Below, in pieces: positions 1 to 64,000 of a DNA stretch of 64,000 nucleotides. A program made the translations under genes and the position numbers. Source of the DNA: Flaccisagitta enflata (Eukaryota); assembly GCA_965153355.1 (NCBI GenBank), contig OZ231126.1, positions 18,724,001-18,788,000 on the forward strand, in the 5' to 3' direction. The first letter of the stretch is position 1. Each line of letters begins with the position of its first letter. The notes under the pieces are model-generated. The model did no database searches, had not been told where the DNA came from, and saw only the letters and a list, made by a program, of their open reading frames with translations.

Positions 1-1017
1 GTTAAAAAATGTTAAAAAATGTTAAAAAATGTTAAAAAATGTTGAAAAATATTGAAAAATGTTAAAAAATGTTAAAAATGTTTAAAAATGTTTAAAAATG
101 TTAAAAAATGTTAAAAAATATTAAAATTTTTTAAAAATGTTAGGAAGTGTTAAAAGATGTTAAAATATCAGAAAAGGTTAAAAATATCAAGACGTAATAA
201 GAAATGGTAAAAAACATTAAAAAAATGTAAGATCATTGAATATTGTTCAAGGATATTAAAAAAGTATTGAAAAACATCAAATGCAAACAGTTAATTTGAA
301 CGCAAATCCATAAATTTTATTTTTTCCCGTCTCAAATGATAGTTTCTAGCAATTCTGATGTTCAAGAGTTCTGAGATTTTTATGGTTTTTTTTTCCCAGT
401 ATTTGCTTTAATTCAAAATCTTAATTTGCAAGAATTACAATACATTACAATGTATGCAAAAATTCAGTCATGTGCTAGACAACTGGACAATCTGCTCTAT
501 CCGTCCATCGGTCCATCTGTTGGCTAGTTGGATGGTCTATCACACTTTTTTTATGATTTTATGACCTTGCTGCTCTCGCCCAATCAGTTTAGTGACCTTT
601 AATATGGCCCCTGCCCACTTACATGCGACCGAGTGTAACCTGCCTGTAACCTGCCTTGTTTTTTTGCATTTTTTTTACATTTTCATTTGTGCCATATCAT
701 TTTATACAATTTTTTAACATTTTTTAACAATTTTTAACATTTTTTAACATTTTTTAACATTTTTTAACAATTTCTAGTTTCAAGTTATTTTAATATATTA
801 GTTTTTAACATTTATTAACTTTTTTGACAATGTGTTATTTTCTAAATTATTTCATGATATTCCTATTACATTTTTTAACAAATTCAAAACATTTTGATAA
901 CCTTTTGAGCGTTTTTTCATTACCATTTTTTAACATTTTTTAACATTTTTTAACAAAAACTTTAAAAGTTACAAAATGTTAAAAAATGTTAAAAATTTTT
1001 TAGCATAGGTACCCCTG
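1..1017. mobile_element. Right part of a TIR/foldback element with 10-bp GTTAAAAAAT arrays in opposite orientations
   Basis: (gttaaaaaat)n at 1-140 and its complement (ttttttaaca)n at about 710-955. It ends ...taggtacccctg (CAGGGG on the minus strand). The left end lies outside the window. Confidence 0.5.
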
Positions 1018-1371
1018 CATATTGTAAGATGTGGTTGTCGATGTTTTTGGAGTCGATGCATGATTCCAAATGTACTCCACTATACTGTAGTCTAATTAGC
1101 CAAGACGTTTATCCGTGCAAGCATAAAGATATGCCGAACGATCGGTCCTAGGTGTAGCGTCCCTTGAATGCTCGCGAACACTCAGTCATAGGTTTTAAGG
1201 AGGGACAGAAAATCTAAGAATAGAAAATGCATGAAGGTAGATAAACATGGTTGGCGAATAGAAGTACTATGTGCTTAGGTTGCCATTTCACTGATAGATG
1301 GGCCGACTGACTGACAGACAGCGGGGTGTAGAGTTGCGTGGTTCCTGGCGTCGGTCTTGAAACCTTCCATG

Positions 1372-1562
1372 TATGTGACATGTGCAACAATTCATCCTAC
1401 ATAAAACTCATACAATTAATCAAAAGGAAACAGAAATTGACAAGAATTCGTAAATAATATGGACATTTATATAGTGTAAGCTTCCATTACATACACATAG
1501 ATACCTAAAATATGGTCTTTTGAAACACTATCAAAATTCCTTAGGCATATACTTTTTACTAA
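1372..1562 (-). mobile_element. Solo fragment homologous to the 3' tail of the Penelope-like insertion
   Basis: Its reverse complement aligns by eye with 18749-18940 (ttagtaaaaagtata...gtatgtaatggaagcttacactatataaatgtcc...ttgttgcaca). Confidence 0.75.
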
Positions 1563-2134
1563 GGCCAGTGCTCTCTAAGGCTTCCATTCGAATGTTTGTT
1601 TCGTCCACCTGTGTTGACTCAGACCCGTATCGATGCTTGAATGAAACTACATGCACATGCTTCATTATTTGCGGATAAAAATTTTAAGGCGGCCGAGAGT
1701 AGAAAAATTGAGGTGTGAGTTTTACGACGCGAATTTTAATGCAGTCCAAGACTCCTAGGGGGCTGACGTAAAGTGAGCTAAAGCCTTAGTTAAGGAACGT
1801 CCCTTTAATTGCCATGTAGTCGTTTAGTATGATCATCATGATCCTTTTGCGTAAATATGGCAGTGGAAGGATATCCATCTAGTTATCAAACTGTTTAAGG
1901 AAGATAGGTAGACTCGACTGCAGCCTGCGAGAGTGGTTGATGCAATCTGGCGGGGAAACAATCATCGTTTACGCACAATTGAACCCTTGTCGAAAGAATT
2001 TTCGGCGCCACTTTCCAGATCGTGGCATCGAAGAATCCTCTCCTGATCACTGAGATTCTGGTCTCCATGACGGGTGACCATCTACCGCCTTTGCATTAGG
2101 CTGCCATAAGGTTTGAGGAGGTGTCGAAGTGAAC

Positions 2135-2258
2135 CAGGGGCGTAGGGGAGTTAAATTTTTAGAGCATGCCACCCCCTAATTAGTGTCCCGACAACTTTAG
2201 TGTCCCGACAACAGGGCATGCCATGGCATGCCTGGCATGCCCTTGTCCTACGCCCCTG
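2135..2258. mobile_element. hAT-type MITE
   Basis: TIR caggggcgtagg/cctacgcccctg and a perfect 8-bp TSD AAGTGAAC (2127-2134, 2259-2266). Confidence 0.9.
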
Positions 2259-2623
2259 AAGTGAACCATCCATTATTAATTGTTCCGCTATTTGTGCATC
2301 TTTCGATTCCAAGTAGCGATTTCAAAGCCTGTATGTTCCCGACAGTGACGACAGAAGTGAATTTGCTTTTCCATTATCTGAGGACTGAGGCGTCCACAAA
2401 ATCCCCTGTCAGAACATCTTGACCTCGCCCACATTTGCGCCTTGGAGAAGGTGATCCGTCTGTCCCATTTTAAAAAGGGATGCATCGCCTTACATTCGAC
2501 TCAGTGCAGTGAATGAAGTTTGATTTTCGTTTTGACACGATGGAGGATAACAAAGAACATTTGATAGGCCGATAGATGCCTTCTCTTCAGGTATACCTGC
2601 CGGGAAGTAGACAAAATAAGATA

Positions 2624-3020
2624 CACGCTGTATTTTGTCTAAGAACACTGTTTATAAGAACAACAGCCTCAGATATGGTGATTAAATAAGAACATCCTAA
2701 GAACATGCCAGGCTCAGATTTTTGCACAAATACATTCTAATGTACGCTTTTATATAATTTTTTGAGGAAACAATGAAAAAACGTTGTACAGAATCCTTTA
2801 ACCTAAACAATTCAACCAATTATTTTTATCATTTACATTTCTATAAATTTCATGATTTAATATAAACAAAAATTGTAAACACTGAGAAGAAAATATATTC
2901 ATTTCATTGAATATGACTAGTTAGCAACTATGATAAAGAACTTCCATGCTACAAAAATAAGAACGGGTTAAGAACATTTGAGGCTGAAAATTGGCAAAAC
3001 TGTGTTCTTATTGGAAAAAA
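2624..3020. mobile_element. Degenerate Tc1/mariner-type MITE, same family as 54750-55327
   Basis: Shares aagaacactgtttataagaaca..agcctcagat and the gaggctga...tgttcttat end with that copy. Confidence 0.65.
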
Positions 3021-3477
3021 GTTGAATCACGTAATTCGACTTTTTGATACGTAGGGAAGAAATGAAGTTTTTCATTTTGGATTTGGGACAATTTTAGGAA
3101 GTTGTGCCATTTCTGGGCTAAGATGTACTTTTTTTTATATTCATAGCAATGAAAGAGCTTATTTTTCTCTTTCAAATAGAATCAACCAGAAGTCTCTTTG
3201 ATCATTAGTTTTGGCGCTACGAATTTTTGAACTTTGGAATCTTTTTTTTATTTTTACGCATTTTTGCAAAAATCGTTATTTTTCATTGATCCAATTTTTT
3301 GGCTCTATGTAATGAGAAAGAAGAGTCAAGATGTTATACAAATTGACCCTAACTTTTATAACGCCAGCTTTTGCATTTTGCTCTGCTTGAGACAGAGAAA
3401 GAGAGAGAGAGAAAGAGAATAAAAACTTTAAAAGAGAAAGAGAAAAAGAATGCCAGAAAAAGACATACACCCCCCTA

Positions 3478-3530
3478 CACACACACACATTCACACATAC
3501 TCTCACACACACACATATTCTCTCTCTCTC

Positions 3531-3593
<63 letters not shown>

Positions 3594-3620
3594 AAGAGAG
3601 AGAGAGAGAGAGCGCGAGAG

Positions 3621-3673
<53 letters not shown>
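3478..3673 (+). repeat. Compound (CA)n/(GA)n microsatellite; representative of many in the window (for example 28200, 40810, 51152, 60745, 62380)
   Basis: Directly visible. Confidence 0.95.
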
Positions 3674-3675
<2 letters not shown>

Positions 3676-4089
3676 GATAAAGGAAGACCGAAAAAAGACA
3701 TGGAGAGACAGATTGAATGACAAAAACAGGCAGGCTGTCAACCAGGCATCATCAGATGCACACAGAAGAACATGCACCGAAACAAGCCCGACCGGGCAAC
3801 GATGTGTCTGGGCCGTGTCCCTACGTGTATTGATCATGTGACATATATGAAGAGACAGATGGATGAACATGTTGGTTGGCTGATCATTTGTTTCAGTATA
3901 GGATCTCACCGTGGCCAAAGACAACCGAGAAACGCGGTTTTTGCACCTGCGTAACAGACAGACAGACGGACGGATGGACAGACAAATGGACGGACCGACG
4001 GACGGACAGACCCTCTTATAGAAATGCGTTTCTGAGGGACGCATTAAAAAGAACTTTTTTCCAGTCGGCGAGAGCCGCCTTTATTGTAA

Positions 4090-4284
4090 ACAAGGCTGGA
4101 TACACGGCTACCCCAGTCGCGTGTGGGTGGGCAGGGGCAGAAATTGAGGTCACCAGATCATTTGGGCAGGAGCAGTGAGGCCAAAAACCGCAAAAAAACA
4201 AAAAAAGTAAAGTGTGATGGACGGACGGACGGACGGACGGACGGACCGACAAAGCGGGGTGTAGAGTCGCGTAGCACGCGACTA
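4090..4284 (-). mobile_element. Mini Helentron-associated (HINE/DINE-1-like) element, family A; representative of many copies (for example 5110-5312, 26425-26574, 35460-35713, 37468-37686, 60982-61132)
   Basis: Terminal palindrome agtcgcgtagcacgcgact, a (gacg)n microsatellite, a sub-terminal inverted copy of agtcgcgtg, and a short hairpin at the other end (ggccggatacacggc). Flanks are A/T runs with no TSD. Confidence 0.7.
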
Positions 4285-7200
4285 AAAATACGGCGTGTAC
4301 TCGGATTGATATAAGAGACGGAAGATAACATTCTAACGATCACGCTCCTAACGAAATTCCGCCACGAATAAATATTTTTGAAAGTCCCATCATTCTTTTG
4401 TTTCTTTGTTGAGGTTAATTCCGACTCATTGTAGCTGTCACCCTAGTGTCACACTTTAATTCATATTATAGTAAATGCTATGTCACGGCATATAAAGATG
4501 ATGGGAAAGAGGGTCAAATTCTGTACTTGCACCTAAAATTTCATGTCCTAACTCCGATTTGTTTGGTCACAGTAAAATTCTTATGAAACTTTAATGTTAA
4601 TCATTAAAAAAAACAAGAATTGAATTGTAACGCTCGCCGACCAAGCTTTGTAGTTAATTCTTTGTTTCCTCACAGCGCTTCTCACACAAATGCGCGATGC
4701 TTTTTAGTTGCGGACACGCAAATCTATAAGTAGCGGGGGGACCGTGAAGCCCCAAAGGGGTAAATAAGAGAGATACACCACTCAGTAGGCGACCAATGTC
4801 TGGTGGAACATCCCTCTTAACAATCTGAAACGTCAGATGGACTCAAAAATGTTGAAAAAATCGCCCTCATCCAGCATCTTTTTCATCTATGTAAATTATC
4901 AAAATTCCCATTAAAGTTGCTGCATTTTTAGGGCTTTTGGCCACAAAAAATTTCAATTCCTGATCATTTTAAACAATGACAAGCGTTTTTTATGTGATTG
5001 CTGATATTGTATGTAACAGGTGATTGATTAATAAAACAAAACTCATAATTGCTGCAAGTTGCTGCAAGTTGCAGCATGTTGCTGCAGGCATTGTAGTAAT
5101 TTAAGCCAAACAAGGGTGGATACACGGATACCCAAGCCACGTGCGGGAGGGCAGGGGCCCTAGTTGAAGTCACTTGATCATTTGGGAAGGAGCAGTGAGG
5201 CCAAAGACCGCAAAAAGCAAAACTAGTAAAAGATGACAGACCAACGGATGGACCAACAGACAGACCTACAGACCAACAAAGCGGGGTGTAGAGTCGCACA
5301 GCACGAGACTTAAAATGTTGCAAATCTGAGAACACAATGATAGGCAATCGAGTCCTATAGTTTTAAACTGCAACTCTATCAGGAGCTTTATCCATCTGTC
5401 AGTCTATCTTTTGAAAACTTTGACTGTCCATCCATTCATCCATCAGCATATCTGTCCATCTGTGCCTCCATCCCTTCATTTACAATACACTCAATCATTG
5501 GTAAGTAATTATCTACTTCTAGTTCAAAAGTTTTAAATTGGTCATTTCTGCCCCTGCCAGTGTTCTTGTAACACATTGAAATGGCCAATGTAGGTCCTTC
5601 AAGTGTAAATTTGCGACTAGCCCTTGCATCTGTCTGTCTGTCTGTCTGCCTGTCTGTTAATCCAACTATCCATCCAACCCTTTGTCCATTCAACCTATTA
5701 CATCCAGATCCGTAAGCATCGTTTAAAAACAATCATGACCGGATACACGGCTACCAAAGTCGCGCGTGGGTAAGCAGGGTCAGTGATTTAAAAGGGTCAC
5801 TTGAGCAAAAGATGCCCAAAAACGCTATAAAAGCTAATGGTATAAGACCAACCAACAGACCGATCAACCGACATAGCGGGTTATTGAGTTGTGGTGTAGC
5901 ATGCGACTACAAATTGCGGTTTGTTTGTCTGTTTCCAGGCAAAATACTGCTGCTTGTGCATTAACCCAGCCCAGTTGTATGGGTCAGTTGCATTTTGACC
6001 CTCCCAACAGACAGCCCGACTAAGTGGCATATAGAATTGCGTGGATGCAACTGATAATAGCATTCTTAGCTCATTAATCTGCTCCTTACCTTAGGTCTTT
6101 TTAAGCTAGACTCTTGGTCGAAAACTTATTTTTGCTGCAAGTCGATGTCAAGATTATTTCAACTGTCACGATTGATCATCTGGTGGAGCGCAAGCCCAGC
6201 AGTCTCAGTCTTACAAGGCCCTAAACGTGCAACCTTGGTTGTGGACGGGTGCAGGATTGGAAAACCCTGAAAAGCAACTTTGTGACAGATTGAAGGACCA
6301 ATGGACATAAAAGTGACTTATAGAGTTGCATGTCCGCGACAAAAAAATTAGAATAGCCCTATGATTGACTATGTATCAGACTCTCTATCACCACTGATAA
6401 TTCAAATCAGTACAGTCAAATACCGCAATGACGGATGCCAAGGGACTAAAAAGTTTTATCCATAATAGACAAATTTCTGTCATTACAAAGGGGAATATGT
6501 GGTCAGCGGTTTCCAATGACTAACCACGCACAATTGTGATAGTGAGTGTGATAAGGCGATGCAACCACCCTGAGGGGGATGAAGTCCTGTACAACACGGA
6601 GGACCTTTGTTCATATTGCCATATTTGCGGTCACTAGAGCATCAGAGCAGGAGCAGTGAGGCCGATGTACACAGAAACATGCAAGAAAGAAAAAAAATGT
6701 GACAGACCGACCAATGAATGGACAGACAGTGGTGTATACCATTGCGTAGCACGTAACTAAGACCCATCTTACTGACAACAAGCCTCTAATTGTATTGTAT
6801 CATATTTTTTGTCAAATCCCTCTGCACCTTTTTATCTACAGATGGAACCAATGACAGACTCACTTAGCTAATAAAAGAGTTGCATAGCACGCATCTGAAA
6901 ATTGCAATGATTAAAATTTTTTGCTTGAGTGTTCCTTTTCAAGAACAGGCCCAATACACTAATGACTAATGGCAATACGCTAATGACTTATATGGAGAGA
7001 CATATAGACAAACAGACATATCAAATGACAGAGTAGAAAAGAGACTCTCAAACCATGTTTGTTGATTTTTTATCTAGTGAATGATCTCACTGTGGCTTCA
7101 GAAAGCCAAGAAGTAGTTTTTACACAGGTGAAACGAACAGACAGACGGAACCGACAAACGGATATCCTGTTGAGATGCATTCCTGAAGGACGCACCTAAA

Positions 7201-9257
7201 AAGATATAATCCTGATTGCAGCAACTTATTAAGTTTTTCAAATCCATTTTCAGTCACATGCTACGCGACTCTACAACCCACTATGTCAGTCTGTTGGTTG
7301 GTCAGTCAGTTGATCAGTTGTTCTGTCAGTCGCTCTTGACTGACCTCAAATATTGCCCGTGCCCACCCACACGTTAATGGGGAAGCATTCTTTTTAAATT
7401 GATTACAATTTCAGTTGAAGGCATTTTCCATTTTTGTCTGTCCGTCAATTGCCTGTCAGTCCATAATGATTGCCCAGGAATGTGTGAGTGTGTGGGGAGG
7501 GGCGAAGTATATGCCCCGGTACTAATGTATGTTTGCTGTAAAGGTTATGAAATAAGATATCCCGAACCACTTGCCTTATAAGGCAAAATAAATGTTTCCC
7601 TGCGTCAATCTGTAGCAAGGGAACAATATTCCATGCAGCTAACTTGCTGTAGCTTCCAGCAGCTTGCAACATCTTGTAGCAGCTTGCAGCATCTTGCATC
7701 AGCTTGCAGGGGCATGCAACAAAAGAAAATGTTTTCCAGCAGACAATCAACAAGTTAAAACTGACTTAAATATGATTTTGGACCATATTTTCAAAAGCAA
7801 TGAGAGCTGGAATGGTGAAATATCACAAGGAGCTTGCTTGCTTGCTGCAACTTACTGCAGCTTTCTGCACACTAACTGAAGCTTGCTGCAGCTTGCTACA
7901 AAGGTAAAATATACCCAGTTGTAATACATTTACAAAGTTCTAACTGAGATCATTCAGTAAATCATGTCCACTATATTGTGGTCACGATCGTCTTTGTGAT
8001 CAAATTTTCAAAATCTACGGGACAATTAGGACATTGCTGCAAACCAGAGAAGCTTCCGCAGCTTATTCTCTTGCTGCAGGTAGGGCTTGCTTTCCCAAAC
8101 AAGTGTCCATTCACAAAAAAAAACTGCAATCACTCTGCATTGCATTTTTCATCAAATTCTCAAACAACGAACTTGCTGTTATTGATCAGCCTAAGTGCAG
8201 CAATTTACAGCAACCACTGTATTCTTTACTGTTTTACTGTCTTTTGCACACAGCTACACCAAGCAGCATTACCAACTATCATTTAGTGTTACAACCAAAG
8301 CATCTATCATGTAACATGAGACTCAGAGGATCAAAGAGACATGACAATCTTGAGTTTTGGCCTCAAATTCTTAGGTCTTATGTAGATGACAAACATAGTG
8401 GGTGAGGGCGATTTTTAGGTGCGACAAAGCACCTCTATAACTGGCTGTGTCCGTCGGTCGGTTGGTTGGTTGGTTGGGCAACGCATTCGTTCGACGATCC
8501 ACACGTCGCACCTTATTGGCCTACTTGGCCTTGTTTCAGCAACTTTGGGCACAGGAAATGATGCAAATCGTTCAGGATGATACTTCAGCAGAGTTTAGTC
8601 GCCTACTGGGAAAGAAATTGGTTCTCTCCCGTCCCTACTATAAGAGGCTTTGTCCGTCCATTGGTTGGTTGGTTGGTTGGTCTGTCGGTCCGTGGACACG
8701 TGTAGAAAAGTGAGGAAATGCGCATTTCCGCCCCTGCCCACCCGTCCGCAACTGGTGGCCGTGTATCCGGCCTTGTTTGTCTTGTTTTGGTAAAATTTCT
8801 TAAAATTAAAATTGGTATATCTCAGGAACTATTTGAGCTAGCCCATTGAAATTTTGCATGGTTGATACCAAGATCAAGAGAGTCCTTTGCCTAAATTCTG
8901 ATGCGACCTAAAGAATGTTGAACGGTCCAACCAGACCAACCAGTCTACCAGATGAAAAAATGAAAAAATATCATAACATCTAAAATAATTGTCCGATCTG
9001 GTTGAAATTTTGCATGGAGGATGAATTTCACGCCGTCCACGGTTGACTTACCATGAAACCGGCCTTGAAAAAATCAACTAAATTTTAAAACAAACAGTGA
9101 CCGAGGGCAAGGAAATATCGCCTGGGCTAAAATGTTCTCCAGTGACTATTAACAGGGTGTGCAAAATTATCCGCACTTGGCACTTACTTTGTTCAAAAAC
9201 CTTAAAAGAAAAAGATTTATGAAAGCATAAATAATATGTATGAAAAAGTATCTTTTT

Positions 9258-10446
9258 TGTCCTCGACGATCAGTTTACGTCGAGGACTATAACATAGCAC
9301 TGATCGTGTAGTAAGCCGTTGTCGTTTGTCGTTTGTTGTTGTGTCAACCCTTAAAAACTTTAGAACCTCAACTCAGATGTTGATGAAACTTGGTCAGTGC
9401 TTTTCTAAGGGCAGTACTGACTTGTGTACCAACTTTCAACAACATTCATAAATATTTAATACCCTTTGCCTATTATTTTTGTAGTAATATTAATTCCTGG
9501 ACTTGTGCAATTTACATAGGGGAAGGGTAGTAAAGGTTCACCAATGTTGTTCAAACTTGTTGTGAAGGTTTATTGCATCAATTAAAGCTCCCCTGCAAGA
9601 TTTCAGATAATTCTGAGTATTGGTTTAGAAGATATAAGGGTATTTTGCTAGTAATATTGATTCCTAGACGTGTGCAATTTACATAGGGGAATGGTAGTAA
9701 AGGTTCACCAATGTTGTTCAAACTTGTTGTGAAGGTTCATTGCATCAATTAAAGCTCCCCTGCAAGATTTCAGTAAATTCTGAGTATTGGTTAAGAAAAT
9801 ATAAGGGTATTTATGATGTATCTAGTAACATTATTTCTTGGACTTAAGAATTTTTTTTTTGAATAAAATTTTTTTTTTTAATTTTTTTTTTTTTTTTTAA
9901 AAAAAAAATTTTTTGAAAGAAATTTTTTTTTTTTAAATTTAAAAAATTTTTTTTTTTAATAAAAATTTCATTTTTTTTAAAAAAATTTCATTTTTGAAAA
10001 AAATTTCATTTTTTAAAACAAATTTCATTTTTTGAAAAAAATTTCATTTTTTGAAATTTTTTTTTGAAAAAAATTTTTTTTTTAAAAAATTTTTTTTTTT
10101 GAAAAAAATTTTTTTTGGACTTTAAGGTATGCAATTGGTAGCCGGGTCAGACTGAGTAGCCGGGTCAGACTGAGTAGCCGGGTCAGACTGAGTAGCCGGG
10201 TCAGACTGAGTAGCCGGGTCAGACTGAGTAGCCGGGTCAGACTGAGTAGCCTGGTCAGACTGAGTAGCCGGGTCAGACTGAGTAGCCGGGTCAGACTGAG
10301 TAGCCGGGTCAGACTGAGTAGCCGGGTCAGACTGAGTAGCCGGGTCAGACTGAGTAGCCGGGTCAGACTGAGTAGCCGGGTCAGACTGAGTAGCCGGGTC
10401 GGACACCAAATAGACAACAGTCGAGGACTGTTGTTTTTAAGCTTTT
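9258..10446 (+). mobile_element. HINE/DINE-1-like element with central tandem repeats
   Basis: 5' palindrome gtcctcgacg..cgtcgaggac, 3' sub-TIR gtcgaggac at 10420, about 170-bp internal repeats (9482-9840), inserted in a T-run. Related to 16458-21995. Confidence 0.7.
10138..10400 (+). repeat. 18-bp minisatellite (GTAGCCGGGTCAGACTGA)n, about 14 copies
   Basis: Nearly perfect tandem units. It explains the DPATQS and TRLLSL pseudo-ORFs. Confidence 0.95.
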
Positions 10447-11371
10447 ATTATTCAAAACTTAAAATCACAGAGTCAGTATTAAGACCTTTCAGGTATATTT
10501 TACCCTAATAAAACATTCCTTAAAATTCTTTATCAAAATAATCTGAAATTCTGTTATGAGTTTTTTTTTTTAGGCCAAGTTAATTTGCTCTAGTGAGTTC
10601 CTTTCATGATGATATAATTTATCCACCTCAGCACAATGTGCGCCAAGCAAAAAAGATTGATATTTAGTAATCACAAATACAAGAATCTATAATATAGTTA
10701 CTTATATTGCCTATGAAATAAAATCCTGTCAAAATCAAAATCTTTGCTTCAAATCATTTGACTACCTTAGTGACAAGGGGTATAGAAAAGACCTGCAATC
10801 AGTTTTAGCTTCTAGTATAACTTACTGGGGCTTTCTGGTCCAAATTTCATGGTGCTGAGTCACTTTTGAGTACAGTTTTCTTTCCACGAAGTAAGTGCGG
10901 ATAATTTTGCACACCCTGTTACTATTACTATTACTAGCAACGACTTCAGAAACTTTATGGAAAGAGGGAGAGAGAAGGAAGGAATGAAAGAAGGAAAGGA
11001 GATACAGTACCATAGGAGCAATGAGAACCTCAGATGGAAGGTCATCTCCTGCTTCACTATTCTAATGAAAGAGCTTCAATTATGGTTTTTCTGAAAGCTG
11101 GTGAGCAAGAGTTTTGAGTGAATATAGTTTTATTCCTCTAGCTCTAACTGTTGACCAAAAAGAAAAAAAGTGCAGCATCACTAGGGATTTGAACCTGTGA
11201 CTCTGAAGAGAGAGAAATTTAGGCTAAAGTTCGTTATAAACGACTGATTTGAATTTACTATATAATTGCCACCCCCCACCCCAAAATGAAGGGGTGGCCA
11301 AGAGATGGCCTGAAATCATGGGGTGGCCGGGGTGGCACTCAGGGTGGCACCTGGAATATAAGGATAAATAA

Positions 11372-12075
11372 GTATAGGGATAGGTAAGAGTGTATTGGGA
11401 CAGGTAAATATAGGGATAGGTAAATAGAGGGATAGGTAAATATAGGGATAGGTAAATATAGAGATAGTTAAGTGTAGGGATAGGTGAGTATAGGGATAGG
11501 TAAGTATAGGGATAGGTAAGTATAGGGATAGGTGAGTATAGGGATAGGTGAGTAAAGGGATAGGTGAGTATAGGGATAGGTGAGTATAGGGATAGGTGAG
11601 TATAGGGATAGGTGAGTATAGGGATAGGTGAGTATAGGGATAGGTGAGTATAGGGATAGGTGAGTATAGGGATAGGTGAGTATAGGGATAGGTGAGTATA
11701 AGGATAGGCGAGTATAGAGATAGGTGAGTATATGGATAAGTGAGGATAGGGATAGGTGAGTTAAGGGATAGGTGAGTATAAGGATAGGTGAGAATAGAAA
11801 TAGGTGAGTATAGGGATAGGTGAGTATAAGGATAGGTGAGTATAGGGATAGGTGAGTATAGGGATAGGTGAGTATAGGGATAGGTGAGTATAGGGATAGG
11901 TGAGTATAGGGATAGGTGAGTATAGGGATAGGTGAGTATAGGGATAGGTGAGTATAGGGATAGGTGAGTATAGGGATAGGTGAGTATAGGGATAGGTGAG
12001 TATAGAGATAGGTGAGTATAGGGATAGGTGAGTACTAAGATAGATGAGTATTAAAATAGGTGAGTATTAAAATAG
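11372..12075 (+). repeat. 16-bp minisatellite (GGGATAGGTGAGTATA)n
   Basis: Roughly 40 tandem copies, homogeneous in the centre and degenerate at the edges. Confidence 0.95.
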
Positions 12076-12203
12076 GTATTAAGATAAGAAAGTTTAGGGA
12101 TAAGTAAATACAGGGATTATGAAATGTAAGTTAAGCATAGGATAAGTTAAGTATAAGGTAAGTTTGGAGTGAGGTAAGTTTGAAATAAGGTAAATTTAGT
12201 ATA

Positions 12204-13495
12204 CCCTGTGTTCAAAAGCAAGTGATACCAGCAAAACCTTTATTGTGCCTAAACTATTCATTTTGAAAAATTCAGATTGGTTTCGTCTGGAAGCATATAA
12301 CCTACCATTTATTCATGCAAAATTTCATAGCACCAGGTCTAGCAGTTCAGCTTCCACAAAATTTTGAAAATCTATGAAATTTCCAGGAATTTTGCTCAAA
12401 AACTGCATAGTTAAACTGTTTTACATCAATGAACCTTTGTAATTTTTGCATGGATTGAGCTAAAATCACCAGATTGGTCGTGAATGGTTAAAATTTCACA
12501 CTTCTCTTTCATCTGATTTGATTTGTCAATATTTTGGAGAAAACTAGAAATCTTATGACTAGCAATGTGATGCAAAACCTACTCAAACTTCAAAAAATCA
12601 AAGAAAAATTAAGATTTTGCACCTGAATTTCCGCGAATTGGTATTTTTAGGCTGAAATATGTAGACTGAAACTAATATCCTGCTTTCTGGACCAATCTGG
12701 CCATTTTTGCATGATTCATTTAAAAATGTCATTGATTCTAAGCTACATAAGTCAGTCCATCGTTATCTTTGGAATCTTCTAATGGTTTATCCACATTTTC
12801 ATTCAAAACTATGTTAGTCAGGAGTAGTCAAAAATTAAAATAGCATTTTTGACCATTTTTTTGGTTGCGATGCATTCATATGCATCTAGTAAGATGTTAT
12901 CAAGAGATTTTTTCTCAAACGGATGCTGGTAAATATGGTCAATCGCGCTTAATTTAACGTTGATTGGCCGTTTTATTTTTGTTTTCACCCAAATAGTCAT
13001 TTTCCTCCCTTAGAAATGCGATATTTGGATTGAAACTCAGACAATTGCTTCCGAAATAACATTTACTATCATCGCCTAAAACGTGATGAAATTTGAAAGT
13101 CACTAAGATGCATGTGCTTATGCAAATTGGTCGCTCAGACTAATTTGCATACTTGAAGACAACCTTTAAAAGGCATTCTGCAATGAGCTGCAAGGAGAAA
13201 ATCGATAAGGTGAACGGCATTCAATCACTTCTCCGATTTTGTTTCATAGATAAAATTTACAGAAATTTACCGGATTGTTGAGGTTTTGATTGACAAAAAT
13301 TTAATCTAGTCGAATCAATCCCACTACCGGTGGCTAACTATGTGGACGCTTAACTGCTAGAGCCATTGCTATTAAATTTTGTATGAATAAATGGTAGGTT
13401 ATGTGCTTTCAAGCATAACCAATCCGAAATTCTCAAAATGAATACTTAAGGCGCAATAAAGGTTTTGATGGTATCACTTGCTTTTGAACACAGGG
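12204..13495. mobile_element. TA-flanked Tc1/mariner-type non-autonomous element
   Basis: ta|ccctgtgttcaaaagcaagtgatacca ... tggtatcacttgcttttgaacacaggg|ta with long imperfect TIRs. Confidence 0.9.
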
Positions 13496-14552
13496 TATGG
13501 TAAATTGTAGCGTCCTTAACTTTAAAGCCACCCCGGCCACCCCGAGGTAGCTTCAAGCTGGGGTGGCCGAGGTGGCAGTAGGGGTGGCCAGAGTGGCACC
13601 TGAGGTGGCATTGGCCACCCCTAGTGCCACCCCGACTAATTCTTAAATTCAAATCAGTCGCTTATAACGAACTTGATCCGAAATTTACTTTGTCAAGTTC
13701 ATCACTCTATCAACAGAGCTATCGCGCCACATGCAATTGAAAGACATCAATTGGCGTTTTTCTTATGAATCACTTGGTTTGGAATTTTGTGTTCACTCAA
13801 TACCTTGGACCATCAGCTTTCAGAAAAACCAAAGCTTTAGGTTCTTCCTTTAAACAGTGAGAATATAAGGGGCCCCTCTTTCTACTGCTCTTATTGCTCC
13901 CATCGTACTGTAGAATGAAGGAGATTAAAAGAGTGTTCTACAGGGGGGCCTGACAACCGAAATTGTGGGGGATTTCTTTGCATATCCCGTACGGACGGAC
14001 TCATAGTGATGCACTAGTATCTTTCAGCTAAGATAAGCTGGATCAACAACCTAAGCCAAATAAGTGATCGTGCGACATATATGTTCATGTTGATGGTTTA
14101 ATCAATTTAGCCGGATAGAAGCGTCGATAAAGTTCTGATAACCTGGTTTTGTGTTAATACTCGCTTTCGGAAAGTTTCATTTCGATAAAAGCCGTATTTA
14201 AATGTATTTGTGGTAAATTGCGTAAGAATAGGCAAGTTTGGGTTGCTACCTTTTCTTGGTTCACCCATGGTCATCCGTGTCGACCGTGTGACGACTGCCT
14301 TTCCGGCCTTGTTTAGTTAAATAGTTTTGCGAACTTTTGCGAACGACTTGTAATTGTAACGTTGACTTTTCGCCTGTAAAAAGTTTCAAAGACCACCTTA
14401 AAGAATAATGGAGGAGATTCGTTTTTCAGACCCCCCTAAAGAATAATGCACAATGGAGGAGATTCACTTTTCTCTCACTTCGAAGGAGAGAGGTTTTTCT
14501 CGCCAATTTTTCGACGGAGTGTAGGGAAAGAAAAAATACTCTCCCCGCGATC

Positions 14553-17500
14553 ATGTCTCGCAGGCAGTGGAATTTTTGTATCATTTTTCTCATGACTGTA
14601 ACAACTGTCGTGGCTACCCGCGCTCGTAAGCTTGAAAAGAAAGAGGCCGGATACATGGCTACCTGAGTCGCGTGCGGGTGGGCATGATCCAGGAGCAGTG
14701 AAGTGGTGGCCGGTGACGCCAGTCAGTCTGGTGGCGGTGGAGTAGCAAGATTGACCGATTGACTAAAAGCGATTCGTAAATCTAGATTCAGACCATGCTA
14801 AAGCTTTTAGTCGCTTTTGAGTCGGTCGTTCGCTCTTCCGTTGATCTGTATCATGTGTGGTAAAATCCGTTCATCGGATGGGTGGTAATTGTTCCATTAC
14901 AGATGCAGATACATAACTCTTTAAGCTGGCGATGAAACGGATAATGAGAGACCTTAGATTTGTCTCTGACCACCACCTTAACCCCCTCTCCCTGCATAAA
15001 GTATTGGAGTCATTGGAGGTTACAATCCTTCCTACACGGTTATTACACCACGTGGCCGTGGCACGTGTAGATGTAGATGATTCCCTCAGCTGTCCGGTCT
15101 TTTTTCCAGACCACCGTTCCATTCGTTCGTATGGCCTGATTGATATTCTTTTGTGGCCCAATGGCGAAATTCCCTACCGCATGGACGCGACATTTTCCGA
15201 CGCGGCAAAGCGTCGTATCAGGGCTGGTATGGACGTGTGGGAAAAACACACCTGCGTTAGGTAACGTTCACCGGGTAGTTTAAGGAGGGTCGATGTAAGG
15301 ACTTGTGTTTATGATTACGCGGAGAAAACGTGCGATTTTGGTTATGGTTAATCATTTTCAAATGTCATTTTATGGGAAGGTTTGTTCCGTACCGTGGTCA
15401 TGAACAATATGGTCTGATCATTTTGAACGCAGGTGGATGCCAATCGAATACCGGGTAAGTTCTTTGTTTGCGTACTTGCATGTACAGACAGTGGACACAA
15501 CGGTGTACCCATTTGATTTCAATAAGACAAAATAGCGGAATATTTTATTTTGAAGGGATTTAATCGCAGACTGCAATATCTAGGCAGAATGAAATCGAGA
15601 CATTTTATTGGGGAGAAGTGGCTATGATTAATGAAAATTGTGTTTTTCATATACTTATTTAATTTCCATTCTGTTTCTATTTATTCCTTTTTCCATGTTT
15701 TTGTTTCTTAACGTACTCGTAAGTTTTTGTATTTTTGATTGTTAGGTGTCTGAGAGCGGGGAGTGAGTATTCAGATTTTGAGCGAATGGTTTACGGACCT
15801 ACATATGGACGGACGAACAGACATACCCTTTTATAGAGATGCTAGAACGCATCTAATAATGTGAGGCTGGATACACGGCACGCGGCACGCGTTTGATAAT
15901 GGTTGGAGGTGGTATCTGAGTGTTAGGGAGTGAGTAGATTTTGAGAGAAAGTGTTACGGACCTACGGATGGATGGACAGACGGACACACCATCTTATACA
16001 GATGCTAGGACGCATCTGAAAATGGGTAGGGGTGGTAGCTGAGTATAAGGGAGTGAGTAGACAGATTTTGAGAGAATAGGTTTACTGCTACACTGCAATC
16101 AAAAGCAACTGATACCAGCAAAACCTTTATGAGAAATTTGGACTGGCACATGACTTACTATTTGTTCATGCAAAATTTTAAAAGCACTGGTTTAAGCAGT
16201 TTAACTTCTACCTGATTTAGAAATTTGATAAAATCTTTAGATTTTTTCTTTAAAAACCGTGTTTCTAAGCAAGTTTACATTAACATATTCTAGTAATTTT
16301 CATATGGATTGACTACAGTGCGACGCAAAAATAAGTTTCAGGTTTTGTCACAAGTCTTTTGTATGTTCAATAGCAGATAAGAACCTTTTATCATTGAGAT
16401 TATTAAAGGATTTTTAGTTTTCTTTAATTTGGGACCAATCCCAGATTTTTAGCTGTTTGTCCCCGACGAACAGTTTTCGTCGGTGACTATGAAGTAGCAT
16501 TGATCGTGTAGTCTGTCTGTTTGTCTGTCTGTTTAAAACCCTTGATATTTTTGGAACCAGACTTCAGAATTTTATGAAACTTTGCTGGTGTTGTTTATAG
16601 GTCAATAGGAGCATGTGTACCAATTTTCAAAAAAATTCATTAACTTTTAGTACCCTTTGCCTATTATTTTTATGGTAATATTTAACTGGACTTAGGCGAT
16701 TTGGATACCTAAGATGCATAAAAATCCTATAGGCAATAGATTTATTGCAGGATCCAAATTTTGTTCAATCAAAATGCTTTCAAAACACTTTTCTAAAGCT
16801 TTAAAATTAATTTTGCATCATATGAAAAATTATAATAAAACAGTTTTTGAAAGGACAGGGTTGAATCATTTTTGGATTTTGGATAGTTCTCTAGAATTTT
16901 TAGAAAAAATGAAATCTGAGAGGATCAATCATATGGAAACATATGATTTTTCCACTCTGTACACAGCCTTGCCTCATAGAGAAATAAAACATAGATTTTC
17001 CGCTATCTTTCAGAAAGTCTTTAATAGGGAGGCAAGACCATACATAAGCGTCAATATACACGGGGCTCATTTTAGTCCTACAAAAGTCAATGGTAGATTT
17101 TCTTTCAGATCTGAAGATATGCAGGAGATTTTGGAATTTATTTTAGATAATATATATGTAAAATATGGAAAGGATGTGTATAAGCAAATGATAGGAATAC
17201 CTATTGGTCTTGATTCTGGACAGGATATAGCTAATCTACTTTTATATAGTTATGAATCAGACTATGTGGGGGAAATTTCTAAGGTAGATCTTCCTTTAGC
17301 AAGAAAATTTAAGCTTAATGAAAGATATATAGATGATCTTTTTGTAGCTAATTTTCCGACCTTCAGGGATCATATCTATAGAATATACCCTCAAGACCTA
17401 GAAATTAAATTAGAATCTAGCAATACTCTTGAGGTAACATACTTAGATTTAAAAATTAAATCAGAAAATTCTATACTTAATTTTTCTGTCTATGATAAAC

Positions 17501-19761
17501 GTGATGATTTTTCTTTTGATATTGTTAATTTTCCATTCATAGACAGCTGTATACCAAAAAAATCGGCCTTGGGAGTTTATTATAGCCAATTAATAAGATT
17601 TTCTAGATTATCATCAAGATATGCGGATTTTTTAATCAGAAGCAAATCTTTGGTGGACAAACTTAAGACCCAAGGCTACAAAATTATTGATTTAAAAAGA
17701 CTAACATCTAGATTTTTTAAAGAAAAACATGATATACTAATAAATTATAATATTCCTAGTACAGATGACTTCATCAAAAATATTTTTGATTAAATAATTT
17801 TTTGGGTGGGAGGCTATGAGAATCTTTTTGACCCACTTGTCGCAGACCATAGCCAAACACCATCTTTAAATATCAGGGGAGGAAGGCGTTATATATAATG
17901 CCCCTCATTAAATTCTTTTATTATTTTCCAACATTTCTCTAATGTTTTTTAATATTTTTCAGAGAGCAGTATTGGTGGGAGGCTATGAGAATCTTTTGAC
18001 CCACTTGTCGCAGACCATAGCCAATCACCTTCTAGGTTTTACTATAGTTTTAATTATTATTCCTAATATATTTTTTTAAAAAAAGATTTTTTCCTATAAT
18101 AAAGAATTTTGAAAATAATTGGGAAAACTCATGATATTCCCTTTGATGTCATGGCGTGTTCCTGATGATTTCTATATTCTACAAACCATGCAGTGAAGGA
18201 CACCTTCAAGGTGTGCCCCACCTGTACTTGGGTCTTGGTGAATATATACATGTGTATTCTAGATATATATGTATATATGGGGCGAAACCCTTTTTTTGGG
18301 TACAGGACACCAACTGATGACCAGAAGCTGAATGGTTTGTTATTATATCAAATTATATTAATTATATCAATTTTTATTATTTTTTATGGACATGTACAAA
18401 ACCTTTTACCCCTCATGGTGACCTATCATCCCATGATATATCTTCTTTGAAGATGAAGGCTTTTTCCCTTTAATCACTAAGAAGTAATTATAACCTTAAC
18501 CAATTTTAGTAAAAATTCACCTTTCTCCCACCCCCCTAATTAGGATAAAGGGGCTCAGCTGGGGATATGGACACCCTGGTTCCTTTTTTTCAGTTAGGTA
18601 ATTTTAACCAAAATTGGGCTGAGTTGATGGTCCCGATCAATGCCAGAGGACAGCTCTAACAATACCCTTCCCTTAAAATATTTTTTATATATATATTTTT
18701 TAAAATACACTTAAAATTTTGTTTTAAATAGAAGAAATATGACACATTTAGTAAAAAGTATATACCTGAGGAATTTTGATAGCGTTTCAAAAAACCATAT
18801 ATTAGGTATGTATGTGTATGTAATGGAAGCTTACACTATATAAATGTCCGTATTTTTTCAGATTTTCTTTAAAGTTTAATGTTTCATATTTGGATAATTG
18901 TATGAGTTTTATGTAGAATAAATTGTTGCACACATCACATAGGCAGAGGGTAGTAAACTTATGTGAATTTTTTTTTAATTTGGTATACAAGTAAGGGTCA
19001 CTGAATAAGCAGCCCCTGCAAAATTCGAATTAAATCTGAAGTCTGGTTCATGAGATATTAGCTAATTTATTTATGTAGTAATATGTTACTGGGACTTAGG
19101 CGATTTACATAGGCAGAGGGTAGTAAACTTATGTGAATTTTTTTTTAATTTGGTATACAAGTAAAGGATAGTAAATAAACCACCCCTGCAAAATTCGAAT
19201 TAAATCTGAAGTCTGGTTTAGGAGATATTAGCTTATTTATGTAGTAATATGTTATTAGGACTTCGGCAGTTTACATAGGCAAAGGGTAGTCAAGTTATGT
19301 GATTTTTTTTTTAATTTGGTATTCATTTAAAGGACATCAATTGAACAGCCCCTGCAAAATTCGATTTAAATCTGAAGTCTGGTTTATGAGATATAAACAT
19401 ATTTATGAAGTAATATATTACTGCTGTGTGAGTGGGTGAATTGTTCATTGAGGAGATTCGCACTTTTCTCATTTACATATTGCGGATGACCATTTATTTG
19501 TTCAAAGATTTTTGTGTGATGCATTTATTAGTTAAATATCATTTTACATTCACTCATGTTGTTGTTCAGCTTTATAGCAATTTCATTATTACGATTTAAA
19601 TGATAAACAATTACTGATTTAGTTACTTGTAATTCCCAACGCTGAACTACTTATAGTATTCAGAAGATTTGCTCTGGTCAAAGTTCACCTTCATGGTAAA
19701 TAGGTTTGCACACACACACACGCACGCACACGCACGCACACACACGCACACACACACACGC

Positions 19762-19827
<66 letters not shown>

Positions 19828-22800
19828 AGCGCGCCAGCGAGCTCGGTCGCCAAACTAGATACTTAGTATCCAGATCTGGATACTTTTTAGGGGTGCTTAG
19901 ATACCTGAAAAGGCATCTGGATTCTGGATACTTTTGGGAGAAAACTTTAGATACTCCAGCTTAAATCTAGATACTTGAATTAGTGGCTTTAAAATATTTT
20001 TTTAAACATGCTCAACTACTTTTCTTAGGTAATGGACTTAAATCTGGGCTAAGAAAATGAATTTCTTATCTTAGTTAAGCTGATACAAATGTTCATATGT
20101 TTGTGTGTCAGTTGCTTGGTTTTTTGGATGATGCAAATTTGGCCATAGAACTTTTTAAGGGTCATATTGCCTTTGCCCCTGTTTACCGGCCAAGCATCCA
20201 ATATTGTTTTTCAATCAATTTAAGATGCTCTTACTAAATTATGAATGACATAAAATAACTGTGTCCTAGAAAGTATTTTGCCCTCATAGTTTTCCTTAAG
20301 CCTTCATAGCCTTCATAACCTTCATAGTATTCCTATAGAGGCCTTAGATTTCTCATAACATCATAAACAATGTTTTTTTAGTGTCAGACACACGACTCTA
20401 GAACTTGCTATATTGGGCTGTCTGTCTGTTCATCTGTTTAATTGTTCGAAACTTTTTTTAAAATGTGAGCAGTTTTTTAGTTGCGTGCTATGCAACTCCA
20501 CCCTGTTTAGTTTGTCCATCCATTAGTTGGTTGGTTGGTTGGTCCTCTTTTTATTTTTTCGGCGTTTTTGAGCTAACCCCTCCTGCCCAAATACTCTGGT
20601 GACCTTTTCTTTCACTGCTCCTGCCTACCCACACGCAACTGGGGTAGCCGTGTAACCAGCCTTGTTACTATACTGCCTTAGCCCACCTGTCCGCAACTGG
20701 GGGTAGTGTATAAGGCCTTGTTCATGTAAATAGCCATTATAAAATATCTCTATTCTTTCTAATCTTTCTATATCTATTTTTAGTCGCATGCTACGCGACT
20801 CTATACCCCGCTTTGTTGGTCCGTCGGTTGGTCGGGCAGTCGGTTGGTCGGTCCCTTTTACCTTTTTGCCGTTTTTAAGCTTTATGGGCTCACAGCTCCT
20901 TCCCAAATGCCATTATAAGTCATTCTTAATCATTTTAAGTCATTTTAAGTCATTCTGAGTCATTCTAAGTCATTTTAAGTTGTATTAAGTTACTAAAGTC
21001 AACAAGGTCAAAATGGTCATTTCAGTCATTTTAAGTCATTTCAGGTCATCTTGAGTCATTTAAACTCAATTTAAGTCATCTTAAGCTATTTATGTACTCC
21101 ACGCGACTTATAGGTGTTGGCCTTGTTAGTTCTGATTGTACTAAATCAAGTGGTACCTGTAGGGATTGGCTTTTTACATCAATTTTTCTTGCTATTTGAT
21201 TAATTTTACTTACGGGTGCCGCCTACCTTACTTTTTGTTATAGAATAAAGGCAATGCGAGGGCCAAAAAAATTCCTGTACTTTTTCATTGGGAGATGAAG
21301 AGATAAGGGGTTATGAGCAAAATAATCATATAGCTATAAAACTATGACGTGCTAGATAATCCCTGCTGTTACAAGCTAACTTGACTCATTAAGTTTTCTA
21401 TGGCAATCTTTTCTCAAATCCTCTTTGCATTGTTGATTTAGAAAGTTATGAGCTCAAGAGTTGCAGCATCTTCTACATTAATCGGTCTATTTGTATCACC
21501 CAAATGTTTTTTTTTTACAACTATCATTATTCATATTGATTTCTTTAACAAAACGTTATCTAGATACTAATCTAGATACTGCGGAAAAATCCTAGATACT
21601 TTCTGGATACTTCTTGGGGTTTCTTTAGATACTTGGCCTCCACTACATTTGGCGACCGAGCCAGCGAGTTAGCGCGCGTGCACGGATACCAAGGTGTGCC
21701 TTCTTGTTTAGCGTTTAAGGTGTGCCGTCATGGACTCATAAGGTTTTTTTTTTTTAAATTTTTTTTTTTTAAAAAAAAATTTTTTTTTGAATTTTTTTTT
21801 TTTTGAAATTTTTTTTTGAATAAAAATTTTGAAAAAAATTTTTTGAAATTTTTTTTTTTTGAAAATTTTTTTGAAATTTTTTTTTTTTTGAAATTTTTTT
21901 TTTTTTTTTGTGTATCTTCTCGAGTCGCGTTTACGCGACGAGAAAGCTTCAAAAATTACAGTCCCCAGTCGGGGACTGTAATTTTGAAGCTTTTTTTGTT
22001 TAGGCGTGACATTGATTTGAAGTAGTACATATCAAAATTACCTTGGGAAAAACAGCAAAAAATGATGATATTTTCATTGCTTGAAAACATGACTGATTCA
22101 CTTCAAACTAATGTCATTTGAAAAGGAATCAAGCTATAAAGTTCTGCTTGGTCTAGATTTGTAGATTATTTGAAGATCTTTAAAAAGCTCATGGATATGA
22201 TGCATGAATCATGATTCTTTTTTAGTCTATTAAAGAAAAACAAGGTCTAAGATGTGTTTCATCAATAGTTAGTACTGGTTAATTATATCCCCTCTTTGAA
22301 CTTGTATAACTTTATTACAAATTAAGTTACAATAATGGGATTGGACTAGATTTGTAGAATTTTTGAAGATGTTTAAATATATCATGGATTTTAATTGTCT
22401 AAACTCATTACTTTTGAAATATTTCCTTACTAAACTGATTGAAACTTATTTTTGCGCCGCACTGTAGAACCCGTCAGATTGTCTATGATAATTGAGGTAA
22501 TTGACCCTTCTTTTAAACAATTTCTGATTTTTTGCCATTTCTGTAGAGATTTAGGTTGTCAATAACCAGTGATGTGACATAACACCTGCTCAAACTAAAA
22601 AAATCAGAGGAAAAAATCAGAATTACCACATGAATTTCAGCATCTAAATATTTCTTTTTACAGGGTGTATCACATCAAACAGGACAAAAGAAAACGATGT
22701 ATTTTTGCTTCTAGAAGTGCAAAGTCATTTCTGAAAACTGTTTCTAAAAGATAACTTCAGACGATTTTTGAATGATACAGACTTTTACTAGTCATGGTTA

Positions 22801-25800
22801 ACACATACCCTCAACAAAACCATAAAAAAATGCATTTTTTTAGCAAAAAATGCTAATTTCTATCCCAATTCAAGGTTTTTCCTTAGATTTTCCTAGCTAT
22901 ATACAGATATAGATGACAAAAAATTGTCAGAAATGTTTTTCAGTAAAGCTAGGATACTGAAGATTGGGATTCCCTCATGACCTTTGTCAAAATTGTATCA
23001 TTCAATATAGTTATTGACTTTTTTATCAATGCACATAAAATTCTTTTGTGATGAAAATTACAAAAAAGTCTCTGGACCCAACCAATACTGTACAATTTTC
23101 TCATTTTTTGCACAGGTATGATTTTACCTCACAATATCTTTAATTCAAGACCATTGCCAGGATTGTGGCACTATTTGTTTGGAAATAAGAGTTGGATAAA
23201 AGGATGCTTGTCAAAGCTCAACAAAACAAGCAAAAACTCAAAGTAAAAACTATACTTTGCTCTAAATAATACAAAGGGATTCAGTTTTCTTAATGAGCCT
23301 TTGGCAAAATACAGATATAAAAATCGTTTTTTAAGAGCTTTCTGAACCTGTTTACAGAATCATTCTACCATTTCTAGAAGCAAAGATACATCGTTTTCTT
23401 TGGTCCTGTTTGGGGTGGTACTCCCTGTAGTGCTTTCACGCTCAAGGAAAGAATCGTGATAATTGTGTTTTTTTTATAAATAAATCAGTATTATCAGGAT
23501 TTCTTCTTTGAGCGTGAAAGCATTGCATAGTTGAGACTAATATCTCACTTTTAAGACCAATCTGACCATTTTACATTGATTTGTAAAGAAATAAAATTGA
23601 TTTAAAGCTGCAGAGGTCAGTTAATCAATATTTTCAGAAACTTCACATGGGGTAAATCACAATTTTACTCAAAACCACATGCAAGCTTAACCGCTAGAGC
23701 CAGTGCTATGAAATTTTTCATGAATAAACGGTAGGTTATGTGCTTTAGGAAAAAACCAATCCAAAAAATGAATGTTTTAGGCATAATAAAGGTTTTGCTG
23801 GTGTCCGTTGCTTTTGATTTCAGGGTAGATGGACGAACAGACGTCCCCTCTTAAACAGATGCGAGACGCATCTAATGATGCATGTAAAAAACTTAATTTG
23901 AATTTAATTTTTTACATTGACTGAATTTGCTGATATGGGAGTGATGCTTTTTGTTGTTCCTGAGTGAGGCCGCTAGGAAATTTGGTTGGCCCCACATGTC
24001 CAAAGAATTGCGAAAACTGAATTTACAGAGCTGGACGTAAAAGAAGAACAAACTTGGAAGAGGGCAAGTGCGATAGTCCCCACTCGATACACCACGAATT
24101 GGGCCATGCTCTTGGACTGGAGCACGAGCAAGAAAGACCTGATCGGCTGCCCGACAAAATGCCCAATGCTCCAGGAGTATGTCCATTAGAGAGAGTATTC
24201 ATGATGTGTATATGGCTCTCCTCCATCTTATCGAAACACAGGATCAAGCGATTTCCAGATCAATTTGTTAAGGACAGTGTAATACAATTATCCGTTTGGT
24301 TATAGATAGGTAGCTTTGTTACAGTACGATGGGAACAAAGACGACCTAGACTGGAGGATAGATTTTAATTACTTTGATTTTGATTCCTTTTCTAGTACCA
24401 CGGATCAAGCTACCCTATGGATCAATTTCATCAATATTTGTCTTCAACTTATGATGTCTTATCGGTTATGCACTATCCTTCTCATACTGTTGTGGACAAT
24501 CTTGTTTGGGGGAGGCACACGAAGGAAATTGACCGATACAGAACCCCGGTGCTTATTGTGATTAACAACCTCTCGATTTTTTTTGTCATTCCTTGATGAG
24601 TTCGCTATCTCATTGTTAAACCGTCAATTTGCTTTTGCAGGATCCTTGTTATCAGCAGTTTATTGGGTACGGGTCAGAGCCATCATTTTACGATGTGAAA
24701 GGTGAGGCTGTGTTTTTAAACATTTGTAGAGTACGTTGGGAGTAAATACAGCCTAAACAGGAAGACAGTGTTTAAGTTTCCTAATTTGGATAATAAAATA
24801 TTTAGAATTTTAAATTTTGCCGAAAATTTGGTGTTAAACAAAACAAGGCAAAAGTCTCAGACAGCCTGGTAGGGGATGTACTACAAGAATACAGCACAAC
24901 AGTATTTCACACCTACATATTTTACAACAACCTAATACCTAACAACCAAAAAAAAAACAGTTTCCAAAAATATTTTGGAAAGAGGGATGTACAGAGGGAC
25001 TTACAAAGCAAGGTCTAAAAACGCATATTCGCACCTAAATTTAGTCAAAAAACTGATTTTTTACATAACACTGTATAAAATTCTCTACCAAGTACTGTAT
25101 ATGAACTTTCATTCGCGTAGTAATGATACAGATACATCGAAAAACAATCATCCGCTAAAACTACAATAATTATCTGAATGTAGAAAATGAAAATTATGGG
25201 TATGAATTTCGCTTTAAAGAACCTCATCAGCCAGTCTGTTTTGATCCACCATTTTTAGGAATTAATTTGGCGTACAAGTGTGGCCTCCGTTGCAACTCGA
25301 CCGTGGTTACCCAGTGCGCCGAAAAAGGTCAGTTTCTTCAGCAGCACAAAACCTTGTTGAAGTAGTTGCACTGGGGTTTAAATAGTGTTTTTTTTTTTTT
25401 TTTTGTCGACTCTACGATCAAGGGGACGATTGCTACGTCGGTGGGGACTGTGAATGCCTCTGCCCCTCCATGTGGTGGGATCCCTGTCGGAGATCTCCGA
25501 GTGAACCTCCTAAAATAGTTCCATGTGATTATGGAGTTTACAAGTTTGGCCAAGGATGGCAATGTGCCAACGGAAGATGCATCGATAAGGAATTTCTTTG
25601 CGATGATTATGCCGGTTAGTTGTTCATTTTTCCTTAGGGTGAGTGAAAAAACCTACCCATCGTGTATTTTGGTTTTTTCATTTTCATCTTTTTAATTTTC
25701 TTCGTATTTTTCCTCACCCTTGTCTTAATCTTGCTTTTCTTTCTTACCTTCTTCTTTTTATCTTCATCCTTATCTTTTTCTTATTCTTCTTTTACTTATA

Positions 25801-27217
25801 TTCTGTTCTTCTTCTCTTTCTTTCTCTTCTTCTGCTGGCTGCTGCTCTTTCTGCATCTTCTGCTCATGCTCTGTCATAAGCGGTATCATTATTAACGATT
25901 TTTTCTAATAATTTATACCGTGTAGATCCAATTTAACGACCTTGTAGGCACAAATGTTGTAAAATTGTCTTTATGATTTTTTTTCCATTTGATCTGATCA
26001 GCAAGCAACAAGTGACGCGGGGTCACAATATCGTTGCGGACAGGTGGGCAGGGGTATCCAACCCCCATCCACACCCCACGACCCCCACCAACACACATAA
26101 CCCCCCCCCCCGCAACAATATCTATAACGCTCGTTTTTTTTCACTTCTCGGCTGTAGACGGACGGACAGACAGACAGACATGTCCGCAACTAAAAAACAA
26201 GTGAGTCATGATAGTTTGAATGGAACAAAATCTCCTGAAAATAGACATTTCAGCCGAAGTAAGATAACTTCTGAACCTATTCAGCTAAAGAGATGCGGTT
26301 TGCAATTGCATAGCTTGAAATATGTTGAAGTGTTTAGGCGTAATTGATCAACGTGCGGTTGTCCTACTTGGAAGATGGAACAGTCTCGTTGTAGCAACCT
26401 CTCTTTCTACTAGTGAATAAAAGAACAAGGCCGGATACACGGCCATCAGTTGCGGACGGGTGGGCAGGGGCGGATATGCGCGTTTTCCCACTTTTCGACT
26501 CTTGCTGACGGACCAACGGACCGACGGGCGGACGGACGGACAAAGTCTCTTATAGAGTTGCGTGTCCGCAACTAAAAATTACAGATTGCGACGACGGTGA
26601 GGATGAAATCTGCGCGGGTGGTAATTCGTTCGCGTATTGCCCATCTTGCACCGACGATTCTACATTTGCATCATGTAAAGTGGAAAAGGTCGTGAAGAAA
26701 AACGTGACGCTTTTCTACTGGCCCTGGACCGGGCAACCCGGTTTGACGATGAGTTGCGAGGAAGCCGTTGATAAATACCCTCGCTACATGTGCGCGCACT
26801 ACGCCGAGGCGAGAAATCAAGACTGTTGCATGGAATGTTATCGAAGGAATATCACCACCGGCATTTGCAAAGATCAGTCGGACGAGTGCAAACGAATCAC
26901 GCATCAGGATCAATGTTTTGGGTAAAGATGACGCATCAATAATGTTATATTTGTATATCGTTAATAGGGCTTTAGATTTCATTTTTTGAATGGGTATTGT
27001 TCCACTTGTCACATTATACGTGCTAGCGATGGGAAGGAGTTCACCAACGCAGTAATTTTTTTTTCATTCCCATCAGACGACCTGACTTGTGGGACAAGTG
27101 TCCTATCGCTTGCGAAATTTGTGTGGATATTTCCTGGGTCGGATCAACATAGCGCGGGGGCCCCTCCCCTTGTTGAATTTACCATCTCTCTATAACGATA
27201 AAGAAAAAGTTAAAGGA

Positions 27218-27273
<56 letters not shown>

Positions 27274-28198
27274 GAGACAGACAGACAGAGAGACAGAGAC
27301 AGAGAGAGAATTTTTTTTTCAGTGTAGATTTTTCAAGAAGGGTCTAGGCTTGGGACCCCCAGGGCGTGGTGCCCTGAGGCAGTGCCTCATCTGCCTCAAT
27401 GTTAATCCGACACAGGGTTCAGCGTGTAAGGAATCATCATGTGAGAATGGAGGCTCTTTAAATTATTACTGCGATTGCTTATGTCCTGATGGGTTCACGG
27501 GAGATCGCTGCGAACATCGAGTCTGCTCATCAGGTCAGTTGGGTGCTTCACATAGCAAGAGTTGGTTATTTCTTTTTGCCCTCTTTCCTTAATGTGGAAC
27601 CATTTTTCTTTTATCAAAAATCGTTCATCTTCCGTTTTTTAGAAAATTGTTTTTGAAGACCTAATTTGCATAATGTAGTTGGATAAAAAAATATGCTGAT
27701 ATTGTTTGAATTAGGTTTTACAAATTTCTACTCTTCGTAGAGTTGTACTTCTACCTTTTCATAAGTTCTTTCTTAAATTATGTTCTGATATTTTAGTTTA
27801 TTTTTATAAACATCATGATTTTCTAAGATAAATAATTATCCTTTTTGTAACTTAACTAGACAGGATTTTGCTGAATTCTGGCAAATCTGTGGGAACTTTA
27901 AAGCCAAAACAAAAACGGGATTTAAAAAAAAAAGGAAAATGGTCATCATTATGATTTTTGCTCCTCCACATTACCTAAGTAGGGTGAAGGGATACTCCCA
28001 ACTTTTGCACCCAATCAGGTCAGTATGCCCGTTTGACTGTTTTTGGTTGTCGGAAAAACGACGGAGAAAAGGGAGAAAAGGGAGAAAGAATTGAAACAAG
28101 TAAAGAAGGAGAAATGAAAAGAGAAATACTGAGATAAAGAATGAAAGTAGATAAAGAAGGGGAAACGGAAGAATTTTCAGAAGAATGAAAGACACTGA

Positions 28199-28285
<87 letters not shown>

Positions 28286-31046
28286 GAAGGAAGAAAGAAA
28301 GGAAGAAAGAAAGGAAATTGGGTAATGGCCCCTAATGAATGACGTTCTGAAGGACACCGGGGCGAATTTTCTGACGCTTTTATAGGGCACATTTGAGCTA
28401 ATTTTTGGTTTAGAGTGCTGCTTTTATTCCTTGAATCAAAATATGATTATATGGGGCATTTAAAGGTTCAGGTCAAGGATCAGGGGAGAATTGAGGCTTA
28501 GGAAGAAGATTTGAAGATTGAATCTAGCCTCAGCTCAAGAGGTCAAAGTTGAGGCTTGCTAGCGCAAATTTGATCCCTTACAGAGCATATTTGAGGTTGG
28601 AGAGGATCGCATACCAGTTAGAGCCAAAGGGAGGGGGGAATATACTGACATACATAAGGATAGATGGATGTTAAGCATTTCACCGCTGTGTTCTTCAGGA
28701 CATTGGCCCTTTGGGGCCGCTACCCGAAAAGAGGGAAAGAGAGAATTAGAGCAAGGGAAAAGGAAAGGGAGTGGAAAGAAACAGGGATGTGGAAGCGATT
28801 GACCGCTGCCATTTTGGTGGATGATAGAGCTACTAGTATTTGAACTACAATAGGTCGCCCAAGGTCAATATGTGGTCAGCGATACCCGTTGCCCTGCTTG
28901 CATGATTGTGAAATGGAGTGAGAGGAAGCAGGGCAGCGGCCTCAAAGGGGACGATGTCCTGTAGAACACAGGGGGACTTTCGTTCGTTTGTTCGTTTCTC
29001 CGTCCACGTTCCCCCCAGGCCCTCTCAGGCCTGAAATCTGCCCTCTCAGGCCTGAAATTTACCCTCTCAGGCCTGAAATCTGCTCTCTCAGGCCTTGAAT
29101 CTGCGAGGGCAGATTTCAGGCCTGAGAGGACAGATTTCAGGCCTGTGAGGACAGATTTCAGGCCTGAGAGGACAGATTTCAGGTCTGTGAGGACAGATTT
29201 CAGGCTTGAGAGCACAGATTTTAGGTCTGTGAGGGCAGATTTGAGGCTTGAGAGGGCAGATTCCATGCCTGAGAGGGCAGATTTCAGGCCTGAGAGGGTA
29301 AATTTCAGGCCTGAGAGGGCAGATTTCAGGTCTGAGAAAGCCTGGGGGGGACGAATGGAGAAACAAACGAACGAACAAAAGTCCCCCTGTGTTCTACAGG
29401 ACATCATCCCCTTCGGAGCCGCTGCCCAAAAAGCCCAAAAAGCATAAACCGCCGAAAAAGTAACTAGTCATCCAAGGATCGGACATGGTCAGCGGTACCC
29501 CATGCCCTGCTTGGAGTTATTAAGTAAAATAGCAGAGTGAGAGCAGGGCAGCGGCCCTAAATGGCCAATGTCCTGTAGGAAACAGGCGGGAATTTCCAGA
29601 CGTCCTTAGGGGGAATATATCAGCCTGAGAGGTAATTGAAGCGGGATTTGAGGTCTGGGGGGGAAGATTTTAGGTCTGATGATTAGATTTGAGGTCTGGG
29701 GGCAGGCTTGAGGCAGGCTTGAGGCATTAAGGGCAGATTTGAGGCCTGGAGGGCTGATTTGAGGCCTGGAAAGCTGATCTGAGGCCTGGAAAGCTGATCT
29801 GAGGTCTAGAGAGCAGAATTGAGGCTTGGAGAGCAGATTTGAGGCCTTGACAGCTAATTTGAGGACTGGAGGACTGATTTTAGGCCAGGAGGGCTGATTT
29901 GAGGCCTGGAGGGCTGATCTGATTTGAGGGCTTAGAGGGCCTAAATCAAGCCTGAGAGTGAGGATTTGAGGCCTCAATAGCCAACAAGGGGGACGGAAGG
30001 ATGGAAGGATGGACAGAAGGAGGGAAGGATGGACGGAAGGGTGGAGGGAGGGAAGGACGTCTGGAAATTCCCCCCTGTGTCCTACAGGACATCGGCCCTT
30101 TGGGGCTGCTGCCCAAATAGGGCCAAATATTTTGGCTGAAAAATCCGCCAAAAGCCGGGCTCGGCCCAAATCCAGATTTGGCCCAAAAAAGGGCCAAATA
30201 TTTTGGCTGAAAAATCCGCCAAAATCCATGCTCGGCCCAAATCCAAGCTTCACACATGGTCAGCGATACCTGATGCCCTGCTTGGAATGATCAAGTAAAG
30301 TAGTGGATTGAGAGCAGGGCAGCGGCTCCAAAAGGCCGATGTCCTGTAGGACACAAGGGTGAATTTCAAGATGTCCTTTTGAAATCGGGATGGCAGAATT
30401 TAGTCCAAAAGAGCAGATGTGAGGTTATGGAGGCAGGCTTGAGGCCTAGAGGACAAATTTGAGGCCTGAAGAGTTGATTTGAGGCCTGGAGGGCGGATTT
30501 GAGGTCTGGAGGGCTGATTTAAGGTTTTGAGGGCAGATATGAGGTCTGGAGAGCTAATTTGAGCTCTCCAGGGCTAAATTGAGGTCTGAAAGGGCTAATT
30601 TGAGGGCTCAGAGGGCCAAAATCAGGCCTGAGACTGCAGTTTTGAGGCGCCGATAGCCAAGGGGGGGATGGAAGGATGGACGGACAGACGGATGGAAGGA
30701 TGAACGGACGTCTCGAAATTCCCCCCTGTGTCCTACAGGACATCGGTCCTTTGGGGCCGCTGCCCAAAAAGGGGACCGACGGACCGACAAAGCGGGGTGT
30801 AGAGTCGCGTAGCACGCGATTAAAGAAACATTAACTTACAGGTTCATGTCTGACATGTCAGAGCAACGGAACGGCGACCGTTGATGGAGTATGTCTCTGT
30901 CCTGCCGGCCTTGAGGGAAAACTCTGCCAATGTAGCAGTGAAGACAAAAGCAGAATAAGCGTCTCAGAGACGTCTGGCACGGGACCCAAACTCATCTCAT
31001 GCTTCAACATTGCTAATAACTTCCCTAACGTAGGTCTTAGAAATAA

Positions 31047-31111
<65 letters not shown>

Positions 31112-31629
31112 GATGATGGTGATGACGATGACGACGATGATGATGATGATGCTGACTTTAATACCACATGACAAAGATTACATGTCTAAGGGCATCAAAA
31201 CGGCATTTCCTTCATTCATTTCAGAAGGATTTTCTTTCATTTTTAGTTTAGGACGCGCTTTGTCCGTCCGTCCGTGCTCATCCAGTTGAAAAGTGGAAAA
31301 ACAAGCGTTTTGTGTGTTTGTGTCTGTGGGATAGGGGTTGGGGTGTGGATGGGGGTTGAATGCCCCTGCCCAACCGTACACAACGATATTGTGACCCCGC
31401 GTCACTTGTTCTTTGGCTTTGAGTATGCTTCCCAGAACATTTCATTCATTGCAGACAAGCGGTCAGACAGACATCATCTAAAGGTGGATTTCATCACAAC
31501 TTCCACGCGTATTCAAATTCATGTTGATCTTCCTCGACTTAACTCTTGTCTTTTGTATTGACAATGACAATTGGTAGTATGGAAGGGGATGAAGGGGAGG
31601 CAGACAGACAGACAGGAAAGAGAGAGAGA

Positions 31630-31702
<73 letters not shown>

Positions 31703-32976
31703 ACACACGTGTTTTTAATTTTTTGGCAACTGACCTGATCTTCTGCAGAGCATAAAATTGGACATTTAAGTTCCAAGTTTCACATTCACGTGTCTGTCTA
31801 TCTCTGTCTCTCTCTCTTCTTCTTTATAGTCTGCGTAAAGACGCTTTCACTTTCAGAAGTCTGAGTGACCTGACCTTAAGCGGATCATTTTGGAAAATTT
31901 TTCCTTTAAAGTAAATGTCTGAGCTGAATGATAAGAAACATTTTATCTCCAGTCCAGAATTTCAACTCCCCCTCTTCCACTTTTTTAAGTTGGCGTGCTT
32001 GAGTTACGCAGGCGAATGTTGCGGCGTATGCGATGAAGGGCGCGCCTGGTGTCACGATGATGCGAAGATATGTCCCTCGATGTCGACGTCGAATTGTCAC
32101 GCAATGTCCGCACGGAATTCATGCCCCCTCAAATGCGGAATATGCAAAGAAGAAGCTTGCCCCGGAGTAAATTGTCTGAACGGGGGAACCTTGATGGAAG
32201 GCAAGTGGCTCTCGTAGTCGTATGTCAACGGAATCCAATGTAGATAATGAGGTTGTTTACATTAGAAGCATGGAAAAAAAATGCTGAAGTCAAAGTGTTT
32301 CAAAGGGGCATCCTCTGAATCACGAAATTAAAATTATTTCCACTTAAGCACACCCTAGTGCTTCAGTTGAATGAAAAAAAAACTAGTACCTTTTGCAATT
32401 CGGGCTTCAGCGGAATTGGAAGTTACTTATTTTATCACAGTAGAAAAGAAATCCCCTCCTTTCTTTCCATCTCTCAATTTCTCCTCGATTTCTTTTCATC
32501 TCTCCCTTTTTCTCCCTTCTTTACTTTTACTTTGTTTTCATCATTTTGAAAAAAAAAATGGCATGTAAGAAAAACTTATTTCCTTTCAAAAAAACTAAAA
32601 TTTTTAGGAGTTGAAATAAGTATAGAAAAAAATTTTATGATAAAAGAAAGAGCAAAAAGAAAATGGAAAAAATATTAAGATATTCAAAGATGATAGTTAG
32701 GAAAAAAAAAAATCTGAATCAAATCAAATAAGTTCCTTATTCTACTAAAATATTTGCAACCAATCAAAAAAAGACCTTAGTGACTTCTTATTTTATTTCA
32801 GTATGAAAAGATGCTAGGAGTCAATCCACTAAGCACAAATTCCAATTCCACTGAAGCACAAGGTCATGCTTCAGTGGAATGGGCCTTGACTGGCCTAATT
32901 TCCAGCCCTGAGTTCGGGATTCAATGGATAGGCCGCTTATAAGCTTAAAAGCCTGGCAGCCCCTTTCATGTGTGTG

Positions 32977-33028
<52 letters not shown>

Positions 33029-33704
33029 TTGTCTGTTTCTCTCTTTCTTTCTTTCACTGCTAGACTGTAAGTGCCAATGCACATCCGACTGGACGGGGGA
33101 TCTTTGTGAGAAAGACGCCTACGTCTGTGACGGTGACGATCTATTGGGATCCAATAATTGCAGCAGTTTTAAAGTTCCATCAAATTACGAGCGCTTGTGC
33201 AAGAGTGAGAAAAGGTAAATTTCAGTTTTCCCATTGGTATTACTGTAGCGCCCTTAATGGGTTTTTAGATCCTTTTATGGTTACCGGCCGTCTGCGTTGT
33301 CTTCCTTTGCCCGTCTTTCCGTCTTGAGTCTTGCCCATTTTGAGGCAGCATCGTTGTCCTGTTTGACACGTTCCTTACTCTCGTTTTAATAATACTGCTC
33401 TATATCTTAGTAAATCGGTCTGTTCGTCTCCATCGCTTAGTTGTTGAATGTCATTGATGTGACATTACGAGATCTGTAGATGCAATAATTCACAACTGCA
33501 CATTTTTGAAAAAGGTTTGGTTGTTGCGCGTCGTGTCGGGAAGCTTCTGCGACAAGTTTAATAGGCTGCGTGGACGACCCTGAATGGTGTGGCGAAGGCA
33601 ACCAATACTTCAGCACTTGGTCTTGCAGGAACTTTATGGTGCGAAAAGATGCGCGAAGGAGATGCCCAGTCATGTGTGATACATGCGGTTATTATTTGAA
33701 GTAG
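14553..33704 (+). CDS. Secreted astacin-family (M12A) zinc metalloprotease with LDLa, EGF-like and ShK-like Cys-rich C-terminal domains; 15 coding exons, about 720 aa
   Basis: Exons assembled manually with matching phases: 14553-14625 (signal peptide [24 protein letters not shown]), 15110-15260 ([12 protein letters not shown]...WEKHTCVR), 15380-15454, 24029-24176 ([18 protein letters not shown] zinc motif), 24396-24548 (Met-turn YDVLSVMHY), 24641-24701, 25259-25327, 25423-25614 and 26585-26921 (LDLa [27 protein letters not shown]), 27077-27122 (or -27137), 27416-27533 (EGF), 30842-31029, 31990-32200 (GC donor), 33064-33214, 33515-33704 (terminal ShK-like ...[11 protein letters not shown]). 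The total of 2163 nt is in frame. Confidence 0.9.
16703..18940 (+). mobile_element. 5'-truncated Penelope-like retroelement insertion (RT fragment plus 3' non-coding/pLTR-like region)
   Basis: Interrupts the host repeat unit cttaggcgattt|acataggcagaggg, which is intact near 19095. It begins in the middle of the WIPKMHKNP motif. No clear TSD. Confidence 0.8.
16714..17793 (+). CDS. Penelope-like reverse transcriptase, N-terminally truncated, no C-terminal GIY-YIG domain
   Basis: Motifs [41 protein letters not shown] and [10 protein letters not shown] are typical of PLE RT core and thumb. The 359-aa frame is open. Confidence 0.85.
   Translation: MHKNPIGNRFIAGSKFCSIKMLSKHFSKALKLILHHMKNYNKTVFERTGLNHFWILDSSLEFLEKMKSERINHMETYDFSTLYTALPHREIKHRFSAIFQKVFNREARPYISVNIHGAHFSPTKVNGRFSFRSEDMQEILEFILDNIYVKYGKDVYKQMIGIPIGLDSGQDIANLLLYSYESDYVGEISKVDLPLARKFKLNERYIDDLFVANFPTFRDHIYRIYPQDLEIKLESSNTLEVTYLDLKIKSENSILNFSVYDKRDDFSFDIVNFPFIDSCIPKKSALGVYYSQLIRFSRLSSRYADFLIRSKSLVDKLKTQGYKIIDLKRLTSRFFKEKHDILINYNIPSTDDFIKNIFD
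19842..21660. mobile_element. Non-autonomous TIR element with 8-bp TSD (hAT- or P-like)
   Basis: TIR ctcggtcgccaaa/tttggcgaccgag, perfect TSD CCAGCGAG (19834-19841, 21661-21668), and tagatac/tggatac sub-terminal repeats. Confidence 0.9.
22661..23427. mobile_element. TA-flanked Tc1/mariner-type MITE
   Basis: ta|cagggtgtatcacatcaaacaggacaaaagaaaacgatgta ... tacatcgttttctttggtcctgtttggggtggtactccctg|ta. Confidence 0.85.
27134..27415. mobile_element. hAT-like MITE occupying almost the whole of astacin intron 10
   Basis: TIR ctgggtcggatcaacat / atgttaatccgacacag, gggcccc-type sub-terminal motifs and a central purine microsatellite, as in the element at 53288-54063. Confidence 0.7.
28857..30767 (-). 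mobile_element. Three tandem HINE-like family B elements with 21-bp internal repeats
   Basis: Each unit has ggtcagcg(a/g)tacc..gccctgcttg, the sub-TIR gggcagcggcccc..tgtcctgtag, 21-bp repeats (gagggcagatttcaggcctga) and the inverted sub-TIR. Units at about 28857-29427, 29507-30115 and 30258-30767. Confidence 0.7.
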
Positions 33705-34758
33705 ATGCAAGGTCTTACTTACAATGACGCCTTCTTTGTTCGGCCTGTACCGATTTGGTCGGTTCGTCCGTCTTGGGAGTAGAAAAAAAGTTGACATTTT
33801 GAGATGTGCTTTTATTTTTATTGCCATAAAAAATATATGTATATTCTAATTTGGTTTTCTACTTTTTTTTGTTATAAAATCGAGTATCAAAACATCAATT
33901 ACAAAACAAAGATTATCCATCATTATTCCTTTAACAATGACTCGAGATTGACGTCGTCGAAATACCCCCTAGCGAGTAATCCAAAAAATCAACAAGGGAT
34001 CAACAACTTATTCTATCGAGATTATCAGTTGGTGACAGCGATTGTCTTTTAACCAACCACCGAGAGACGCAACAAGACTAGGCGCTTGGCAGAAAATGTA
34101 CCAGGTGGTTGAAAAAAAATTTTTTTTTTGTTTTTTTAACAATGGTTAAATCAAATCATTTGAATATTATATATTAAAATTATTTTTGCACAGTTGAACC
34201 CTGCTCCAACAGACCTGCTTTTATTAGAATTCCGCCTCTAACAAATACTAATTCTTGGTCTCTTCAACCAATTTCCTTTTATTTCTTATATTAACTATAA
34301 CAAAATTCTGTTTATATCAGATAAAATTTGTTGGTCCCCTGAAATCCATTAGGCATAGGAGAAACCTCAGAACACTTGTTGGGTAAGTGAAGCTCATATT
34401 GTCTTAGCTTTACCAGCATTATGTTTTTTTTTCAAAATAATTTTTTTTGTTCATCCTGAGGAAATAGTGTCAAACTGGAGGCTTAAAAAAGAAAAAAATG
34501 TTCAACTAGAATACTTTTGAAATTCCCATTCAGGCAAGTAATTTAAATATTCCAGAGTTGGGACTGGAAATAACAAAAAGTAAATAAAGCAATTAAAAGA
34601 GTGACGTTCATTATCTCAGATGGAGAGGGGTTTTACTGTATAAAAATAGTTTTTGAACCACCCAGTAGCCTAACAGCACATATTGAGAATTAAACAAGAT
34701 GAGAAATGGATCTGATAGGATTGAGCAAATTCTATTGGAGGATTTTCTCATTAATTGA

Positions 34759-52909
<18,151 letters not shown>

Positions 52910-53287
52910 CCTTGCAGGAATAAAGAGAGGTGATGAACTTAATCGTTTTGGTCAGTCCTCACCCTTCAGTCTCTACAAAGTACACGTAGTACACACATCT
53001 TCTGATAACGCTCCCAACAGTCGCTTTACTCCCTGCGCTGTTTTTCCAACCAACCAACAGTCACACTGGTCCCACTGCACTACAGTGGATCGCGTCTACA
53101 CATGAGATGATGGGGGCAAGTATAATAAGGGGAAAAATGAATATAAAGGCCATAATCAGCTGGATGAGATTCCCAACTTCCCCATAAGAAATAAAAAACC
53201 TGTATCTCTGGAATATGTCAAAAAGTCAAAGACTGACTTCGACTTTTTTCCCGATAATGCTTGCCCCCGTTATCTTAAGTCTAAACG

Positions 53288-53548
53288 CTGAGCCGGACTT
53301 CCCAATAGGATTAAGAGGCTTAAGCTTAGGGCCCCGCGGTAATGGGGGCCCCGCGGTAAAGCCCCAAACTTAGAAAAAAAAAAGAGAAAAAAAAGAAAAA
53401 TGAAGACAGAAAGAAGGAAAGAAAGAAAGAAAAAAAAGAAAAAAAGAAAAAAAGAAAAAAAGAAAAAAAGAAAAAAAGAAAAGAAAGAAAAAGAAAAAGA
53501 AAAAAAAGAAAGAAAGAAAGAAAGAAAGAAGAAGAAGAAAGAAAGAAA

Positions 53549-53592
<44 letters not shown>

Positions 53593-54063
53593 AAAAAGAA
53601 AAAAAAAGAAAAAAGCAAAACAACAAAAAAAAAAAAAAAAAAAAAAAAAAAAACACAGACAAAAAGAAAATTAAAGAATAAAAGAAAAACTTCATTATTA
53701 AAGATAAAATATTGAGGTATCAAAAAAATTCATTTACATTTCTATTCAAAAGAGGAACAAATGAATTTTTACAATATCTTTAGAAAATTTTCTTTTTTCA
53801 ATCCCTTGCTTATAATGAAGTTGCAAACCATAATCTGTCAGATTTTTTTCAGAAGTAAATATATTCAATATTTTTAAAAAAAATCTTTTTGTAATATGTT
53901 ATAAACAAAAAGAAATAAATACCAATGATCTACCAAATGGGCTTTTGATAAAGCAAGAGGGGGGCAGCCAAAGGAAAGGGGTAATAGGGCCCATGGAAGG
54001 GGGCTGGGGGGCCCCGCGGTAGCAGTCAAGCCAAGGGCCCCGCGGAGGGTAAGTCCGGCTCAG
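53288..54063. mobile_element. hAT-type MITE
   Basis: TIR ctgagccggactt/aagtccggctcag, 8-bp TSD TCTAAACG/TCTAGACG (one mismatch), gggccccgcgg sub-terminal repeats and an A/G-rich centre. Confidence 0.85.
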
Positions 54064-54749
54064 TCTAGACGTGATCTACTGTACCTCAATTCGCTCATGC
54101 ATCTAACAAGATCATTAACCTTATGCTCTAGGCTTACCGATACGTTGTGTGCGACCGAGAAGCATCTGATCAATTCAAGTTGAGATGAAAGACTTCGCAG
54201 AGCTTTTTGTGACAGATTTTTTGAAGCAATTAAGGCCATATTGTTTATTTGTCTTCAAATGGATGAGAGTTTGTATTTTTTCTAAGAATCGTTTAAAAAG
54301 AGAGGTAAATGCGTAGTTTAGATTAATATACACAAAATATGTTATCCGATGAGAAAATTGAGGATGGGAGTGCTACTCGATTATGCAACGCAAAAAGAGG
54401 TGACAGCTCCTAAATTACGCAACGCGATTGTAGGACACTCGACTGAAAAAAACTTTCCATAACAAGGTTTTTTCAACTTTTCTTTGTATTTGTGGCAGGC
54501 TGGAGGAAGGTCAAGGCCATTGTTCTTTTGTTTTGTAGATGACGCTTCTTTAAATCTTTAATCAATGAAGACAAAAGTGAGAGGTTGAGAAGAGAGAGAG
54601 AGAGAAAACAAGGCCGGATACGCGGCATTCCAGTCGCGGACGATTGGGCAGGAGCAGTAATTCATAAACCGCTCAAAAAGGTTACGGAGAGACCTACGTA
54701 CGGACGAACTGACGGACCGACCGACACGGCAAGGTGTCGAGTCGCGTAC

Positions 54750-55327
54750 ACGCTTTTCTTTTTATAAGAACACTGTTTATAAGAACATCAGCCTCAGATT
54801 TGGCAAAGAAATAAGAACATCTTAAGAACATGCTGAGCCTCAGATTTGAAGATAAGAATATAAGTTTTCAAAAAAATAGTAAAATTAAATGAAAAACCCT
54901 GAATGATGGATATTTATATAATGCTTTCTAAAATGATAATTCATTATTTATTAAATATTAATCTTACATTTCTTTTTATATAATGAAAATATTTATTTTT
55001 CTACAATTGCTTAAAGAACAAACTTTTATATAAATATAGATATATAATTAAAGAGATAATCTAACTCAAAAATAAGAACATGTTAAGATTCTTAACATGT
55101 TCTTATTTTTGAGTTAGATTATCTCTTTAATTATATATCTATATCAATATAAAAGTTTGTTTTTTAAGCAATTGTAGAAAAATAAATATTTTCATTATAT
55201 AAAAAGAAATGTAAGATTAATATTTAATAAATAATTGTTAAGAACGCTTGAGCCTCAAAAAGGGGCTAAAAATAAGAACGCTGAGGCTGACTTTAAAAAT
55301 CAATGTTCTTATAAAATGAAAAGCGTG
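54750..55327. mobile_element. TA-flanked MITE inserted in the terminal hairpin of a mini-HINE
   Basis: ta|cacgcttttc...gaaaagcgtg|ta splits gagtcgcgta..actgcgact. Confidence 0.85.
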
Positions 55328-55450
55328 TAACTGCGACTTAAAATGATTACATGGGCAGCGATACCTGATGCCCCGCGGTATGTGGGCCAATGCGGGGTTG
55401 AAAAGATGGGAGGGGCAGCAGCGGACAACGCATATTGAATATGTTGAGTA

Positions 55451-55887
55451 CACTTTTTTTTTTATATAAGAGACAACTTTTTTAAAATCAGCCTGGGTTT
55501 TCTTAAATTTCTGGCTGTTTTCAGCCTGAAATTCTCTTAAACTGTTCTTAATTTCTTCGATGTTTATAAATATATTAATTGATTAAAAATTCCTTATTTA
55601 TAACAATTGTATCTTCACCTTGATAATTATCATAATCTTTTTTTACATAATGCCTGATTTCATAAGCATAAAAATAAAAAAAGATATTTCTAAAGATAGA
55701 AAAACCATATTTCTGAAAAATTTGAGTATAATTCATTTTTTAGATATAAAACCATTAAAAAAAGTTCTTTTGAAAATAACCAAAACTAAATCTCAGCCTG
55801 GGCATTTTCTTATTTTGTTCTTAAAATTTTGGTAAATCTCAGGCTCACGTCTCTTATAAACTGGTCTCTTATAAAATAAAAAAAGTG
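55451..55887. mobile_element. TA-flanked MITE inserted at the first TA of the foldback element
   Basis: ta|cactttttttt..ataagagac ... gtctcttataaaataaaaaaagtg|ta. Confidence 0.85.
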
Positions 55888-58800
55888 TAGAGGGGGTCAT
55901 AGAGTGATGTTTTTGGAAATTCATTACAGAACTCCGGATTCTGAGGGTTTATCAAATGTATAAAAGAGGGAAAAAAATTTTGAGCCCATAGGTTTTGAGG
56001 AATAATCTTCCAAAATGCGTCAAAGTTGAGGTGTCAAACCCACAAAAATCGCAAAAATTGCAAAAATCGCCAAAATTACAGGTTTTTCTAGATGGGACAA
56101 TCAAACTTTTTTTTTGTTCTAGGAAGAGTGTCATCAGTGAAAAGTTTACTTTTTATGCCTAGTTTAAGATAAAAAAAAGGTTAGAGCCTTATTTCCCAAA
56201 TCTTCATACCCAGGAGCAAATGTTCTGACTCCCCTTTTAGGGGTGTGTGGCACTATCGAAAAAAGCCCAAATTTGTGACTGTTTGCCTTGTATTCTTTAC
56301 TTTTTCTCAACAGATTGGTAAAAAACCTTGGGCCTGGTCTTGTTTGAAGGACATTTAATAGTAGAATTTGAAATATGGAGAATCCACAGGCAAGGGCCCC
56401 TCTGGGGCCTTCCAGGGGTCCGTAAAGGGCCATCAAATGGCCATAATAGCTAAAAATAGCCAGAAAATGAGTTATTTTGTTGATGGTTTGTCTCAGATGT
56501 ATTTGAGGAGGAAGACTTTATATCAAGATACTGTCATTTGGTGTAGGAAAACAAAAAGTTAGGTCAGGGGCTCCTATGGGACCCATCTGAGGGGCCCCAA
56601 AAGACGTAAGATGGGCAAAAATTACCACTATCCTAATAATATTTTTTCAATTTTTACACTTTTTGGTCTCCTTTTGTTATTAAATGCCTAATTATCCATT
56701 CACCTACCATCCTCAAGTGCAGCAGAGCAAAGTGAAAATAAATGTGAAGGCTGAGGACCCCTAGATGGGCCCACTTAGAGAGTCTGAGGCGCCTAGTAGA
56801 CTTCAAATTAGCCCTTGAGAGATAAATGTCAGACCTTGCAGTTGAGAAATCAGCCCTTTCACGCCTCAAATCAACACTCTCAGACTTCAAATTAACCCTC
56901 TCTGACCTCAAATTGGTCCTTACATATCATCAGTCAGCTATTTCAGGCCTACCATTAGACCTCTCAAGACTTAGATCAGCTTCTTCAGGCCATAAGAAAG
57001 CCCTTTAGGATCTCAAATGAACACTTGCGGCTGGCGCTGAACCACATATCAAAACAAAAACAATAACCAGGGAGGTCCAGATTACGAAAACTGCCACACT
57101 GCAGAATTTGACATTGGCTACTGCACATTGAAAGTACACAGAAAACAGGAATCTTTTGTGTTTTGTGTTTCTTTCTAAACTCTAAATTCTGTGAGAAATT
57201 ACAATATTTCAGTATCCAGAATCATTGCTTTCTCTTTTCTAACAAAAAAGCTGATTTTCAGTATTCCCAGAGTTCCAGTATTTCCATAGTTTAATTTGCA
57301 TTTTCATTGTATTTCTTCCATGCCTGCTGCCCCGGCTTCAATTACCAAATTCCTTCCTTTAAGCTCTGCTGTATGAAGCCATCATATGCTCTGTTGAATT
57401 TACAGAATTCTCATTGTCCATGATCAGGCTGATTAGGCTGATTTTTGACTTGAGAATGCTGATTTGAGGTCAAAGAGGGAGAATTTGAAGTCTGAAAGTG
57501 TTGATTTGAGGCTTAAAAGGCTGATTTAAGACTTATCAGGATTGATGTATATGACCAGAGGGCTAATTTGATGTCTAGAGCAAAGAAGAGCTGATTGGAA
57601 GTCTGAAAGGGATAATGAAAAGCTTCAGATGGCTGAATTCAGACTTGGGGCATGAGAGTGCTGATTTAAACCCTAGGAGGTTGATTAGTGACTTGAGAGA
57701 GCTGATTTGAGGTCTCAATGGCTAACCAATGGCTAGAAAATGCTAAATTAAGGTTCAAGTAAGGTGAATTATTACCTTAGAGCACTCTTGGCCTTCAAAT
57801 CAGGCCTGAAAAGGCTGATTGAGGTCTCTCTGAAATCTCAGAAAGCCATTACAAGGCCAGTGAAGGCCAATTTGAGGCCTGTGAGGACTGATTCAGGCCT
57901 AAGGAGGCTGATCTTATGTTCAAACAAGGAATATCATGATCTAAGAGCCAAATTTGACTTCAAATCAGGATAGAAAAGATGTAAAATGGGTAAAAATGAC
58001 CAATGTCTCAAAAAATTTTACAATTTTTTTGTTCCCTTTAAAATTAGATTTCTATTATCTATTCAGCTACCTTCATCAAGTGAAGCACACCTGAGCAAGA
58101 ATAAATAGGGGGCCCACTCAGAGGGCACCAAAAATGGTCAAATGACTAAAATCTTGACATTTCAATGCCATTTGTCTCCGTCAATCAATTCATCAACACA
58201 AAGTTTATAGGACAATGATTGCATTCATTCATTTGTCCATTCATTCAATCTTCATTCATTCATTCATTTCACTGTTGAATTAACTGAGTTTCAGAGAGGC
58301 TGATGATCAATGATTCCACATTTCTCCATCTTGAAACTACCCTTTTGCCACAAATCATGCCATAGAGGTCCCAAATCAGCCTTTTCTAACCTGATTTGAA
58401 GTCAGAGGTGACTCTTAAATCATAATATACCCTGTTTGAACATAATATCAGCCTCCTTAGACCTGAATCAGTCCTCAAATTGGCCTTGGCTGGCCTCATA
58501 ATGGTTTTCTGAGACTTCAAGGAGGCCTTTTCAGGCTTTTCAGGCCTGATTTGAAGGCCAAGAGTGCTTTGAGGTAATAATTCACCTTGCTTGAACCTTA
58601 ATTTAGCATTTTCTAGCCATTGGTTAGCCATTGAGACCTCAAATCAGCTCTCTCAAGTCACTAATCAACCTCCTAGGGTGTAAATCAGCACTCTCAAGCC
58701 CCAAGTCTGAATTCAGCCATCTGAAACGTTCCATTATCCCTTTCAGACTTCCAATCAGCTCTCCTTTGCTCTAGACATCAAATCAGCCCTCTGGACATAT

Positions 58801-60425
58801 ACATCAATCCTGATAAGTCTTAAATCAGCCTTTTAAGCCTCAAATCAACACTTTCAGACTTCAAATTCCCCTCTTTGACCTCAAATTGGCATTCTCAAGT
58901 CATAAATCAGCCTAATCAGCCTGATCATGGACGATGAGAATTCTGCAAATTCAACAAAGCATGTGATTCATACAGCAGAGCCTAAAGAAAGAATTTGGTA
59001 ATTGACGCAGGGGCAGCAGGCATGGAAGAAATATGATGAAAATGCAAATTAAACTATGGAAATACTGGAACTCTGGGAATACTGAAAATCAGCTTATTTG
59101 TCAGAAAAGAGAAAGCAAAAGTTCAAGTAATGATTCTGGATACCTTGTTACTCATCAGAGAATTTAGAGTTTAGAAAGGAACACAAAACACAAAAGATTC
59201 CTGTCTTCTGTGTACATTCAATGCACACTAGCCAATGTTAAATTCTGCAGTGTGGCAGTTTCCGTAATCTGGACCTCCATGGTTATTGTTATTGTTCTGA
59301 TATGTGGTTCGGCGCCAGCTGCAAGTGTTCATTTGAGATCCTAAAGGGCTTTCTTATAGCCTGAAAAAGCTGTTTAAGTCTTGAGAGGTCTAATTGTAGG
59401 CCTGAAATGGCTGACTGATGATATGTAAGGAGAGTTAATTTGAAGTCTGAGAGTGTTGATTTGAGGCATGAAAGGGCTGATTTCTCAACTGCAAGGTCTG
59501 ACATTTATCTCTCAAGGGCTAATTTGAAGTCTACTAGGCGCCTCAGACTCTCTAAGTGGGCCTATCAGGGGGTCCTCAGCCTTCACATTTATTTTCACTT
59601 TGCTCTGCTGCACTTGAGGATGGTAGGTGAATGGATAATTAGGCATTTAATTACAAAAGGAGACCAAAAAGTATAAAAAATATTATTAAGATTTTGGTCA
59701 TTTTTGCCCATTTAATGTCTTTTGGAGGCCCTCAGATGGGTCCCATAGGAACCACAGACCTAACTTTTTGTTTTCCTACACCAAATGACAGTATCTTGAT
59801 ATAAAGTCTTCCTCCTCAAATACATCTGAGACAAACCATCCACAAAATAACTCATCTTATAGCTATTTTTAGCTATTATGGCCATTTGATGGCCCTTTAC
59901 GGACCCCTGGAAGGCCCCAGAGGGGCCCTTGCCTGTGGATTCTCCATATTTCAAATTCTACTATTAAATGTCCTTTAAACAAGACCAGGCCCAAGGTTTT
60001 TTACCAATCTGTTGAGAAAAAGTAAAGAATACAAGGCAAACAGTCACAAATTTGGCCTTTTTTCGATAGTGCCACACACCCCTAAAAAGGGGGGTCAGTA
60101 CATTCGCTCCTGGGTATGAAGATTTGGGAAATAAGGCTCTAACCTTTTTTTTATCTTAAACTAGGGATAAAAAGTAAACTTTTCACTGATGACACTCTTC
60201 CTAGGACAATAAAAAACTTGATTGTCCCATCTAGAAAAATCTGTAATTTTGGCGATTTTGGCGATTTTCGCGGGTTTGACACCTCAACTTTGACGCATTT
60301 TGGAAGATTATTCCTCAATACCTATGGGCTCAAAATTTTTTTCCCTCTTTTATACATTCAATAAACCCTCAGAATCCGGAGTTCTGTAATGAATTTCCAA
60401 AAACATCACTCTATGACCCCCTCTA
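55888..60425. mobile_element. hAT-type foldback element with about 2.1-kb inverted arms
   Basis: Termini tagagggggtcatagagtgatg / catcactctatgaccccctcta. Arms at about 55888-57978 and 58381-60425. 8-bp TSD ATGTTGAG at 55441-55448 and 60426-60433. Confidence 0.92.
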
Positions 60426-60767
60426 ATGTTGAGTCGCGTATCCAAGAGAGATACTAAAAACCACCAAAAATCATAAATTTCACCTTACTACACCTGATGT
60501 AGGTACTCAGGGTCTACTGAGGCGGCTAGGAAAAGAAAACAAAACAAAAACAAAACAAAACAAAATAAAACCAAAAACCAAAACAGAAAACGAGCTTTAA
60601 ACTGCCTGAAAGACTAACGTTTGAAAATATTATGGACCAACGGACGAATCGACAGACTGATGTAGAGACCATCGTAAAGATAAGCGATCTGGCGTTACAA
60701 TATCGTCGCGGGCGGGCGGACAGGATCTTAAGGGGCACACACACACACACACAGAGTCACACACACA

Positions 60768-60868
<101 letters not shown>

Positions 60869-61552
60869 TGAGTGAGTGAGTCGTGACTGTCCTCAGTGTC
60901 CTTAGTTCCCTCAGAGATCATAAATCTCTGGTTAGTAAAAATGATAAGTTCATCGTACTTGTTGCTTTTGTTACTCATTTTTTGTTGCGGACACGCAACT
61001 CTATTTGAGGCTTTGTCCGTCCGTCGGTCGGTCCGTCATTCGGTCCGTAACGCTCGAGTTGAAAAGAGGGAAAACGCGCGTTTCCGCCCCTGCCCACCCG
61101 TCCGCAACTGGTGGCCGTGTATCCGGCCTTGTTTAATCGCGTGCTCAAATTATCCTAGTCGAGTACTTTCATCTGTCAATATTTGAAGTTTGAACCCAGA
61201 CTGATTCATCGAATCAGTAATCCAAAGTTCATAATCCTCGCGATAAAGTAGAAGTAAGAAAAGTGCTCCCTTGCGATGAATAAGAAGACTAGAGGCGAAA
61301 TTGTATTACACGCACGCGCAACCTTCATTGTCAAAGTTGCGATGCATAAATATGCTATTTTGCCATTGCAGACCGACGGATGGACAGTCTCTTTCACAGT
61401 CGCGAGTTTACGATTAAAGAGCTCATGATGCTGGAAAACAGATGACGCCAAAAATTTTCGGCACCAACGGGTGGCTTGTGTATCACTGTGTCACTGTTCC
61501 TGCCCGTCTGTCGCTATCTGAGTTACCTCCTATACATATTTTTTTCCCTTTT

Positions 61553-62112
61553 TGGGCAGCGGCCCCAAAGGGCCGATGTCCTGTAGAACACAGGGGGGAA
61601 TTTCCATACGTCCGTCCGTCCGTCCGTCCTTCCGTCCGTCCGTCCATCCGTCCGTCCCCCCCCCGTTGGCCTCAAATTCGCTCTCCCAGCCCTCAAATTT
61701 GCCCTCCCAGCCCTCAATTCAGCCCTCCAGGCCTCAAATCAGCTTTCCAGGCTTCAAATCAGCCCCCCCACCTCAAATCTGTCCTCCAGACCTCAAATCT
61801 GCCTTCCAGACCTTCAATTAGCCCTCCAAGCATAAAATCAGCCCTCCATGGCTTAAATTTGCCCTCCAATCCTCAAATCGGCTCTCCAAGCCTTGATTCT
61901 GCCCTCCAGCCTTCAAATATGCCTTCAGCGGTCTAAATCAGTCATCTAAGGCCTGAAATATGCCCCCTCAGGACGTATGGAAATTCCCCCCTGTGTTCTA
62001 CAGGACATCGGCCCTTTGGGGCCGCTGCCCTGCTCTCACTCCACTTTTTCACTGGATCACTCCCAGCAGGGCATCGGGTACCGCTGACCATGTGCGATCC
62101 TTGGATGACTAG
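61553..62112 (+). mobile_element. Complete HINE-like family B element
   Basis: T-run, gggcagcggccccaaagggccgatgtcctgtagaacacaggggg, (cgtc)n, 21-bp repeats, inverted sub-TIR, ...gtaccgctgacc..., T-run. Confidence 0.75.
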
Positions 62113-62183
62113 TTTTTTTTGCTCAGTCGAACGCGACTTTGCCGAGTGAAGACCTGCTTCCTTTTTTTGCATCTTCGATTTAG

Positions 62184-63346
<1,163 letters not shown>

Positions 63347-63408
63347 TTTCATGCAAAAATTCTTTTCTTTATCTGACACATTTTCACTAAAACTACGTGC
63401 GGAACAGC

Positions 63409-64000
63409 TTATCGGGAAAAAAGTCGAAGTCAGTCTTCGACTTTTTGACATATTCGAGAGAAACATGGTTTTCATTTTCTTATTAGGAAGTTGCGGGTCT
63501 CTTCCGGCTGATTGTGGCCTCCAATGAAATTGATAGGGTAAGTAAATTTGATAATTCTCTTTCATTTGGCACCAAGCAGAATTCTCTACGTCAAATATTT
63601 TTTGCGCTATGATTTTTTAAAGATTTATTTACAAATATTCAAATTGATTTTTTTTCAATTTTTTATGATTTTATGTAGGATCAATAAAAAAGTGTATCTA
63701 TATTTGTTTGAACATGCAAATACAAGAAAACATGTTTATGAGCATAGCTGCTCATCTGTCAAGATGTTTTTTAGTATTCTAGCTCATCTAGCTCATTTAG
63801 CTCATTTAGCATTTAAATCGATAAATAAAGAAATGATTTTAATCATTTCCGGGCATGCAAATACAAGAAAGCATGTCCTCAAGCATACTTTCATCTGTGT
63901 AAGTGATTTGGAGTATTTTAGCTCATTTAGCTCATTCAGCTCATGCTTTTTTTTCTTTTATTGGGAAAAAAATCGAAAAACTTTTTTCGATTTTTTGAGT
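63409..64000 (+). mobile_element. 5' part of another Helentron/HINE-like family (related ends at about 50865 and, inverted, at 53150-53257)
   Basis: Palindrome aaaaagtcgaag-tcagt-cttcgacttttt and agctcattt repeats. The first ~110 bp match the reverse complement of 53150-53257. Confidence 0.55.

Follow-up and report, generated by a model that had tools for sequence, protein, structure and literature searches.

For algae, fungi and protists there is good documentation of transposon-driven intron gain; among animals, reports of it come from only a few groups. The introners of Aureococcus, with both splice sites inside the element, were reportedly first described by Huff et al. in 2016. According to the survey of Gozashti et al. 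(2022, PNAS, PMC9860276), introners occur in 175 of 3,325 genomes, with only two groups of animals among their hosts and an enrichment in aquatic organisms, and their families comprise from 5 to more than 2,000 copies. As given in the legend of Fig. 2F-G of that paper, the Aureococcus introners carry both splice sites and lengthen the transcript by 12 bp (4 from the element and 8 from the duplication), i.e. by four amino acids. Among animals, introners are described in copepods (PMC9860276), as well as in a sea urchin and in the tunicate Styela clava (Gozashti et al. 2025, PMC12130899); the latter account assigns most introners to the non-autonomous DNA transposons with inverted repeats (PMC12130899). 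In another tunicate, the pelagic Fritillaria borealis, introns derived from MITEs are reported to occupy species-specific positions (PMC11282704).

In the present study we analysed a 64-kb stretch of animal DNA (hereafter the window), in which one intron of a gene encoding an astacin-type metalloprotease is bracketed by inverted repeats. Like the introners of animals (PMC9860276, PMC12130899), it would represent a transposon-made intron in an aquatic animal. The locus combines three features: splice sites placed in inverted ends, an RNA record, and a footprint of four residues in the protein.

The host gene and its surroundings

The host gene is a multi-exon gene of the plus strand. In its product, the astacin domain is followed by (i) an LDL-receptor class A (LDLa) module, (ii) a Cys-rich region, (iii) a ShK-like module with six Cys, (iv) two EGF-like modules, (v) a second unit of a ShK-like and an EGF module, and (vi) a third ShK-like module. 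The catalytic domain was recognised by the Pfam profile Astacin (peptidase M12A) in exon 24021-24302 (E = 4.5e-07), and the same profile matched P0003, a colinear homologue, with E = 4.9e-28. When single exons were compared with Pfam, the astacin and LDLa domains were called and the EGF parts gave weak matches. There was no ShK call among the exons of the window gene or in P0003, and the ShK-like modules are defined by their six-Cys pattern alone. The features of the locus are listed in Table 1.

Table 1. Exons, introns, inverted-repeat arms and ShK-EGF linkers at the studied junction and in its counterparts
Feature	Position	Strand	Remarks
Upstream exon	26585-26921	+	Reading frame and splice signals; end of LDLa, Cys-rich region, first four Cys of the ShK-like module
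Phase-2 intron	26922-27076	+	155 nt; between the upstream exon and the small ShK exon
Small exon	27077-27137	+	Final two Cys of the ShK-like module, then 15 nt of linker as far as the donor; sequence, RNA contig letters, translation
Left inverted-repeat arm	27133-27150	+	Donor GT at arm positions 6-7
Intron	27138-27415	+	278 nt, GT...AG, phase 0; wholly within the segment bounded by the inverted repeat; RNA contig
AG-rich microsatellite	27221-27309	+	Period 4, 22.2 copies; fills the middle of the element
Right inverted-repeat arm	27399-27416	+	Ends CAG/G, the acceptor in use
EGF-like exon	27416-27533	+	Weak EGF matches in Pfam; 56% identity to the EGF of P0003; RNA contig to 27535
Unit-2 ShK-EGF junction	32143-32160	+	Paralogous, same gene; last Cys, 4-residue linker, first EGF Cys; no intron
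Linker, window gene, unit 2	32146-32157	+	4 residues; no intron
Linker, window gene, unit 1, donor 27138			8 residues (translation)
Linker, window gene, unit 1, donor 27123			3 residues (translation)
Linker, P0003, unit 1			4 residues, last ShK Cys to first EGF Cys
Linker, P0003, unit 2			4 residues, last ShK Cys to first EGF Cys

The first ShK-like module has its last Cys codon, TGT, at 27120-27122, and the final 5 nt of the small exon (27133-27137) belong to the left inverted-repeat arm, of which they form the outermost part. At its other border, the EGF-like exon ends in a phase-1 donor, AG/GTCAGT; the next exon starts at 30842 with the letters GT.

A HMMER scan with the upstream exon, which is colinear with residues 313-431 of P0003, yielded four proteins, two of which are unrelated repeat proteins. 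The third, P0001 (135 aa, 98% identical), is a fragment of the same gene from a marine transcript catalogue; it joins the upstream exon to the LDLa exon, thus confirming the splicing of two upstream exons, and stops before the studied junction. The fourth, P0003 (742 aa), shows 45% identity over the query region, and its colinearity with the window gene spans everything between the catalytic domain and the final ShK-like module, both included. It was found on contigs of 2.6-3.0 kb, which is the size of an mRNA, and is known at the mRNA level only; the 736-aa and 742-aa forms in its cluster differ at the N-terminus and not at the junction. Protein word searches with the EGF exon and with the large upstream exon gave no match, and a search with residues 300-640 of P0003 recovered only P0003 itself. 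The comparison of linkers therefore rests on one homologue family. Analysis of P0003 in the ESM Atlas pointed to clusters with astacin and ShK, most commonly molluscan, as its nearest relatives (score 0.83), which we regard as a lead only.

The unit-2 ShK-EGF exon apparently ends in AAG/GCAAGT (32196-32210), which is a classical GC-AG donor, or else at a GT located five bases downstream; an intron interrupts the EGF module of unit 2 at a point where that of unit 1 is continuous. Since unit 1 is in turn split at the ShK-EGF junction, each of the two internal repeats has an intron position that the other lacks. On the minus strand, an acyl-CoA dehydrogenase exon was identified at 35019-35228 (Pfam Acyl-CoA_dh_1, E = 9.1e-05); it is convergent with the astacin gene and lies about 1.3 kb past its last ShK-like exon.

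Very high-copy interspersed repeats are located at 26000-26080, 26420-26580 and 27540-28000, where the summed contig depths reach millions both in a second sample of the organism (X2) and in a marine metagenome (X3), compared with about 90 over the exons. One of these repeats has a tail rich in GGAC/GGACG that adjoins the exon at 26585. The region 26469-26602 is covered by hundreds of poly-A RNA reads with unrelated flanks. Long nested inverted repeats were observed at 28680-30830 (in the 3.3-kb intron after the EGF exon), 41170-42330, 57670-58680 and 61560-62030; they constitute one family of foldback-like elements with tandem arrays of a 21-nt period, and the majority of the 382 inverted-repeat pairs of the window stem from them. 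Microsatellites of the AG/GA type are unusually frequent (e.g. 3534-3680, 31048-31107, 31600-31708, 40587-40890, 43334-43435, 51150-51350 and 62380-62555). Comparison of the X2 contig 26896-27184 with the window revealed 8 differences and 2 indels in 289 nt, including two differences in the 45-nt part of the ShK exon (27105 A>G, changing Ile to Val, and a silent one at 27116), which suggests high polymorphism in the population.

Splice sites in use and the length of the linker

Two donors come into consideration, the GT at 27123 and the GT at 27138, and the CAG at 27413-27415 is followed by the in-frame EGF exon. The frame of this exon is open through the whole element, and as many as 69 GT/GC...AG pairs keep an open frame, with 17 frame-keeping acceptors for each of the two donors. 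The preliminary description, which had presented this CAG as the sole compatible acceptor, was overstated in this respect. Because so many pairs keep the frame, the choice of the splice sites must come from RNA.

DNA of the organism is also present in marine metagenomes and metatranscriptomes. In one metatranscriptome run (X7) we identified a contig of 971 nt (record 22, depth 6.46), whose letters 831-951 lie on positions 27415-27535 of the window (121 letters). There is a single difference, at 27460, and it is shared by the metagenomic DNA contig of X3. Record 22 departs from the genome at both borders of the exon, and it is thus spliced RNA, made with the acceptor that terminates the right arm.

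The donor was derived from the placement of the same contig (90% likeness, joints placed leftmost). The X7 depth is 1.93 in the bin 27072-27138, which equals 20 x 6.46 / 67, and 5.69 in the bin 27407-27473, which equals 59 x 6.46 / 67; therefore, 20 letters of the contig lie just upstream of the intron and the right piece starts at 27415. Exactly this start is predicted by a splice joining 27137 to 27416, since the G at 27137 is the same letter as the G at 27415. A splice joining 27122 to 27416 would put a T there, which would show as a piece start at 27416 or as a second mismatch, neither of which was observed. Record 22 needs a G before 27416, which fits donor 27138 and not 27123. From this letter count of one contig we infer that the GT at 27138 serves as the donor.

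RNA junctions had been named in the preliminary description as the way to fix the donor, and of the two candidates that it had left standing, only the inner one gained support; the outer one misfits the contig. Donor 27138 has G at position -1 and G at +5, and donor 27123 has T at -1, as against G at -1 in each of the four other donors read in this gene (25616, 26922, 27534 and 33216). With donor 27138 no intron sequence lies outside the element, and with donor 27123 this would be 10-11 nt. When 27138-27415 is spliced out, the mRNA retains 5 nt from the left arm and 1 nt from the right arm, and the splice recorded in record 22 keeps the frame. The ends of the element thus coincide with the splice sites, as in introners, with the acceptor read from the RNA contig and the donor deduced from its letter count. 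Because both splice sites in use lie in the two arms, the intron cannot predate the inverted repeat.

With donor 27138, the interrupted junction has 12 additional coding nucleotides at the intron site when compared with three linkers of four residues (Table 1). One of the three is the uninterrupted paralogous junction with 4-residue spacing, which had been noticed in the same gene before and was found again here. The additional 12 nt speak for an insertion into an exon, because an insertion into a pre-existing intron would add none. Such a surplus is what an insertion spliced out imprecisely would be predicted to leave, and the translated linkers support this expectation; however, the length of a linker may vary for other reasons.

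The inverted repeat and the search for transposon signatures

The two arms, each of 18 nt and complementary at 16 of 18 positions, bracket the intron that separates the ShK-like exon from the EGF exon and delimit a segment of approximately 282-284 bp (27134-27415 or 27133-27416). The earlier statement that this intron is almost entirely an inverted-repeat element therefore holds, as the intron lies wholly inside the segment. Several features typical of MITEs were found, namely terminal inverted repeats, a small size (284 bp), a lack of coding capacity and an interior composed of a microsatellite. Gapped extension of the arms detected no similarity beyond the 18 nt, and none of 500 shuffles reached the score of the arms. 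Because the arms are inverted copies of each other, the reverse-complemented segment also offers a GT at positions 6-7 and an end in CAG/G. Contigs of X2 (26896-27184 and 27321-27517) and of X3 (27360-27517) cross the borders between the element and the exons, which indicates that the element is neither an assembly artefact nor private to one individual. Among the DNA joints listed, none corresponded to an empty-site allele. A search of Rfam with 26400-28100 gave a single match (E = 0.8), located outside the intron.

A repeat of this quality is not rare as such: when inverted repeats of 18 nt with 16 of 18 matches were sought within 60-1000 nt, four block-shuffled windows gave 0, 0, 0 and 2 of them. 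What is remarkable is its position at both splice sites, which is non-random. We shuffled the two end regions 20,000 times, counting repeats whose left arm starts at most 10 nt from the donor and whose right arm ends at most 10 nt from the acceptor; no shuffle contained a repeat of at least 16/18 in this position, and the best one so placed (15/18) appeared once.

Target-site duplications, another hallmark of MITEs, were not found. The 8-bp flanks match at 3 of 8 positions, as had been stated before, and when the ends of the element were drawn symmetrically, the 6-bp flanks matched at 1 of 6 and the 3-bp flanks at 2 of 3. For the 8-bp flanks, the length expected of hAT elements, this is the level of chance, the binomial probability of three or more matches being about 32%. 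A 3-bp match, TTC/TTC (3/3), requires asymmetrically drawn ends and is weak. If an 8-bp duplication once existed, it would have changed at five of its eight positions, which is hard to reconcile with the 89% likeness still shown by the arms, unless a role in splicing has preserved the arms. With the borders of the element at 27134-27415, the four retained nucleotides (27134-27137) plus 8 make up the additional 12 nt. This arithmetic is compatible with an 8-bp duplication, and is no proof of it; the hAT label has no other support. The ends of hAT elements start with YARNG, to which the ends of the present element, CTGGG and CTGTG, presumably do not conform. The designation hAT-like MITE, used in the preliminary description, was not confirmed, as neither a duplication nor, in the 64-kb window or at 90% likeness in X2, a second copy was found.

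Searching of the 64-kb window by blastn with the element matched only AG microsatellites, and a search of the window for short core motifs of the arms revealed nothing paired. The interior of the element is similar to more than a dozen AG/GA microsatellites, several of which reside in introns of the astacin gene. In X2, the contig depth over the arms (85-97) corresponds to that over the exons (88-97), whereas the nearby high-copy repeats reach millions. Since the arm depth is that of single-copy DNA, X2 contains no near-identical copies; at 90% likeness, older and diverged copies would be missed. Several similar introns per genome, as expected of introners, were thus not detected in the 64-kb window or, at 90% likeness, in X2, and the label introner-like gained no support in the sense of a multi-copy family. 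The copy is old or solitary, and does not originate from a recent burst.

The consensus of the arms also matched at least 117 metagenomic loci (from gut, soil, sediment and sea), with one match per locus. These matches align over the 18-mer only (18-25 nt), apart from one 40-nt stretch that runs outward into the flank, and they were rejected as chance matches.

Origin of the intron and comparison with described introners

We consider it somewhat probable that the intron is a solitary, probably old MITE-like insertion in the ShK-EGF linker, spliced as a GT-AG intron by means of its own ends. In this scenario, a small non-autonomous DNA element with inverted repeats at its ends (about 282-284 bp in total) would have inserted into the coding sequence that links the ShK-like to the EGF module, and would since have been spliced out like any regular GT-AG intron. 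Its own ends would contain the signals for splicing, with the donor GT lying 5-6 nt inside the left arm and the acceptor CAG closing the right one; an element read on the opposite strand would supply the same two signals. The outermost nucleotides of the element, together with any target duplication, would stay in the mRNA; the linker would accordingly have 8 residues instead of 4 because splicing is inexact relative to the insertion. The phase of the intron (0, as opposed to phase 1 at the other border of the EGF exon) was also counted in favour of an insertion. We infer a transposon origin of the segment and an intron-free state of the site before its arrival. As regards the original proposal of a MITE that inserted into coding sequence and became an intron, the arms holding the splice sites and the additional 12 nt speak for it, and what it lacks is a transposon family and a duplication.

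The arms could also represent complementarity of the intron ends, arisen in place or selected, which pairs the donor with the acceptor and involves no transposition. They do pair with each other in both the minimum-energy and the centroid fold of the intron; moreover, there is no duplication, no family and no similarity past 18 nt, and the supposed duplication is less well preserved than the arms. We nevertheless regard this origin as unlikely. The stability of the whole-intron fold is ordinary (z = -1.49; 6 of 100 shuffles were at least as stable), the repeat reaches 5 nt (left) and 1 nt (right) into the coding exons, and a 278-nt intron has no obvious need for a clamp. In addition, the neighbouring 155-nt intron (26922-27076) has no inverted repeat at its ends, and complementarity between intron ends leaves the 12 extra coding nucleotides unexplained. 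A scenario in which an older intron at the junction took up the element, with the splice sites moving onto the element ends and the old intron sequence being lost, is improbable in our judgement. The sequence outside the element amounts to at most 10-11 nt after the last Cys codon and to nothing on the right, in agreement with the preliminary view that this is too little for an older intron. Furthermore, the two borders of the EGF exon differ in phase (0 for the intron in question, 1 at the far border), unit 2 of the gene is without an intron at this junction, and the linker is longer here, although an insertion in an intron would not lengthen it. The points in favour of an older intron are the second GT (27123) directly after the last Cys codon and the fact that borders of modules often bear introns; besides, transposon insertions are far commoner in introns than in exons.

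Finally, the repeat may be meaningless, or the gene may be broken and the RNA a cryptic splice product. Comparable repeats do arise at a rate of about 0.5 per shuffled window, and a poly-A RNA run of the organism (X23) provided no read on these exons in the approximately 6% of its reads that were examined, which makes this run uninformative on splicing. However, a repeat of this kind at both splice sites arose in none of the 20,000 shuffles, every exon has an open frame and matches P0003 colinearly over the whole gene, the frame is kept in the spliced RNA contig, and P0001 attests to splicing and marine expression of the upstream exons. Chance or decay of the locus thus appears highly unlikely. 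If, as we favour, the element was inserted into the linker, relatives are predicted to be without an intron at this position and to have a linker of four residues. It is rather improbable that the element survives from an animal introner family with arms that supply a donor and an acceptor whichever strand is read. Were this true, exon insertions on either strand would be removed by splicing at the price of four additional codons, and the genome would hold further introns of this kind.

When compared with described systems, the element shares its MITE-like character, terminal inverted repeats and spliceosomal removal with the introner elements of Micromonas pusilla (PMC11282704). Unlike the present case, the latter are described as generating a 3-nt duplication that provides one of the splice sites while the element provides the other, as leaving the length of the mRNA unchanged and as occurring in thousands of copies (PMC11282704). 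With the MITE introns of F. borealis it has in common a planktonic animal host and inverted-repeat ends. However, those introns are reported to be numerous, mostly of the non-canonical AG-AC and AG-AT types, and dependent on an altered spliceosome (PMC11282704), whereas the intron studied here is single and of the GT-AG type. The introners of animals are defined in the two surveys by families of at least five similar introns per genome (PMC9860276, PMC12130899), in contrast to the solitary intron found here. A single old copy has no bearing on the spread of introns on a genome scale, and the case adds to a known process without a new mechanism.

As in the introners of Aureococcus, the element would be a short non-autonomous one placed in a coding exon, with both splice sites inside it. 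The lengthening by 12 nt, i.e. four residues, is also shared, and the four nucleotides at 27134-27137 plus 8 would match its composition there (PMC9860276). The Aureococcus introners are distinguished in that account (PMC9860276) by many near-identical copies, demonstrable duplications and an empty orthologous site, as against one copy and flanks matching at 3 of 8 positions here. Aureococcus is an alga, while the present host is an animal; the locus would thus add an animal example of the type of introner that carries both splice sites.
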